A DNA stretch of 64,000 nucleotides from an uncultured delta proteobacterium (lineage in GTDB: Bacteria; Myxococcota_A; Polyangia; Polyangiales; Polyangiaceae), in the NCBI GenBank assembly GCA_963782055.1, contig CAWAIF010000003.1:4576001-4640000 (forward strand), read 5' to 3'. Made by a program: the position numbers and the translations under genes. How positions within the stretch are numbered: position 1 is the stretch's first letter; each line of letters opens with the position of its first letter. Shown one piece after another: positions 1 through 64,000 of this stretch. A model generated the notes under the pieces. The model did not search any database. It was not told where the DNA came from and was given only the letters and a program-made list of their open reading frames with translations.

Positions 1-1
1 G

Positions 2-832
2 CAGGACTGGCTCTCCCTCGGGTACGTCAGCAACGACGGGCACAGCTCCGCGGTCTCCAAGACGCTGGAGTACGCCGTCGCCAACGCCGCGCTCGGCCGC
101 TGGGCCGCGGCGATGGGCCACGCGGACGACGCGGCGATGTTCGGCGCGCGCGGCGGGGCGTGGCGCAAGCTCTACGACCCCGGGACGCACCTGCTCCTGC
201 CGATGAGCGCCTCCGGCGCGCTCGTCCCGCAGGTGGCGACGGCGATGGGCGGGCCCTACACCGAGGGCTCCGCGTGGCAGTACGACTTCTTCGTGCCCGA
301 GGACGTGCAGGGCCTCAGCGACGCGATGACCCGCCCGGTGCTGGAGGGGCGTCTGGAGCAGCTGTTCACGCGGGCGGCGTGCACCGGCAAGGCCGTCTTC
401 CTCCCCAACCCCTATTACTGGCCGGGCAACGAGCCGAGCCTCTTCGCCGGCTGGATCTTCGCCGCGCTGGGCGATCGCGCGCGCGCCGGGCGCTGGCTGC
501 GGTGGGCGACCCTCGCGCCCTACGCCGAGGGGCCGGCGGGGCTGCCCGGCAACGACGACAGCGGGACGATGAGCGCCTTCTACGTCTTCGCCGCCCTCGG
601 CTTCTACCCGATCGCCGGCACCGACCAGTTCGTCATCGGCTCGCCGCTCTTCCCGCACGCCACCGTCGCCACGCCGGCGGGCAGCATCACCCTGGACGCG
701 CCGGGCGCGAGCGATCTCTCCCGCTTCGTCGCCGCCGTGACACGAAATGGAGAAAACGTGTCACCGGTCGTCGCGCAGTCGGATCTGGCGGGGGCGACGC
801 TGCACTTCGAGATGACGGCGTCGCCCCCCTGA
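2..832 (+). CDS. GH92 alpha-1,2-mannosidase family protein, C-terminal part (5' end outside window)
   Basis: Frame open from position 2 (QDWLSLGYV...SKTLEYA); GH92 motifs YTEGSAWQY, GNEPS, GLPGNDDSGTMSAFYVF, GFYP, GSPLF. Confidence 0.85.
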   Translation, partial: QDWLSLGYVSNDGHSSAVSKTLEYAVANAALGRWAAAMGHADDAAMFGARGGAWRKLYDPGTHLLLPMSASGALVPQVATAMGGPYTEGSAWQYDFFVPEDVQGLSDAMTRPVLEGRLEQLFTRAACTGKAVFLPNPYYWPGNEPSLFAGWIFAALGDRARAGRWLRWATLAPYAEGPAGLPGNDDSGTMSAFYVFAALGFYPIAGTDQFVIGSPLFPHATVATPAGSITLDAPGASDLSRFVAAVTRNGENVSPVVAQSDLAGATLHFEMTASPP

Positions 833-836
833 CCGC

Positions 837-1712
837 TCACTTCTTCTTCGGCGCCGGGTGCTTCGGCGCCGGGTGCTTCGGCGCCGGGTGCTTCGGCGCC
901 GGGTGCGCCGGGTGCGCGGGGGGCTTGGCCGGGGGCTTGGTCTCCGTCTTGGGCGCCGGCTTGTCCCTCACCGGCGGGTGCAGCTCGGGCATCTTCACCA
1001 GCTCGGAGATGTTCGGCACCAGCACGATCTCGATGCGCCGGTTCTTGGCGCGGCCCTCCTTCGTGCCGTTGCCCTCCGCCGGGTCGAACTGCGCGTAGCC
1101 CGCCGCCGAGAGCGCCTCCGGCTTGACGCCGTGCGCGACGAGCAGCTTCACCACCTGCACCGCGCGCGCGGTGGAGAGCTCCCAGTTGGAGGGGAACTCC
1201 TTGGTCTTGATGGGCACGGTGTCGGTGTGCCCGGACACCTGGAAGCGCCGGCCCGAGATGCCCTTGAGCGCCGCGGCCACCTCGGCGAGCGCCTTCTTGC
1301 CCTCCGGCTTGAGGGCGGTCTTGCCGGGGTCGAAGAGCACGTCGGTCGCCAGGGCGAGGACGATCTGCCCGTGGCGCGTGGTGATGTTGAGCTGGCCGGC
1401 GTCGATCATCTTCTGGAACTTCTTGACGAAGTCGTCGAAGAGCTTGGCGCGGGCCTCCGCCGCGGCCTTCTGCGCGCGCAGCTCGGCGAGCTCCGCCCGG
1501 GTCTGCGCGTCGGTCTGCTGGCTGTCCTCGAGGCCCTTCACCTTCGCCTGGAGGGACGCGATCTCCTTCTGCGCGTCCTTCGCCGCCTTCTCGGCGGCGG
1601 CCTTGTCGGTGGCGCACTTCTGGGAGTCGGAGACCGCGGCGTCGTACTGCGACTTGGGGATGCCGCAGCCTGCGAGCAGCAGGGCGACGAGGAGCGCGTG
1701 GTGGGTTCGCAT
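837..1712 (-). CDS. OmpA/MotB-like peptidoglycan-binding lipoprotein with coiled coil and Pro/Lys/His tail
   Basis: Lipobox LLLAGC, coiled coil, OmpA-like motifs VSGHTD, NWELSTARA, RAKNRRIEI; start could be 1724. Confidence 0.85.
   Translation of the reverse strand: MRTHHALLVALLLAGCGIPKSQYDAAVSDSQKCATDKAAAEKAAKDAQKEIASLQAKVKGLEDSQQTDAQTRAELAELRAQKAAAEARAKLFDDFVKKFQKMIDAGQLNITTRHGQIVLALATDVLFDPGKTALKPEGKKALAEVAAALKGISGRRFQVSGHTDTVPIKTKEFPSNWELSTARAVQVVKLLVAHGVKPEALSAAGYAQFDPAEGNGTKEGRAKNRRIEIVLVPNISELVKMPELHPPVRDKPAPKTETKPPAKPPAHPAHPAPKHPAPKHPAPKHPAPKKK
846..905. repeat. 15-bp tandem repeat (cttcggcgccgggtg x4) encoding HPAPK repeats
   Basis: Four perfect copies read directly at 846, 861, 876 and 891. 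Confidence 0.9.
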
Positions 1713-1843
1713 GCGCCCGAGCATCGCTCCATTCAGGGCCGCGTTGCGGACTGCAAATTTCGTCTCCGAGCGAAATCCGCGATCAGGTCTGGCGCAACGA
1801 TGGCTTGCGGATAAGCTCCGCGCTCTCGCTGGCGGAGGTCATC

Positions 1844-3160
1844 ATGCGTGCAGTCACCATCCTTTTCTTCGGCACCCTGCTCGGCATCTCGGGCAGCTCC
1901 CTGGCCGCGTGCGGCGGCTCGGCGGACGACGCGGCCACGCCGGACGCGGGCGGCGTCGGCGACAACGACGCCGGCACCACCGACGAGCCGGAGGCCTCCG
2001 CGCCCGCGCCCTTCCCCGCCTTCGACATCGACGCGCCGCAGGTGATCTCCTCCGGCGGTCCGGTCCTCAAGGCCGGCTCGGTCACGCCCGTCTACTTCCC
2101 GGGCTTCGACTACGCGACCGAGATGACCGACATGACCTCCAAGATCGGCGACAGCGCGTACTGGGCCGCCCTCTCCGAGTACGGCGTCGGCAAGCTGACG
2201 CAGGCGACGCCCGTCACCCTCACCAGCAACGACATCCAGCCCGCGGACATCGGCGACATCTCCGACACCGACATCCAGGCGTGGCTAGCCTCCCGCTTCG
2301 ACGGCACGCACCCCGAGTTCGGCACCAAGCCCGACCGCAACACCGTCTACACGCTCTTCTACCCGCCGCAGACCAACATCTACCTCGGCGGCGGGGGCGG
2401 GGGCGGCGACGCCGGAAGCTTCTCCGGGGCGAAGAGCTGCCAGTCCTTCGGCGGCTACCACAACGACATCCTCTACCAGGGCAACACCATCGCCTACGCG
2501 GTCATCCCCGAGTGCCCCGACTTCGGCAACCTGCAGGGCGTGGACGTGGTCACCACCACCACCAGCCACGAGCTCTCCGAGGCGGCGACGGACCCCTTCC
2601 CCACCGACAACACCGCGTACGGCCAGGTGGACGCCAACCACATCGCCTGGGAGATGTACCTGGGCGGCGGCGAGGTGGGCGACATGTGCGCCCAGTTCTC
2701 CTCCTCCTTCTACAAGCCGGACGACATCGGCTACATCGTGCAGCGCAACTGGTCGAACAAGCAGGCGAAGGCCGGCCACGACCCGTGCCAGCCGGAGCTG
2801 CCGGGCGCGGCGGCGTACTTCAACGCGGCGCCCATCTTCCCCGACTCGGTCACCACGCGCGGCTTCCCCACCAAGGGCATCAAGGTGCCGGTCGGCCAGT
2901 CCAAGACGCTGGAGCTCGACCTCTACAGCTCGGGGGCGACGAGCGGGCCGTGGACGGTGAGCGCGCGGACCTTCACGCACGGCGGCAGCGCGCCCTTCAC
3001 CTTCGCCTTCGACAAGACCGATGGCCAGAACGGCGACAAGCTGAACGTGACGATCACCTCCACGACGGCGATCACCAGCAAGTCGGGCTCGGCGACCATC
3101 GTCATCGTCTCGCAGCTCGGAGACCAGAAGACGATCTGGATCGGTCTCGTCAGCAATTAG
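1844..3160 (+). CDS. Secreted lipoprotein with SHELSEAATDP motif (PHI-1/EXORDIUM-like); paralog of 30060-31370
   Basis: RBS ggagg before ATG 1844; lipobox LAAC; motifs GGYH, HELSEAATDP, GEVGDMC, VQRNWSN. Confidence 0.7.
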   Translation: MRAVTILFFGTLLGISGSSLAACGGSADDAATPDAGGVGDNDAGTTDEPEASAPAPFPAFDIDAPQVISSGGPVLKAGSVTPVYFPGFDYATEMTDMTSKIGDSAYWAALSEYGVGKLTQATPVTLTSNDIQPADIGDISDTDIQAWLASRFDGTHPEFGTKPDRNTVYTLFYPPQTNIYLGGGGGGGDAGSFSGAKSCQSFGGYHNDILYQGNTIAYAVIPECPDFGNLQGVDVVTTTTSHELSEAATDPFPTDNTAYGQVDANHIAWEMYLGGGEVGDMCAQFSSSFYKPDDIGYIVQRNWSNKQAKAGHDPCQPELPGAAAYFNAAPIFPDSVTTRGFPTKGIKVPVGQSKTLELDLYSSGATSGPWTVSARTFTHGGSAPFTFAFDKTDGQNGDKLNVTITSTTAITSKSGSATIVIVSQLGDQKTIWIGLVSN

Positions 3161-3167
3161 TCCGGAG

Positions 3168-3187
3168 GGGGCGGCACGCGCCGCCCC
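3168..3187. repeat. REP-like GC palindrome GGGGCGGCACGCGCCGCCCC (copy 1)
   Basis: 8-bp stem, 4-nt loop just after stop at 3160; identical copy at 26166-26185, near copy at 20739-20758. Confidence 0.65.
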
Positions 3188-3272
3188 TCTGCGTGCAGGA
3201 GTTTCGCGCCAGGCCTCGGCACTGGCCGCGCGGCGGCCCCGCCCTATCAACGATCCATCCCCGGGTGAGATC

Positions 3273-5261
3273 ATGGGCAAGAACGTCGCGCGCAAGCTGA
3301 TCGAGTCGCACCTGGTCGAGGGCCAGCCCGTCGCCGGCAAGGAGATCGGCCTGCGGGTCGATCAGACGCTCACCCAGGACGCCACCGGCACGCTGGTGAT
3401 GCTGGAGCTGGAGGCGATGGGCCTCGACCGCGCCCGCACCGAGCTCTCGGCGCAGTACGTGGACCACAACCTCATCCAGGAGGACCACAAGAACGCCGAC
3501 GACCACCTCTTCTTGCGCAGCGCTTGCCGCCGGTGGGGTCTCTGGTTCAGCCGGCCGGGCAACGGCGTCAGCCATCCGGTGCACATGCAGCGGTTCGGAC
3601 GGCCTGGCCGCACGCTCCTCGGGTCGGACAGCCACACGCCGGCGGCGGGCGCCATCGGCATGCTCGCCATCGGCGCGGGCGGGCTGGAGGTGGCCCTGGC
3701 GATCGCCGGCGAGCCCTTCCACATGACGATGCCGGAGGTCTGGGGCGTGCGCCTGACCGGCCGCCTCCCCGACTGGGTGAGCGCGAAGGACGTCATCCTG
3801 GAGATGCTCCGTCGCCACGGGGTCCGCGGCGGGCGCGGGCGCGTCATCGAGTACCACGGGCCAGGCCTCGCCTCGCTCACGCCGTGGGACCGCCACGTCA
3901 TCGCCAACATGGGCACCGAGCTGGGCGCCACCAGCACCGTCTTCCCCGCCGACGACGAGGTCCGCCGCTTCCTGCGCTCGGTGGGGAGAGAGGACGAGTT
4001 CGTCGAGATCCTCGCCGACGACGACGCCCGTTACGACGTGCGCGACGAGATCGATCTGAGCGCGCTCGAGCCCCTCATCGCGCGGCCGAGCAGCCCGGGG
4101 GACGTGGTGCCGGTGCGGGAGGTGGAGGGCGAGCCCATCTACCAGGCCTACATCGGCTCGTCGGCCAACCCGGGCTACCGCGACTTCGCCGTGCCCGCCG
4201 CGATGGTGCGCGGGCGCCGCGTGGCGGAGGGCGTCTCCCTCGACGTCAACCCCACCTCCCGCGAGATGCTGGAGGACCTGCTCGGCGCGGGGCTCATCAC
4301 CGCTCTGGTCCACGCGGGCGCGCGGCTGCACCAGGCCGGCTGCAACGGCTGCATCGGCATGGGCCAGGCGCCTGCGACTGGACGCAACAGCCTTCGCACG
4401 GTGCCGCGCAACTTCCCCGGGCGCTCCGGCACGCGGGAAGACAGCGTGTGGCTGTGCAGCCCGGAGACGGCGACCGCCTCCGCCCTCACCGGCGTGATCA
4501 CCGATCCGCGTCGCTTCGCGAAGGAGGCGGGCCTCGCGCCGGCGCCCGTGGTGCTCCCCGAGCACCCCACGGTGAACACGGCGATGTTCCGCGCCCCGGC
4601 CCCGCCGGCGGAGGCCGCGAAGGTCACGCTGGTGAAGGGCCCCAACATCGACTCCCTGCCGGAGATGGATCCCATCCCCGACGCGCTGGATCTCCCGGTG
4701 CTGCTCGCCCTGGGTGACGACGTCTCCACCGACGAGATCATGCCCGCCGGCACGCGCGTGCTGCCCTTCCGGAGCAACATCCCGCGCATGGCCGACTTCT
4801 GCTTCGACGTGATCGACCCGACCTACCCCGAGCGCGCGCTGCGGCAGAAGAAGCAGCACGGCGGCCACGCGATCATCGCGGGGCATAACTACGGGCAGGG
4901 CTCCAGCCGCGAGCACGCCGCCCTCGCGCCGCGCTACCTGGGGCTGCAGCTGGTGGTGGCCAAGAGCTTCGCCCGCATCCACTGGCAGAACCTCACCAAC
5001 TTCGGCGTGCTGCCGCTGGTGTTCGAGCGCCCCGAGGACGCGGCGGCGATCAAGGTGGGCTCGCGACTCGCGTTGCGCGGCGTGCACGCCGCCCTGCGCG
5101 CGGGGAACCGGATGGACCTGACGATCGACGGCGCGCGCGCGGTCCCGGTCCGCCACGACCTCTCCCCGCGGCAGGTGGACATCCTGCTCGCCGGCAGCCT
5201 GATCGACTGGATACGGCCTCACCCCGCCGGCCCCGCGGGGGAGAGGGCGTCGAGGAGGTAG
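3273..5261 (+). CDS. Aconitate hydratase family protein (short form, atypical GSSAN motif)
   Basis: TQDATGT, DHN, GSDSHT, GCNGCIGMG, RNFPGRSG, STDEIMP, NYGQGSSREHAA, SFARIH. Confidence 0.85.
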   Translation: MGKNVARKLIESHLVEGQPVAGKEIGLRVDQTLTQDATGTLVMLELEAMGLDRARTELSAQYVDHNLIQEDHKNADDHLFLRSACRRWGLWFSRPGNGVSHPVHMQRFGRPGRTLLGSDSHTPAAGAIGMLAIGAGGLEVALAIAGEPFHMTMPEVWGVRLTGRLPDWVSAKDVILEMLRRHGVRGGRGRVIEYHGPGLASLTPWDRHVIANMGTELGATSTVFPADDEVRRFLRSVGREDEFVEILADDDARYDVRDEIDLSALEPLIARPSSPGDVVPVREVEGEPIYQAYIGSSANPGYRDFAVPAAMVRGRRVAEGVSLDVNPTSREMLEDLLGAGLITALVHAGARLHQAGCNGCIGMGQAPATGRNSLRTVPRNFPGRSGTREDSVWLCSPETATASALTGVITDPRRFAKEAGLAPAPVVLPEHPTVNTAMFRAPAPPAEAAKVTLVKGPNIDSLPEMDPIPDALDLPVLLALGDDVSTDEIMPAGTRVLPFRSNIPRMADFCFDVIDPTYPERALRQKKQHGGHAIIAGHNYGQGSSREHAALAPRYLGLQLVVAKSFARIHWQNLTNFGVLPLVFERPEDAAAIKVGSRLALRGVHAALRAGNRMDLTIDGARAVPVRHDLSPRQVDILLAGSLIDWIRPHPAGPAGERASRR

Positions 5262-5282
5262 CGATCCTGGGGTGGCGAGCCG

Positions 5283-5756
5283 TCACGTGCCGGGGCGCGG
5301 GGGATGCAGCCGGAGGCTGTCCAGGCTGAAGGGGCCCGCACCGAAGTGGGAGATGAGCAGCGCGCCGCCCAGCAGGCCCAGGTTCTTCATGAACTGCACC
5401 TGCTGCATCATGCGGGCGGCCGCGTCGGTCTCCCGCCAGAAGGCGTGCATCATCACCGTCACCGGCACGAGGAACAGCACCAGGAGCCAGGCTCCGAGTC
5501 GCGCCTCGAAGCCGATGAGGATGCTGACCCCACCCGCCAGGGCGAGCATGCCGGCGAGGGGCACCAGCAGACCCGGCAGCGGGACGCCCTTGCCACCGGC
5601 GTACGCGATGGTCTCCTGCGAGAAGTTGCTGAACGACGCGATGATGAAGAGCGCCGCGTAGCACAGCCGGCCGAGCGGCACGATCCAGCGCGTCGCCTCG
5701 GTGCGCTTGCTGCCGCGCACCAGGATCCGCTCGTGCTCGAGAACGTGGGTGGTCAT
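5283..5756 (-). CDS. DoxX family membrane protein
   Basis: RBS aaggag; 4 hydrophobic segments; HAFW...QFMKNLGLLGG...GAGPFSLD. Confidence 0.85.
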   Translation of the reverse strand: MTTHVLEHERILVRGSKRTEATRWIVPLGRLCYAALFIIASFSNFSQETIAYAGGKGVPLPGLLVPLAGMLALAGGVSILIGFEARLGAWLLVLFLVPVTVMMHAFWRETDAAARMMQQVQFMKNLGLLGGALLISHFGAGPFSLDSLRLHPPRPGT

Positions 5757-5904
5757 GATCAGCTCCTTTTCCCCTCCCTGCGAGTCTCCGGGGTTGCCTG
5801 GCAAAAATTCGGGCGCTGACGGAGGCGTCGCAAGACCTCACGCACCTCTTTCACGGCAGAAGTTGCGCCCTCCGGCGCGCGGCTCGGGTACCCTGCATCG
5901 GACG

Positions 5905-8760
5905 ATGAGCGCGCGGGTCCTGCTGCTCGACGACGACGCGCACTTCGCCCTGGAGCTGAAGCAAGGGCTGGAGCGGCTGGGCGGTGACGTGTCCATCGTG
6001 CGCGAGGGCAACGCGGGACTGGCGCGCGCCGTCTCCGATCACTTCGACCTCTTCGTGCTCTCGGCCGAGCTGGCGGGCATGAACGGCTTCCGCCTGTGCA
6101 ACCGTATCAAGCGCGACCCGACGGCCAAGAACACCCCGCTCTTCCTGCTCTCCCGCGAGGCGTCGGAGAGCTCGCTGGAGGAGCACCAGCGGCTGCCGAC
6201 GCGCGCCGACGCGTACTTCCGCCTCCCCGTCCCGGTCGAGGAGGTGGTGGCCCACGCGCGCTCGCGTGTGCCCGCCTTCGGCGCGGTGCCGCACCCGCCG
6301 CGGGCACCCGCCGCCCTCCAGGGCGCGGGCATGCGCGAGCAGATCGCCGCGGCGCAGGCGCAGATCGCCGCGGTGGACCAGCTCCGCGCGCAGCTCGGCG
6401 TGCTGGAGGGACGCAACGCGACGCTCAGCAAGGAGCTGGCGGAGGCGCGCGCGGCGCTCGAGCAATCGGAGGCGCGCGTCGCGCCCCGGCCGCCGCCGCT
6501 GCCGCGCGACAAGGAGCGCGTGGAGCTCGCCGCGCGCTTCCGCAAGCTGGAGACGGAGCTCGGGGAGCTGCGCCGCACGCGTCACGAGAGCGAGCGCGCG
6601 GCGCACGAGGCGCACGACAGGGCGGCCGCCGCGGAGCGCGCGGCGGCGAAGGCCGAGCGCGAGCTCGGGACGCTGCGGTCGCGCAGCGCGGACCTGGACC
6701 GGAAGGAGGGCGCGGCGCGGCGCGGCGAGGAGCAGGCGCAGAAGCGCGCGGCGGACCTGCAGGAGCGGCTGGAGCGGAAGAACGAGCAGCTCCGTGCGCT
6801 CTCCGCCGAGCTGACGACCTCGCAGCAGGCGCACGCGGGCGCGAGCGAGGCGCTGGCGCGCGCGGTGGCCGACGCGGTGGAGCCGCTGCGGCGCAAGCTG
6901 GCCGAGCTGGAAGACCGACGGCGCGAGCAGGAGCGAGCCCACAGCGAGGCCCTCTCCATCATCCGGGCGGATCGCGACGCGCTTCGCTCGGACCTGGAGG
7001 CAACACGCGCCGCGCCGCCCAGCGACGCGGCGGGTGTGCTGGAGGCGGAGCGGCAGCGCGCGCGGGCGCTCGAGGAGACGCTCGAGGCGGAGCGGGCCGG
7101 GCGCGCCGCGGAGGACGACGAGCACGAGCAGACCATCGCGGCGGCGGAGGCCCGCGCGGCCAAGCTGCAATCGGAGCTGGACGAGGCGGCGCGGCGCGCC
7201 GCGGAGGACGAGACGACGCGGGTCGCAGCTCTGGAGGGTGAGCTCGGGACCGCGCGCGACGAGGCCCGCGCGCTCGCCGACCGCGTCCGGGAGCTGGAGC
7301 GCGCCGCGGGGGACGCGGGCGCGCGCACCGCGGAGAGCCACCGTGGCGTCGAGGAGGCGCTCGCCTCGGCCCAGGCGGCGGCGCGCGAGCGGGAGAGCGC
7401 GCTGGAGGAGCGGCTGCGGGAGGCCGAGCAGCGGCACGTGCACGAGCTGGCCTCCCTACGCGAGGCGAACGACAAGAAGACCGGCGCTCTGGCGGCGTCC
7501 GCCGGCGCCGAGCAGCGCGCCCGGGAGAGCGCCGCAGAGCTGGAGCGCGCCGTCGCGGAGGCCCGCGGCCAGGCGGAGGCCGCCGAGCGTGCCGCCACCG
7601 AGGCTCGCTCGGCGCAGCGCGCCGCCGCGATGGACCTGGAGCGCGCGCGCTCGGAGCACGGCGTGGCCGTCTCGGCGCTGCAGCGCGAGGTCGCGGCGCT
7701 GCGGGCGGAGGCGGACGCCGCGCACCTGACCGTCGCCACCACGACGACCGAGATGCACGCGCAGCTCGGCGAGGCCACGCACGCGCGCACCCGCTCGGAG
7801 GCGGAGCGAAGGCGGCTGGAGCTGCGCTACACCGACGCCCGCAAGCGCCTGGACGCCACACACGCGCGCCTGGCGGAGGAGCTCGACCGCGCCGCAGCGC
7901 TGCGGGCGGCCCACACCGCCGCGCGCAAGCGGTGGGACGCCGAGCGCAAGGTGATGGACGGACGCCTCCGCGAGGCGCACGAGGCGCAGCAGGCCGCGGA
8001 GGCGAAGGCGGCGGGGCCCGCGGCGGAGGCGACCGCGGAGATCGCCCGGCTCCGCGGCGCGCAGCAGCGCCTCGAGGAGCAGGCAGAGGAGCGCGACGGC
8101 AAGCTCCGGGAGGCGGAGCGCGCCCTCGCGGAGGCCACCAAGGAGCTCGCGCTCGAGCGGGAGCGCACCGCCGCGCGTGCGGGGGGCGAGGCCGAGCGGG
8201 TCCGCAAGGAGACAGTCGCCAAGCTGACGGCGGACTACGAGCGCTGGCTCGATCAGGAGCTACGCGAGCGCATGGCGCGGGCCACCGCGGAGCGCGACGA
8301 GCGGGTGGCGGCGCTGGAGGCGGAGGCGCAGTCGGCGCACGCCCGCGCCGCCGCCGTGGTGGCGGAGAAAGGGGCTGCGGAGGCGGCGGCGCTGCGCACC
8401 ACCCTCGCGGAGGCGGAGGCCGGCCTCGCGCGCGCCCGCTCCGCGCTCGACGCCGAGCGTCGCGAGCGCATGGCGGAGGAGGCGGAGAGCGCGGCGCGCG
8501 TGGAGGAGCTGGAGACCAGCCTGGCGGCGCGCGGCGGCGAGCTGGACGCGCAGCGCACCGACGCCGAGCGCGCGCGCCGCGAGGTGGGCGAGCTGGAGGC
8601 GGAGATCGCGGCGCTGCGCGCGGAGCTCGTCACCGTCCGCACCTCCCTGCAGAACGAGCTCGCCGTCGCCCGCGCCGCGCGCGAGGAGCTGGAGCGCCAC
8701 AAGGCGGTGCTGGAGCAAGCCCGCGCCCTCCTCCACGCGGGCGACCCACCCGAGGAGTGA
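5905..8760 (+). CDS. Pseudo-receiver domain + long coiled-coil protein (AglZ/FrzS-like)
   Basis: N-terminal REC fold VLLLDDD...DLFVLSAEL..NGFRLC..IK..RADAYF without the phosphoacceptor Asp; about 800 aa E/A/R-rich heptad region. Confidence 0.75.
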   Translation: MSARVLLLDDDAHFALELKQGLERLGGDVSIVREGNAGLARAVSDHFDLFVLSAELAGMNGFRLCNRIKRDPTAKNTPLFLLSREASESSLEEHQRLPTRADAYFRLPVPVEEVVAHARSRVPAFGAVPHPPRAPAALQGAGMREQIAAAQAQIAAVDQLRAQLGVLEGRNATLSKELAEARAALEQSEARVAPRPPPLPRDKERVELAARFRKLETELGELRRTRHESERAAHEAHDRAAAAERAAAKAERELGTLRSRSADLDRKEGAARRGEEQAQKRAADLQERLERKNEQLRALSAELTTSQQAHAGASEALARAVADAVEPLRRKLAELEDRRREQERAHSEALSIIRADRDALRSDLEATRAAPPSDAAGVLEAERQRARALEETLEAERAGRAAEDDEHEQTIAAAEARAAKLQSELDEAARRAAEDETTRVAALEGELGTARDEARALADRVRELERAAGDAGARTAESHRGVEEALASAQAAARERESALEERLREAEQRHVHELASLREANDKKTGALAASAGAEQRARESAAELERAVAEARGQAEAAERAATEARSAQRAAAMDLERARSEHGVAVSALQREVAALRAEADAAHLTVATTTTEMHAQLGEATHARTRSEAERRRLELRYTDARKRLDATHARLAEELDRAAALRAAHTAARKRWDAERKVMDGRLREAHEAQQAAEAKAAGPAAEATAEIARLRGAQQRLEEQAEERDGKLREAERALAEATKELALERERTAARAGGEAERVRKETVAKLTADYERWLDQELRERMARATAERDERVAALEAEAQSAHARAAAVVAEKGAAEAAALRTTLAEAEAGLARARSALDAERRERMAEEAESAARVEELETSLAARGGELDAQRTDAERARREVGELEAEIAALRAELVTVRTSLQNELAVARAAREELERHKAVLEQARALLHAGDPPEE

Positions 8761-8785
8761 CTCAGCCCGACGCGGGCGGAGGGCC

Positions 8786-10789
8786 TCAATCGCAGCGCTC
8801 GAGGAACTTCCCGCAGGGCTTCTTGTGGTGGGTCGCCTTGGTGGTGGCCGCGCGTGAGAGCTTCACGTGGAACGTCGTCGCCTTGTTGCGCGGCGTCACG
8901 ATGCGGTGGATCTGCGTGCCGTAGCCCGTCTTGCGCACCAGCAGCATGTGGTAGCCCGGCTTGATCAGGAAGGGCTTGTCCTTCTTGAAGATGGTGAAGC
9001 CGTCGATGCGGACCTCGTCGCAGCCCGGATCGCACGTCACGTAGAGGCTGGTGCCCTTGGGCGCCGGCGGCGGGGCCGCCTCCGCGGCCGCGTCCGGCAC
9101 GTCCGGATCGGCGGCGGCGATGGACGCCGACGGGTCCGGCGCCGCCGAGGCGGTGGCGCTCGCCGACGTGGCGGGCGGAGGCTCCAGCGCGGCGACCGAG
9201 GACGCCTGCGGCGCGACGGCGGCGGAGGCCGCGCTCGGCGGCCCGCTCGCCGTCGTGGCGCTCGCGATGCTCGCGGCGGGCGCGGCCGTGTGGTGCAGCG
9301 CGACCGCGGCCACGCCGACGCCGATCACGCACGCCACGGCGAAGCCCGCGAGCACCGCGACGAGGCGGCGGCAATCCCGCGGCCTGCGCGAGGTGACGGG
9401 CAATGGCTCGGCGTCGGCCGCGCTGGGCGCGAAGGCCCCGAAGAGCGGCTGCGCCGGCACCGGCCCGGAGGACTCCACGTGGTCGACGATGGGGGCCAGC
9501 ACCGGCGGGCCCATGCCCGGAGGCGACGCCGGAGGCGCAGCCAGCGGCGACTGCAGGGGGACCGTCGCGGACCCCACGCGCGGCGCCGGCGCGGCGGGAG
9601 GCGGCGGCGCGGGCGCGGGCGGGGTGTCGAAGATGGAAGGCGGCGCGGGGGGCAGCGGCGCCAGGAAATCGGGCGGCGGCGGGACCGACGCCGGCTTGGG
9701 CGGCTCCTCCGCCTTCACCTCCTCCGGTCTGGGCGGCTCCACCTCCGTCGGCGCCTCCGGAGGGAACACCGGCGCCGCGACAATCTCCGTCTGCTCCGTC
9801 GACGGCTCCGGCGCGGGCGCGGCCTCCGGCGCCTGCGGCGCGGGGAACGCCATCTGCGTGCGCATCCGCGGCCGCATCGCCTGCGCGCCGGACGGCACCG
9901 GGGGGCGCGGCACGGGCGGCGGCTCAGGCACCGCCCGGGCCGCCGGGGCGACCGCGGCCGCCGGGGCGGGTGGCGCCACCGATCGCGCGGGACCGAGCCC
10001 GACGGCCTGCGCCACCGCGAGCCACAGCTCGCGCACGCTGGCGTGACGCGCCGTGGGATCGAGGGCCATCGCCCGCGCGATCTCGGCGTCGACGCGCGCA
10101 TCGACGGCCAGCCCCTCGCCCTGCGCGTGATGCGACGCCCCGGCGACCGCCTCCTGCGGGGTGAGCGTGCGGCGCGTCAGCGCGAAGTAGAGCAGCACCG
10201 CCGACGCGAACACGTCGGCCGTGGCGGTCGGCGCCGGACCCTCGCCGCGCAGCTCCGGCGCGAGGTAGCGATCCGAGCTCTCGGCCTCGGTGCGCGTCGC
10301 CTGCGCGACGAAGTCCCCGACGCGCACCGCCCACTGCGGCGCCGGCCCCACGAAGACGTTGCCCGGGTGCAGCGAGAGGTGAAGCAGGGTCCGCGACGAT
10401 GCCTCGTCGAGCACCTCCGCCAGGTGCTCGAGCACCTTGACGGCGTCGGGCATGGCGAGGGGGCACAGCTCCACGAGCTGCGAGAGCGAGGGCCACGAGC
10501 AGAGCTCGCTCACCACGATGGGGCTCCCCGTCGCCGGGTCGAACACCACCTCCAGCGTGCGCACCACGTGGGCGTCGGAGAGCCCGTTCTCCAGGGCGAC
10601 CACGCGCTGCAGCGCATCCATCACCGCCGGCCGCTCGCGCAGCGCGGCGTCGTGGACCTTGAGCACCACCTCGCGCGAGGGCGCGGTGACGGCCTCGTAG
10701 GTGGCGACGTGCTCGGTCCGTCCGAGCTGCCCGCGCACCGTATAGCGCTGCGCCACGATCTGACCGGGCGCGAGCTCGGGAACGGTCAC
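8786..10789 (-). CDS. Membrane-anchored Ser/Thr pseudokinase with Pro-rich linker and C-terminal PEGA-like domain
   Basis: GTG start overlapping upstream TGA; kinase fold with degenerate motifs (VVLKV, HLSLHPGN, GDFV, YLAPE, ADVFA); TM helix; IKPGYH...RKTGY. Confidence 0.7.
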   Translation of the reverse strand: MTVPELAPGQIVAQRYTVRGQLGRTEHVATYEAVTAPSREVVLKVHDAALRERPAVMDALQRVVALENGLSDAHVVRTLEVVFDPATGSPIVVSELCSWPSLSQLVELCPLAMPDAVKVLEHLAEVLDEASSRTLLHLSLHPGNVFVGPAPQWAVRVGDFVAQATRTEAESSDRYLAPELRGEGPAPTATADVFASAVLLYFALTRRTLTPQEAVAGASHHAQGEGLAVDARVDAEIARAMALDPTARHASVRELWLAVAQAVGLGPARSVAPPAPAAAVAPAARAVPEPPPVPRPPVPSGAQAMRPRMRTQMAFPAPQAPEAAPAPEPSTEQTEIVAAPVFPPEAPTEVEPPRPEEVKAEEPPKPASVPPPPDFLAPLPPAPPSIFDTPPAPAPPPPAAPAPRVGSATVPLQSPLAAPPASPPGMGPPVLAPIVDHVESSGPVPAQPLFGAFAPSAADAEPLPVTSRRPRDCRRLVAVLAGFAVACVIGVGVAAVALHHTAAPAASIASATTASGPPSAASAAVAPQASSVAALEPPPATSASATASAAPDPSASIAAADPDVPDAAAEAAPPPAPKGTSLYVTCDPGCDEVRIDGFTIFKKDKPFLIKPGYHMLLVRKTGYGTQIHRIVTPRNKATTFHVKLSRAATTKATHHKKPCGKFLERCD

Positions 10790-11457
10790 GGCCCGCTCCA
10801 GCCTTCCGAGATGTCGTCGTCGGTCAATCCGTCGGCCCCCGCGTCTGCCGCGCCTGCAGGCCGGTGCAGCGACTGGAGGGCCTGCAAGATGGCGCCGTCG
10901 GCGTTGGTCTTGTCGTCGTCGAACACGAACGCCGCGCCGGCGAGGCCCGTGCCCTTCTTCATCGGCGCGTTGACGAGCAGCAGCGCGCCCGCCTTGCCCT
11001 GCCGCGTGGCGTCCACCTGGAAGAGCTGGAGGTGGAGCTTGCCCACCTGAAGCTTCTTCTTTGGCTTGCGCGGCAGGTGGAGCTTCTTCTTCTTGAGGGT
11101 GATCTCGCCGCGGTCGAGGAGCGCGGTGAGCGCGAAGTCTCGCGACGCGCGCGTGGCCTTGGGCGCGCCCTCGTAGCGCGTGAGGAGCAGCACGCCGCCG
11201 CTGGTGGAGGCGACGGTGACCGAGGGCTCCTGCGCGTAGGTCCAGCCCTCCGGCACCGCGATGGACCAGCCGGAGTCGACGACGCGCGCCTGCGTCCCCT
11301 CCTTGGCCACGCACCCCTCGCTGATCGCCTCGCACTTGGGCGGCGGGGGCGGCGGCGCGGGCTTCGCCGGCGGGGGCGGCGGCGGCGGGGGCGGGGGGGC
11401 GTGACCGCACGCCTGCGCCGCCACGAGCAAGACGATGACGCGAAGGGCGCGCCTCAC
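10786..11457 (-). CDS. Hypothetical lipoprotein
   Basis: GTGA overlap with upstream gene; signal peptide/lipobox AQAC then poly-Pro. Confidence 0.65.
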   Translation of the reverse strand: MRRALRVIVLLVAAQACGHAPPPPPPPPPPAKPAPPPPPPKCEAISEGCVAKEGTQARVVDSGWSIAVPEGWTYAQEPSVTVASTSGGVLLLTRYEGAPKATRASRDFALTALLDRGEITLKKKKLHLPRKPKKKLQVGKLHLQLFQVDATRQGKAGALLLVNAPMKKGTGLAGAAFVFDDDKTNADGAILQALQSLHRPAGAADAGADGLTDDDISEGWSGP

Positions 11458-12740
11458 TTCGACCTGCTCCCGGGGCCAAGGCCGCTGGTGCTGGGGGCGA
11501 TGGGCTCGAGCACCGCGGCCACCCGCCGCGAGACACGCTGCGAGGGGGGCGGCGGCTCCTTGCGCGCCGCGTACGCCCGGTGGAGATGAGGCCTCGCCAG
11601 GAACATGGCGTACGACGCCAGCTCGTGGAGCCAGCGCTGGAGCTGGGCGCGCGAGGCGGCCGGGTCGGGCTGCGCCTCCAGGTTGATGGCGACACGGACG
11701 GCGTTGAGGGTGCCGTCGTCCGCCGGGCCGGCGCCGTCGAGCACAGCCGCGTACGCCGCGCCCCGGGCGAACCGGGCGAGCTGGGGACGCACGTCGTCCC
11801 CGACGTCCATGGCGTCGAGCTCGCGCATGATCATGGCGACGGCCTGATTGTACACCCCAACGGTGCCGGTCACGTCCAGCCTCGGCGGCCCCACGCTCAC
11901 GAGGCCCGCGCCGATGAGCTGCAGCAGGGCGCGCTGCACGTCCAGCTCGCTCTCCCCGAGCGCGCGACACATCTCCTCGACCGAGCGCGCGCCGTCCACC
12001 GCGGCGTAGACGCCGTGCGGGTCCTGCTCCGGCGCCTTCCGCCCCGTCGTGCGCGCGGGCACGTGCTGGAGCGAGGGGATGCGCGCGCGGAAGTAGCGCT
12101 CCTCGTGCATGCGCCGCACGCCCTCGCGCACCAGGCCGGAGACGGGCAAGAGCTGGCGCGAGGGGAGCGTGCGCTCGTCGAAACCGTCGACGAAATAGTA
12201 GACGCCCTCGGCGATGAGCAGGGCGCCGTGGAAGATCTCCTCCACCTGGCGGGCCATGGCGCGAAAGAGCTGCTCGTGCGTCAGGAAGCCCAGCTTCACC
12301 GCGGCCTCGCCGAAGCGCAGGGCGCTGGACGCCGCCTCCGAGCAGGCCTCCACGCGCTCGCGTGTCAGCAGACCGTAGCGCTCGAGCACCTGGCCGAGCC
12401 GCTCGCGGCCCACGGTGGACGAGGCCGCGACGACGTGACCCTGCTCGAGCAGGATGGAGCGCACGCCCTCGGCGTCATGGACGAAGAGCTCCCCGCGCTG
12501 GCCGCTCTGCCCGAGGAAGGTCGCCACGTCGCAGAGGGCGCCGGGCGCCACGACCTCCCCGAGCAGCAGGCAGCGCCTCCCGCCGGTGCGGCGGCGCAGC
12601 ACCACGAGCCCCGCCGGCGAGGGCAACACGCCGTAGCGTCCCGCGTGCGCCTGCAGGCGAGCGATCGCCCCCACGCCGAGGGGGTGCGCGACACCCTCGT
12701 CGTCGATCTCGACCGCAAGATCCTCGCTCCGGTGCACCAT
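11454..12740 (-). CDS. DUF4388 / GSPII N-terminal-like domain protein
   Basis: LLGEV...GQRGELFV...ILLEQGHVVAASS...RLGQVL...RFGEAAVKLG pattern typical of myxobacterial DUF4388 proteins. Confidence 0.7.
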   Translation of the reverse strand: MVHRSEDLAVEIDDEGVAHPLGVGAIARLQAHAGRYGVLPSPAGLVVLRRRTGGRRCLLLGEVVAPGALCDVATFLGQSGQRGELFVHDAEGVRSILLEQGHVVAASSTVGRERLGQVLERYGLLTRERVEACSEAASSALRFGEAAVKLGFLTHEQLFRAMARQVEEIFHGALLIAEGVYYFVDGFDERTLPSRQLLPVSGLVREGVRRMHEERYFRARIPSLQHVPARTTGRKAPEQDPHGVYAAVDGARSVEEMCRALGESELDVQRALLQLIGAGLVSVGPPRLDVTGTVGVYNQAVAMIMRELDAMDVGDDVRPQLARFARGAAYAAVLDGAGPADDGTLNAVRVAINLEAQPDPAASRAQLQRWLHELASYAMFLARPHLHRAYAARKEPPPPSQRVSRRVAAVLEPIAPSTSGLGPGSRSK

Positions 12741-12808
12741 CTGGGCCGCCGGAAGCCTATCACCCCCGACGCTTGACGGTCTCAACCATCGCCCGCGGGC
12801 TGGCGCTC

Positions 12809-13822
12809 TCAGGGCCCGAAGGCGACGCCGCGGGGGTCCTGGATGCCGCCGTCGGAGGGCGGGATGACCACGCTGGTGGTGGTGAAGGAAGGAGCGGCGA
12901 ACACGAGCAGCCCCGCGGTGTGATCGGCCACGGCGAGGTTGGATCCGACGAAGGTGATGCGCTCGGGAGAGGTCACCGAGCCGAGGGCGAGGGGCGTGGA
13001 GCCGTTCTTGAACGGGCTGGGGAACTTGCCCAGCTTGTTGGGCGTGTAGTTGACGGCGAAGAGGGTGCCCTGGTGCGCGACGAGGCCGGTCGGGAAGGTG
13101 TAGGCGGTGTTGGTCACCGCCGGCGTGCTCTGCGCCGTCACCGGGGCGGCGTAGACGTAGATCCCTCCGTTGCCGTAGCCGCCGACGTACAGGTTGTCGC
13201 TGGAGTCGAGCGTGACCGCGAAGGCGTTGCCCTTCGGCAGGGTCAGGGAGAGCGATTTCGTCGAGCTGCTCGTGAGCGGCGCGTCGAACTTCTCCACCAC
13301 GCCGCCCAGGCCGCCGACCCAGAAGTTGCCCTTGGTGTCGAAGTGACCGTCGTCCATCCCGGCGTTGTCGAGCGGGATGGTGACGACCGGCGCGCTGCTG
13401 GCGGTGAGGGGGAGGTCGAAGACGAGGAGCTTCGACGCGCCTCGATCCACGACGAGGATCTCCTTGCCGGAGGGGACGATGGCGACGTCGCTCGGCCCCT
13501 GGAGGCCCTTGGTGAGCACGACCGAGGGCGTCGAGCTGCTGGTGATGGGCATCTCGAACACCAGGACGGCGCCGCCGGGGCCGCCGTTGGCGAAGTTGGT
13601 CACGTAGACGTGCGCGGGGGCCGGCGGGCCCGCGTCGGCGTCGGTCCCCGTGTCCCCGCCTCCGTCCACCGTCACGCCCGTGTCGACGGCGACGTCCGCG
13701 CTGACGTCGGACCCGGCGTCACCCCCGCCGCCGGTGGGGTCGACGGTGGAGCCCACGCACGCCCAGAGCGTCCCCGTCACCACGGCGCAGCCCACCAGCG
13801 CCGCCCCTCGAAGCATCCTCAT
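12809..13822 (-). CDS. Secreted beta-propeller (NHL-like) lipoprotein
   Basis: Lipobox LWAC, DAG linker, repeats such as GPSDVAI, GNFWVG, DNLYVG, FPTGLV, DPRGVAFGP. Confidence 0.7.
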   Translation of the reverse strand: MRMLRGAALVGCAVVTGTLWACVGSTVDPTGGGGDAGSDVSADVAVDTGVTVDGGGDTGTDADAGPPAPAHVYVTNFANGGPGGAVLVFEMPITSSSTPSVVLTKGLQGPSDVAIVPSGKEILVVDRGASKLLVFDLPLTASSAPVVTIPLDNAGMDDGHFDTKGNFWVGGLGGVVEKFDAPLTSSSTKSLSLTLPKGNAFAVTLDSSDNLYVGGYGNGGIYVYAAPVTAQSTPAVTNTAYTFPTGLVAHQGTLFAVNYTPNKLGKFPSPFKNGSTPLALGSVTSPERITFVGSNLAVADHTAGLLVFAAPSFTTTSVVIPPSDGGIQDPRGVAFGP

Positions 13823-13865
13823 TCCGGTACGGATAGGCGCGGCTCAGCGAGGCGTCAAGCAAGGG

Positions 13866-16577
13866 TCAGCCCTGGCCGAGGCCATAGGAGCTGAGCTTCA
13901 GCTTGGCGAAGATCTCGTCCGCGCGATGCGTGTACGCGGCCGCCTCCGCCTGCACGTCGGCGTCGGTCTGGAACTCGAAGGTGCCGCGCAAGAGGTCGGC
14001 GAAGGCGCGGCAGCTCCGCGCGAGCTCCACCTCGTTGCCCGCCTCCTCGAAGATGCGGATGGACTGCTGCAGGTGCTCGCGCGCCGCGCGGATCCCCTCG
14101 CCGCCCGCGCTGCCCGCCGCCGACACCTCGCCGAGCGACCGGAGCGCCACGCCGAGCTGCACCTTGCCCTGCACCTCGCGGAAGATATCCACCGCGCGCG
14201 CCGTGCACTCGCGCGCCTTGGTGTACTCCTTGCGGGAGAGGTACGCCTTGCCCAGGCCACGCACCGCCTCCGCGAGGCCCATCTTGTCGCCCAGCTCGTC
14301 GGCGAGCTCCTCGGCCTGCTTCAGGTAGGTGATGGCGCGCTCGGAGTCGCCCATGCGGTTGAGCGTCTCGCCCAGGTTGGTGAGGATGAGGGCGATGCGG
14401 TTGCGGTCGCCTGTCTCCTTCGCCACGTCGTAGGCCTCCCGGAACAGCTCGAAGGCGCGGCGGTCTTCGCGCTGGTCCTGGGCGACGGTGCCCAGGTTGT
14501 TCAGCGAGATGGCGACCCCCACCAGATCGCCGATCTCCTTGCGGATGACGAGCGCCTGCTCGAAGGCGTCGAGCGCCTCCTTGAAGCGGCCGGAGTCCTG
14601 GTAGACCAGGCCCATGTTGTTGAGCGACAGGGCGATGCTCCGCCGGTCGCCGAGGCGCCGGCGCATCGCGAGCGCCCGCTGCGTGAACTCCAGCGCGCGC
14701 GCGTAGTCGCCCCTGAGCCAGTGCAGCTTGCCGATGTCGTCGACGGTGCTGGCGATGCCGCGCTCGTCACCCGCCTCCTCGAAGAGGTGCAGCGCGGCGT
14801 CCAGGTTGCGCGAGGCGAGCTCCAGGCGGCCGGTGTCGCGGTACAGCCGCCCGATGCGGCCGAGCGCGGCGCCGCCGCGGGTGCGCAGGTCCAGCCGCCA
14901 GGCGACCGACAGCATCTCGCGGAAGACGGCGAGCGCGCCCTCGTTGTTGCCCAGGAGCTGCAGCACGTCGCCGTGGTGATGCAGCGCCGTGACGTGCTGA
15001 TCGGCCTCCACCTCGGCGCCGCCGCGGACGATGGCGAGCCCCTGCGCGTAGTACTCCGCCGCCTTGGCGTTGGCGTAGCGCGAGCGCGCCACGTCGGCAG
15101 CCTCCAGGTACGCGATCGCCGCCCGGCGCGTCGAGCCGGCGAGCTCGCGGTGCCGCGCCAGCATGCCGATGGACTCCTCGTGCGCGCGCAGGTTCTCCTT
15201 GGAGGCGAGCCAGTCGGCGATCGCCGCGTGGAAGCCCCGCGCGGTGCCCGGCGACGTCATCTTGACCAGCGCCTCGCGCTCCAGGTTGTGCTTGAAGACG
15301 TACTCGGTGTCTCCGGAGAAGGTGCTGTCGGGGAGACGCAGGACGTAGTCGCGCTCGGTGAGGTCGGCGAGCATCGTCTGGATGCGCTTCCTGTCGGGGG
15401 CCTCCCCCGCCTCCCACACCTCCGGCGGGGGCGCGCCGCGGCGCTCGATGCTCACCAGCGCGCCCAGCCAGAAGACCGATCCCATCGCCGCGGCGCGCTC
15501 CAGCAGATCGCGCTCCGGCGGGGCGAGCGCCGCGATGCGCGCGGCGATGGCGTCCTCCACCGTGATGGGCAGCTTCACGTTGGCGAGCTTCTCGGGGTGG
15601 ACCGTCCACTTCTCGTACTCGGCGAGCTCGTCCTCCACCTCCAGCACGCCCATGTCGTGGAAGATGCGGACCATCTGCTCGAGCAGCGCCGGGTTGCCGC
15701 CGGCGAGGGTGCACGCCGCGTCGATGAGCTCCTCCACCGCCTCGTCCTCGCCGGCGGGGGCGAGCAGGTCCTGCATCACCGCCGAAGCGTCGGTGTCGGA
15801 GAGGGGCGAGAGGTCCACCACCCGGTGCCGCGGGCCGCCGTGCTTTGCCCAGTCGTCGCGCCGCGCCATCATCTCGGGGCGCGCCAGGCAGAGCAGCAGG
15901 ATGGGCGCCGAGAGATACTCGATGAGGTAGGCGAGCAGGTCGAGCGAGTCGTCGTGCGCCCAGTGCAGGTCGTCGAACACCAGCACCAGCGGGCCCTTCG
16001 GCGACGTCCCCGGCGTGGCGGAGGAGTCGGCGCGCGCGGCGGGGCTCGTCGCGTCCGCCTCGAAGAAGCGCTTGATGACCGCGCGCCGGAGCTGCCGGAG
16101 CTGCTGCGGATCGCCCTCCACCGCCTTGATCAGCGGCGAGTCCATGAAGTCCAGCTCCAGGAGCTGCCCGAGGAAGTAGACGACGTCGCCGACCTTGCGG
16201 TCCTCCAGCACCGCGGCGGCCTGCGCGCGCACCTGCGCCTTCGCCGCCTCCGGGTCCATCCCCTCCACGATGCCGAAGCGCGCGCGCAGCACCCGCGCGA
16301 ACACGCCGTACGCCGGGCCCCCCTCCCGTGAGGTGCCGCGGAAGACGCGCGGCGACCCGCCCTCGAAGTTGCGCGTGCGCAGGAGGAAGTCGCGGACCAG
16401 CCGCGTCTTGCCGATGCCGGCGGCGCCGATGAGCGTCACCGCGCGGCACACCCCCCGCGCGTGGGCGTCGGCGAGGGCCGACTCCAGCTCGCGCATCTCC
16501 GCGGCGCGCCCGACGAGCACCGCGCGCCGCTCGGCGACGCCGAAGCCGCCGGGGGGGAGGAGGCTGAGACTGCTCAT
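13866..16577 (-). CDS. AAA/STAND-type ATPase with C-terminal TPR repeats
   Basis: LVGRAAE, Walker A GAAGIGKTRL, Walker B LVLVFDDLHWA, GGNP, YVFKH; TPR repeats SLNNMGLVY, SLNNLGTV. Confidence 0.85.
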   Translation of the reverse strand: MSSLSLLPPGGFGVAERRAVLVGRAAEMRELESALADAHARGVCRAVTLIGAAGIGKTRLVRDFLLRTRNFEGGSPRVFRGTSREGGPAYGVFARVLRARFGIVEGMDPEAAKAQVRAQAAAVLEDRKVGDVVYFLGQLLELDFMDSPLIKAVEGDPQQLRQLRRAVIKRFFEADATSPAARADSSATPGTSPKGPLVLVFDDLHWAHDDSLDLLAYLIEYLSAPILLLCLARPEMMARRDDWAKHGGPRHRVVDLSPLSDTDASAVMQDLLAPAGEDEAVEELIDAACTLAGGNPALLEQMVRIFHDMGVLEVEDELAEYEKWTVHPEKLANVKLPITVEDAIAARIAALAPPERDLLERAAAMGSVFWLGALVSIERRGAPPPEVWEAGEAPDRKRIQTMLADLTERDYVLRLPDSTFSGDTEYVFKHNLEREALVKMTSPGTARGFHAAIADWLASKENLRAHEESIGMLARHRELAGSTRRAAIAYLEAADVARSRYANAKAAEYYAQGLAIVRGGAEVEADQHVTALHHHGDVLQLLGNNEGALAVFREMLSVAWRLDLRTRGGAALGRIGRLYRDTGRLELASRNLDAALHLFEEAGDERGIASTVDDIGKLHWLRGDYARALEFTQRALAMRRRLGDRRSIALSLNNMGLVYQDSGRFKEALDAFEQALVIRKEIGDLVGVAISLNNLGTVAQDQREDRRAFELFREAYDVAKETGDRNRIALILTNLGETLNRMGDSERAITYLKQAEELADELGDKMGLAEAVRGLGKAYLSRKEYTKARECTARAVDIFREVQGKVQLGVALRSLGEVSAAGSAGGEGIRAAREHLQQSIRIFEEAGNEVELARSCRAFADLLRGTFEFQTDADVQAEAAAYTHRADEIFAKLKLSSYGLGQG

Positions 16578-16635
16578 GATGGGCCAGTGTACACGAAGTG
16601 GCCGAAATCCGGGGCTTTCGTGACCTCGCCGCCGG

Positions 16636-17358
16636 TCATGCGCCGGCCGCGTTCACCGCCTCCGCCAGCCACGCCCGGGACGGGCCGCTCTGGACGTTCA
16701 GGGCCTCCAGGCCGGGGAAGATCACCTCCTCGAGGGTCTTGACGAACACCGCGCGCCGCGCCGAGTAGGGCAGCACGCCGTGCTCCACCAGGCGCGCGTC
16801 CTCCGGCCCCTTCGTGGCGGGCTTGAAGGAGTCGCCCGCGGTGGTCCGCAGCATCCACGGGATCCACTTCGAGAGGAAGGAGAGGTCGTCACGCTCCTTG
16901 TGGCTCGCCAGCACCGCCCAGCCCAGACGCGCGTGGGCGACCTCGTCGCGGGAGAACTCGCGGAGCACCGAACGCATGGCCCTGCCCTTCGTCGCGCCCA
17001 TCAGCGTCACCAGCATGACCGTGCTCTCGGTCTCCGCCATGCAGGACGCGGCGACCTCGTAGAGCACGCGGCGCCGGAAGGAGAGCTTCGCCGGCGCGAT
17101 CTCGCTCGGGACGACCGGGTCGGTCAGCCGCGCGGCGCCGTACCTGTCGGCCAGCTCGGCGCAGTAGCCCTCGTGCCGCTGTTCGTCGCGGGAGGCCGCG
17201 AGCGCCAGCTTCACCAGCGGCGCGGGTGTGCCGATGCGCTCCAGCCGGCCCGCCAGCCGCGCGAAGCGCATCGTCGCGTCGCGCTCGACCGCCTCGCGAA
17301 ACGCCCAGGCCTTCCCCGCGGCGCGCTCGATCCCGACACCCCCGGAGGGGCTCGTCAC
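16636..17358 (-). CDS. Ferritin-like (di-iron carboxylate) domain protein
   Basis: Helical protein with EAVE, DEQRH, AETES and DEVAHARLGW; two ExxH motifs. Confidence 0.75.
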   Translation of the reverse strand: MTSPSGGVGIERAAGKAWAFREAVERDATMRFARLAGRLERIGTPAPLVKLALAASRDEQRHEGYCAELADRYGAARLTDPVVPSEIAPAKLSFRRRVLYEVAASCMAETESTVMLVTLMGATKGRAMRSVLREFSRDEVAHARLGWAVLASHKERDDLSFLSKWIPWMLRTTAGDSFKPATKGPEDARLVEHGVLPYSARRAVFVKTLEEVIFPGLEALNVQSGPSRAWLAEAVNAAGA

Positions 17359-17606
17359 CAGCTACACAGGCCGTGCGTGCAATCGCCCGGCTTGTTCAGG
17401 CACCCGGCGTCCTGGCCGGTGCCGGTGTCCGGCTGGGCGGCGGCGTCGTTGCCCTGCGCTCCCTGATCGTCCGCGGCGTCGGCCGCGGGGCCGCCCGCGT
17501 CGGAGTCCGTCGTCGGGCCGCCGGAGCACGCGGGAATGGCGAGGGACATGCCCCCGATCACCAGCACGTTGAAGAGCTTCGATGCATCGACGGCCAGCGG
17601 TTTCAT
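17355..17606 (-). CDS. Small secreted/lipo-peptide (83 aa) with C-terminal Cys/Trp motif
   Basis: Hydrophobic N-region LFNVLVIGG, lipobox-like IPAC, acidic DAG linker, ends CLNKPGDCTHGLCSW; TGA overlaps GTG of ferritin-like gene. Confidence 0.7.
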   Translation of the reverse strand: MKPLAVDASKLFNVLVIGGMSLAIPACSGGPTTDSDAGGPAADAADDQGAQGNDAAAQPDTGTGQDAGCLNKPGDCTHGLCSW

Positions 17607-17658
17607 GTCCCCCAGAATACCGGCGGCGCGGGTGGCGGTCAAAAGGCGGACGGAGCGG

Positions 17659-18510
17659 CTAGCGCTTCCGTTCGCGGGCGGACGCGGGCTTGCCGCGATG
17701 CGCCGCCTTGTCGTGCCTGGCCGGGTGCGCGTGGTGCGCCGCCTTCTTGTGCCGCTTGTGCCGGGCCGCCCAGCTCAGCACCGGGTTCTCCACGCACCCG
17801 CGCATCCCCGAGGGACACGAGATGCGCACGTGGAAGTGGTCGTCGTGCGGCAGCGTCCCGCGCGGCTGCTCCATCGTGTCGGCGGCCCGCTGCACGAGCG
17901 CCGCGGGCGCGCCGGCGTGCTTCGCGTAAGAGAGGAGCCGCGCGCGCAGGGGGGTCGAGACGAAGATGTGGCTCACGTGCGCGACCGGGTCGTCGAGCAG
18001 CGCCGCCACCAGCGCCCAGTTCTTCGCGTCGTCGAAGCGCGCTCCCGGCCATGTCGGCGCCGTACCGTCGCCCCGGAAGCGCACGAAGTGGTCGGCGAAG
18101 ATCTCGCGGCCGTGGCCGTTGTGCACGTAAAAGGCGATGTCGGCGTCGCGTCCGCTCTCGTGCGAGGCGTGGCGCTGGATGTCGCCGCCCCCGCGCTGCG
18201 AGATCTGCCCGACCGAGAGCACCGCCCCCTTGAACTGGTGGCGCACGCGGCGCGCCGCGCGATCGATCATGCTCACCAGCGAGCCCAGCCCCCAGCGCAC
18301 GTCGCCGGCGCGGTCCGCGGGGACGATGCGCAGGTACGTGGCCGACTCCAGGTGCGAGCCGCCCACCAGGTGCCCCTGGTTGGGCGCCCCCACGCTGCGA
18401 CCCATCGGGAACGCGGGGGCGTGCTTCTTGTGCGCCGGCGCCCGCGCGGCGGCAGGACGGACGACGAGCCCGAGACAAAGGGCCGCCGCGAGAGCGAGGA
18501 CGAGGCGCAT
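17659..18510 (-). CDS. mepA: Penicillin-insensitive murein endopeptidase (MepA family)
   Basis: Signal peptide; SVGAPNQGHL, HASHESGRDAD, HDDHFHVRISCP. Confidence 0.8.
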   Translation of the reverse strand: MRLVLALAAALCLGLVVRPAAARAPAHKKHAPAFPMGRSVGAPNQGHLVGGSHLESATYLRIVPADRAGDVRWGLGSLVSMIDRAARRVRHQFKGAVLSVGQISQRGGGDIQRHASHESGRDADIAFYVHNGHGREIFADHFVRFRGDGTAPTWPGARFDDAKNWALVAALLDDPVAHVSHIFVSTPLRARLLSYAKHAGAPAALVQRAADTMEQPRGTLPHDDHFHVRISCPSGMRGCVENPVLSWAARHKRHKKAAHHAHPARHDKAAHRGKPASARERKR

Positions 18511-18587
18511 GGCCCGACCTTTTCACGCCCAGCGCCGCCGGGCCAAAAAACCCGGCGCCCTCCCTGCCCGGCCCGTTACACTGGAGC

Positions 18588-19910
18588 GTGGTGGCTTCTA
18601 CCCGTCCCAACCTCTTGCAGGCGCTGCTCGCCAGACAAAAGGAGGGGGCGACGGGCGTCTTCGAGGTCCGCTCGGGGGACGCGGCCACGTTCCTCTACGT
18701 CGCGCGCGGCAAGCCCGTCTTCGCCGAGGACGGCACCCTGGGCGAGACGCTCGGGCGCCTCCTGGTGCGCGAGCACGTCCTGACGGAGGAGCAGTACATC
18801 GCGGTCATCCGGCGCATGACCGAGGCGCTCATCGGCAACGAGCAGATGCGCTTCGGGGAGGTGGTGATCGAGCTGGGCTACATGACGCCGGCGCAGGTGC
18901 ACGACGCCCTCGCCATGCAGGTGCGGCAGAAGGTCATCCGGTGCCTGCAGTGGGAGGACCCGGAGTACGTCTTCGAAGGCTCGCCGGAGGAGCTGGAGGG
19001 CCTCGGCCGCTTCCCCCTCTCCATCGAGCCGCTCATGCTCGTCGCCGCTCGCCGCTTCTCCGAGCAGCGCACCGAGGCGGTGCTCCGCCCCGGCGAGACG
19101 CTCTATCCCCGGCTGGTGGGCGACGGCGCGGACCTCGCCGAGCTCTTCGACCTGCGCGGCTCGGAGCTGCGCTTCGTCGAGGGCATCGACGGGCGCCGCA
19201 CCACCGGGGACGTGCTCGCGTCGGGTGCGGACGTCGACGCGGCCGCGGTCGTCGCCGCGCTGGTGCTCTGCGGGCGCGCCGAGCTCTCCGCCGAGCCGCT
19301 CGAGGTCGCCGCCACGCCCTCCATCCGCCCGTCGATCCCGCCCGCGCGCCCGGAGGTCCCGCAGGTCGATCCGGCGGCGGCGCTGGCGCGTGAGCGCGCC
19401 GCGAAGGCCATCGCGCGGCTGAAGCTGGTGCGTGTCTCGCGGCCCGCCCCCACTCCCTCCGGTCGACCCGTCGCCGCCGCCACCTCTGCCCGGCCGGCGG
19501 CGCCGTCCGATCCTCGCGAGGCGCGCCTGCTCGCCGAGGACGCCTTCCAGCGGGGCGTCGCCTTCGTGCGGCAGGACCGCATCGACCGCGCTGCCCCCGA
19601 GCTCAAGCGCGCCCACGAGCTGATGCCCGCCGCGGGGGAGTACCACGTGTACGCGCTCTGGGCGGACCTGCAGGTGGACGCGGACCAGGGCACCGAGGCG
19701 CAGCGCCACGAGCTGCGGCGCCTCGCCACCGCCGCCGTCCGCCACGATCCCAACTTCGCCTTCGGCTTCTACGTGCTCGGGCAGCTGGCGATGCACGACG
19801 GCGACAACACCTTCGCGCTCAAGGCGTTCCGCCACGCCGCCAAGCTGGACCCGGGCGAGGTGGACGCCGCGCGCCACGCCCGGCTGCTGGCGATGCGGAC
19901 TGGCCGTTGA
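18588..19910 (+). CDS. DUF4388-type domain protein with C-terminal TPR
   Basis: ATGVFEV...LYVARGKPVFAE...TLGRLLV...RFGEVVIELG; TPR-like C-terminus (FYVLGQLA...FRHAAKLDP). Confidence 0.7.
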   Translation: MVASTRPNLLQALLARQKEGATGVFEVRSGDAATFLYVARGKPVFAEDGTLGETLGRLLVREHVLTEEQYIAVIRRMTEALIGNEQMRFGEVVIELGYMTPAQVHDALAMQVRQKVIRCLQWEDPEYVFEGSPEELEGLGRFPLSIEPLMLVAARRFSEQRTEAVLRPGETLYPRLVGDGADLAELFDLRGSELRFVEGIDGRRTTGDVLASGADVDAAAVVAALVLCGRAELSAEPLEVAATPSIRPSIPPARPEVPQVDPAAALARERAAKAIARLKLVRVSRPAPTPSGRPVAAATSARPAAPSDPREARLLAEDAFQRGVAFVRQDRIDRAAPELKRAHELMPAAGEYHVYALWADLQVDADQGTEAQRHELRRLATAAVRHDPNFAFGFYVLGQLAMHDGDNTFALKAFRHAAKLDPGEVDAARHARLLAMRTGR

Positions 19911-20539
19911 GCCCCCGGCGCGCCCTCCAGGTGCTGCACGCGGAGATGGCCGCGTGCCGGCTGTGCCCGAAGATGATCGGCCCGGTCGTACACGGCCCGC
20001 CCGTCGCCAGCCGCGTGCTGCTCATCGGCCAGGCGCCCGGCCCCCACGAGGGCAAGCTCGGCCGGCCCTTCGCGTGGACCGCGGGCAAGACGCTCTTCAG
20101 GTGGCTGGAGCGGGCCACTGGGCAGGACGAGAAGCGCGTGCGCGAGCGGGTCTACTTCGCCGCCGTCGCGCGCTGCTTCCCGGGCAAGATCCGCGACAAG
20201 GAGGGCAAGGCGGGCGGTGACCGCAAGCCGGACCCGACCGAGATCGCCCGCTGCCGCACCTACCTCGAGCGGGAGGTCGCCATCCTCCGGCCGGAGGTGG
20301 TGATCGCCGTCGGCGGCCTCGCCATCCAGGAGGTGCTCGGCCACACCGGCAAGCTCGACGAGGTCATCGGCGGGGTGCGCCGCGCGCGCTACCACGGGCG
20401 CGAGGTGGACGTCATCGCCCTGCCCCACCCGAGCGGCGCGTCCACCTGGCACAAGCGCGAGCCGGGCATCGGCCTGCTCGAGAAGGCGCTCGGCGCGGTG
20501 AAGCGCCACGCGGCCGTCCGCGCTACCTTCCAGCCATGA
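19907..20539 (+). CDS. Uracil-DNA glycosylase family protein
   Basis: CRLC, LIGQAPG, RPFAWTAG, RCFPG, LPHPSG motifs. Confidence 0.85.
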   Translation: MSPRRALQVLHAEMAACRLCPKMIGPVVHGPPVASRVLLIGQAPGPHEGKLGRPFAWTAGKTLFRWLERATGQDEKRVRERVYFAAVARCFPGKIRDKEGKAGGDRKPDPTEIARCRTYLEREVAILRPEVVIAVGGLAIQEVLGHTGKLDEVIGGVRRARYHGREVDVIALPHPSGASTWHKREPGIGLLEKALGAVKRHAAVRATFQP

Positions 20540-20733
20540 GCGAGGATACCGCGCGGCTGGTCGACCTGGAGCTCCGGTTCATGAAGCTGGAGCGGATGGT
20601 GGAGGAGCTCTCCGCCGTGGTCGCCGAGCAGCAGAAGACCCTCGACGCGCTGGTCAGCCACAGCAAGCGCGTGCACGACCGCCTGCGCGATCTGGGCGAG
20701 GAGATCGGCGACGAGAAGCCGCCGCACTATTGA
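20536..20733 (+). CDS. slyX: SlyX family protein
   Basis: RLVDLELR...VEELSAVVAEQQ...DEKPPHY C-terminal signature. Confidence 0.9.
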   Translation: MSEDTARLVDLELRFMKLERMVEELSAVVAEQQKTLDALVSHSKRVHDRLRDLGEEIGDEKPPHY

Positions 20734-20738
20734 TCACG

Positions 20739-20758
20739 GGGGCGGCACGCGCAGCCCG
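20739..20758. repeat. REP-like palindrome, degenerate copy (GGGGCGGCACGCGCAGCCCG)
   Basis: 18/20 identity to copies at 3168 and 26166; sits between convergent genes. Confidence 0.5.
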
Positions 20759-20859
20759 CAAGGCTTCGCGCGTGCCCAGGTCCATGCACTCTGCACCCAT
20801 CGACGCCGCGCGCGAAGTCGAGCACGGGCCCGAGCACGAGCTGGAGGGGCCCCCCCTCC

Positions 20860-23607
20860 TCACCTCCTCCACGTCGCCACGCCCGACTCGCGGAGCTGGA
20901 TCTCCCGCTTCATCTCCGGCGTCAGCTCCTTCAGCTCCTCGCCGCGCAGCACTCGCTGCACCTGCGCCCCCAGGCCCGGCTGCTCGTCGACGTCGGTGAA
21001 GTCCCAGGACTTGGTGAGCTGCTTCTCCGCGAGCGTCGCCTTCTCCCCACACGACAGCGGCCACACGCGCGGCTTGTACGTGTACGGCGTCACGTCCGGC
21101 ACACTGGTGAACAGGTCCAGCGGCAGCCCCGCCTTCGCCACCACCGCGTTGGGGTACGGCAGGCCGAAGATGTGGGCGAGCATCTTGTGGATGGAGGCGG
21201 TGTCGATGTGCGTGTGCGAGACGTACCCGCGCTTGATCCACGGCGAGGCGAACATCACCGGCGTGCGGTGGTGGTCGACGTGCTCGCCGCCACCCGACGG
21301 ATCGTCCTCGGTGACGATGACGAGCGAAGAGGACCAGAAGGGGCTGTGGCTGATGGCGTCCACCACCATCCCCGTCGCCTCGTCGTTGACCGCGATCATC
21401 GCCTCCGGCGAGGGCGTCGCGCTGCCCACGCCCTGCGTGTGGTCGTTGGGCAGCGTCATGTAGACGAGGGACCCAAGGTTGCAGAGTACACGCAATCGCC
21501 CGGCGAAGTAGCAGGCCTTCTCGTTGTCCGGGTAGCCGATGCTCTGGATGAAGCCGCCGGGGTACTTGTAGTCGGTCTGCTTCGGCAAGGAGGTCGCCTC
21601 GCCCAGCACGTCCTCCGAGACGCCGTGCGCCGCCATCCAGTCGAAGACGCTCCCCTCCTGGGGCTGCCCGACATCCGCGATGCCCTGCGGCTGCACAGCC
21701 GACCTCCACGCCGAGCGCGAGTAGCCGGTCTCCTGCCAGGTGCGCTCCATGAAGTCGGAGGAGCGGCCGTAGACGGTCCAGAAGTGGCCCTGGATGGAGA
21801 GCTCGGCGTCGGTGTAGTAGTTGTCGCTCGTCGCGAAGGTACGCACCAGATCGCGCAGGCTCTGCCAGAGCTTGTCCATGTCGGCGGGCGAGGTCTTCAT
21901 GGTGAGCGACGGGTCGCCGTCCAGGCCGGGCAGATCGCCGAGCAGGGCGTCGAAGGTCTTGTTCTCGCGCACGACGAAGATCACGTGGTGGATCTGCTTG
22001 GAGGGCCCCTGCGTGTTGGTGGGGGGCAGGGGGAAGTCGTCCTCCCCGTCGGGGCACGTGACGACAGGCGCGCCTGCCAGGGCCCCGACGTCGTCGTCGG
22101 TGCGCGTCTCGGCGTCGCCCTGCGTGAGGTCCTGGCTCGTCGGCGCGGGCGTGACCTGCACCCCGCCGCGCACGCCGTTCATCCCGTTGCCCTGCGCGGG
22201 AGGGAACTGCTTGTCGATGGGACCGTTGGAGTGCCCGCGCCCGCTGGTGATCAGGAGCCCGCCGGAGGGGAGCACCACGACCGACGTCGGCCACCACGAG
22301 GTGGCGAGGCGGCCGGCGGGGGTGAGGGTGGGTGGCGTCGTCCCGAGGTCCACGTCCCACGCGGCGACGGCGTTCTGCCCGGCGAGCGTGGCGTAGAGGC
22401 GCTTCGCCGCCGCGTCGTACGCGAGCGTCGTCGGCTCCTGGCCGTGGAGGGTCACCTGCGCGTCGGCCGCGACCGGCGTCGTCTGCCCGGTGACGCGGTC
22501 GACGAGCGTCACCGTGTCGCCGAAGGCGTTGCCGACCGCCATCCAGCGCGCGTCGAGGAAGGCCATGCCCATCGGGTCCTTGTCGGTCGTGAAGGTGCGC
22601 GACTGCTTCGGCGCCGTCGGGTCGGAGAGATCCACCTCGACCACCGACCGCTTCGACATGCGCGAGACGTAGGCGTAGTGGCCCGACGCGTCGGCCGGGT
22701 CGAACGCCACGTCGAAGGTGGCGTACTCGTCGGCGGGCGCGTCCAGCGTGAGGCTCCCCAGCAGCTTGCCGTAGGTGCCCTTGAGGTCGTAGACGAGCAC
22801 GCGGTTGTCCAGCACCGAGGAGACGACCAGCTTCGTGCCGTCGGGGGAGACGGCGAGCCCGGAGACGAAGTAGTTGGCCGCGCTGCCGGTGTCGTCCACC
22901 GACTGCGGCAAGGCGATGCTGCGCGCGTCGCTGCGCGTGATCTTCTTCTGCTGCTGGTCCAGCGTGAGGGCCTGCACCACGCCGTCGTCGGTCGCGACGA
23001 ACACCAGGTCCGGCGCGGCGACGACGATGCCCTGGTTGAGCGTCTCGGGGGCGTCGAAGCGCACGCTGGAGAGCACGGGGTCGCCCGTCCCGACGAGGGC
23101 GGTGTCGATGAGGCGCACCGCGTGCGGGCCGTAGCCCGCGTCCACCACGAGCGCCATCGTGGTGCCCGCGATGGGGAGCGCGCGCACGGGGAGCCCGGCC
23201 ACCAGCCCGGCGTCGTCGAAGAGCCACTCGGCGCCGAAGGCCTTCACACGGCGGCCGTCGGGCAGGATGGTCGCGGCGGGGTCTTTCGGGTCGGCGCCGG
23301 CCTTGCGCACGGCGTCGCCCGTCGCGTCGCCGACCGTGCACTTCGCCGGCGCGGGCGCGGGGGAGGTGCCGTCCCACGCGGGGCAGGTGTCGTCGTGCGG
23401 GATGCTCTTCCAGTCGCCGAGGCTCGGGCACTGGTACGGCGACATCGACTCCGGGCACGCGGCGACCGGACACTGGTACGCGCACGACCTGGGCGCGGGC
23501 GCGAAGTCCACGGGGTCGGGCCCGGCGTCGGGCGTGGGGGGCTGGTCCGGCCCGCTGCTGCACGCGAGGAGCAGCGCGGGCGCGAGAGCAAGGAGAGTGG
23601 CTCGCAC
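20860..23607 (-). CDS. Lipoprotein: YVTN/YncE beta-propeller + phosphoesterase (alkaline phosphatase superfamily)
   Basis: Lipobox LLAC; propeller repeats; IHHVIFVVRENKTFD, DNYY, LPNDHT, VTEDD...EHVDHHRT, SPWIKRG. Confidence 0.8.
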   Translation of the reverse strand: MRATLLALAPALLLACSSGPDQPPTPDAGPDPVDFAPAPRSCAYQCPVAACPESMSPYQCPSLGDWKSIPHDDTCPAWDGTSPAPAPAKCTVGDATGDAVRKAGADPKDPAATILPDGRRVKAFGAEWLFDDAGLVAGLPVRALPIAGTTMALVVDAGYGPHAVRLIDTALVGTGDPVLSSVRFDAPETLNQGIVVAAPDLVFVATDDGVVQALTLDQQQKKITRSDARSIALPQSVDDTGSAANYFVSGLAVSPDGTKLVVSSVLDNRVLVYDLKGTYGKLLGSLTLDAPADEYATFDVAFDPADASGHYAYVSRMSKRSVVEVDLSDPTAPKQSRTFTTDKDPMGMAFLDARWMAVGNAFGDTVTLVDRVTGQTTPVAADAQVTLHGQEPTTLAYDAAAKRLYATLAGQNAVAAWDVDLGTTPPTLTPAGRLATSWWPTSVVVLPSGGLLITSGRGHSNGPIDKQFPPAQGNGMNGVRGGVQVTPAPTSQDLTQGDAETRTDDDVGALAGAPVVTCPDGEDDFPLPPTNTQGPSKQIHHVIFVVRENKTFDALLGDLPGLDGDPSLTMKTSPADMDKLWQSLRDLVRTFATSDNYYTDAELSIQGHFWTVYGRSSDFMERTWQETGYSRSAWRSAVQPQGIADVGQPQEGSVFDWMAAHGVSEDVLGEATSLPKQTDYKYPGGFIQSIGYPDNEKACYFAGRLRVLCNLGSLVYMTLPNDHTQGVGSATPSPEAMIAVNDEATGMVVDAISHSPFWSSSLVIVTEDDPSGGGEHVDHHRTPVMFASPWIKRGYVSHTHIDTASIHKMLAHIFGLPYPNAVVAKAGLPLDLFTSVPDVTPYTYKPRVWPLSCGEKATLAEKQLTKSWDFTDVDEQPGLGAQVQRVLRGEELKELTPEMKREIQLRESGVATWRR

Positions 23608-23678
23608 TCACCGAATCTACCTCAAGCGAGCGACCACCGCGTCCCCCGCGTGCCGTCCCTCCGAGGCACGTCCCCCTC

Positions 23679-24500
23679 TCAGTACGCGCAGAGCGGCGTG
23701 TACGTGTACGACTTGCCGTCGGGCGCGGTGTACGTCGCGGTGTCGGTGCCGTAGGTGAGGTCGTAGATCTGCTTGGCCACCACGTCGGTCACCTTGATCT
23801 CGCTGCCCGACTGCGGGCACGACCCGGCGCACTGGCTGTAGGCGACGACGTCGGTCTTCAGCTCGCGCCCGGTGACGGTGCCGTCGGAGCTGCCGGCGAC
23901 GGACAGGCAGAGCTGCCCGACCGTCCACTTGAACTCCTTGTGGTTGGTGCGGTGGATCGCGCGCGCGTGCGCCGTCGTCCCGCTGAACTGGCCGTCCCAG
24001 ATCATGTCGCGGTCGTTGCCGCTCGCGGTGATGCCGGCGGTGGCCGACCAGTCGACGACCGAGCCGTTCACCTGCAGGCCGGTGGCGGAGTAGTCCAGGG
24101 TCAGCTGGTCCGGGCCGCTCGACGAGTAGCCGAGGGTCACGGTGCCGGTGACCTTCACCAGGCCGTAGGGCCCGGTGCACCCGTTGAAGACGTAGGTCGC
24201 CTGCTGCGCGACGGTGTCGTTGGTGACGGTGAGGCAGCCGGTGGGCTGGTAGAAGGCCTTCGCGCCGTCGCCGAAGCTGTCCACGGTGAGGTTGGACCCG
24301 TTGAGCTGACCCGGGGAGGTGAGCAGGCCGGCGCCCGTGCCGGTGCCGCTGACGAAGCTGGAGGCGAGAGACTCGATGTTCGCCTCGGTCGCAGCGCTGT
24401 CCTCGCCGGCGCTGAGGGTGTCGCTGCTGCCCCGGTTGCGCGCCGCGCACCCCGCCAGCACCACCGCCGCCACCGCCAACGTCCAGCCGACCTTCCTCAT
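23679..24500 (-). CDS. Hypothetical lipoprotein (beta-rich, Cys-containing)
   Basis: RBS ggagga, lipobox LAGC, host-like codon usage. Confidence 0.7.
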   Translation of the reverse strand: MRKVGWTLAVAAVVLAGCAARNRGSSDTLSAGEDSAATEANIESLASSFVSGTGTGAGLLTSPGQLNGSNLTVDSFGDGAKAFYQPTGCLTVTNDTVAQQATYVFNGCTGPYGLVKVTGTVTLGYSSSGPDQLTLDYSATGLQVNGSVVDWSATAGITASGNDRDMIWDGQFSGTTAHARAIHRTNHKEFKWTVGQLCLSVAGSSDGTVTGRELKTDVVAYSQCAGSCPQSGSEIKVTDVVAKQIYDLTYGTDTATYTAPDGKSYTYTPLCAY

Positions 24501-24533
24501 CGCGTCTCCTCCGGGGTTACGCGCCGGGGTCGT

Positions 24534-24549
24534 TGCAGGGTGCGTGCCC
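24534..24549 (-). promoter_or_regulatory. Putative sigma54 -24/-12 promoter (GGGCACGCACCCTGCA)
   Basis: GG-N10-GC spacing with GGCACG, about 33 nt upstream of ATG 24500. Confidence 0.45.
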
Positions 24550-24700
24550 GCACGAAGGAGCGGAAAAGTCGCCCACCGGGGCAAGGGTGTGAACGTCCGT
24601 TGGGAGAGGCGGCGTGGACCTGGATCCGCCGCGCCCTTTTGACTACGTTGGGCTCCCCCGTCCGCCGACCGGCCCTCGTGCCGAGAGAAGGAGGAGCAAG

Positions 24701-25453
24701 GTGAACAAAGTCTACGCCACGGCGCGCGAGGCGTGCGCCGACATCCCGACCGGCGCCACCATCCTCGCGGGTGGGTTCGGCCTGTGCGGCATCCCGGAGA
24801 ACTGCATCGCCGCGCTGCGCGAGATCGGCTCCAAGGACCTGGTCTTCGTCTCCAACAACTGCGGCGTCGACGACTTCGGCCTGGGGATCCTGCTGGGCAA
24901 CAAGCAGATCCGGAAGATGATCTCGTCGTACGTCGGCGAGAACAAGGAGTTCGAGCGGCAGTACCTCTCCGGGGAGCTGGAGGTGGAGCTCTGCCCGCAG
25001 GGCACGCTCGCCGAGCGGCTGCGCGCCGGCGGCGCGGGCATCCCCGCGTTCTACACGCCGACGGGCGTGGGCACCGCGATCAGCGAGGGCGGACTGCCGC
25101 TGCGCTACGCGAAGGACGGCAAGGTCGCCAAGACGAGCGACAAGAAGGAGGTCCGCGAGTTCGACGGCCGCTCCTACGTGCTCGAGCGCGCCATCACCGG
25201 GGACTTCGCCATCGTCAAGGCGTGGAAGGGCGACCGCTTCGGCAACCTGGTCTTCCACCACACGGCGATGAACTTCAACCCGCTCTGCGCGGCGGCGGCG
25301 AAGGTGACGATCGCGGAGGTGGAGGAGCTGGTGGAGGTGGGCGAGCTCGAGCCCTCGCAGATCCACACGCCCGGGATCTACGTGCACCGCATCTTCAAGG
25401 GCCCGAAGTTCGAGAAGCGCATCGAGCGCCGCACCGTGAGGAAGGCGTCATGA
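24701..25453 (+). CDS. scoA: 3-oxoacid (succinyl-CoA) CoA-transferase subunit A
   Basis: RBS aggagg; [37 protein letters not shown]. Confidence 0.92.
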
Positions 25454-26112
25454 GCAAGGGACTCACCCGCGACCAGATCGCCCAGCGCGCCGCGCAGGAG
25501 CTCCGCGACGGCTACTACGTCAACCTGGGCATCGGCATGCCGACGCTCGTCTCCAACTACATCCCCGAAGGGGTGGAGGTGGTGCTGCAGAGCGAGAACG
25601 GGCTGCTGGGCATCGGCCCCTACCCGGAGGCCGGCGAGGAGGACGCCGACCTCATCAACGCGGGCAAGGAGACGGTGACGATGCTGCCGGGCTCGGCGGT
25701 GTTCAACAGCGCGGAGAGCTTCGAGATGATCCGCGGCGGGCACATCGACCTCGCCATCCTGGGCGCGATGCAGGTCTCGGAGAAGGGCGACCTCGCCAAC
25801 TGGATGATCCCCGGCAAGATGGTCAAGGGCATGGGCGGCGCGATGGACCTCGTCGCCAGCGCCAAGCGCGTCGTCGTGATCATGGATCACGCGGCCAAGG
25901 ACGGGAGGCCGAAGATCCTGAAGGACTGCAACCTGCCGCTCACCGGCAAGGCGGTCGTCCACCGCATCATCACCGACCTGTGCGTGCTGGACGTGACGCC
26001 GGAGGGGCTGATCCTGCGCGAGCTCACGCCCGGCGTCTCCGCGCGCGAGGTACAGGAGAAGACGGAGCCGACGATCAAGGTGCCGCCGGACGTCGCGGAG
26101 ATGAAGCTCTAA
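25450..26112 (+). CDS. scoB: 3-oxoacid CoA-transferase subunit B
   Basis: ATGA overlap; [10 protein letters not shown], catalytic [14 protein letters not shown]. Confidence 0.92.
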
Positions 26113-26116
26113 ATGA

Positions 26117-26144
26117 ACGAGGCGCGATTCGAAATCGCGCTCGT
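26117..26144. terminator. Hairpin after scoB, possible terminator
   Basis: gcgcgatt-cga-aatcgcgc stem extended by acgag/ctcgt; no clear U-tract. Confidence 0.4.
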
Positions 26145-26165
26145 CCGATTCTAGGTCTTGTCTCC

Positions 26166-26185
26166 GGGGCGGCACGCGCCGCCCC
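26166..26185. repeat. REP-like GC palindrome GGGGCGGCACGCGCCGCCCC (copy 2)
   Basis: Identical to 3168-3187; lies between convergent genes. Confidence 0.65.
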
Positions 26186-26251
26186 GCCCCGAGGAACGCG
26201 GTTTTCGGGGCCCCACCCCACGCGGCGCTCGCTTTGCTCGGTCCGTCGGGT

Positions 26252-26995
26252 TCACATCAGGCGGGAGAGAATGTCCATCAGGTCGATGAGCGCCTCGCTG
26301 CTCGCCGGGCCGGACCCGAGCGTGTGGCGGAAGTGCCCCGCGGGCGCCGCGGCGTCCTTGATGCGGCTCGCCCGCCTGTCGACCGCCAGCTGACGCGCCT
26401 CGCGCTCGCGCTCCGCCTTCTCGGCGGCGAGCGCGACGTCCAGCCCGCCCTTCTCCACGAAGGCGAGCGCGCCGGTGAGCTCGCCGGCGTCGAACCATGT
26501 TCCGTGTACCTTGCACGTATCGACCAGGATGCCGGAGCGGCGCCCGAAGACGGCGCGGTTCATACGCTCGCCGCAGTCGGGGCAGGGCAGGTAGCTGACC
26601 ACGTCGGGGGGCATCGGTCCCGGGCGGATCGACGCCGGCACAATCTGGCGGTGCGCCTCCACCAGGCGCGCCATCACGTCGTGCGGGACGAACAAGCCGC
26701 CGCAGTTGGCGCAGTCGAGGGCGGCGCCCTGCGCGGTGTCGAGCGACGAGAGCGCGCCCCCGCAGCGTGGACAGAGGGCGCCCATCGCGAACAGCTCCGC
26801 CTCCAGCTCCAGCGACATCCCGCAGCGCTCGCACTCCCCGGCGCCCACGCGGCAAAGCCAGAGACACGACCCGCACCGCACCCGCGGCAGCTCGGCGTGG
26901 CAGCGCCCGCATGCGCGCGCCTGCGAGGACACCTCCGCCCCGCACCCCGGGCAGCGCGCGTCAGCGAAGGACCCGCTCCGGTAGGGCGAGCTCAT
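26252..26995 (-). CDS. Multi zinc-ribbon protein (double zinc ribbon + zf-TFIIB-like domains)
   Basis: Seven CxxC pairs plus CKVH; LDCANCGGLF and VDTCKVHGTWFDAGEL. Confidence 0.8.
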   Translation of the reverse strand: MSSPYRSGSFADARCPGCGAEVSSQARACGRCHAELPRVRCGSCLWLCRVGAGECERCGMSLELEAELFAMGALCPRCGGALSSLDTAQGAALDCANCGGLFVPHDVMARLVEAHRQIVPASIRPGPMPPDVVSYLPCPDCGERMNRAVFGRRSGILVDTCKVHGTWFDAGELTGALAFVEKGGLDVALAAEKAEREREARQLAVDRRASRIKDAAAPAGHFRHTLGSGPASSEALIDLMDILSRLM

Positions 26996-27057
26996 GGCCT
27001 CGAAGGTAGCACCTGCGCGAAGGCGAAGGGCGAGACAGGCGACGCCAACACCCTCCA

Positions 27058-27260
27058 CCTGTCTCCTGTCTCCCTGGCCCCTGTCGCCTGTCGCCTGTCG
27101 CCTGGCACCCGGCCCCTGGCCCCTTGCCTCTGGCTCCTGGCTCCTGGCTCCTGGCTCCTGCCTTGCCTGTCGCCTGTCGCCTGTCCCCTGTCCCCTGTCG
27201 CCTGTCGCCTGTCGCCTGTCGCCTGTCGCCTGTCCCCCCTGTCCCCCCTCCCTGTCCCCG
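27058..27260. repeat. Intergenic mixed heptamer tandem array (CCTGTCG / CCTGTCC / CCTGGCT / CCTGGCC)
   Basis: Directly visible run of roughly 25 CCTG-core units, almost no A on the + strand. Confidence 0.9.
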
Positions 27261-27331
27261 GACACCAAACGTCGGACGGCGAGCGTGCTTGCAGTTCGAC
27301 GTTTCAGCGGGAATCTGCGGAGGAGGGGGGG

Positions 27332-27347
27332 TGGCATGGGGGGTGCT
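27332..27347 (+). promoter_or_regulatory. Putative sigma54 promoter (TGGCATGGGGGGTGCT) for MarR gene
   Basis: TGGCA, GG-N10-GC; would place +1 near ATG 27360 (leaderless). Confidence 0.45.
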
Positions 27348-27359
27348 CTTGGGGGTGGG

Positions 27360-27953
27360 ATGGACCCTGTGTTCTTCACCATCAAGCGGGCTTACTACGC
27401 GACGCTCAAGCTGACGCGGCGGGCGCTGGCCGCGATGGGGCTCACGGCGGCGCGGTACGACCTGCTCGACGCCCTCTACAAGCTCGGGACGCGCACCGTC
27501 TCGCTTCAGAGCCAGCTCCGGCGGGCGCTCGGCGTCGCCCGCTCCACGATCAGTCGCATGATGCGGTCGCTCGAGCAGCTGGGGCTCGTCACCCGGCGGC
27601 GCGATGGGCGCGACTGCATCGTCGCGCTCACGCCCGAGGGCCGTCGCCGCGTGCGCCGCGCCCACTTCGGCCTCGTGCTCGTCGGACACGTGGGGCTCGC
27701 GCTGGACGGCGCGCTCGCTCCCGGGGAGCGCCGCTGGCCCGCCGCGCGCACCTGCGCCAGCGCGCGCAGACATCTCGAAGTGCTGTGCATGCGCATCCGC
27801 CTCGGCTTCGGTGACGAGGCCGTCCTCGACAGACGCACCGAATACGGCTTCTGGGTCCTGCGAGCCGATGAACGCGCGCGGCACGCGCGCGCGCGTCGGG
27901 AGCACCGCAGGCGCGAGCTCGAGCGTGTGCACGCCCTCGTCGCCCCCTCGTGA
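27360..27953 (+). CDS. MarR family transcriptional regulator
   Basis: GLTAARYDLL...QLRRALGVARSTISRMMRSLEQLGLVTRRRD...VALTPEG winged HTH. Confidence 0.8.
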   Translation: MDPVFFTIKRAYYATLKLTRRALAAMGLTAARYDLLDALYKLGTRTVSLQSQLRRALGVARSTISRMMRSLEQLGLVTRRRDGRDCIVALTPEGRRRVRRAHFGLVLVGHVGLALDGALAPGERRWPAARTCASARRHLEVLCMRIRLGFGDEAVLDRRTEYGFWVLRADERARHARARREHRRRELERVHALVAPS

Positions 27954-28062
27954 GCCTCGCGCCCGCGCACGCCCCCCCACATCTGCGCCGTGCCAGGCCG
28001 CCCCGCCCCGCCCCCGCCTTGTCACGTGCGGCCCGCACCCGCTGCCGTATACTCGCGCCCGC

Positions 28063-29112
28063 ATGGCGCCACCTTCGTCGCGCAAGCACCGGCACGCGCT
28101 CGAGACGCTGCTCCGCCTCACGCAGAAGCTCACCGACAACCGGCCGCTCGAGGAGTCCCTCTCCGCGGTGACCGATGCGGCGCTGGAGCTCATCCCGGCG
28201 GACCACGCCTCCATCCGCCTGCTCGACGCGACGCACACCGAGCTGCTGAGCGGCGCGCGCTCCGGCATCGGCACCGATACCCGACCCATCACCTTCCGCA
28301 AGGGCGAGGGCCTCATCGGCTGGGTCGTGGAGTTCAAGGAGGGCGTGCGCCTGGACGACACCGCGAGCGATCCCCGCTTCGTCCCTGGCGCGCGGCAGGG
28401 CTTCGCCATCCGATCCATCATCGCCGAGCCGCTCTGGTCGGCCGGCTACGTCATCGGCGTGCTCAGCGCATCCTCCCCGCGGCCGAAGGCGTTCACCATG
28501 GACGACCACCTGATGGTGCGCCTGCTCGCCAACACCTGCACCCCGCCCATCGAGCGCGCGCGCCTGCGCCGCCTCGCGCTCACCGACGACCTGACCCTCG
28601 CCTACAACCAGCGCTACCTCTCCCCGCGCTTCAACGAGGAGATTGAGCGCGCGCGACGCTCCGGGGCGCCGCTCAGCGTCATGCTGCTCGACCTGGACCA
28701 CTTCAAGAAGGTCAACGACGACTACGGCCACGACGCCGGCGACGCCGTGCTGCGCATGTTCGCCGACAGGGTGCGCCGCGCGGTGCGCCGCGTGGACGTC
28801 TTCATCCGCCGCGGCGGCGAGGAGTTCCTGCTCGTGATGCCGTCCACCACGCTGGAGCAGGCGCGCGCGACGGGCGAGCGCATCCGGCAGAGCGTCTCGG
28901 AGGCGGACTTCGACGTGGGCGACGGCGGGATGCACCTCCACCAGACGGTGAGCATCGGCGTGGCGTGCTGGGACTTCAAGGAGTCCCCGGAGGCGCTCCA
29001 GCGCCGCGCCGACGCGGCCATGTACCAGGCGAAGGACCAGGGCCGCGACCGCGTCGTGGTCTCCGCGCCGTCGCGGCCCTCGCTGGTGCCGGACACGCTG
29101 CGAGGGCGCTGA
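28063..29112 (+). CDS. GAF-domain diguanylate cyclase
   Basis: GAF domain; TDDLT, DLDHFKKVNDDYGH, I-site RRVD five residues before GGEEF. Confidence 0.9.
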   Translation: MAPPSSRKHRHALETLLRLTQKLTDNRPLEESLSAVTDAALELIPADHASIRLLDATHTELLSGARSGIGTDTRPITFRKGEGLIGWVVEFKEGVRLDDTASDPRFVPGARQGFAIRSIIAEPLWSAGYVIGVLSASSPRPKAFTMDDHLMVRLLANTCTPPIERARLRRLALTDDLTLAYNQRYLSPRFNEEIERARRSGAPLSVMLLDLDHFKKVNDDYGHDAGDAVLRMFADRVRRAVRRVDVFIRRGGEEFLLVMPSTTLEQARATGERIRQSVSEADFDVGDGGMHLHQTVSIGVACWDFKESPEALQRRADAAMYQAKDQGRDRVVVSAPSRPSLVPDTLRGR

Positions 29113-29113
29113 G

Positions 29114-29983
29114 TCAGTTCACGCAGACGTTGTTGTTGCAGTTGTGCGAGGGGCAGTCCGTGTCCTGGACGCACTGCACGCACCGGCCGTTGTCCCCGTT
29201 GCAGAGCGGGGCGCTCGGCGACGTGCAGTCGGCCGCGGTCTGACACTGCACGCACCGCTCCTGCGCATTGCAGATCGGCGCGGCGGTGCTGCAGTCGGCG
29301 GCGGTGAGGCACGCGACGCACGTGGCGCGCTGCACGTCGCACCTGGGCGTCTCCCCGCCGCACTGCGCGTCGCTGGTGCAGCCGGTGCGGCACCTGTGCT
29401 CCTGCGCGTCGCAGATGGGCGCGGCCGTACCGCAGTCGGCGTTGGTGAGACACTGCACGCACGAGTGTTCGCTCTGCAGGCATCGCGGGTCGGAGACGGG
29501 GCAGTCGGCGTTGGAGGCACACTCCACGCATCGCTTCGTGGTGCCGTCGCAGACGGGGCGCGAGGCGGGGCAATCGGCCGCCGAGTTGCAGCCCACGCAG
29601 ACGCCGGTGTTGGGGTCGCAGAGGGGCGCGTTCTGCGGGCAGGTCCCGTTGCCCGTGCAGGCCTGGTGGCACTGGTGATCCCCTGGCCAGCACGCCGGCG
29701 CCGCCACGCCGCAGTCGCCGTTGGTGCGACACGCGTCGCAGCTCCCCGCCACGCAGAACGGGTGGCTCGCGGGGCAGTTGGCGTCGGCGGTGCAGTCCAC
29801 GCACCCCAGCGTCGCGTCGCACACCTGGTTGTTCCGGCAGCCGTTTCCGCAGACGCCGGCCCCGCCTCCCCCATCGAGATTTCCCGTCGCGATGCTGCCG
29901 TTCGAGCCGCCACAGGCCACCAGCGTCACCACGGCCGCCGGCACGACGACACCGGCAAGTCGAGCAAGGTTCACGAAGCGCAT
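29114..29983 (-). CDS. Cysteine-rich repeat lipoprotein
   Basis: Lipobox LVAC; about ten repeats of CVxCxxxADC...PxC. Confidence 0.8.
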   Translation of the reverse strand: MRFVNLARLAGVVVPAAVVTLVACGGSNGSIATGNLDGGGGAGVCGNGCRNNQVCDATLGCVDCTADANCPASHPFCVAGSCDACRTNGDCGVAAPACWPGDHQCHQACTGNGTCPQNAPLCDPNTGVCVGCNSAADCPASRPVCDGTTKRCVECASNADCPVSDPRCLQSEHSCVQCLTNADCGTAAPICDAQEHRCRTGCTSDAQCGGETPRCDVQRATCVACLTAADCSTAAPICNAQERCVQCQTAADCTSPSAPLCNGDNGRCVQCVQDTDCPSHNCNNNVCVN

Positions 29984-30059
29984 ACGAAGCCTCCTGCCCA
30001 TTCCGTGGGCGGTGCGGGAGCGGGAGTTACGAAAAACTGTGGTAATTGTCGGGGCAGCC

Positions 30060-31370
30060 ATGCGCAGCACCCTCGCCGTCGCCCTCCTCGCGTCCGCTGG
30101 TGTCCTCGCCTGCGGCTCCTCTCCCGATCAGCCCGCCGCTCCCGGCGACGCCGGCTCTGACGCGAGCGCCGACGCGGGGCCCGACGCGCCATCCCCGCCG
30201 GCGGACGCCGGCGCCGACGCGACGCCCCCGGGGGACGCCGGCGCGTACCCCGCGTTCGCGCCGGACATGCCCAGGATCGTCGACCAGGGAGGAGCGATCC
30301 TCTCCAAGCCGGAGATCGTCACCGTCACCTGGGACGCCGACCCCAACGCCGCCACGTACGAGGCGTTCGGCGACGCGATGGGCGGCTCGTCGTACTGGAG
30401 CGCGGCGGTCACCGAGTACGGCGTCGGCGCCGCGACGAGCGGTTCGTCGCGCCACGTGCGCATCACCAGCGCGCCGCCGGGCACCATGACCGCCACGGCG
30501 CTCGACACCCTCATCGCGACGCAGGTGGACGGCGCGCCGGGCAGCGGGTGGCCCGCGGCCACGGCCCAGTCGATGTACGTCGTCTACGTCCCGGAAGCCA
30601 CGGCCCTCACCGACGGCGGACAGGACGCCTGCAACCTGGAGTCCGGCTACCACGACGAGACCTCCAAGGGAGGCAACGCCCACATCGTCTACGCGGTGGT
30701 GGTGGAGGGCTGCCGCGACAAGCAAGACGTCGTGCAGTTCTCGACCGAGGTCGCCTCGCACGAGATCTCCGAGACGGCGACCGACCCGCACGTCCAGAGC
30801 GATCTGGCCTGGACCAGCTTCGACGCCGATCACTACGCGTGGGAGCTCTGGCAGGGCCGGCAGGACGAGACGGCCGACGCCTGCGAGTACTACGACGACG
30901 CCTACTACCAGGAGCCCGCCCTCTCGGCGTGGGTGCAGCGCGTGTGGTCCAACGCGAGCGGGCCGCTCGGCCACAACCCGTGCGTTCCCCTCCCCACCGA
31001 GGCGTACTTCAACGCCACCCCGCTCGGCCTGGAGGACATCAGCGTCACCACCGGCAAGTCGAAGACGCCGCACGCGACCAAGGGCCTTCACGTGCCCGTC
31101 GGGCAGACCAAGACGATCTCCTTCGGCCTCTACAGCGACGCGCCGCACGCCGCGTGGAAGGTGGAGGCCGTCGAGGGTGACGGCTTCGCCTCGCTGAACA
31201 ACCCCCGCCTCACCCTCTCGACCTCCAAGGGCTCCGGCGCCAACGGGGACAAGGTCGACGTGTCGGTGACGGTGAACTCCGTCGGCAGCGCGACCGGCAT
31301 CCTGATGACCGTCGTCTCCACCTCGAACGGCCTGTCGCACTACATGCCCCTGCTCGTCGGCGCCTACTGA
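30060..31370 (+). CDS. Secreted lipoprotein with SHEISETATDP motif; paralog of 1844-3160
   Basis: Lipobox LAC; SGYH, HEISETATDP, ETADAC, VQRVWSN, KGLHVPVGQTKT shared with paralog. Confidence 0.72.
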   Translation: MRSTLAVALLASAGVLACGSSPDQPAAPGDAGSDASADAGPDAPSPPADAGADATPPGDAGAYPAFAPDMPRIVDQGGAILSKPEIVTVTWDADPNAATYEAFGDAMGGSSYWSAAVTEYGVGAATSGSSRHVRITSAPPGTMTATALDTLIATQVDGAPGSGWPAATAQSMYVVYVPEATALTDGGQDACNLESGYHDETSKGGNAHIVYAVVVEGCRDKQDVVQFSTEVASHEISETATDPHVQSDLAWTSFDADHYAWELWQGRQDETADACEYYDDAYYQEPALSAWVQRVWSNASGPLGHNPCVPLPTEAYFNATPLGLEDISVTTGKSKTPHATKGLHVPVGQTKTISFGLYSDAPHAAWKVEAVEGDGFASLNNPRLTLSTSKGSGANGDKVDVSVTVNSVGSATGILMTVVSTSNGLSHYMPLLVGAY

Positions 31371-31491
31371 GGTCCGGCTGGCGCCCCAAAGGGCGCGCCC
31401 GGACGCGCGCCAGTGCCTGTACGCCAGAGCCGCACGCGCCCGGGCGATCCAGCGCTTTGCGCGCGACGCGCGGACGAGTATGTAAGGAGGC

Positions 31492-32385
31492 GTGCCCTGG
31501 CCCCAGCGAAAGCCGTCCAGCTCGGACGCCAGCGAGAAGAAGAGCGTCGGCAAGGGCGTGTTCAAGAAGTGCGACGGCTGCGGCGCCACGCTCACGGCCG
31601 AGGCGTTCGCCGCTCGATTCGAGGTGTGCCCCGAGTGCGGCCAGCACCACAAGCTCGCGGCCGACGGCTGGCGCGAGCTCCTGCTCGATGACGGTGTCCT
31701 GGAGGCGTGGGACGAGCACTTGACCCCCGCCGACCCGCTCGCCTTCACCGACGGCAAGCCCTACACCGACCGCGTCGCCTCCGCGCAGCGCTCCTCCGGC
31801 GCGAAGGAGGCCATCGAGATCGGCCTGGCGCACATCGAGGAGCAGCCCGTCGCTTACGGCGCCTTCCTCTTCGCCTTCATGGGCGGGTCGATGGGCTCGG
31901 TCGTCGGCGAGAAGATCGCCCGCCTCTTCGAGCGCGCGACGGCGCAGCGCCTGCCGGTGGTGCTCCTGCAAGCGTCGGGCGGGGCGCGGATGCAGGAGGG
32001 CATCCTCAGCCTGATGCAGATGGCGAAGACGGTCGCCGCGCTCGAGCGCCACCGCGACGCGCGCCTCCCCTTCTTCAGCGTCCTGCTCCACCCGACGACA
32101 GGCGGCGTGGCGGCCAGCTTCGCGCTGCTCGGCGACGTGAACATGGCGGAGCCCAAGGCCCTCATCGGCTTCGCCGGCCCGCGCGTCATCGAGACCACCA
32201 TCCGCCAGAAGCTCCCGGAGGGCTTCCAGCGCAGCGAGTTTCTCCTCGCGCACGGGATGATCGACCGCATCGTCAGCCGGCTGGAGATGCGGCAGGAGCT
32301 GGCGACGCTCATCCGCATCCTGCTGCACCCGCGCCCGGACGCCGGCTCGTCGCCCTCGCTGCCTCGCGGCCTTCCCTCCGAGTGA
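31492..32385 (+). CDS. accD: Acetyl-CoA carboxylase carboxyltransferase beta subunit
   Basis: Zinc finger CDGC/CPEC; FMGGSMGSVVGEK, SGGARMQEG, PTTGGV, FAGPRVI; upstream of folC. Confidence 0.95.
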   Translation: MPWPQRKPSSSDASEKKSVGKGVFKKCDGCGATLTAEAFAARFEVCPECGQHHKLAADGWRELLLDDGVLEAWDEHLTPADPLAFTDGKPYTDRVASAQRSSGAKEAIEIGLAHIEEQPVAYGAFLFAFMGGSMGSVVGEKIARLFERATAQRLPVVLLQASGGARMQEGILSLMQMAKTVAALERHRDARLPFFSVLLHPTTGGVAASFALLGDVNMAEPKALIGFAGPRVIETTIRQKLPEGFQRSEFLLAHGMIDRIVSRLEMRQELATLIRILLHPRPDAGSSPSLPRGLPSE

Positions 32386-32392
32386 CGCGGCG

Positions 32393-33628
32393 ATGATCGC
32401 CCAGCCCGCCCCCGAGCCGCGCGAGCCGCTCGCGCGCCTCTACCAGCGCGCGCCGATGGGCATGCGCCTGGGCCTCGAGCCCATGCGCGAGGCGTGCGCG
32501 CGCGCCGGCCACCCCGAGCGGGATCTCGCCGTGGTGCACGTCGCCGGCACCAACGGCAAGGGCTCGGTCAGCGCGATGGTGGAGAGCATCGCCCGCCACG
32601 CCGGCATGCGGACCGGCTTCTACACGTCGCCCCACCTCTGCCGCTTCGCCGAGCGCATCCGCATCGACGGCGAGCCCATCGCCGACGACGCCCTCGACGA
32701 GCACCTCGGCCGCGCGCTCGATCTCGGTCCGGACCTCTCCTTCTTCGAGACCGCGACCCTAGCCGCGCTCCTCGCGCTCTCCGCGGCCCGCGTCGAGGTC
32801 GCGGTGCTGGAGGTGGGCATCGGCGGGAGGCTGGACGCGACGAACGTGGTCGAGGCCCCGCGCGCCGCGGCCATCACCCGCATCGCCCTCGACCACACCG
32901 AGCTGCTGGGCGAGACGCCGGAGGCCATCGCGCGGGAGAAGGCGGGCATCGCCAAGCCCGGGCTGGAGATCGTGGTGGGACCCGTCAGCGTCTCGGTCCG
33001 CCGCGCCATCGCGGAGGTCGCCGCCGCCCGCGGCGCACGCATCACCCTCGCCGAGGACGACGCCGAGGCGGAGGCCTTCCTGCGGAGCGGGGCGCCCGTC
33101 GGCCTGCCGGGCGAGCACCAGCGCGACAACGCGCGCATCGCCCACGTGCTCGGCCGCCGCATCGGCGCGGGCGCCGACGCGTGCGCGCGCGGCATCGCCG
33201 CGGTGAGGTGGCCCGGCCGCCTGGAGACGCTGCGCACGCCCGGCGGCGCGGTGCTGCTCGACGCCGCGCACAACCCCGACGGCGCGCAGGCGCTCGCGCG
33301 CTACATCGCGTCGCTCGCCCCGACACCGACAGCGCTCGTCTTCGGCACCCTCGCCGACAAGGCGTGGCCCGAGATGATCGACCGGCTCGCGCCCCTCGCC
33401 GCGCACCGCGTGTACGTCGCGCCGAAGGGGCGCGCCGCCGCCGACCTCCACGCCATCGCCGCGCGCCACCCCGGCCACGTCGCCGCTTCGCTCGACGAGG
33501 CGTACGCGCGCGCGCGCGCCGCGGCAGGCCCGGACGGCCTGGTGGTCGCGTGCGGATCCATCTATCTCATCGGCGAGCTACGCGCGCTGCTCCTCGACCT
33601 GCCTCGCGATCCGCCCATCGCCCTCTGA
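32393..33628 (+). CDS. folC: Folylpolyglutamate synthase/dihydrofolate synthase
   Basis: HVAGTNGKGS, YTSPHL, EVGIGGRLDATN, WPGRLE, DAAHN, GSIYLIG. Confidence 0.95.
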   Translation: MIAQPAPEPREPLARLYQRAPMGMRLGLEPMREACARAGHPERDLAVVHVAGTNGKGSVSAMVESIARHAGMRTGFYTSPHLCRFAERIRIDGEPIADDALDEHLGRALDLGPDLSFFETATLAALLALSAARVEVAVLEVGIGGRLDATNVVEAPRAAAITRIALDHTELLGETPEAIAREKAGIAKPGLEIVVGPVSVSVRRAIAEVAAARGARITLAEDDAEAEAFLRSGAPVGLPGEHQRDNARIAHVLGRRIGAGADACARGIAAVRWPGRLETLRTPGGAVLLDAAHNPDGAQALARYIASLAPTPTALVFGTLADKAWPEMIDRLAPLAAHRVYVAPKGRAAADLHAIAARHPGHVAASLDEAYARARAAAGPDGLVVACGSIYLIGELRALLLDLPRDPPIAL

Positions 33629-33684
33629 CCTTCCGCCCCAACGTATCGGGCTCGCCGGCTGCGGCGCCTCCGCATGAGCCGACG

Positions 33685-33700
33685 TGGCACGCCGGATGCT
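33685..33700 (+). promoter_or_regulatory. Putative sigma54 promoter (TGGCACGCCGGATGCT)
   Basis: Near-consensus TGGCACG-N4-(A)TGCT upstream of ATG 33770. Confidence 0.55.
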
Positions 33701-33769
33701 CCTCCCGGGGGCGCGCGGTCGCCCGTGCGCTCTCTCTTTCGGCAAGCATTGCGAGGAAAGGAGGACCTC

Positions 33770-34218
33770 ATGTCCAACGCACACGTCGAGCGTCACCCGA
33801 GCGTCAAGCTCGCGGCGCCGCCCGTGACACGCCACGCCCGCCAGGCGTACGAGCTCTTGCACTGGGGCTTCGTCATCGCCCCGGCCATCGCCGGTCTGGA
33901 CAAGTTCGTGGACGTCCTGACGCGCTGGGACAAGTACCTCGCGCCGGCCGTCGCCGACCGCCTGCCGGTCACACCCCACTCCTTCATGGTGGCGGTGGGC
34001 GTGGCCGAGATCGTCGCCTCGCTCGTCGTCGCCGTCAGGCCACGCGTCGGCGCGTACATCGTCGCGGCGTGGCCGCCATCATCGTCGACCTCGCCACCCT
34101 GGGGACCTACCTGGACGTCGCCCTCTGCGACTTCGTCCTCTTCCTCGGCGCGCTGGCGCTCGGCCGGCTGAGCGTGGACTTCGACAGGACCCCGGGCGGA
34201 CCCGCCGCGTCACGCTGA
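33770..34218 (+). pseudogene. DoxX-like small membrane protein, frameshifted near 34073 (possibly a sequencing error)
   Basis: RBS aaggagg; GLDKF...WDKYLAP...GVAEI...GAYIVAAW continues in another frame as AIIVDLATLGTYLDVALCDFVLFLGALALGRL. Confidence 0.7.
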
Positions 34219-34450
34219 GCGCAGTCCGCGCCCGGGTGCGAAGCCCGCTTCCCTCAACGGAATGCGCGAGGCCCGCAACCGACGCGCCCGTCCTCGCCCC
34301 CAGGCGGCCCGACGAGCCCCACCAGGACGGTTTCACGGCCCCGGCTGCGACTCGCGACGCGCGGTCCTTGCGCGTGCCCGGGTGCCTGGTCGGGCGCTTT
34401 TGGCGGAATACCCCTTGCTTGCGAGGGGCCGACGAAGGAGAACGCGAGGC

Positions 34451-35185
34451 ATGGGGCTTCTGGAGCTCACCGACGAGTGCAAGAACGCCGTGGATCGCTG
34501 GGATGGGCGCGTGGGCCCGCCCGCACCCGAGAACAAGAAGACGGTGGCCCTGCGCGTCTTCCGCAGCGGCTTCGTGGAGCGCTGGTTCGCCACGTCGCAT
34601 CCCATCCTGCCGGGCGTCTGGTTCGGCGGCTTCATCCTCTACGGCGCCGCCCTCCCGTTCGTGCACCCGGAGGTGGGCGTCGCGCGCGGCCTCGGCCTCT
34701 TCGCCCTCGGCGTGCTGGTGTGGACGTTCGTGGAGTACATGCTCCACCGCTTCGTCTTCCACCTGCGTCCGTCGTCGGCGTTCAAGAGCAAGCTGCGTCA
34801 GTTCATGATGCACGGCTACCACCACGAGTTTCCCAACGACAAGATGCGCCTCGTCGCGCCGCCGCTCATGAGCTGGCCGCTGGCGGTGGTCTTCGCGGTG
34901 ATCTACCGCGTGCTGCTCGGCCCGACGGCGTGGTGGGCCATCTTCGGCGGCACCTCCCTCGGCTACCTCGCCTACGACTGGATCCACTACTACACGCACC
35001 ACTTCACCCCGACGACCGCGCTCGGCAAGTACCTGCGGCGGCTCCACATGCTGCACCACTTCGCCAACGCCGACGCGAACCACGGCATCTCCAATCCGCT
35101 GTGGGACCTGGTGCTGCGCACGTATCAGCCGCACGCGCGCGCCGGGCGGCAAGAGGCGCCGGACGCGGACCCGAGCGGCGCCTGA
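34451..35185 (+). CDS. Fatty acid hydroxylase / sterol desaturase family (FA2H-like)
   Basis: His boxes EYMLHRFVFH, HGYHH, YDWIHYYTHH, HMLHH. Confidence 0.88.
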   Translation: MGLLELTDECKNAVDRWDGRVGPPAPENKKTVALRVFRSGFVERWFATSHPILPGVWFGGFILYGAALPFVHPEVGVARGLGLFALGVLVWTFVEYMLHRFVFHLRPSSAFKSKLRQFMMHGYHHEFPNDKMRLVAPPLMSWPLAVVFAVIYRVLLGPTAWWAIFGGTSLGYLAYDWIHYYTHHFTPTTALGKYLRRLHMLHHFANADANHGISNPLWDLVLRTYQPHARAGRQEAPDADPSGA

Positions 35186-35195
35186 GCCGTCGAGG

Positions 35196-35648
35196 TCATC
35201 TGGCCGAAGCCGCGAAGTTCTCGCTGAACTCCACCGCGGCGCGGCGCCCGAGGCCGCGGGCCAGCTCGCTCCGCGCGGCCGGCGCGAGGACGGCTCCGAC
35301 GGACGTCGCGTTCGGCGCGATCTCTCCGCTCAGCTTGCGGCCCGGCTCGCTGAAAACGCCCAGACGCACCGCGAGCTTGTGACCGTCGGCGGTGCGCGAG
35401 GACTCGACGCGCAACGTGAGGTAAAAGGCGCGCCCCTCCCGCGAGGCGACGAGCGTCGCCGCGCCCGCCGACTCGGTCTCGGCGCCCAGCCGGTAGCCGC
35501 AATCTCGCAGCTCGTGCTCGAGCCCGTCGAGCGCCACGTGCTGGAGGCTCGGCGGAGCCGGAGCCACGGGAGGACGCGCGCGCGGAGCTCCGCACCCCGC
35601 GAGTGCTGTCCCGACGACGAACGCGGTCAGGTGGTGCCACCTCTTCAT
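35196..35648 (-). CDS. Hypothetical lipoprotein
   Basis: MKRWHH...ALAGC lipobox; follows quinone reductase gene on same strand. Confidence 0.55.
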   Translation of the reverse strand: MKRWHHLTAFVVGTALAGCGAPRARPPVAPAPPSLQHVALDGLEHELRDCGYRLGAETESAGAATLVASREGRAFYLTLRVESSRTADGHKLAVRLGVFSEPGRKLSGEIAPNATSVGAVLAPAARSELARGLGRRAAVEFSENFAASAR

Positions 35649-35698
35649 CCTCGCCGCCGTAGACGCGGCACGACCCGGCGACAATCGTTTTGTCGCCC

Positions 35699-36658
35699 TC
35701 AGGGGACCAGCACGATCTTCCCCGCGCTCTTGCCCTCCATCACCTCGTGATGCGCCTGCGCCGCCTCCCCCAGCGCCAGCTCGCGCCCCACCACCGGCCG
35801 CAACGTCCCCGCCTCCAGCCCGGCGGCGATCGCCGCCCAGATGCTCGCTCGCTCCTCGTCGCTCGCGTTGAACAGCACCATACCGAGCACGCTCGCGTCC
35901 CGCCCCATCAAGTCGCGCGGGTTGATCTCCACCGACCCGCGGCTCCCCACCACGATCACCCGCCCGCCCCGCGCCAGCGCGCCGAGGTCGTGCCCGAGGT
36001 TCCGGTTCGCGAGCATCTCCACGATCACGTCGAATCCCGGCTTGTCGAGTCGCTCGAGCGCCTCCTTCAGGTGCTCCGGCGTGCCGTGGTCCACCGCGTG
36101 GTGCGCGCCCTCCCGCAGCACGAGCGCGCGGCCAGCCTCGCTCCCGGCGCTGCCCACCACCACGCATCCGTGCGCGCGCGCCATCTGCACCGCGGCCGTA
36201 CCCACGCCGCCGCTCGCGCCGTGCACCAGCACCACCTCGCCCGGCCGCGCCCGCGCGCGCTGGAAGAGCGAGCGGTAGGCGGTCGCGTACGGGACGCCCA
36301 GCGCGGCCCCCTGCTCGAAGGACACCGAGGTCGGCAGGTGATGGACCTGCGAGGCCTCGCACAGCGCCTTCTCCGCATACGTCCCGCTCAGCGACCCGGA
36401 GGTGAAGACGCGCGCGCCGGGCTCGAAGGGCGCGCCCCGCCCGACCGCCTCCACCTCCCCCGCCCCGTCGCTTCCCGGGGTGTAGGGCAGCGTGGGGGTG
36501 CTCGCGTAGGCACCCGCGCGCACGTACGTCTCCACCGGGTTGACCCCGGCCGCGTGCAGCCGCACCACCACCTGGCCGGGTCCGGGACGCGGATCGTCCA
36601 CCTCCTGCAGGCGGAGCACCTCCGGACCGCCGAACGCCGACACCCTTATCGCTCGCAT
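35699..36658 (-). CDS. qor: NADPH:quinone reductase (zeta-crystallin family)
   Basis: FGGPEVL, GVNPVE, LPYTPGSDGAG, VLVHGASGGVG, GKIVLVP. Confidence 0.9.
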   Translation of the reverse strand: MRAIRVSAFGGPEVLRLQEVDDPRPGPGQVVVRLHAAGVNPVETYVRAGAYASTPTLPYTPGSDGAGEVEAVGRGAPFEPGARVFTSGSLSGTYAEKALCEASQVHHLPTSVSFEQGAALGVPYATAYRSLFQRARARPGEVVLVHGASGGVGTAAVQMARAHGCVVVGSAGSEAGRALVLREGAHHAVDHGTPEHLKEALERLDKPGFDVIVEMLANRNLGHDLGALARGGRVIVVGSRGSVEINPRDLMGRDASVLGMVLFNASDEERASIWAAIAAGLEAGTLRPVVGRELALGEAAQAHHEVMEGKSAGKIVLVP

Positions 36659-36814
36659 TGGCACTCTCCTTCTGATGCCGGCCGCGCGTCTGGCGCTGCG
36701 CCCGGCGTGGCTCCCGACGCGCAACTCCCCCGCACCCCGCGCCCCGTGCGCGCCTCCGCACGGCGTGCGTCGCGTGGCTCGTCCGCAGGCGCCTCCACCT
36801 GCGCGCCGCGGCTC

Positions 36815-36830
36815 TGGCGCACGCCTTGCT
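36815..36830 (+). promoter_or_regulatory. Putative sigma54 promoter (TGGCGCACGCCTTGCT)
   Basis: TGGC-N7-TTGCT with GG-N10-GC, 30 nt upstream of ATG 36860. Confidence 0.55.
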
Positions 36831-36859
36831 TGGGTCCCGGGCCTGCCACGGAGGATGCC

Positions 36860-37630
36860 ATGAAGGTCGACCAGCTCATGACGAAGGACGTGCTCACCTG
36901 CTCCCCGAGCGACTCGCTCGAGCAAGCCGCCAGGCTGATGTGGGAGCACGACTGCGGGACGCTCCCTGTCGTGGACGACACCGGACGGACCGTCGGGATG
37001 ATCACCGACCGCGACATCTCCATGTGCGCCTACATGCAGGGCCGCCGCCTGGCCGAGATCCCGGTGGCGCTCGCGGCGTCCACCTCGCTCTTCCCCGTGC
37101 ACGTGGGCGACAGCCTCCACGCGGCGGAGGACATGATGCGCCGGGGTCAGGTCCATCGCGTCCCGGTCGTGGACGGCGGCGGGCGCCCCGTAGGCCTGCT
37201 CTCCCTCGGCGACATCGCCCGCCACATGTCCGGCCACGACGGCCTGAGCGCGCGGACCATCGCCCAGACGCTCGCCGCGATCACCGCCCCGCACGATCCG
37301 GCGCTCGCCGGGCCGGTCTACCGCGTGCGTACCGTGGGCGCGGGGGGCTGGGAGGTCTTCGACCGCGCGGGGCGGCGCGTCTCCGAGCGCATGGAGACGC
37401 AATCCGACGCCGTGGTCCACGCCAAGGAGCTCGCCCACCGCGACGGCTCGGCGCAGATCATCGTGCACGCCAAGGACGGCACCATCGCCAGCGAGTTCTT
37501 CTACCAGAAGGAAGAGCGCGCCTCGCTGGAGAGCGACGACATGACGCGCAGCATGGCGGCGACGCGGCCCGCCCGTGCGCGCAAACCCGGCGCGAGGAGC
37601 GCGCACGGCAAGGGCGCACACCACAGGTAG
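36860..37630 (+). CDS. CBS-pair protein fused to DUF2188-like domain
   Basis: RBS ggagg; MKVDQLMTKDV...CGTLPVV...GMITDRDI...LLSLGDI; C-terminal GWEV...TQSDAV..AKELA...IIVHAKDGTI. Confidence 0.78.
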   Translation: MKVDQLMTKDVLTCSPSDSLEQAARLMWEHDCGTLPVVDDTGRTVGMITDRDISMCAYMQGRRLAEIPVALAASTSLFPVHVGDSLHAAEDMMRRGQVHRVPVVDGGGRPVGLLSLGDIARHMSGHDGLSARTIAQTLAAITAPHDPALAGPVYRVRTVGAGGWEVFDRAGRRVSERMETQSDAVVHAKELAHRDGSAQIIVHAKDGTIASEFFYQKEERASLESDDMTRSMAATRPARARKPGARSAHGKGAHHR

Positions 37631-37658
37631 GCCTCGGGGATATGCTACCCTCCAGGCG

Positions 37659-38144
37659 ATGCCCAACTTCGACATCGTCTCGAAGGTCCAGTGGAACGAG
37701 GTCGACAACGCCCTCAACCAGGCCAAAAAAGAGATCGAGCAGCGCTTCGATTTCAAGGACACCTCCACCGAGCTCGAGCGCACGCCGGACGGGCTGGTCC
37801 TGCGCTCCTCCAGCGAGGACCGGCTGAAGGCCGCCTACAAGGTGCTCGAGGACAAGCTCGTCAAGCGCAAGGTCAGCCTGAAGAGCGTCGACCCGCAGAA
37901 GCCGGAGGCGACGGGCAAGGGCGGCGCCAGGATGCTGGTGAAGGTGAAGGAGGGCATCGAGGCCGAGCACGCCCGCGACATCGTCAAGCGCATCAAGGAC
38001 GGCAAGCTGAAGGTGCAGGCCTCCATCCAGGAGCAGCAGGTCCGCGTCAGCGGCAAGAACAAGGACGATCTGCAGCAAGCCATCCAGCTCGTGCGCGCCG
38101 CGGGCTTGCCGCTGGAGCTGCAGTTCGTCAACTTCCGGGACTGA
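37659..38144 (+). CDS. yajQ: YajQ family nucleotide (c-di-GMP)-binding protein
   Basis: MPNFDIVS...NA..QA.KE...RFDFK...VQASIQ..VRVSGK.KDDLQ...QFVNFRD. Confidence 0.93.
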   Translation: MPNFDIVSKVQWNEVDNALNQAKKEIEQRFDFKDTSTELERTPDGLVLRSSSEDRLKAAYKVLEDKLVKRKVSLKSVDPQKPEATGKGGARMLVKVKEGIEAEHARDIVKRIKDGKLKVQASIQEQQVRVSGKNKDDLQQAIQLVRAAGLPLELQFVNFRD

Positions 38145-38148
38145 GGGC

Positions 38149-39534
38149 ATGCGATCGAAGAAGGCCCCCGCCTCCGCGGGCCGCAAGCTGTTCGGCACCG
38201 ACGGCATCCGCGGCGTCGCCAACCTGGACAAGATGACCCCCGAGCTGGCGCTCCAGCTCGGGCGCGCCATCACGCACGTCGCCGGCCGTGGCAAGCACCA
38301 CGCGCCGCGCATCCTCATCGGCAAGGACACGCGCCTCTCCGGCTACATGATCGAGACGGCCCTGGCCTCCGGCATCTGCGCCATGGGCGGGCGCGTGCTG
38401 CTGTGCGGCCCGGTGCCCACCCCCGCGGTCGCGCACCTGACGGTGAGCATGCGCGCCGACGCCGGCATCGTCATCAGCGCCAGCCACAACCCCTACGACG
38501 ACAACGGCATCAAGATCTTCGGCGCCGACGGCTTCAAGCTCCCCGACGAGACGGAGGCGGAGATCGAGCGGCTCATGGGCAACGATGCCCTGCTGGGCGC
38601 GCGGCCGACGGGCCCGGGCATCGGCCGCGCAGAGAAGCTGGAGGACGCGCGAGGGCGCTACGTCGTCTTCGCCAAGCGCACCTTCCCCGCCGACCTTTCG
38701 CTCGACGGCGTGCGCATCGTCGTCGACGCCGCGCACGGCGCCGCGTACCGCGTCGCCCCGATGGTCTTCGCCGAGCTGGGGGCGAACGTCACCAGCATCG
38801 GCGTGAAGCCCAACGGCGTGAACATCAACAAGGACTGCGGCGCCATGCACCCGGACAACGTCCGGGCCGAGGTGGTGCGGCGCCGGGCGCAGATGGGCAT
38901 CGCCCTGGACGGCGACGCCGATCGCCTCATCCTCGTCGACGAGAAGGGCGCCATCGTCGACGGCGACGCCGTCATGGCGATGTGCGCGCGCCGCATGATC
39001 GAGGAGGGCGTGCTGCGCAGGCGGACCGTCGTCGCCACGGTCATGAGCAACCTGGGCCTGGAGCGCGCCCTGGAGTCGCTCGGCGCGCGCCTGCTCCGCA
39101 CGCAGGTGGGCGACCGCTACGTCGTGGAGGCGATGCGCGGCGGCGGCTACAACCTGGGCGGCGAGCAGTCCGGCCACCTGGTGTTCCTCGACCACGCGTC
39201 GACGGGCGACGGAGTCGTCGCGGCCCTGCAGGTGCTCGCCCTCGTGCTCCGGGCGCAGCGCCCGCTGAGCGACATCGCCCGCTCGGCGATGGAGCGCGTG
39301 CCCCAGGTGCTGCACAACGTCACCCTGCCGATACGCCTGCCGCTGGAGCACATGCCCACCCTCAGCAAGCGGAGCGCCGCGGTGACGAAGGCCCTCGGCA
39401 AGCGCGGCCGCCTGCTGGTCCGCTGGAGCGGCACCGAGGCCAAGCTCCGCATCATGCTGGAGGGCCCGAAGGAGAGCGCCCTGCGCGCCTGGGCCGAGGA
39501 TCTCGCCGCGGCCGCCGAGCGCGACGCCCGCTGA
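38149..39534 (+). CDS. glmM: Phosphoglucosamine mutase
   Basis: FGTDGIRG, GKDTRLSG, ISASHNP, DGDADR, GGEQSGH, RWSGTE. Confidence 0.95.
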   Translation: MRSKKAPASAGRKLFGTDGIRGVANLDKMTPELALQLGRAITHVAGRGKHHAPRILIGKDTRLSGYMIETALASGICAMGGRVLLCGPVPTPAVAHLTVSMRADAGIVISASHNPYDDNGIKIFGADGFKLPDETEAEIERLMGNDALLGARPTGPGIGRAEKLEDARGRYVVFAKRTFPADLSLDGVRIVVDAAHGAAYRVAPMVFAELGANVTSIGVKPNGVNINKDCGAMHPDNVRAEVVRRRAQMGIALDGDADRLILVDEKGAIVDGDAVMAMCARRMIEEGVLRRRTVVATVMSNLGLERALESLGARLLRTQVGDRYVVEAMRGGGYNLGGEQSGHLVFLDHASTGDGVVAALQVLALVLRAQRPLSDIARSAMERVPQVLHNVTLPIRLPLEHMPTLSKRSAAVTKALGKRGRLLVRWSGTEAKLRIMLEGPKESALRAWAEDLAAAAERDAR

Positions 39535-39695
39535 CCTTCGCTTGATGGGCAGCGCGGCGCAGCAGGGTCGTCGCGCGCACTTCAGGGCAGGGCTCGTTAC
39601 GTCGGGTTACGGCACGCCTAGGCGCGCTGGCGCGGGGCGTGTATTATGTCGACAGTGGATTCCTCTAGCCTTTGTCCTGCGCGGATGGCCAAGCC

Positions 39696-40886
39696 ATGAC
39701 GGAGAAGTACCTGGATGCGGATTCGGTGCGCCGCCTCCTCGGCGACGCCGCGGCCGGCCTCCCGCAGACCGGAGACGTGGTGGCGGGCAAGTACCGCATC
39801 CAGGGGACGATCGGCGCGGGCGGTGTCGCCGAGGTGCTGGAGGCGCACCACGAGCTGCTCGACAAGGTCGTCGCCCTCAAGCTGCTGGCGCCGCAGGCGA
39901 TGCCCGGCGGCGATTTCGCCGCGCTCTCCCAGCGCTTCCTCGCCGAGGCGCGCGCCGCGGCCAAGATCGAGAGCCCGCACGTCGCGCGGGTGATGGACGT
40001 GGGTACGCTGGAGGGCGGCGCCCCCTTCATCGTCATGGAGCGCCTGGAGGGCTGCAACCTGGAGGAGCTGCTGCTCCTCGAGCAACAGCTCTCGGTGGCC
40101 GACACGGTGGACTACGTCCTGCAGGCCTTGCAGGGCCTCGCGCACGCACACGTCCTGGGCGTGGTCCACCGCGATCTGAAGCCGGCGAACCTCTTCCTCG
40201 CTCGCCAGCCGGACGGCGGGTCCATCATCAAGATCCTGGACTTCGGCATCGCCATGCTGCTGGACGACGCCGGCCGGCCGGACAACGCCGCGCGCCTCAC
40301 CGGCAGCGGCGTCGTCGTCGGCTCGCCGCTGTACATGTCGCCGGAGCAGGTCCGCAACGACTCGACGATCGATCAGCGCACCGACATCTGGTCCATCGGC
40401 GTCGTCCTCTGCGAGCTGCTCACCGGGAAGGTCCCCTTCGGGCTCTCCGCGGTGGGGATGGGGGAGCTCTTCGCCGCCATCCTGGAGGAGCCGCTGGTGC
40501 CGATCTCCGAGCGTCGTCCGGACGCGCCGAAGGAGCTGGACGCCGTGATCGCGAAGTGTCTCGCGCGCGATCCCGCCGACCGCTACGCCGACGTCTCGCA
40601 GGTCGCGCGGGCGCTCGCGCCCTTCGGCAGCGGCAAGTGGGCGCACCTGCAGGACTCCATCGAGCAGGCGTTTCGCGCGCGCCTCGCCCGCATGTCCGGG
40701 CCGGAGGCGTTCGCGCCCACCGGGGCCGCGATCACCATCTCGCTGGCGGACACGCAGGACGCCGAGCCCGCGCCGGCGGCGCCGACGCCCGCGCGCAGTA
40801 AATCCCGCACCGGCCTCTGGGTGCTGCTGCTGCTCCTGGTGGCCGCCGGCACCGCGTGGGCTGGCTACCTGCACGCCCACCGGTAG
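39696..40886 (+). CDS. Ser/Thr protein kinase with C-terminal TM helix
   Basis: IGAGG, VALK, HRDLKPANLF, DFGIA, GSPLYMSPEQ, DIWSIG. Confidence 0.92.
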   Translation: MTEKYLDADSVRRLLGDAAAGLPQTGDVVAGKYRIQGTIGAGGVAEVLEAHHELLDKVVALKLLAPQAMPGGDFAALSQRFLAEARAAAKIESPHVARVMDVGTLEGGAPFIVMERLEGCNLEELLLLEQQLSVADTVDYVLQALQGLAHAHVLGVVHRDLKPANLFLARQPDGGSIIKILDFGIAMLLDDAGRPDNAARLTGSGVVVGSPLYMSPEQVRNDSTIDQRTDIWSIGVVLCELLTGKVPFGLSAVGMGELFAAILEEPLVPISERRPDAPKELDAVIAKCLARDPADRYADVSQVARALAPFGSGKWAHLQDSIEQAFRARLARMSGPEAFAPTGAAITISLADTQDAEPAPAAPTPARSKSRTGLWVLLLLLVAAGTAWAGYLHAHR

Positions 40887-41037
40887 ACCGCCCCAGCCCC
40901 CGATCGTTGGCCTGCTCCGGATCGGGGCCCCGGCATGATCCGGCGGTCAGGGTCGCCGCGGCGCGCACGGGTGGCATCCCCGCGCGGCGTTCCGTTTTTC
41001 TCAGCGCGCGTGATCAAACCGCCTGCGCCTGGCCATG

Positions 41038-41053
41038 TGGCATGGAACTCGCT
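41038..41053 (+). promoter_or_regulatory. Putative sigma54 promoter (TGGCATGGAACTCGCT)
   Basis: TGGCA, GG-N10-GC, 26 nt before ATG 41080. Confidence 0.45.
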
Positions 41054-41079
41054 GACGGACCGGCGAGCCTGGAGACCCC

Positions 41080-42087
41080 ATGCGTCCTTCCTTCCTTGCT
41101 TGTGCGGCCGCGGCCGCCGCCACTGCCCTCACCGTGTCCCCCGCAGCGCACGCGGGCGACGCCGCCGACCTGCCGCTCCCCGCGGTCGTGGAGTACTCCG
41201 CGCCCGACGGCTGCCCCTCGCCGCGCGCCTTTCGGGAGCTGCTGAAAGCCGAGTCCGAGGACACCTCGCGGCTCGGACGCCCGTGGCGGTTCTCGGTCGG
41301 CATCGCGCGGACCTCCAGCGGCTACCGCGGCACCCTCACCACCGAGCACGGCACGCGCGTCCTCGACGCGAGGTCGTGCGACGAGGTCGCCGGCGCGCTG
41401 GCGATGGACATCGCGCTGGCGGCGCCTGATCCCGGCGACGCCGGCGAGACGGGCGACGCTGCCCCGCCCGCCGCGCCGTCCGCGGCGACGCCGCCTGCCG
41501 CGCCTCCAGCCCCGTCCGCGCCGGCCGCGTCCCCTCCCCCTCCCGCGCCGGTGGCGCTCGCACGCACGCACGCCGCGACGCCGGCCGACGACGCCAGCGG
41601 CAGGAAGCACGCCGGGTCGGGCGTGGAGCGCCGCATCGGCCTGCGCATGCAGCACCTGGGCGACGGCTCGCAGCTCTCGGCGAACGGTCCGTCGGTCACC
41701 GCGAGCTACGACTTTCCCTTCGGCCTGCCGCGGATGGAGATCGGCGTGGGCCTGAGCGTGCTCCTGCAGCCGCCGCTCGGCACGCCCGACACCACCAACG
41801 GCGCGTCCTCCAGCGTGCACCCGTGGCTGCTGCTCGACGGCGAGGTGTGTCCCATCGATGTGCCCATCGCCTCCACCGGGCTCGCCGTCCTCGGCTGCGG
41901 CCGCATCGCGATCGGCGAGGCGGGCGGCTACGGCTTCGTCGGGTGGGCCGGCGGCGGCGGTCGCGTGCGGTGGCAGTCGCCGTGGAGACTCTGGGTCGAT
42001 GCGCACCTCGATGGGTTGTATGGTACACGCATCGAGGGCATCCCCGCGCTGATGGACGCCGGCGGTGGCATCGGCGTCGACTTCTGA
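41080..42087 (+). CDS. Exported protein: Cys-pair N-domain, Pro linker, beta-barrel-like C-domain (ECF module 1)
   Basis: Signal peptide; YSAPDGCPS...SCDEVAGALA; alternating beta-strand pattern ending GIGVDF; same architecture as 58421-59509. Confidence 0.65.
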   Translation: MRPSFLACAAAAAATALTVSPAAHAGDAADLPLPAVVEYSAPDGCPSPRAFRELLKAESEDTSRLGRPWRFSVGIARTSSGYRGTLTTEHGTRVLDARSCDEVAGALAMDIALAAPDPGDAGETGDAAPPAAPSAATPPAAPPAPSAPAASPPPPAPVALARTHAATPADDASGRKHAGSGVERRIGLRMQHLGDGSQLSANGPSVTASYDFPFGLPRMEIGVGLSVLLQPPLGTPDTTNGASSSVHPWLLLDGEVCPIDVPIASTGLAVLGCGRIAIGEAGGYGFVGWAGGGGRVRWQSPWRLWVDAHLDGLYGTRIEGIPALMDAGGGIGVDF

Positions 42088-42632
42088 GCTGCTGGCCGCG
42101 GCGGCGGCCGGGGCGGCGGCGATGGCCGGCGAGGCGCGCCTGCGCGCGTGCGTGCGCGAGCACCTCGGCCTCGTCTGGCGCATGCTCCGGCGGCAGGGCC
42201 TCGGCGGCGCCGACGCCGACGACGCCGCCCAGCGCGTCTTTCTGGTGCTGTCGCGCCGCATGCACGACGTGGAGCCGGGACGTGAGCGCGCCTTCCTGCT
42301 CCGGACTGCCGTCCACGTCGCCTCCGAGACGCGGCGCGCCGCGCGGCGGCGGCGCGAGGTGGACGATCCGGCGCCGGAGCTGCGCGAGGCCGCCGCCGCG
42401 AGACCCGACGCGGCGCTGGAGCGGCGCCAGGCGCTGGAGCGGCTGGACGCCATCCTCGCCGGGATGGAGGAGCCGCTGCGCGCGGTCTTCGTCCTGTACG
42501 AGATTCGAGGAGATGACGATGGCGAGCATCGCGGAGGCGCTGGGCGTGCCTCCGGGCACGGTGGCCTCGCGCCTGCGGCGCGCGCGCGAGCACTTCCAGG
42601 CGGCGTGCGCGCAGGGACAGAGCGAGCGATGA
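42065..42632 (+). pseudogene. ECF RNA polymerase sigma factor with +1 frameshift at 42504-42505
   Basis: Sigma2 VWRMLRR..ADDAAQRVF; sigma4 EEMTMASIAEALGVPPGTVASRLRRAR lies in another frame; removing one T from GATTCG restores the frame; start could be 42122. Confidence 0.8.
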
Positions 42633-43372
42633 ACGAGCCGAAGCGACTCCTCGAGGGCGCGCTCGACCCGCGCGCGCGATCGCTGCTCGCGGCGGCGAAG
42701 GGAGAGAGGCCGGACGCGCGCGCCCACGCGGCGGTGCTGGGGGCGCTCGGCCTGCGGCCGGCCGGCCTCGCGCTTCTGGTGGCGACGCTCCGCCGCCCTG
42801 TCGCGCTGGCCGCGCGCGCGCTCGCCTCGAAGGCGACGATCGCCGCCGTGGCCGCCGCCGTGGCCGTGACCGCCGGCTACGCCGCGCACGACAGACTGGG
42901 GCGTCCTCCCGCGGCGATCGACGCGCCAGCCGCCGTCGTCACCGCGAGGGCGACGCGCCCTGCGGCGCCGCCGCGCCCGCCCGTGCCGGCGGCAGCGCCC
43001 GCCGCCTCCGCGAGCGCCCCGACCACCGCGAGCGCGCGGACGGCGCCCGCCGCACCGCGCGCGCACGCGAGGCGCGTGGCTCACGCGCCGCGGCCGCACC
43101 TCGCCTCCTCCGCGCCCGACGCGCTCGCCGCGGAGATCGCGCTGCTGCGACGGGCGCACCGGGCGGTGGACGCGGGCGACGGCCGCCGCGCCCTGGCGCT
43201 CCTGGACGAGCACGACGCTGCGTTCCCGCGCGGGCGACTGGCCGAGGAGGCGCTGGGGCTCCGCGTCCGCGCGCTCCGCCTGACCGGCGACACCGGCGCC
43301 GCGCGGGCCGCGCTGGACGCCCTGCGCACGCGCCACCCCTCGAGCGTCCTGCTCCCCGCGCTGGAGCGCTGA
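42629..43372 (+). CDS. Putative anti-sigma factor (TM + C-terminal TPR-like helical domain)
   Basis: ATGA overlap with sigma stop; LAAEIALL..A...GD...ALALLDEH...FPRGRLAEE motif shared with 60140-60898. Confidence 0.7.
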   Translation: MNEPKRLLEGALDPRARSLLAAAKGERPDARAHAAVLGALGLRPAGLALLVATLRRPVALAARALASKATIAAVAAAVAVTAGYAAHDRLGRPPAAIDAPAAVVTARATRPAAPPRPPVPAAAPAASASAPTTASARTAPAAPRAHARRVAHAPRPHLASSAPDALAAEIALLRRAHRAVDAGDGRRALALLDEHDAAFPRGRLAEEALGLRVRALRLTGDTGAARAALDALRTRHPSSVLLPALER

Positions 43373-43395
43373 GGATCACGTCAGGCGGTGGCCTC

Positions 43396-44586
43396 TCAGG
43401 GCTTCTTCACCTTGAGGATGCGCCCGTCCACCGAGTTGGACCCCGCGGTGCCCTCCTCCACCCAGTAGACGTAGTCCGCGTCCACCGCCACGCCGTACGG
43501 TGCGTTCGCGCCCGTGGCGACGACGATCGGCCCGCCCGCGCAGCTCGGCAGCGCGCAGGCGAGCACCTGACCCTGCCCCGCCACGCTGCCGGCCAGCGCG
43601 CTGAAGTACACGTTCGTGTCGTCCACCGCCAGGTACTCCGGATCGGCCTGGCCCGTCACGACCACCTGCGGCTTGCCGGAGCAGCCCGCCGACCCGCACC
43701 GCAGCACCGAGCCCGCGGCGGTATCTGTAAAGTACACGTATCCGTTGTTGACCACGATGTCCGTCGGCCCGCTGAGGCCCGTCGCGAAGGGCTGCGGCCC
43801 ACCCGCGCAGTCCGGCAGGGGGCACGAGTAGACCGCCTTGCCGGCGTAGCTGGTCCAGTAGAGCGTCGTCGCGTTCACGGCGAGAGAGAGCGGCGACGCC
43901 CCGGTCTGCGTGGCGATGGGGAGCGGCCCGCCGGTGGTGGTGCACGCCGCGACGTAGCACCCGGCCGTCGAGGAGCACTTGAGGATGGAGTCGGTCCACG
44001 CGTCGGTGGTGCAGGCGCTCGCGTTGTTTGGCGAAGAGGTGGCGACGTACAAGAAGCCGTTGCTCACCGCGATGCCGCTGGGCGAGGGAATGTCCCGCGC
44101 CAGGATGTACGACTGCCCGCCGGTCTTGAAGACGCTGTCGAAGGAGCCGAGGACATCGGAGTCGTTGGTCCAGTACAGGCGCGTCCCGTCGGTCGTCAGC
44201 CGCTCGGGGAAGACCTGCGCGCCGGCGACGACCGTCCGGCCGCTGCCGTCCACCTTGCTCATCGACTCCACGCTGATGCTCCCGTGGTCGGCGAAGTAGA
44301 CGTTCTGGTCGTCGACCAGGATGGCGCGCGGGCCCGGCACGCCGGAGGCGAGCACGGTGGGGGTGCACGCGCCGGACTCGCAGGTCGTCTCGCAGGTGCG
44401 CCCGCAGTCGCCGCAGTTTCCGGGATCGCTGGAGACATCGACGCACTTGCCCCCGCACACCTTGCCGCAGGCGTCGGCGTCCCCATCGGCCCCGCCGTCC
44501 CCTCCGCCCGCGAGGAGGGAGGAGTCGTAGACCGAGCACCCGAAGCAGAAGCACGAGAACGCGAGCATCGCCGCGCGAAGCGACAT
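43396..44586 (-). CDS. Secreted Cys-rich + beta-propeller lipoprotein
   Basis: Lipobox FGC; CVDVSSDPGNCGDCG; repeats VDDQNVYF, NATTLYWT, VDDTNVYF, VDADYVYW. Confidence 0.75.
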   Translation of the reverse strand: MSLRAAMLAFSCFCFGCSVYDSSLLAGGGDGGADGDADACGKVCGGKCVDVSSDPGNCGDCGRTCETTCESGACTPTVLASGVPGPRAILVDDQNVYFADHGSISVESMSKVDGSGRTVVAGAQVFPERLTTDGTRLYWTNDSDVLGSFDSVFKTGGQSYILARDIPSPSGIAVSNGFLYVATSSPNNASACTTDAWTDSILKCSSTAGCYVAACTTTGGPLPIATQTGASPLSLAVNATTLYWTSYAGKAVYSCPLPDCAGGPQPFATGLSGPTDIVVNNGYVYFTDTAAGSVLRCGSAGCSGKPQVVVTGQADPEYLAVDDTNVYFSALAGSVAGQGQVLACALPSCAGGPIVVATGANAPYGVAVDADYVYWVEEGTAGSNSVDGRILKVKKP

Positions 44587-44667
44587 CCTCACAGATCTAC
44601 CACGACCGGGGACCGCCCGGGTGCGCGGGCGCCGGCGGCCCTGACGGCGTAAGACGTGGGATAGAGC

Positions 44668-46152
44668 ATGGAAGGAGCCCAAGGTAGCGCCTGCGCAGGC
44701 GGTCTGACGGGCGTGCGGACGCTCGGGATGCTCGCGCTCACGGCCGCGGTGTGCTTCGCGCCCGCCTGCGCCGCGCGGCGCTCGCTGCCCACGCACACGG
44801 CGACCATCTCCGCCGAGGCCCTCCGGCTGGGGCGCACCATGCGGGCCTTCCGCAACGCCGAGCCCATCTTCCTCGAGCAGCTCGGGTGGGACGCCCGCCT
44901 GCTCGAGCGCACCACCGCCAAGCCCACACCCGCCGAGCTGGCCTCGGCGGAGGTCGGCGGCCACCTCTCCAGCGCGCGCCGCGGGTGGGTCCGCCGCAAG
45001 TTCGAGGACCCCTTCCTCTTCACCGACCGCCAGGTCTCTCTCCACCGCGTGCGCGACGTGGTGGACTCGGTGGAGCTGCTCGAGGACTCCGCGCTCCGCC
45101 GCGACGTGCTCGCCGGCGGCGGCCTGCTCTCCAAGGATCCGGAGATCGCCTCGCTCACCCTGGATCAGCACCTGCTCTGGCGCATGCTGCAGGAGGAGAG
45201 CACCCGACTGGAGCGCGAGCGCGACCTCCCGCGCGGCGCGGCCGCGCTGGTGCGCGCGTGCGTCGTCGAGTGGCCGCTCGATGCCACGCCGGCCGATCGC
45301 GCGGCGATGGACGCCACGCTCGCGTGGCGGCTGGGTCAGGTCTCCGACTCGCTCGCGCCCAACGCGCTGTCGGAGGCGGAGCGCGAGGATCTGCAGGAGG
45401 CGCTCGCGAGTCTTCACGTCCTGGTCCGCGACCGCGGCGACATGCCGAAGGCAAGCGCGGCGATGGGCCACCTCGAGGAGCGCCTGGTGGCGATGTGGGC
45501 CGCGCCTTACTCGCTCGACGACGAGGAGGCGGTGGAGGCCTCGCTGCGGAAGTTCCTCGGGCTCACCATCCCCTTCGACAGACTGGACGATGCGCTCGCG
45601 CGCGCCGACGCCGCCCTGCGCGGCCAGGTGCAGGCGGGCCTCTCGGTGCTCGGCGCCCGGTACCAGGTGCGCGTCCGGCGTCGCGCGCGCGCCATCCTGC
45701 TCGGTGCGTCGCCGTGCCGGCCGCGCGCGCCTCTGGAGACCACCCGCGACATGGCGCCGCCACCGGAGCGCGCGTGGGCGTGCTCGCTCGTCCGCGCGCT
45801 CGACCTGGCGCACAGCGACGAGCAGGAGCTCGCCGCGCTGCTCGCCCTGCACGACGGCGTGGTGGTCGCGCGGTGGAGCGTCTCGCTGCACGGCGCGGTG
45901 CGCGAGCCCTCCGCCGCGCTCCGGCGAGCCCACACCATCCTCTCGCTCACGCGGCCGCAGCAACACCTGCTGCTGGCGATGGCCGGGGCGCGTCCGGAGC
46001 GGGCGATCGCCGCGGGCCTCGCCGCGCGCGTCGTCCTGCGCGACGGCCCGGCGAACGCGCGGGCGCGAGTGCGCGCGTGGCGCATCTTCGGCGAGGCCCC
46101 TTACGACGCCGTGGAGGCGGCGCTGCTGCTGCAGCGCGCGCGGGGCGGCTGA
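44668..46152 (+). CDS. Hypothetical helical protein, possibly lipoprotein (start may be 44728)
   Basis: Long ORF with host-like codon usage; hydrophobic N-region; no family recognised. Confidence 0.55.
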   Translation: MEGAQGSACAGGLTGVRTLGMLALTAAVCFAPACAARRSLPTHTATISAEALRLGRTMRAFRNAEPIFLEQLGWDARLLERTTAKPTPAELASAEVGGHLSSARRGWVRRKFEDPFLFTDRQVSLHRVRDVVDSVELLEDSALRRDVLAGGGLLSKDPEIASLTLDQHLLWRMLQEESTRLERERDLPRGAAALVRACVVEWPLDATPADRAAMDATLAWRLGQVSDSLAPNALSEAEREDLQEALASLHVLVRDRGDMPKASAAMGHLEERLVAMWAAPYSLDDEEAVEASLRKFLGLTIPFDRLDDALARADAALRGQVQAGLSVLGARYQVRVRRRARAILLGASPCRPRAPLETTRDMAPPPERAWACSLVRALDLAHSDEQELAALLALHDGVVVARWSVSLHGAVREPSAALRRAHTILSLTRPQQHLLLAMAGARPERAIAAGLAARVVLRDGPANARARVRAWRIFGEAPYDAVEAALLLQRARGG

Positions 46153-46285
46153 GCGCGCGCGCTGCGGGATCGCCAGATGTGTCGCCCTGTGCCGCGCCGG
46201 ATCGCCGATGCGCTCCGAGCCGCTCCACGCGCCGGCCATTACGCAGTAACTCGCCTGGCTTGCAACTTGCTACTGACGCAACCTC

Positions 46286-48260
46286 ATGAGACCGGTCGGC
46301 TGGCTGGTGCTGACGGGTCTCACGGCCCTCGCGGCGCTGGACGCGCTGGGCATCGCCGTCCGCGCGCGGCCCGCCGGGCGCGCCGAGCTCGGGGTCATCG
46401 CGTCCGCCGTCTTCTTCGCCTTCCTCTCCCTCCCCGTGCTGGCCCTGGGCTACGCCGGCTGGCTCACACCTCTCCGGCTCGGCGGCGTCTCGCTCACGGT
46501 CTTCGCCGCCGCCTTCGCGTTACTCGCGCGGCGCGCGGGCGTGCGCGCGCTCCTGGTGGAGTCTCGCCGCGCCGCCGCGGGCCTGGCGCGCATGCCCCTG
46601 GACGCGCTGCGAGAGGCGGCGCGGGCTCGCAGCGTGGTGCTGCTGGGGCTCCTCGGCGCGGGCGGGGTCGTGCTCGCGGCGCTCGTGCTCACCGTCTTCG
46701 TCCCCAACGGGGCCTGGGACGGCTTCCTCTACCACGAGCCCATCATCGGCTTCGCCATCCAGAACCACGGCTTCGCCGTCGTCCCCCTCCAGTTGCACCA
46801 GACGGCCCAGGCCATCAACGGCTACCCGCACCTCTGCGAGTCGGTGGGCATCTGGTTCGTCATCTTCACCGACAAGACGCTCATCGAGCTCCCCAACACC
46901 CTCGCGGCCCCGGCGATGATGCTGGCGGCGTACGTGCTCGTGCGCCGCTTCGGCGACCGCGTGACCTCGATGGGCTGGGCGTGCGTGCTCCTGCTCGTGC
47001 CGCAAGCGTGGACGCAGCTCTGCCAGACCTACATCGACGTCGAGGTGGCCTTCTTCGCGCTCGCCGCCCTCGCCTTCGTGACGCGGCCGGCGTATCGCCT
47101 CCGCGACGCGGTGCTCGCCACCCTCGCGCTGGTGCTCTTCGCCGGATTCGAAGAGCTCGGCGCTGGCCACCGTGCCACTGCTCGCTCTGCTCGCGTACGG
47201 GCGCCTCGTCGCCGGGCACCGCCGCCGGCGGCTGGCCACGCTCGCCGTCGTGCTCTGCGGCGGCGCGGTCCTCGCCGCGGTGGGGCTGGTCACGCCGGTG
47301 CGTAACTGGATCGCCTTCCACGACCCGCTCTGGCCCGTCTCCTTCGACAGCGCGCGGCTGGGCCTCCACTTCAAGGGGCTCATCTCGCTGAAGGACGTGA
47401 CCTCCGATGGTCCCTTCGGCGATGCGTACGGCGTGCCGCAGGGCGGCACCGATGACGTGCTGGCCCACGGATACGGCTACGCGGTGGCGTGGGTGGTCGT
47501 GCCGCTCGGCCTGCTGGCCATGGGCCTCGGCGTCCTCGTCCGCGGCCGCGACCTGCTGCGCCGGAGGGGGCGCTCCGGACCGGCGGGCCTGGGGCTCGTG
47601 CTGCTCGCCGTCGTCCTCTGCATGCTCACCGCGCCCACCTTCAGCAGCCGCAGCGCCCGCTACGATCTGCACATCGTGGCCGGGCTGATGGCGCTGGGCA
47701 CGTGGCTGCTCGCGCGGCCGCGGTGGGCGCGCGCACGGGAGGGCCTGCTCGCCGCCGCGATCGTGCTCTCCTTGATCCCGCTGCGCTGGATGAAGGGCTG
47801 GTGCTGGTACTGGGTGTCGACCAAGCACCTGGAGGACGTGGCGCGCCACCCGCTCGCCTCGCGCAAGGTCCTCGCCAGACCGGAGTTCGACCTGCTCGGG
47901 CGGCAGCGAGAGGAGGAGCTGCACCGCGGAGATCTGGTCGTCTTCGACGACGACGTGGACTTCATCGGCGCCCTCTGGAACTTCGAGATGTCCAACCGGC
48001 TCGAGTACGTGCACTACACCAGCAAGGGAGCGTTCCTCGCGACCGTGAGGCGCCTCCACCCGACGTGGGTGGTCGTGGGCGCCGACAGCGACGCGCGCAA
48101 GGCGCTGGAGGGCAGTCCGCACTGGGCGCTCGTCGGCACCGTGACGCCCGACACCGACGCCGCCTTCCGCCGCAGCTCCGCCGCGCCCGCGATCGCTACC
48201 GCTCCAGCTTCCGCACGCCTCCCGGCCCCGCGACGAGCACGACGCTCGCCCGCCCGATGA
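46286..48260 (+). pseudogene. Polytopic membrane protein (GT-C glycosyltransferase-like), +1 frameshift at 47147-47148
   Basis: Many TM helices; loop WDGFLYH...YPH, YID; removing one T joins ORFs 46286 and 47172 as AGSKSSALATVPL. Confidence 0.65.
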
Positions 48261-48870
48261 AGAGCCCCACCTCCACGACACCGGGGATGGCGTCCATGGC
48301 GAGCTCCACCTTCGCGGGGTCGTCCATCGGCCCCGTCTTCACGTCAAGGATGGTGTTGCCCGCGTCGGTGACGAAGGTCTTGCCGTCCTTCTGCCGCAGC
48401 GTGACCGGGCCGAAGGCCTCCAGCTGGCGGCGCGTCTCGGCGAAGCCGAAGTGAAGCACCTCGACCGGGACGGCCCACTTCTCCCCCAGGCGCTTCGAGA
48501 GCTTGCTCTCGTCGACGATGACGACGTTGCGCCGCGACGCCTGGTTGACAATCTTCTCCCGCGTCAGCGCGCCGCCGCCGCCCTTGATCAGGTTGAGGTG
48601 CTCGTCCACCTCGTCGGCGCCGTCCACGCACACGACGAGGTCCCAGGGCTCCTCGTCGCCGAGCAACGGGATCCCCAGCGCCTCCGCCTGCGCCCGCGTC
48701 CCGCGAGACGTGGGTACGCCGCGGTACGTCGCGCCGGCCTTCACCCGCGCCCCGACCTCGTCGACGAAGAGCTTGGCCGTGGACCCGGAGCCGAGCCCCA
48801 GGGTGCCCGACGCGGGGAGCTCGGCGATGGCGGCCTTCGCGGCGAGGAGCTTGGCTTCGTTCTGGTCCAT
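48196..48870 (-). CDS. rpiA: Ribose-5-phosphate isomerase A
   Basis: GLGSGST, DGADEVD, IKGGGGALTREK, VPVEV, TDAGN, IPGVVEVGLF. Confidence 0.95.
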   Translation of the reverse strand: MDQNEAKLLAAKAAIAELPASGTLGLGSGSTAKLFVDEVGARVKAGATYRGVPTSRGTRAQAEALGIPLLGDEEPWDLVVCVDGADEVDEHLNLIKGGGGALTREKIVNQASRRNVVIVDESKLSKRLGEKWAVPVEVLHFGFAETRRQLEAFGPVTLRQKDGKTFVTDAGNTILDVKTGPMDDPAKVELAMDAIPGVVEVGLFIGRASVVLVAGPGGVRKLER

Positions 48871-49052
48871 GGCCGGACATGGAAGCATGGTTTGGCCCTC
48901 CACGTGGAGCCCTGGCCGGCGAGTACGGCCATCTGCGGCCTCCGATGCCAGGCTGCCCTCGGGCGTCGGAAGGGACCTCGCCCTCGTGCACGCCGCAGAC
49001 ACGTCCGGCGAGCCGGAGCGGCGACGCGCGCGGCGAAAACGGAAGATCCCTC

Positions 49053-49601
49053 CTACGTCGTCTCGGGTGAGCGATTCGGCGCGACAGCCGGGGACGCATC
49101 GATCGGGGCGTCGTTGCAGACGATGCACCCCGTGTCGTGCAGGTAGACCCGGTGCACGTGGCACACGCCGTGTTCCGGCAGGTCACGTGGAGCCCGTGAG
49201 CCCTCCGGCGCTCGGCCGACCGCGTCAGCCGGGAACGCTTCGACGAGGCGGCGAAGCTGCTCGAGCGCGGCGAACAGACTCTCCTCGCGCGGTGCGAACG
49301 GGAGACGATCCCACCCGTGGCGTCGCAGCGCGGCGTCGATGATGGCCATGACGAACCGCCGCTCCACTTCGATCTCGTCCGCGGTCCACCCCATCTCTTC
49401 GAGGTCGAAGCCGACGCAGCCGAGCCCGGTCCTGGATTGGTCGTGTTCGACCAGCCAGGACACGAACGCCCTCTCCCATGGCGTCGTCGCAAGGTCGCTT
49501 CCTGCGATCGCGAGCACGTCGAGCAGCACGGACGTGAGCCCGTTGCTCATCTGAACCACTGTCGATCCGGCTTGCCGGACGCTGGTGATGGCGTTTGCCA
49601 C
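49053..49601 (-). CDS. Hypothetical protein with C-terminal CxxH...CxxC motif
   Basis: RBS gagagg, GTG start; MSNGLTSV...HDQSRTGLGCVGFDL; CHVH..LHDTGCIVC. Confidence 0.65.
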   Translation of the reverse strand: MANAITSVRQAGSTVVQMSNGLTSVLLDVLAIAGSDLATTPWERAFVSWLVEHDQSRTGLGCVGFDLEEMGWTADEIEVERRFVMAIIDAALRRHGWDRLPFAPREESLFAALEQLRRLVEAFPADAVGRAPEGSRAPRDLPEHGVCHVHRVYLHDTGCIVCNDAPIDASPAVAPNRSPETT

Positions 49602-50027
49602 GAGCCTGTGACCTCTCAAGCACGCAACGGCTGGTACTCGCCGTGCCGGCCCAGCTCCCACCATGAGTCGTCGGCCGCCCGGATGATACCGCCGAACCTG
49701 GCGCCCAGCCAGCGGGCGACCTCGGACGCCAGCACCGGCGCCATCTGCCGCCGCTCGACGTGCGCTCCTCTCGAGCAGGATGGGAAGGGTAGCGCGATCG
49801 GGCGGGGGAAAGTCCATGGATCGCCCCCACACGGAGGCGTGCCGTCCGCTCGCGCGCAAGACGCGGGGCTACCTGGCGATGCCCACGCCGTTGCGCGTCC
49901 GCTGAAGCGCGAGGTGAGCCAGGTGTTGGCGCCGACTTTGCACGCCGCATTCGTTCGCCATGGGGTCGTGGGTCACTTGCCGACCTCGGGCACGCGGTCC
50001 AAATACGAAGCTCGAAGGGAGCCACCC

Positions 50028-50477
50028 ATGGACTCGCGCTTGTTGATGACGCTTCAGGTTGCGGTCGGGAGCGCGCAGAAGGTCGGCGCGGTGCCGTGCG
50101 GCACGCGCGTGATCGCGCCGATCGCGAGCGGGCACTTCGAGGGACCCCGGCTGCGCGGAAGGGTGCTGCCCGGCGGAAGCGACTGGACGCTGCTCCGAGC
50201 GGACGGCGTCCTCGAGCTCGACCTCCGCATCACCCTCGAGACCGACGACGGCGCGCTCATCTCGATGGCGTCCTTCGGGCTTCGCCACGGACCGCCTGAC
50301 GTGATCGCGGCGCTCGCGCGGGGCGAGCCCGTCGACCCGGCGAGCTACTACTTCCGGACGACGCCGCGCTTCGCGACGGGGCACGTGAAGTACGCCTTCC
50401 TGAATCGCCTGCTCGCCGTGTCGAGCGGCGATCGGCGCGCCGAAGGGCCCATCTACACCATCGACGAGCTTCGATGA
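50028..50477 (+). CDS. DUF3237 (UPF0311) family protein
   Basis: GHFEGPRLRGRVLPGGSDW...LETDDGALI...YYFRTTPRFATG...FLN. Confidence 0.85.
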   Translation: MDSRLLMTLQVAVGSAQKVGAVPCGTRVIAPIASGHFEGPRLRGRVLPGGSDWTLLRADGVLELDLRITLETDDGALISMASFGLRHGPPDVIAALARGEPVDPASYYFRTTPRFATGHVKYAFLNRLLAVSSGDRRAEGPIYTIDELR

Positions 50478-50527
50478 GGCGGAGCGCGCCCGCGCCGACG
50501 CTGCACTCTCCAGAGAGGACAACCTCG

Positions 50528-50940
50528 ATGCAATCACGACCTTTGATGACGCTCCGCCTGACGACGGCCCCCACCCAGGACCTCGGCGCCGCGCCCGACG
50601 GCGCGCACGTCATCTTTCCCATCACCGGAGGCTCGTTCGAAGGCGATCGAATGCGCGGCAAGGTGCTGCCGAGCGGGGACGACTGGACGGTCAAGCGCGC
50701 CGACGGCATCGTCGAGCTCGACATGCGCGTCACGCTGGCGACCGACGATGGCGCCCTCGTCTACAATGGCGCTCTCGGGCATCCGTCACGACGCCGCACC
50801 GGGAGCTCCCTACTTTCGAACTCTGCCGCCCTTCGAGACGGCCGCGCCGAGATACGCCTTCTTGAACCGACTGCTCGCCGTCGCGACCGGGAGAGATTCG
50901 CGCCGACGGACCGGTTCACGTGATCGAGGAGCTCCTGTGA
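50528..50940 (+). pseudogene. Second DUF3237 paralog with two +1 frameshifts (50765-50766 and 50889-50891)
   Basis: RBS gagagg; MQSRPLMTL...GSFEG...TDDGALVY, then YFRTLPPFET..YAFLNRLLAV, then GPVHVIEELL in successive frames; stop overlaps next GTG. Confidence 0.78.
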
Positions 50941-52001
50941 TCTCCGCGACGCGACTGCTCGAGCGCCTGGAGATCGACGCGCCCATCATCCAGGCGCCGA
51001 TGGCCGGGGTCTCGACGCCCGAACTGGCGGCGGCGGTCTCGAACGCGGGCGCGCTCGGGTCCATCGGCGTCGGCGCGACGGATGCGGCGGGCGCGCGGAA
51101 GATGATCGCGGCGTTTCGCGCGCTCTCGAGCCGCTCGCTGAACGTGAACGTCTTTTGCCACGCGCCCGCCCGCCCCGACGCCACGCGCGAATCGCGCTGG
51201 CTCGAGCTCCTCGGCCCGGAGTTCGCGCGCGTCGGGGCGACGCCCCCCGAAACGCTGAAGGAGATCTACCGCAGCTTCGTGGAGGACGACACCATGCTCG
51301 CGATGCTCCTCGCCGAGCGGCCGAAGGTCGTGAGCTTCCACTTCGGCCTCCCGTCGCGCGAGCGGATCGCGGCGCTGCGCGAGGCGGGAATCGTCTTGCT
51401 CGCCACCGCGACGAACGTCGACGAGGCGCGCGCGGTCGCGGCGACCGGCGTGGACGCGGTGGTCGCCCAGGGATACGAGGCCGGCGGACACCGCGGGGTC
51501 TTCGATCCGCGCGCCGACGACGACAGGCTCGGCACATTCGCGCTCACGCGGCTCCTCGCTCGCGAGACGGAGCTGCCCGTCGTCGCCGCGGGCGGGATCA
51601 TGGACGGCGCGGGCATCGCGGCGGCGCTCCGGCTCGGCGCGAGCGCGGCGCAGCTCGGCACGGCGTTCGTCGCGTGCGACGAGGCGTCGATCGACGCCGG
51701 GTACCGCGCGGCCCTGGAGAGCGAGGCCGCGCACCACACCGTGATGACGCGCGCCATCTCCGGTCGTCCGGCGCGGAGCCTGGCGAATCGCTTCACCGCG
51801 CTCGGCCGGCGGGTCGCGCCGAGCGACGTGCCCGACTACCCCATCGCCTACGACGCCGGAAAGGCCCTGCACGCAGCCGGCAAGGCGAAGGGCGAGTTCG
51901 GCTTCGGGGCGCAGTGGGCCGGCCAGGGCGCGCCGCTCTCTCGACCCATGCCCGCCAAGGAGCTCGTCGCGTGCCTGCGACGCGAGCTCCGAGACGCGTA
52001 G
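50937..52001 (+). CDS. Nitronate monooxygenase family flavoprotein
   Basis: PIIQAPMAG, VSNAGALG, VSFHFG, AQGYEAGGHRG, AAGGIMDG, AQWAGQ. Confidence 0.9.
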   Translation: MISATRLLERLEIDAPIIQAPMAGVSTPELAAAVSNAGALGSIGVGATDAAGARKMIAAFRALSSRSLNVNVFCHAPARPDATRESRWLELLGPEFARVGATPPETLKEIYRSFVEDDTMLAMLLAERPKVVSFHFGLPSRERIAALREAGIVLLATATNVDEARAVAATGVDAVVAQGYEAGGHRGVFDPRADDDRLGTFALTRLLARETELPVVAAGGIMDGAGIAAALRLGASAAQLGTAFVACDEASIDAGYRAALESEAAHHTVMTRAISGRPARSLANRFTALGRRVAPSDVPDYPIAYDAGKALHAAGKAKGEFGFGAQWAGQGAPLSRPMPAKELVACLRRELRDA

Positions 52002-52144
52002 GGCGTGCCGCTCGCGAATCCGTCCATCGAAGTCGACGCGTCGGTCGATGCTCCTACAGACCGTGGCGTGGGCCTCGACAGGTCAGAGTCTCCGCTGGCG
52101 GGTGCGGCGGTAGAGGCCCCGCCATCGCGTCTGCCCGCACCGCC

Positions 52145-53851
52145 TCATCCCACCCCCACCGACTCGCTGAGCACGCGGTGGACGAGCTGGATGCACACCG
52201 AGCCTTCGCCGACGGCGGACGCGACGCGCTTCAAGCTGTTGGCGCGCACGTCGCCCACCGCGAACACGCGCGGCTGGCTCGTCTCGAACAGGTAGGGCGC
52301 GCGCTCGAGCGGCCACGCGCGCTCCGGGCCCGGCGCGCCCGGCCCGGTGGCGCCGGCCGCGGCCACGCCGAGGTCCCCGCCCGTGATGATGAATCCGCGC
52401 GCGTCGAGCTCGACGCAGCCGCGCAGCCACTCGGTGTTGGGCTTCGCGCCGGCCATCGTGAAGACGTGACGCACCCGGACGGTCTTCGTCTCGCCGGCGA
52501 CGTCGTCCCGCCACGTCACCTTCTCGAGGTGCTCGCCGCCCTCGAGCGCCACGACCTGCGTGCGCCGGCGCAGCGTGATGTTGGGCGTCTCCTCGATGCG
52601 GCGAACGAGATAGCGCGACATGCTCTCCGCCAGATCCGGCCCGCGAATGAGCATGTGAACATGCCGCGAGACGCGCGCCAGGAACGTGGCTGCCTGGCCT
52701 GCGGAGTTTCCGCCGCCCACCACGATGATCTCCTCCGCGCCGCAGCGTTGCGCCTCGATCTGCGTGGCCGCGTAGTACACGCCGACGCCCTCGAAACGCG
52801 CGAGATCGGGCACGTCGAGCTTGCGGTATTGCGCGCCCGTCGCGATGACGACGGCGCGCGCGCGGATCGAGTCACCGCTCTGCAGCTCGATGCGCATGGG
52901 CGTCTCTTCGCAGTAGAGTCGCTCGGCGCCGCGCGCGACGGCGATCTGCGCGCCGAACTTCTCGGCCTGCGCGAGCGCTCGCGCCGCCAGCGCCTCGCCG
53001 GACACGCCCGTCGGAAAGCCGAGGTAGTTCTCGATCTTCGAGCTGGACGCGGCCTGCCCGCCGGGTGCCCCCGCCTCGACGACCAGCACGTCGAGGCCTT
53101 CGGAGGCTCCATACACGGCCGACGCGAGCCCGCCCGGTCCGGCGCCGCAGATGACGACGTCGCGCACGGCGTCTTGCGCGAGCGCCTTGCTGTTCAAGCC
53201 GAGGCAGTCGGCCACCTCGACATCGGTGGGGTTTCGCAGGACGATCTCGCCGCGGCAGATGACGATGGGGATGTCGCTCGCGTCGACGCGGAACTCGTCG
53301 AGCAGCGCCTGTACGTCCGGATCTCGGTCGACGTCGACGTAGCGGTAGGGGTGGCCATTGCCATGCAAGAAGGCCTGGAGGCGGGGTGTCGCCGCGGAGT
53401 CACGCGAGCCAATCAGGACGACGTCGCCAAAGCCGTTCGCGAGCAAGCCGAGCCGCCGCAGGATGAAGGCGCGCATGATGAGCTCGCTCAGCTCGGCGTC
53501 GGTCTGGATGATGGTCTGGAAGTGAGCCTGGTCGAAGCGCAGCACGCGCAAGGCAGTGCGCGCGCGCCCGCGCACGAGCGCGCGGCGGTGCGTCAGAAGG
53601 TTCGCCTCGCCGGTGAAGTCGTTTCGGTGGTGGATGATGACGGGATCTTCGACCGTGCCGTGCGCGTACACGACCTCGAGCTCGCCTTCGACCACGACGT
53701 AGAAGGGCACGTCCACGTCGCCTTGTTCCCACACCGTCGCGCCCATGGCGAACGACTGCAGCACGCCGGACGGGGCGATGCGCGCGACCTGGGTGTCGCT
53801 CATCGCGGGGAACATCTGGGCGCGGCGCGTCTTGAAGGGGTCCTCGACCAT
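52145..53851 (-). CDS. cNMP-binding domain + thioredoxin reductase-like FAD oxidoreductase lacking CxxC
   Basis: N-terminal cNMP fold; GAGPGG, IENYLGFPTG, GGGNSAGQ, FAVGDVR; GVYYAAT at the usual CxxC position. Confidence 0.88.
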   Translation of the reverse strand: MVEDPFKTRRAQMFPAMSDTQVARIAPSGVLQSFAMGATVWEQGDVDVPFYVVVEGELEVVYAHGTVEDPVIIHHRNDFTGEANLLTHRRALVRGRARTALRVLRFDQAHFQTIIQTDAELSELIMRAFILRRLGLLANGFGDVVLIGSRDSAATPRLQAFLHGNGHPYRYVDVDRDPDVQALLDEFRVDASDIPIVICRGEIVLRNPTDVEVADCLGLNSKALAQDAVRDVVICGAGPGGLASAVYGASEGLDVLVVEAGAPGGQAASSSKIENYLGFPTGVSGEALAARALAQAEKFGAQIAVARGAERLYCEETPMRIELQSGDSIRARAVVIATGAQYRKLDVPDLARFEGVGVYYAATQIEAQRCGAEEIIVVGGGNSAGQAATFLARVSRHVHMLIRGPDLAESMSRYLVRRIEETPNITLRRRTQVVALEGGEHLEKVTWRDDVAGETKTVRVRHVFTMAGAKPNTEWLRGCVELDARGFIITGGDLGVAAAGATGPGAPGPERAWPLERAPYLFETSQPRVFAVGDVRANSLKRVASAVGEGSVCIQLVHRVLSESVGVG

Positions 53852-53960
53852 GGCGGTACTGTAAGCCGGCTCGTGGAGCTCGGCTCGTCGACTGGGAGGA
53901 GGCCGGACTGCCGCTCGAGGGCGGCCGGGCGCGTGGACGCCCGAAGGCGTGAGGCCGCCG

Positions 53961-54245
53961 CTACTCGGTGACCACTTCTCCGCCCGGAAGCTCCAGGAAC
54001 GCCTCGTCGACGTAGCACCAGCCCCAGTCCTCGCCCGGCTCGAAGGACTGGATGATGGGGTGCTTGGTCGAGTGGAAGTGGGCCGTCGCGTGCTTTCCCG
54101 GCGACGAGTCGCAGCAGCCGACGTGCCCGCACGTGAGGCACAAGCGCAGGTGAACCCACTGCATGCCGAGGGCGAGACACTCCTTGCAGCCGCGCCCGCT
54201 GGGCGTGACGGCGGCCTTCACTACACCGATGTGAGGATCGCGCAT
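53961..54245 (-). CDS. UBP-type zinc finger protein
   Basis: CKEC...WVHLRLCLTCGHVGCCDSS..HATAHF...HP...SFEPGEDWGWCYVD. Confidence 0.9.
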   Translation of the reverse strand: MRDPHIGVVKAAVTPSGRGCKECLALGMQWVHLRLCLTCGHVGCCDSSPGKHATAHFHSTKHPIIQSFEPGEDWGWCYVDEAFLELPGGEVVTE

Positions 54246-54302
54246 GTCCCGAGGCTAATCGAGCGACGCGTGTGCGCCACTCCTTTGTCAGCTCGCTCCA
54301 TC

Positions 54303-54446
54303 ATGAGAGAGCTGGTCTTTCGCTCGCACCGATGGGGCCTCTTCCAGTTCGCGCCGACCTACGGCGGCGGAGGAGCGACCTTCACGCCGCCGCCGCAGCA
54401 GCAGTACATCTGGATCGACCACGTCTACGTCAGCGGCGGCAACTGA
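54303..54446 (+). pseudogene. Probable C-terminal gene remnant (beta-sandwich / polysaccharide-lyase-like)
   Basis: Protein-like codons reading LVFR...FAPTYGGGG...QYIWIDHVYVSG-stop with no plausible N-terminal part. Confidence 0.35.
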
Positions 54447-54699
54447 CGATGGACGAGCCCGCACGGCCACCACGCGTACTACCGCAGCGCGAAACCCGGA
54501 CCGACACCCCGGGCTGCGCCGGCAGTGAGGAGGCGCGCGCATCTTCGCGCTCACCGGCGCGCGACCCCGGGTGCTAGCTTCGAGCGCATGCCCCGCTCGG
54601 TGATCGCCCAGGTGAGGACCATGCACGACCTGCGTGGCTTCGCGCTGCGGATGGGCCGAGCAGCCACCCACGCCTGGCGCGCCTCGCGATAAGAAACCG

Positions 54700-56592
54700 A
54701 TGGCGGAGGAGCATTCCACGTCCGGCGCCGCCTTGCGTCTCCGGCGTCCGATCGATGCCGCGCGCGACCACGTCCGCGGGGATCCGGCGGCGCAGGGCGT
54801 GGTCTCGGTCGTGGCGTACGCCGACTTCCTCTGCCCGTATTGCCGGCGGCTCCGGCAGGTGCTCCTGCGCCTTCGCGACGCGCTGGGCGACCGGCTCGTC
54901 TACGTCTTCCGGCACTTCCCCAACGAGCGGGCGCACCCGGGCGCAGGGCAGATCGCGCGCGCGGCGGAGGCGGCCGCGCTCCAGGGGCGCTTCTGGGACA
55001 TGCACGACTGGATCTACGAGCGCGAGATCCCCCCGAGCGAGGCGGAGGTGCTGGAGCACGCTCGCTCCCTCGAGCTGGACATGGATCGCTTCATGCTCGA
55101 CCTGGAGAGCCCACGGATGCGCGAGCGCGTGGACGAGGACCTCTCCGACGGGCGCCACAACGGCGTGACCGGGACGCCCACCCTCTTCGTCGACGGCCTG
55201 CGCTACGACGGCGCCTGGGACTTCTACTCTCTCCTGGAGGAGCTGGATCGCCCGGTCGCCGCGCGCGTGCAGCGGTCCGCGCGCACCTTCGCCGCGCTTC
55301 CGGCCTCCGGCGGGCTGATGCTCTTGCTCGCGGCGATCGCCGCGCTCGTCTGCGCCAACACGCCCATCGCGCCGCATTATCAGGCCGTCATCGACTCCCC
55401 CTTCGGCATCGGTCCGCCCGGCGGGACCCTGTCCCTCAGCGTCGGCGAGTGGTGCTCGGAGGGTCTGCTCGCCATCTTCTTCCTCCTCGTCGGTCTGGAG
55501 ATCCGGCGGGAGCTGACGGCCGGCGCGCTCGCCGATCGCCGCGTCGCCATCTTGCCCGTCGTGGCCGCGGTGGGCGGCGTGCTGGCTCCGGCGGGGATCT
55601 ATCTCGCGCTCAACCACGGACCGACCGCTCACGGGTGGTCCATCCCGACCGCGACCGACATCGCCTTCACGCTGGGCATCCTCGCGCTGCTCGGCAAGCG
55701 CATCCCGCCCGGGCTGCGCGTCTTCGTGGCCGCGCTCGCGGTGGTGGACGACGTGCTCTCGGTGCTGACGCTCGCCGTCTTCTACCCGACGGCCTTGCAC
55801 CTGTCGTGGCTGATCGCCGCCGGCGGCGCCCTCGTGCTCCTCCTCGTGCTCAACCGCTGGCGGGTGTACCGCACCTGGCCGTACCTCGCCGCCGCGGCGC
55901 TGCTCTGGCTCGCGCTCCACGCCGCCGGCGTCCACGCGGCGCTCGCCGGCATCGCCCTCGCCATCTTCCTGCCGACGCGGCCCGCGCCCGCCGCCGGACC
56001 GCTGCTCGCCCAGGCGGCGACCGCGCTGGCGGAGCTGGAGCACGCCGAGAGCGAGGCGAAGCGCGACGGCAAGGACACGCGGCAGGAGCCGGTGTGGGAC
56101 TGGGCGAGCCGCAACCTCACCGCGGCGAGCGATCGGCTGCTCTCCCCGGCCGACCGAATCGAGACGCGCGTCGCGCCGTGGAGCGCCTTCGTCATCCTCC
56201 CGCTCTTCGCGCTCTCCGCCACCGGCGTGCGGCTGCACCTGCCGCTCTCCGCGCCGGGCGCCACGTCGGTGCTCGCGGGCATCGTGCTCGGCCTCGTGCT
56301 GGGCAAGCCGCTCGGGATCGCCGCGGCCTCCTTTCTCGCCGTCAAGACGCGGCTCGCCACCGCCCCGGCGGACGTCACCCTGCGGCAGTTTGCCGGCGCC
56401 GCGTGCCTCTGCGGCGTGGCGGACACCGTCTCCCTGCTCATGGTCGGGCGCGCCTTCCCGCCCGGCGACGACGCCGACATCGCCAAGATCGCGGTGCTCG
56501 CAGGCTCGGCGCTGGCCGCCACGCTCGGGACCGCGGTCTTGCTCACGGCCCGCGGCGAGCCGGCGCGAGCCGATACGCGCGGGTTAGCGTAG
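54700..56592 (+). CDS. nhaA: N-terminal DsbA/thioredoxin domain fused to Na+/H+ antiporter NhaA
   Basis: YADFLCPYC, FRHFP, GVTGTPT; then FFLLVGLEIRRE, PTATDIAF, AVVDD, GVHA, GKPLGI. Confidence 0.88.
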   Translation: MAEEHSTSGAALRLRRPIDAARDHVRGDPAAQGVVSVVAYADFLCPYCRRLRQVLLRLRDALGDRLVYVFRHFPNERAHPGAGQIARAAEAAALQGRFWDMHDWIYEREIPPSEAEVLEHARSLELDMDRFMLDLESPRMRERVDEDLSDGRHNGVTGTPTLFVDGLRYDGAWDFYSLLEELDRPVAARVQRSARTFAALPASGGLMLLLAAIAALVCANTPIAPHYQAVIDSPFGIGPPGGTLSLSVGEWCSEGLLAIFFLLVGLEIRRELTAGALADRRVAILPVVAAVGGVLAPAGIYLALNHGPTAHGWSIPTATDIAFTLGILALLGKRIPPGLRVFVAALAVVDDVLSVLTLAVFYPTALHLSWLIAAGGALVLLLVLNRWRVYRTWPYLAAAALLWLALHAAGVHAALAGIALAIFLPTRPAPAAGPLLAQAATALAELEHAESEAKRDGKDTRQEPVWDWASRNLTAASDRLLSPADRIETRVAPWSAFVILPLFALSATGVRLHLPLSAPGATSVLAGIVLGLVLGKPLGIAAASFLAVKTRLATAPADVTLRQFAGAACLCGVADTVSLLMVGRAFPPGDDADIAKIAVLAGSALAATLGTAVLLTARGEPARADTRGLA

Positions 56593-56601
56593 GCTGCGAG
56601 C

Positions 56602-57315
56602 ATGTCCGAGCATCCCCCCGCCCTACCACACGCGCCGCTCCAGGAGATCGCCGACGGCGTGTACTCGGTGCGCGGGTCGGTCCGGATCACCGGGCTCATC
56701 CGCATCATGCGCAACATGGTGGTCGTGCGCGACGGCGACGACCTCACCGTGATCTCCGCGGTGCGCCTCTCGCCGGAGGGCGAGGCGGAGCTGGAGAAGC
56801 TCGGCAAGGTGCGTCACGTCGTCAAGATCGGCGCCTTTCACGGGATGGACGACGCGTATTACCTGGAGCGCTTCGGGGCGGCGTACTGGGCGCTGCCCGG
56901 CGGCGCGCGCAAGCACGATCCCAAGCCGGACCACGAGCTCGGGGAGGGCTCGCTCCCCTTCCCCGACGCCGAGCTCTTCGCCTTCCAGAAGACCGTGCAG
57001 AAGGAGGCTGCGCTGCTGGTCCGGCGCGCCGGCGGCATCCTCGTCACCTGCGACGCGGCGCAGGCTTGGAGCGACACCCGGGGCTGCAGCGTCGCGGCGA
57101 AGGTGATGATCCCCCTGCTCGGCTTCACCCGGCGGCCGGCGGTGATCGGCCCGCCCTGGCGCAAGGCCATGACGCCGGAGGGCGGCACCCTGCGCGAGGA
57201 CTTCGACCGCCTCGCTTCCTTGGAGTTCGCGCACATGATCGGCGCGCACGGCGGCCTGCTCCGCGACGTCGCGAAGCGCGAGCTCACAGCCGCCGTCGCC
57301 GCCACCTTCGGGTGA
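56602..57315 (+). CDS. Hypothetical metallo-beta-lactamase-fold-like protein
   Basis: RNMVVVR, GKVRHVVKIGAFHGMDD, LVTCD, IGAHG. Confidence 0.6.
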   Translation: MSEHPPALPHAPLQEIADGVYSVRGSVRITGLIRIMRNMVVVRDGDDLTVISAVRLSPEGEAELEKLGKVRHVVKIGAFHGMDDAYYLERFGAAYWALPGGARKHDPKPDHELGEGSLPFPDAELFAFQKTVQKEAALLVRRAGGILVTCDAAQAWSDTRGCSVAAKVMIPLLGFTRRPAVIGPPWRKAMTPEGGTLREDFDRLASLEFAHMIGAHGGLLRDVAKRELTAAVAATFG

Positions 57316-57379
57316 GGTCAGGCCAGTTCGTCCAGTGGGGCTTCGGAGGCGCGGCATCATCGACCACGTCTGCCGCCGG

Positions 57380-58321
57380 TCACGGCAAGGAGGCGCCGGC
57401 GCCGCCGTCGTAGAGCGCGCCGACCTCCTGCGAGCTCAGCGCGCGGTTCCACACGCCGACCTGATCGATGCTGCCGACGAACGTGGAGCCGTTCGCCTTC
57501 GCGCCGATCTCGCCGCTCGGTGAGCTGCCGTAGTCGATCGACTGGTTCGCGCACGCCGAGCTCTTCTGGAGCGTGCCGTCGACGTAGATGGAGATGTCGG
57601 CCCCGGTGTAGACGCCGGCGACGTGGTGCCACGCGCCGTCGCGCAGGTTCGTGGTCCCCTGCGCCCAGCAGCTCCCCCACCCGTTGGAGCCTTCCTTGAC
57701 GATGAAGCTGGCGACGCCCTGCCCGCTCTGGTTGAACAGGTAGAGGTTGTAGCCGGTGAGGCCGGTGCTGTCGCTCTTCGTGACGATCTGCGGGTAGGCG
57801 CCCTGCGAGATGCTCGCGTGGATCCACGCGGCGGCGCTCATCGCCGCCTGGGGCTGCGGTGCGCTCGCACCGAGCACCACGTAGCCGGCGCTGAGACCGA
57901 CCGCGTTGCCGAGCACGCCCGCGACACCGAAGGTGACACCCGACGTCGACGCCGTGCCGTGATCTCCCTGACCCGATTCGTCGGCGAAGTCCGCGCCGCC
58001 GGGCGCGGTGCCGGCCTTCGTCTCCTCCAGGTTCCAGAGGCCGAGGAGGTCCGTGTCCAGGCTGCCCGCGTCGTGCCCGGCGTCGACGACGTCCGGCGGT
58101 GCGTCGAGCGGCGCGTCGATGGCCGCGTCGGCCGTGGCGTCGGCGAGCGCGTCGGCGTGGGCGTCGGTGGCGGCGCCCGTGTCGGCCTGCGTGACCACGT
58201 CGCTGCCCGCGTCGGGGGCGCCCCCGTCGGATCCGGCATCGTCGACCCCGATCACGTGCGCGCACGCCGCGAGGATCCCACACGCGACGGCGACCACGAC
58301 GCTCGGGGTGCGAGTGCTCAT
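57380..58321 (-). CDS. LamG / concanavalin-A-like lectin domain lipoprotein
   Basis: Lipobox LAAC, DAG linker; LLGLWNLEE, WHHVAGVY, IYVDG, FVGSIDQVGVWNRALS. Confidence 0.85.
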   Translation of the reverse strand: MSTRTPSVVVAVACGILAACAHVIGVDDAGSDGGAPDAGSDVVTQADTGAATDAHADALADATADAAIDAPLDAPPDVVDAGHDAGSLDTDLLGLWNLEETKAGTAPGGADFADESGQGDHGTASTSGVTFGVAGVLGNAVGLSAGYVVLGASAPQPQAAMSAAAWIHASISQGAYPQIVTKSDSTGLTGYNLYLFNQSGQGVASFIVKEGSNGWGSCWAQGTTNLRDGAWHHVAGVYTGADISIYVDGTLQKSSACANQSIDYGSSPSGEIGAKANGSTFVGSIDQVGVWNRALSSQEVGALYDGGAGASLP

Positions 58322-58329
58322 GGCGTATG

Positions 58330-58356
58330 AGTGCTCGCTCGCGCGGCTAGCCGTCA
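58330..58356 (-). promoter_or_regulatory. Putative ECF promoter TGACGG-N17-CACT for LamG gene (leaderless)
   Basis: Same motif and 17-nt spacer as at 59508 and 60912; -10 element ends 8 nt before ATG. Confidence 0.6.
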
Positions 58357-58420
58357 TTACATCGCGTTACACGCGCGGTGACCGGTCCTTTTGGACCGCG
58401 GGCGCACTAAAGTGAGCGGG

Positions 58421-59509
58421 ATGGCCATCCGGGCGCTGAAGAGGACGATCGGACCGGCGGTCGCGCTCGCCCTCGCGGTCCCGCTCGCGTGCCTGGGCAC
58501 CTCGGTGCTCGCCGCCCCCCTGCCGCCGGCCCCTCCACCGGTGGTGCTGGAGTGGAAGGCTCCGCGGGCGTGCCCGAGCGTCGAGGACGTGAGAGGCGAG
58601 ATTGGCCGGATGCTCGCCGGCTCCGAGGCCGACGTGACGACCCCGGTCCGCGCCCGTGCGATCGTGTCGCGAACCACGCACTGGGGCTGGGTCTTGCTGC
58701 TCACGACGGACACCCAGACCTCGCACGGCGAGCGCGCGATCCACGCGGACTCCTGCGAGGCGCTCGCGGGGGCGGCCGCGCTCATCCTCACGCTGGCCGT
58801 CGACCCGACGCGCGCGGAGTCGGGGATCGACACGATGGCCGACGCCGGCGCGGTCGACGCCGGCGACGCCGCTCCCGAGGCGGCCGCTCCCGAGGCGGCC
58901 GCTCCGCCGGCGGCCGTGGTGGCCGAGAAGCCCAGGCTCGTCACCCGGCACCAGCACGTCGCGCCGCCGAGAGCTCCGCCCGCTCGCCGCCATGCCGCGC
59001 TGTCGCTCGCCCCCACGTTCGACGTCGGCACGCTCCCCTCGGCGTCGTTCGGCGCGACGTTCGGCGCGGCGTGGACGCCGCCGCACGCGCGGCTCGAGGT
59101 CAGCGCCAGCCTGTGGGCCGGCCAGCGCGTGGGGCTCCCGACGGACGCGACGCAGGGCGGGCTCTTCCAGGGGTGGAGCGCGGGCGCGCGGGCGTGTCAG
59201 TCCTCCGCGCTGGGGCGCTTCGAGCTCGGGCCGTGCGCGCTGCTCGACATCGAGACGATGAGCGCGACCGGCTACGGGACGACCGACGACACGAGCGTGA
59301 CCAACACGTGGGTCGCGGTGGGCCTCGGGGGCTTCGGGGCATTCGCGGTGAGCCCGGACCTCGCGGTGCGGCTCTCGGTCGACGCCCTCTTCCCGGTCAC
59401 CCCGCCCCAGTTCTTCATCTACGAGTCGACCGGCGCCCGGCAGACTGTCTACAAGCCCGCGTCCCTCAGCGGGCAAGCTTCCCTCGGACTCGAGGTTCGA
59501 TTTTTCTGA
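58421..59509 (+). CDS. Exported protein: Cys-pair N-domain, Pro/Ala linker, beta-barrel-like C-domain (ECF module 2)
   Basis: Signal peptide; WKAPRACPS...GERAIHADSCEALA; amphipathic strands ending LGLEVRFF. Confidence 0.7.
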   Translation: MAIRALKRTIGPAVALALAVPLACLGTSVLAAPLPPAPPPVVLEWKAPRACPSVEDVRGEIGRMLAGSEADVTTPVRARAIVSRTTHWGWVLLLTTDTQTSHGERAIHADSCEALAGAAALILTLAVDPTRAESGIDTMADAGAVDAGDAAPEAAAPEAAAPPAAVVAEKPRLVTRHQHVAPPRAPPARRHAALSLAPTFDVGTLPSASFGATFGAAWTPPHARLEVSASLWAGQRVGLPTDATQGGLFQGWSAGARACQSSALGRFELGPCALLDIETMSATGYGTTDDTSVTNTWVAVGLGGFGAFAVSPDLAVRLSVDALFPVTPPQFFIYESTGARQTVYKPASLSGQASLGLEVRFF

Positions 59510-59534
59510 ACGGAATTGCGCTCGGCCTGCCACT
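59508..59534 (+). promoter_or_regulatory. Putative autoregulatory ECF promoter GAACGG-N17-CACT
   Basis: Directly upstream of RBS taaggagg and ATG 59550. Confidence 0.55.
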
Positions 59535-59549
59535 CCTAAGGAGGTGCTC

Positions 59550-60143
59550 ATGACCTCCGTTGGCCATTCGCTCGCTCCGCTGGTCCTCCGCGACCCGCAC
59601 CCCGCCCACGCAGGCCCCATCGTGCCCCCCACGTTCGACGACGTCTACGACAACCACTTCTCCTTCGTCTGGCGAACCGTGCGCCGGCTCGGCGTGCCCC
59701 GGCACGCCGTCGACGACGCGGTGCAGGAGGTGTTCGTCGTCGTTCACCGTCGCCTCGCGGACTTCGAGGGTCGCTCGTCCGTCAAGACGTGGCTCACCGG
59801 CATCACCCTGCGTGTGGCGAGCGAGCACCGCAGGCGCGCGCGGAAGAACCCGACGGCGGACGTCGACGCCGAGACCCTGCACGCCGGCCCCGAGCGCAGG
59901 CCGGACGACGCGGCGACGAAGGCCGAGGCGCTGCGGGTGCTGCACGGCATCCTCGACCAGATGGACGACGACCGGCGCGACGTGTTCGTGATGGCGGAGC
60001 TCGAAGAGATGACCGTACCCGAGATCGCCGAGTCCCTCGGCACCAACGTCAACACCGTCTACTCGCGCCTGCGGACCGCCCGACAGGAATTCGACCAGGC
60101 CGTGAGCCGTCACCGAACGCGCGACGCTTGGAGGTTGCGATGA
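59550..60143 (+). CDS. ECF RNA polymerase sigma factor
   Basis: RBS aaggagg; FVWRTVRRLG...DDAVQEVF...FEGRSSVKTWL; sigma4 EIAESLGTNVNTVYSRLR. Confidence 0.92.
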   Translation: MTSVGHSLAPLVLRDPHPAHAGPIVPPTFDDVYDNHFSFVWRTVRRLGVPRHAVDDAVQEVFVVVHRRLADFEGRSSVKTWLTGITLRVASEHRRRARKNPTADVDAETLHAGPERRPDDAATKAEALRVLHGILDQMDDDRRDVFVMAELEEMTVPEIAESLGTNVNTVYSRLRTARQEFDQAVSRHRTRDAWRLR

Positions 60144-60898
60144 ACCCCGAATCCAGGGCGCTGCTGGACGCGGCGAGTGGCGGCGACGACCCGACGGGAG
60201 ACGACCGCTCGCGCGTGCGAGCGCGCGTCCTCGCTCAGGTGGCGGCGGGCGCGGCAGCGGGCGGGGGCTCGGCGGCGAACGCGTCCGCCGCGCACGCGAG
60301 CGTCGGGGCAAAGGCCGGGATCGGGCTGGGCACGAAGATCTTCCTCGCGGCGGTGGCGATCGGTGTCGGGGCAGCCGGGGTGGCGGCGTGGCCGCGTCAC
60401 GACGCGCGCGCACCGTCGGTCGAGCGCGCGGTGCCCGGGACGCCCACGATCACGGCGGTCGCCGCGACGGCAACCACCGCGGCGACGCAGTCGCCGGGCG
60501 GCGCCGCGGTCGACGTGACCGACCTCCCGGTGGCTCCGGCGAGCACACACGCCGCCAGCCCGAGCGCCACCGCGAAGACGAGCGCTCCACCGCCGAAGTC
60601 CGCGACGGTCGCGTCGCCCGATTCGCTGGCGGAGGAGACGGCGCTCCTCGGCAAAGCCGCGCGCGCGAACCGCGAAGGCGACAGCGTGCGCGCCCTCGCC
60701 CTCCTCGACGAGCACGCGTCGCGCTACCCGAACGGCGTGCTCGCCGAGGAGCGCGCCGCGCAGCGCGTCTTCGTCCTGTGCGCCCTCGGTCGCAAGGCCG
60801 AAGCCACCACCGCGCGCGCCGCGTTTCTCCGCGACAGGCCGCACTCTCCGCTGGCCGAGCGCGTGAGAGGCACGTGCGCCGACGACCGCGATCCGTAG
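60140..60898 (+). CDS. Putative anti-sigma factor (TM + TPR-like C-domain)
   Basis: ATGA overlap; TM IFLAAVAIGVGAAGVAAW; SLAEETALL...GD...ALALLDEH..RYPNGVLAEER. Confidence 0.75.
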   Translation: MNPESRALLDAASGGDDPTGDDRSRVRARVLAQVAAGAAAGGGSAANASAAHASVGAKAGIGLGTKIFLAAVAIGVGAAGVAAWPRHDARAPSVERAVPGTPTITAVAATATTAATQSPGGAAVDVTDLPVAPASTHAASPSATAKTSAPPPKSATVASPDSLAEETALLGKAARANREGDSVRALALLDEHASRYPNGVLAEERAAQRVFVLCALGRKAEATTARAAFLRDRPHSPLAERVRGTCADDRDP

Positions 60899-60911
60899 CC
60901 GCGTCTTTTCG

Positions 60912-60938
60912 TGACGGATCGGGTGCGCGCGATCCACT
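60912..60938 (+). promoter_or_regulatory. Putative ECF promoter TGACGG-N17-CACT
   Basis: Exact motif match to 58330-58356; upstream of RBS aggag and ATG 60959. Confidence 0.6.
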
Positions 60939-60958
60939 CACGCATCAGGAGCAAGACG

Positions 60959-61831
60959 ATGAACTCATTTCGCGACGGCGTGGTTACCATGATCGGTGTC
61001 GGGGCGTGCGCATGGCTCGTCGGGTGTGGTGGGTCGCACGCGGACTGCATCGGCGCCAACAGCTGGACGTGCGACGGCGGGGCGGCGGCGCCCAGCGCCG
61101 ACGCGGCGCCCCCCGACGCGATGCCCGACGTCGCCACCGACGGCCCGCAGTTCCCCGACGCCTCGGCGCCCGACGGCGACCAGTGCCACAAGCTCAACAT
61201 CGGGATCCTCGGCACCCTCGGCAACACCACCTCGTCCAACTTCCAGCAGTGGCTGGAGAGCGCGGGGACGTCGGTGACCCAGCTCCAGACGAACCCCTCC
61301 GACCCGGCGATCGACGCGAACACGCTCGCGCCGTTCGACGTCGTGATCCTCTCCAAGCTGCCGCGCGCCTACACGCCCGCGGAGGCGAAGGCGCTGAAGG
61401 ACCGGGTCGCGGCCGGCGGCGGCCTGATCTCGCTGAGCGGGTTTTTGACCGACTGGTACTCGCCCGCGTACACCAACGACCTGCTCGCCCCGTTCTCGCT
61501 TGCGTACAGTGGATACCTCTTCGACGGGCCCATCACCACCTTCGCCGTGCACCCGATGACGGCAGGGCTGACGTCCGTGTCGTTCGTGGGCGGGTACACG
61601 ATCTCCGATCTCGGCGCGGGCGGCAGCACGCGGACGGCGGTCGCCTTTCAGCCGAACACATCCAACGCGGTGGGCTATGCAGTGCAGCTCGGCCTCGGGC
61701 GCGGCTTCGTCTGGGGCGACGAGTGGATCGAGTACGACTCGGAGTGGTCCAACAGCCTGCAGATCAAGGAGCTCTGGGTGGACGTGTTCAACTGGGTGGC
61801 CCCGGACGGCTGCGCGCTCGAGCCGAAGTGA
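60959..61831 (+). CDS. Secreted lipoprotein (class I GATase-like alpha/beta fold suspected)
   Basis: Lipobox LVGC; FDVVIL...GGGLISL...GRGFVWGDEWI. Confidence 0.65.
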   Translation: MNSFRDGVVTMIGVGACAWLVGCGGSHADCIGANSWTCDGGAAAPSADAAPPDAMPDVATDGPQFPDASAPDGDQCHKLNIGILGTLGNTTSSNFQQWLESAGTSVTQLQTNPSDPAIDANTLAPFDVVILSKLPRAYTPAEAKALKDRVAAGGGLISLSGFLTDWYSPAYTNDLLAPFSLAYSGYLFDGPITTFAVHPMTAGLTSVSFVGGYTISDLGAGGSTRTAVAFQPNTSNAVGYAVQLGLGRGFVWGDEWIEYDSEWSNSLQIKELWVDVFNWVAPDGCALEPK

Positions 61832-61973
61832 CCTGCGCCGCCTGCGGCGACGGCGGGGAAAGGGGCCCGATTGGGGTCGTCGATGTAGTCGAGGCCGACG
61901 GTGTCCCCCGACGCCGCGAGGCCGTAGCCCACGTGCGCGTCGGACGGAGCGCCGCTGTGCTATACGCGGGCGC

Positions 61974-62978
61974 GTGAGCCGCTACCTCGTCACCGGTGCC
62001 ACCGGCTTCCTCGGCAAGTACCTCGTCGCCGCGCTGCGCGAGCACGGCCACGAGGTCGTCGCCCTCGCGCGGAACGCGTCGGCCCTCCCGGAGGGGGTGA
62101 CCTTCCGCCAGGGCGACGTGCTCGACGCCGCGTCGGTCCGCGCCGCGGCCGCGGGGTGCGAGGGCGCCTTCCACTGCGCCGGCAAGGTGTCGCGCAGGAC
62201 GGAGGACGCCGAGGAGCTGCAGCGCCTCCACGTCGAGGGGACGAAGACGACGCTGGCGGCGTGCAAGGAGGCGGGCGTCGGGCGCGTCGTCGTCGCGTCC
62301 ACCAGCGGCACCGTCGCCGTCACGGACGACCCGGATCACGTCGCCTCCGAGGGCGACGAGACGCCCATCGGCATCATCCAGCGCTTCCCCTACTACCGCG
62401 CCAAGCTCTTCGCCGAGCGCGCCGCCCTGGCGATGAACGCCCCCGGCTTCGAGGTCATCGCCGTCAACCCGACGCTCCTGCTCGGCCCCGGCGACGACCG
62501 CGGCTCCTCCACCGAGGACGTGCGCCTCTTCCTCGAGCGCAAGATCCCCTTCGTCCCGCCGGGCGGCATGTCCTACGTGGACGCGCGCGACGCGGCGGAG
62601 GCGATGCGCCTGGCGATGGAGAAGGGCACGCCGGGCCAGCGCTACCTCGTCGGCGCCTGCAACCTGACGCTCCGCGAGTTCTTCGCGCGCCTCGCGCGGG
62701 TCAGCGGCGTCCCCTCCCCCACCCTGCCGGTGCCCCGCGCGCCGGGGATCGCACGCGCCGGCGCCACCCTCCTGGACCGCGCCATGAGCAAGGTGGGGCT
62801 GAAGCTCCCGGTCGACCCGGTCAGCGTGGAGATGGCGCAGTACTTCTGGTACCTCGACCCGACCCGCGCCGAGGAAGAGCTCGGCTGGCGCGCGCGCGAT
62901 CCGATGACCACCCTGCGCGAGACGGTGCAGGACCTGCGCGCGCGCGGCGTCGTCTGGCCCGAGACCGAGACGGCATGA
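61974..62978 (+). CDS. NAD-dependent epimerase/dehydratase (dihydroflavonol reductase-like extended SDR)
   Basis: YLVTGATGFLG, YYRAK (YxxxK), NPTLLLGPGD, VDARD. Confidence 0.88.
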   Translation: MSRYLVTGATGFLGKYLVAALREHGHEVVALARNASALPEGVTFRQGDVLDAASVRAAAAGCEGAFHCAGKVSRRTEDAEELQRLHVEGTKTTLAACKEAGVGRVVVASTSGTVAVTDDPDHVASEGDETPIGIIQRFPYYRAKLFAERAALAMNAPGFEVIAVNPTLLLGPGDDRGSSTEDVRLFLERKIPFVPPGGMSYVDARDAAEAMRLAMEKGTPGQRYLVGACNLTLREFFARLARVSGVPSPTLPVPRAPGIARAGATLLDRAMSKVGLKLPVDPVSVEMAQYFWYLDPTRAEEELGWRARDPMTTLRETVQDLRARGVVWPETETA

Positions 62979-63928
62979 AGCCGCTGCTCGTCGTCAACCC
63001 GATGTCCGGCGGCGGCAAGACGCGGCGCGCCTTCCCCGCGATGCGCGCGGTGGTGGAGCGCCGGCTCGGCCCGGTGGACGTGGAAGAGACGCGACACGCC
63101 GGCCACGCCTCGCCCATCGCCTTCGACGCGGCGAAGGCGGGGCGCGAGCTCATCGTCGCGGTCGGCGGGGACGGCACCTTCTCCGAGATCACCGACGGCG
63201 TCATGCGCGCCGGCACGCACACGCGCGTGGGGATCATCGGCCAGGGCACGGGCGGCGACTTCCGCAAGACGCTGGGCATCGAGCACCGGCTGGACGCCTA
63301 CCTCGACGCGCTCGCCTCCGGCAAGGACCGCGCGGTGGACGTGGGCCTGGCCCGCTTCACCGGCCACGACGGCGAGCCGCGCGAGCGCCACTTCGTCAAC
63401 ATCCTCTCCGCCGGCATGGGTGGCCTCGTCGACGACTACGTCGCCCGCGGCTCCCGCCTCTTCGGCGGCAAGGCGGCGTACTTCGTCGCCTCCGCCAAGG
63501 CGCTCGTCAGGAGCAGGCCCGGCACCCTGCGCTGCGAGATCACGTCGAAGGCGGAGACGCGCGCGGAGACCTTCGAGTCGTACATGATCGCCGTCTGCAA
63601 CGGCCGGTACTTCGGCTCGGGCATGCACGTCGCGCCCATGGCGAAGATCGACGACGGCGTCTTGGAGGTGGTGTCGCTCGACGCGCCGAACAAGCTCGCC
63701 TTCGCGGTGAGCTCCAACAAGATCTACGAGGGCAAGCACCTCCAGAACGAGACGACGCGCCACTTCTCCTGCCAGAAGATCGCCATCGACCTGGAGAACG
63801 AGGCCGCGCGCGCCACCTTCCTGCTCGACGTGGACGGCGAGCCGCTGGGGCGCCTGCCGCTCTCCATCGAGGTCCTCCCTGGCGCCCTGACGGTCGCCGC
63901 CCCTAGCCCAGCTGCGAGCAAGGGCTGA
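62975..63928 (+). CDS. Diacylglycerol/lipid kinase family protein
   Basis: ATGA overlap; VVNPMSGGG, VGGDGT, GTGGDF, NGRYFGSGM, DVDGE. Confidence 0.9.
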   Translation: MKPLLVVNPMSGGGKTRRAFPAMRAVVERRLGPVDVEETRHAGHASPIAFDAAKAGRELIVAVGGDGTFSEITDGVMRAGTHTRVGIIGQGTGGDFRKTLGIEHRLDAYLDALASGKDRAVDVGLARFTGHDGEPRERHFVNILSAGMGGLVDDYVARGSRLFGGKAAYFVASAKALVRSRPGTLRCEITSKAETRAETFESYMIAVCNGRYFGSGMHVAPMAKIDDGVLEVVSLDAPNKLAFAVSSNKIYEGKHLQNETTRHFSCQKIAIDLENEAARATFLLDVDGEPLGRLPLSIEVLPGALTVAAPSPAASKG

Positions 63929-64000
63929 GCCACACCTGGCCCGCCCCTTGCAGTCCTGTCTTTCGCCGTCTCCTCACGCGGCGCGAAAGGCAGCTCATCA

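Follow-up and report, generated by a model that had tools for sequence, protein, structure and literature searches.

A conserved two-gene module of Myxococcota combining a predicted leader-bearing lipopeptide with a ferritin-like di-iron protein, a candidate RiPP-lipoprotein-like system

The DAG-RiPPs are RiPP-lipoprotein hybrids that arise through ChrH/DybH-type MNIO enzymes (PNAS 2026, PMC13056109). Their precursors are described as carrying a lipobox signal and as being substrates of an iron enzyme that modifies them in the cytoplasm, where it is placed because it has no signal peptide. The authors allow that RiPP-lipoproteins beyond those made by MNIOs may exist, and their genome mining covered MNIO neighborhoods only (PMC13056109). 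A further set of relevant systems comprises the bufferins and oxazolins, which are described as MNIO-modified, signal-peptide-bearing, copper-binding RiPPs (PMC11626156, PMC11252979, PMC12452194).

In the window, i.e. the whole stretch of 64,000 nucleotides from a Polyangiaceae genome that was analyzed, a precursor-type peptide of comparable organization is encoded in overlap with a ferritin-like protein. The features of this locus are the following:

17614-17642, minus strand: sigma-70-like promoter match TTGACC-17-TATTCT, a match to the consensus only
17355-17606, minus strand: small precursor-type ORF of 83 codons plus TGA, with a predicted lipoprotein signal, a spacer and a Cys/Trp tail
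17550-17579, minus strand: leader decapeptide KLFNVLVIGG within the signal peptide, conserved across the peptide alignment
17526-17537, minus strand: lipobox-like IPAC, in which Cys27 is the lipidation and cleavage site predicted by motif reading
17358-17402, minus strand: C-terminal core CLNKPGDCTHGLCSW, with three Cys, one His and a terminal Trp
17355-17358, minus strand: GTGA overlap of the peptide stop and the enzyme start, suggestive of translational coupling
16636-17358, minus strand: ORF of 240 codons without a signal peptide, a ferritin-like di-iron-carboxylate protein by fold and ligand set
17284-17286, minus strand: E25, predicted di-iron ligand
17173-17187, minus strand: E59 and H62 (DEQRH), predicted di-iron ligands of the first ExxH
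within 17023-17034, minus strand: E109, predicted di-iron ligand
16933-16947, minus strand: E139 and H142 (DEVAH), predicted di-iron ligands of the second ExxH

The KLFNVLVIGG leader, the IPAC motif, the Asp/Gly/Ala-rich spacer and the CLNKPGDCTHGLCSW tail, which the initial annotation had read from the 83-residue ORF, are all present on the minus strand, and the reading frames likewise bear out its observation that the stop of this ORF (TGA, 17355-17357) overlaps the GTG (17356-17358) of a 240-residue protein with two ExxH motifs (DEQRH and DEVAH). The GC content at codon positions 1, 2 and 3 is 0.68, 0.58 and 0.89 in the small ORF as against 0.70, 0.54 and 0.96 in the enzyme gene, a pattern that looks coding-like. 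The promoter match ends 7 nt ahead of the peptide ATG (one site as against 0.1 expected in shuffled sequences), and the pair may have its own transcript from this point, possibly an almost leaderless one. An N-terminal extension of the enzyme is impossible, since its open frame amounts to 241 codons only, and a programmed -1 frameshift producing a fused lipoprotein-enzyme is not favored, as no slippery heptamer could be read by eye at the junction.

Searches with the enzyme against Pfam recovered no family at the gathering cut-off, with Rubrerythrin (PF02915) reaching 17.9 bits (E 0.004) of the 22.8 bits needed, while the NCBIfam scan gave nothing meaningful at curated cut-offs and a sequence-profile search of the PDB retrieved no relative (the best match, at E 0.015, being an unrelated methyltransferase). 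The AF2 model of the enzyme (pLDDT 93.5) is all-helical, with an 8-helix architecture built around a four-helix-bundle core, and displays a complete E/ExxH/E/ExxH ligand set on helices 1-4. All six ligands are invariant in the enzyme alignment (A1), and 100 of 102 enzyme rows retain the full set. Structural comparison with VIA-align gave a Z of 17.3 (rmsd 3.1, 201 residues aligned) to the aldehyde-deformylating-oxygenase-like chain 5ux2_B, 16.3 and 16.2 to the PaaC-like chains 4mud_A and 3pvr_B, and 15.7 to 1fyz_A. The range of 15.7-17.3 covers ADO-like, PaaC-like and sMMO hydroxylase chains, and the Foldseek list agrees with it. These best-scoring oxygenase-type chains (ranks 1-6) align over 198-207 residues, whereas for mini-ferritin, Dps and rubrerythrin chains the alignments cover just about 130-150 residues and Z is 11-12.5. 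The concordance of the model, the structural matches and the six-ligand set upholds the earlier ferritin-like assignment, and indicates that the enzyme is, as judged from modeling, a ferritin-like di-iron-carboxylate protein of oxygenase-type architecture.

The arrangement seen in the window recurs at three orthologous loci of the same genus. On the enzyme side we took the best 80 genome loci, 75 of which had enough upstream DNA to be assessed. The initial annotation had regarded the absence of a conserved upstream peptide among homologs as evidence against a coupled system; an intact leader-type small ORF that ends at or overlaps the enzyme start is present in 64 of these 75 named-genome loci, with the small ORF being broken by a frame change in one further locus and degenerate in another. 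The other nine, all from one Myxococcus/Pyxidicoccus clade, encode an enzyme with intact ligands and no linked peptide, and in two Myxococcus genomes the peptide profile detected no full-length peptide anywhere. Therefore, in these organisms the enzyme either works without the peptide or has another substrate. In an evenly drawn sample of the phylum the small ORF was found at 15 of 19 enzyme loci, and is masked at its N-terminus at one more. The converse, peptide-side survey used 70 metagenome loci found through the leader, each with at least 300 nt downstream: the enzyme starts 3-29 nt after the peptide stop in 62 of these (a 63rd, L175, is a frame artefact), in a set that was gathered with an 11-sequence alignment, which biases it in favor of a single leader variant and of soil samples related to one another. 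Stand-alone peptides occur at one genome locus (L111) and six metagenome loci, where they retain all the features of the family and are followed by a 125-nt gap or a convergent gene.

Beside the enzyme homologs of Polyangiales, Anaeromyxobacteraceae, Archangiaceae and Myxococcaceae lie small ORFs that combine the LFxxLVxGG leader with a terminal Trp. In neighbor clustering of 81 loci there was no other conserved neighbor, the largest cluster being present in 11 of the 81, and no RRE-like domain, protease, transporter, reductase or ferredoxin partner was conserved nearby. PADLOC matched neither the peptide nor the enzyme. Longer fused forms of the exact enzyme family were absent at E<=1e-10, which is weak evidence; the 304-residue P0050 has a mis-called start and reads through the peptide gene in another frame. 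Taken from these comparisons of gene content, the pair is a conserved two-gene module of Myxococcota, linked far above chance.

Among 1.84 billion representatives, the family of the small peptide comprises 380 clusters at E<=1e-3. With Pfam and NCBIfam, 11 diverse members gave sub-threshold noise only. The leader follows the consensus K-L-F-x-V-L-V-x-G-G. An alignment of 38 peptides (A2) shows no exception at L11 or V16, and at least 90% conservation at each of L15, G18 and G19. Across 149 cluster representatives, which were themselves selected by profile, the L is present in all 149, the V in 148 and the last G in 146. This degree of conservation, on the alignments, far exceeds what export alone would need. 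Around the leader, the window peptide reads as a lipoprotein-type signal with a basic n-region, a hydrophobic stretch and IPAC, followed by a low-complexity spacer that is of variable length in the family. By the same kind of motif reading a lipobox-like Cys was called by script in 55 of 63 linked peptides (56 if L074, read by eye, is counted); it is kept in at least 90% of the 38 aligned peptides, and a Cys follows the leader in 136 of the 149 representatives. Seven members appear to have an SPI-type signal in place of SPII, and in the clade of the window the lipobox has an atypical Pro at -2, which counts against the reading that we favor below.

Within the 7.58-Mb genome of the window, the profile recovers the window peptide as the sole full-length member (E 1.6e-16). 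The strict leader motif, when followed by a Cys, is found in three coding-like ORFs, each with a ferritin-like paralog no more than 700 nt away. Their layouts differ: the ORF lies upstream of the paralog in the window pair, downstream of it and overlapping it by ATGA in L022, and divergent from it in L021. Generic signal-like motifs, taken as a control, showed no such bias, with 3 of 41 near a paralog. Hence, in this genome the strict leader motif is limited to ferritin-like neighborhoods.

The C-terminal core is far more variable than the leader. A G at -4 and a terminal W (G-x-x-x-W) are kept family-wide: 131 of the 149 representatives end in W, 129 of these 131 have the G, and 94 of the 149 end in GW, with most members having neither Cys nor His in the core. 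The initial annotation had anticipated upstream ORFs with the leader and a Cys/Trp C-terminus; the leader and G-x-x-x-W do prevail throughout the family, but the three Cys are confined to the clade of the window, where the motif C..C[TS]HG[LT]C[SGA]W is carried by 12 representative clusters. Core types range over GxxxW, C..CxHGxCxW, CCW..CC, CPWAGMDPC and WLSW, and many distant cores are long, Cys-rich, hypervariable in Cys and Trp, and devoid of a terminal W. On a quick enzyme tree these types cluster, requiring 17 changes as against 42.4 for shuffled labels, a signal that is confounded by kinship. No core residue is universal across the wider superfamily to which these peptides belong: one of two peptides ending in CIL (L128) has no Trp, and the core of the L022 cassette peptide is free of both Trp and Cys. 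The junction reads TGGTGA in 47 of 60 W-ending linked peptides; nevertheless, the GTG overlap does not account for the terminal W, because the other 13 stop with TAG or TAA, and this W is also retained in the unlinked copy L111. Many members have a Gly run before the terminal W (GGNGGNGG), and part of this run could serve as the Shine-Dalgarno site for the enzyme gene, a point against the reading favored below. That the run is a mere ribosome-binding site may be partly true, but is not favored as a full account, given that the clade of the window keeps G(-4)...W with unrelated codons.

These observations present a pattern typical of RiPPs, with a conserved leader, a variable core and an adjoining conserved candidate tailoring enzyme. 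In keeping with the initial annotation, which did not recognize the pair as a characterized system, we found no Pfam or NCBIfam family or paper describing it. The combination of a conserved ORF with a leader and a Trp, an oxygenase-type fold and this lack of a prior description makes leader-guided peptide modification a reasonable reading. What the initial annotation had proposed, oxidative modification of the tail to give a surface-anchored peptide or metal chelator, is supported in part, the chelating role and the surface exposure being conjectural. We accordingly lean, at a little short of an even chance, toward a leader-guided RiPP-lipoprotein-like system in which a cytoplasmic ferritin-like di-iron oxygenase stands in for the MNIO of the DAG-RiPPs. 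The enzyme would recognize and bind the conserved leader of the peptide, its presumptive substrate, and would oxidize the indole of the Trp in the C-terminal core, along with neighboring Cys in the Cys-rich cores. This would take place in the cytoplasm prior to Sec export, after which Lgt, LspA and Lnt would lipidate Cys27, leaving most members of the family lipid-anchored. Counting against this scheme are the Myxococcus/Pyxidicoccus enzymes that have no linked peptide, the stand-alone peptides, the lack of a conserved RRE-like domain, protease, transporter or reductase among the neighbors, and the want of a universal core residue. As no neighbor cluster, be it a dedicated recognition element, protease or transporter, is found in more than 11 of the 81 loci, general Sec/Lol machinery could, by analogy with the DAG-RiPPs, take the place of a dedicated RiPP protease and transporter. 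It is rather doubtful, if conceivable, that the pair represents a new class of RiPP-lipoproteins, in which the signal serves as the leader for a ferritin-like oxygenase and the product, in many myxobacteria, is a Trp-oxidized lipopeptide that is tethered to the membrane and is redox-active or binds metal; under that proposal the Cys-rich cores may acquire Cys-Trp links or a Trp-derived quinone.

The fused paralogs of Polyangia bear on both this scheme and its main competitor. These proteins, annotated as 'putative lipoprotein [Labilithrix luteola]' and 'ferritin-like domain-containing protein [Polyangium]', contain a homologous ferritin-like domain (hhalign probability 98.9, E 3e-17). They resemble the pair in displaying a lipoprotein-type N-terminal signal, an Asp/Gly/Ala linker, a Cys-rich segment and the ferritin-like domain, but differ from it in being single polypeptides, with the Cys-rich segment forming a folded domain about 90 residues long. 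Lying behind a lipoprotein signal, the ferritin-like domain would itself be exported, and this predicted export would count against a settled cytoplasmic compartment. When one fusion was modeled with AF2, its N-terminal helix reached a pLDDT of about 95 and was included from residue 1 in 9 of 50 structural matches, which is consistent with this helix packing on the ferritin core.

Such packing is what would be expected if the peptide were a small subunit or chaperone, whose helix binds the ferritin-like protein without the peptide being covalently modified; it might serve as an extra helix of the bundle, as a membrane tether for a lipid-acting enzyme or as a signal-peptide-binding proofreading factor, with the true substrate lying elsewhere, e.g. 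an acyl chain as in ADO, the desaturases and R2lox. We judge this unlikely on balance, while granting it an appreciable chance. It accounts for the leader being the sole feature common to all cassette types, whatever their core; the overlap of stop and start fits stoichiometric partners, the nearest folds bind hydrophobic substrates, and the orphan Myxococcus enzymes retain their ligands. However, AF2 may place signal helices on hydrophobic surfaces as an artefact, the N-terminus resembles a standard cleavable SPII signal (in seven members an SPI signal) with a low-complexity, tether-like linker behind it, and G-x-x-x-W, which is kept at the protein level and in unlinked copies, is left unexplained.

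The two genes might alternatively form a co-regulated stress module of physically independent parts with no enzyme-substrate relation, the exported Cys/His/Trp lipopeptide binding metal or buffering envelope redox, and the cytoplasmic ferritin-like protein handling iron or peroxide in the manner of rubrerythrin or Dps. The weak, sub-cut-off match to Rubrerythrin (PF02915) at E 0.004, the three Cys and the His in the tail of the window clade, and the occurrence of either gene alone in some genomes are in line with this. Yet it fails to explain the conservation of the leader and its confinement to ferritin-like neighborhoods, most members lack core Cys or His (94 of 149 ending in GW), and the 8-helix oxygenase-type architecture scores Z of 15.7-17.3 as opposed to 11-12.5 for mini-ferritin, Dps and rubrerythrin chains; hence we consider it distinctly improbable.

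Secretion monitors such as SecM, MifM and VemP include SecM-like arrest peptides that act only in cis on a downstream secretion-factor gene. That the small ORF is a regulatory uORF of this type, with GxxxW-stop as the arrest motif controlling translation of the overlapping gene, is prompted by its signal peptide, its spacer of variable length, the conservation of its final five residues and the overlap of its stop with the next start codon, but is scarcely credible given that unlinked peptides followed by a 125-nt gap or a convergent gene keep all these features, the order is reversed in the L022 cassette (enzyme, then peptide), many cores are long, Cys-rich and not W-ending, and the downstream gene encodes a di-iron protein rather than a secretion factor.

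If the leader-guided modification that we favor is true, the ferritin-like di-iron-carboxylate superfamily would enter peptide tailoring, and the conserved decapeptide would raise the general point that a second, enzyme-directed code is possible within a signal peptide. The carriers are myxobacteria, a group mined for natural products, and a minimal module of two overlapping genes lends itself to an easy co-expression test.

Among known proteins, ADO, PaaA/PaaC, the hydroxylases of soluble methane, toluene and phenol monooxygenases, R2lox and AurF/CmlI share the helical bundle and the E/ExxH/E/ExxH ligand set of the enzyme, but at 8-16% sequence identity, and no reductase or ferredoxin partner lies near the enzyme. 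We know of no substrate-oxidizing ferritin-like di-iron enzyme that acts on a ribosomal peptide. The bufferins and oxazolins resemble the scheme proposed for the pair in their Sec-type signal, non-heme iron enzyme, action in the envelope and Cys-containing cores; they differ in enzyme fold, in partner proteins and in the modification of Cys, whereas most members of the pair's peptide family have no core Cys. With the DAG-RiPPs the pair shares a precursor that has a lipoprotein signal, a lipobox Cys and a conserved motif at its C-terminal end, next to an iron-dependent enzyme that lacks a signal peptide, and neither would need a dedicated protease or exporter because the general lipoprotein pathway serves. 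Against these likenesses, the DAG-RiPPs have a TIM-barrel MNIO (DUF692) in place of a ferritin-like di-iron-carboxylate enzyme and a CPxCGxG core in place of G-x-x-x-W or a Cys/Trp-rich one; the pair further differs in the strongly conserved decapeptide inside its signal peptide. Given that its fold is ferritin-like and that the enzyme has no DUF692 match in Pfam, the pair at most works like a DAG-RiPP system and is not a published member of that group. Should the enzyme prove to modify the peptide, RiPP-lipoprotein hybrids would extend beyond the MNIOs, as anticipated but not demonstrated in the DAG-RiPP paper (PMC13056109).

The minus-strand pair reported in the initial annotation, an 83-aa ORF whose stop overlaps the GTG of a 240-aa protein, was recovered as noted by translation, the two genes meeting at a GTGA junction in which the GTG start of the enzyme overlaps the TGA stop of the peptide. 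The features in and around the pair are:

13866-16577, minus strand: AAA_16+TPR STAND-type protein, 903 aa, same-strand neighbor
16636-17358, minus strand: ferritin-like di-iron enzyme ORF, 240 codons, GTG start (translation)
17355-17606, minus strand: peptide ORF, ATG at 17606, 83 codons (translation)
17614-17642, minus strand: sigma-70-like promoter match (consensus match only), its hexamers ending 7 nt before the peptide ATG
17659-18510, minus strand: Peptidase_M74 (MepA-like) murein endopeptidase with a signal peptide, same-strand neighbor

The peptide reads, in order, MKPLAVDAS, the leader KLFNVLVIGG, MSLA, IPAC, an Asp/Gly/Ala-rich spacer and then the core, CLNKPGDCTHGLCSW. Both genes have gene-like codon-position GC patterns (GC3 0.89 in the peptide, 0.96 in the enzyme; window GC 72.6%). 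Given the closeness of the promoter-like hexamers to the ATG, the mRNA may have little or no 5' leader; the two hexamers have GGGGGA between them. Neither the STAND-type nor the Peptidase_M74 neighbor is kept beside the pair in other genomes, and no other shared neighbor was found, the largest neighbor cluster occurring in 11 of 81 loci. The pair is a self-contained two-gene module.

The small ORF upstream of the enzyme proved conserved among enzyme homologs, being found at 64 of 75 assessable genome loci; conversely, the enzyme follows the peptide at 62 of 70 metagenome loci located through the peptide. Three same-genus orthologs carry the same small ORF, ending C..DC[TS]HG[LT]C[SGA]W, with its stop abutting or overlapping the enzyme start. 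A scan with the enzyme, using one genome per species, gave 524 stretches encoding relatives, the best 80 of which belong to Polyangiales, Anaeromyxobacteraceae, Archangiaceae and Myxococcaceae records; five are cut off upstream. The leader pattern caught an upstream peptide at 63 of the remaining 75, and a further intact one (L037) has a leader with KFF that falls outside the pattern. The peptide is split by a frame change within the low-complexity spacer at L064, is a shortened remnant at L059, and is lacking upstream of the enzyme at nine loci. In a quick tree of 101 rows, which leaves out L112 (a duplicate of L107) and L022 (a short match), these nine enzymes and that of L059 form one Myxococcus/Pyxidicoccus clade, nested next to Archangium. 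Across an even sample of the phylum the enzyme family occurs in 19 of 301 genomes and 17 of 209 genera (E<=1e-30), with a leader-type peptide upstream at 15 of the 19 loci, one masked at its N-terminus and three without.

Metagenomes were scanned from the peptide side with an 11-peptide alignment and the pattern LFQ[VL]LV[LMV]GG; 80 of 163 relatives were kept, and 70 of these, a set skewed to one leader variant and with many near-duplicates, have at least 300 nt downstream. At the 62 coupled loci the ferritin-like gene begins 3-29 nt past the peptide stop. L175, a frame artefact, has the enzyme as well; at six loci a stand-alone peptide faces a convergent gene; and L190 (1-433) has two tandem leader-type peptides, ending ...GGGVHFW and ...GPQFW, with no ferritin-like gene detected in roughly 650 nt downstream. 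Uncoupled genes also occur in Pyxidicoccus caerfyrddinensis, where one locus (L038) encodes the enzyme but no peptide beside it and another contig carries an intact stand-alone peptide ORF:

G043:C98:55500-59500, 2166-2366, minus strand: stand-alone GW-type peptide (L111), separated by 125 nt from the gene after it, which encodes an unrelated secreted protein

In M. xanthus and Myxococcus sp. Y35, which have the enzyme, the peptide profile gave no full-length match; the same profile did pick up the peptides linked to the enzyme in Archangium and Hyalangium (E about 1e-15 to 1e-17).

All 38 peptides of an alignment share L11, V16 and a terminal W, and each of L15, G18, G19, the lipobox Cys and a G at -4 occurs in at least 90%. 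Sixty of the 63 linked peptides end in W, with junctions TGGTGA (47), TGGTAG (11) and TGGTAA (2); the latter two mean that the overlapping GTG does not force the Trp, and this explanation was ruled out. A lipobox-like Cys was scored by script in 55 of the 63, or 56 with L074 (LVKC) by eye, and seven Anaeromyxobacter-type peptides have a Lys/Glu-rich spacer, an SPI-type signal and no Cys. No Pfam or NCBIfam model matched the peptides. Searched against 1.84 billion cluster representatives, the peptide profile matched 380 proteins at E<=1e-3, of which 37 reach E<=1e-10. The best 149 representatives, leaving out that of the window, have a median length of 68 aa; W is the last residue in 131 (as GW in 94), 129 of these 131 have G at -4, and the three-Cys tail of the window is found in 12 clusters. 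Their leader, K/R(143)-L(149)-F(130)-x-V(104)-L(144)-V(148)-x-G(137)-G(146), is a partly circular count because the profile chose these sequences. On more remote branches of the enzyme tree the leader is still present, followed by hypervariable cores rich in Cys and Trp (CCWATGECCEPCCGHLxP, CCWLMxxPxHPCC, CCWGTSC, CPWAGMDPCxC, ICWG, CAWF, WLSWFS and a C-rich ...CIL). The predicted export signal of the peptide holds an extra conserved code, and its C-terminus is conserved and Trp-bearing.

The enzyme scored 17.9 bits against Pfam Rubrerythrin, under the cut-off of 22.8, and had no meaningful match in NCBIfam or PADLOC; a word-index search gave 69 relatives, nearly all unnamed, with identities of 43-100%. 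E25, D58-E59-x-x-H62, E109 and D138-E139-x-x-H142 are invariant in a 39-member alignment, and all six di-iron ligands are retained in 100 of 102 enzyme sequences taken from loci. No solved structure related by sequence was found. The AlphaFold2 model is all-helical and confident (pLDDT 93.5, pTM 0.90), and in VIA-align about 200 of its residues aligned with ADO-like (5ux2_B, Z 17.3), PaaC-like (4mud_A, 16.3; 3pvr_B, 16.2) and sMMO hydroxylase (15.7) chains; with mini-ferritins, Dps and rubrerythrin-type chains the first four helices alone aligned (Z 11-12.5). With this model, Foldseek and VIA-align group the enzyme with substrate-oxidising di-iron proteins. Its reading frame is open for 241 codons and closed immediately 5' of the GTG, and hence the enzyme is without a signal peptide. 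It is predicted to be a di-iron protein of the cytoplasm with the architecture of an oxygenase, and its ligands are under strong selection.

The genome of the window has about ten weaker ferritin-like paralogs, and a strict leader motif followed by Cys occurs in just three coding-like ORFs of the whole genome: the peptide of the window, a 77-aa peptide and a 174-aa Cys-rich lipoprotein. The latter two, and a further paralog locus, lie at:

G000:C3:814000-818000, about 1236-1469, minus strand: 77-aa peptide of a reverse-order cassette (L022)
G000:C3:5003000-5007500, 2963-3487 and the ORF before, plus strand: tandem Cys-rich lipoproteins (L021)
G000:C3:354000-358000, upstream of a paralog at about 1795-2634: small lipoproteins (L023)

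In the reverse-order cassette the enzyme comes first, the paralog stop overlapping (ATGA) the start of the leader-type lipopeptide, MMRHRLFAAIVLSG...C...FVKPPIITH, whose core is without Trp and Cys. The two tandem lipoproteins are divergent from the closest ferritin-like paralog, which has no small ORF directly upstream; the 174-aa one, with leader RLFRAIVLGG, is 699 nt from this opposite-strand paralog. Paralog neighborhoods make up, by arithmetic, less than 1% of the genome, and of 41 ORFs with a loose signal-like motif only 3 are near a paralog. The leader goes with the ferritin-like enzyme superfamily, whatever the gene order. Directly 5' of another distant paralog (L023), there is a tandem pair of small lipoproteins whose signal is of another kind; both carry the motif V(G/A)VAYCCF(D/E)A and, after it, an acidic tail.

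Several other distant paralogs are a single polypeptide in which an Asp/Gly/Ala linker joins a lipoprotein-type signal to a segment rich in Cys and in beta structure and then the ferritin-like domain, with a conserved junction C..C.G..GRRP.GL:

G000:C3:5069000-5073000, 1112-2212, minus strand: fused paralog of the genome of the window (L024; likewise L026, L027, L028 and L030)

At E<=1e-10 the search with this fused family gave 101 relatives, some few of which are annotated as 'putative lipoprotein' or 'ferritin-like domain-containing protein'. Its ferritin domain is homologous to the enzyme of the window (hhalign probability 98.9, E 3e-17). In the AlphaFold2 model of a fused paralog of this genome (pLDDT 86.2) the N-terminal signal-like helix reaches ~95 and the linker is below 50. 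Nine of 50 structural matches begin at model residue 1, and this is consistent with the helix packing on the bundle at the position of the R2lox-/monooxygenase-type N-terminal helix. A genuine signal there would mean that a di-iron domain leaves the cytoplasm as a lipoprotein.

The initial annotation saw a candidate RiPP-like system with an oxidatively modified tail, an interpretation that the analysis supports in part; the pair is real and conserved, and the oxidation is retained here as a proposal. The enzyme would bind the leader and oxidise the core before export, and general Sec and Lgt/LspA/Lnt machinery would then export, lipidate and trim the peptide. Aromatic oxidation is the reaction of the nearest folds (PaaA, BMMs, AurF/CmlI), which is why the indole of the Trp would be the favored site. 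We hold this scheme tentatively, at slightly under an even chance. That the leader helix serves as a non-covalent small subunit or chaperone is rather unlikely, and it is quite improbable that the two genes are co-regulated yet have independent envelope and cytoplasmic stress functions. A secretion-monitor upstream ORF is a very remote reading of the peptide.

The pair is neither named nor described in the family libraries and papers searched, and no article text among those searched mentioned peptides of this kind together with a ferritin-like enzyme. The proposed oxidation ahead of lipidation has the same logic as the DAG-RiPPs, RiPP-lipoprotein hybrids for which it was experimentally shown with MNIO enzymes (PMC13056109), whereas here it is proposed for a ferritin-like enzyme. 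The mining in that work was confined to MNIO neighborhoods, and its authors state that RiPP-lipoproteins beyond the MNIOs may exist (PMC13056109). The pair is best classed as a new variation on the RiPP-lipoprotein theme, one that involves an enzyme superfamily new to it.
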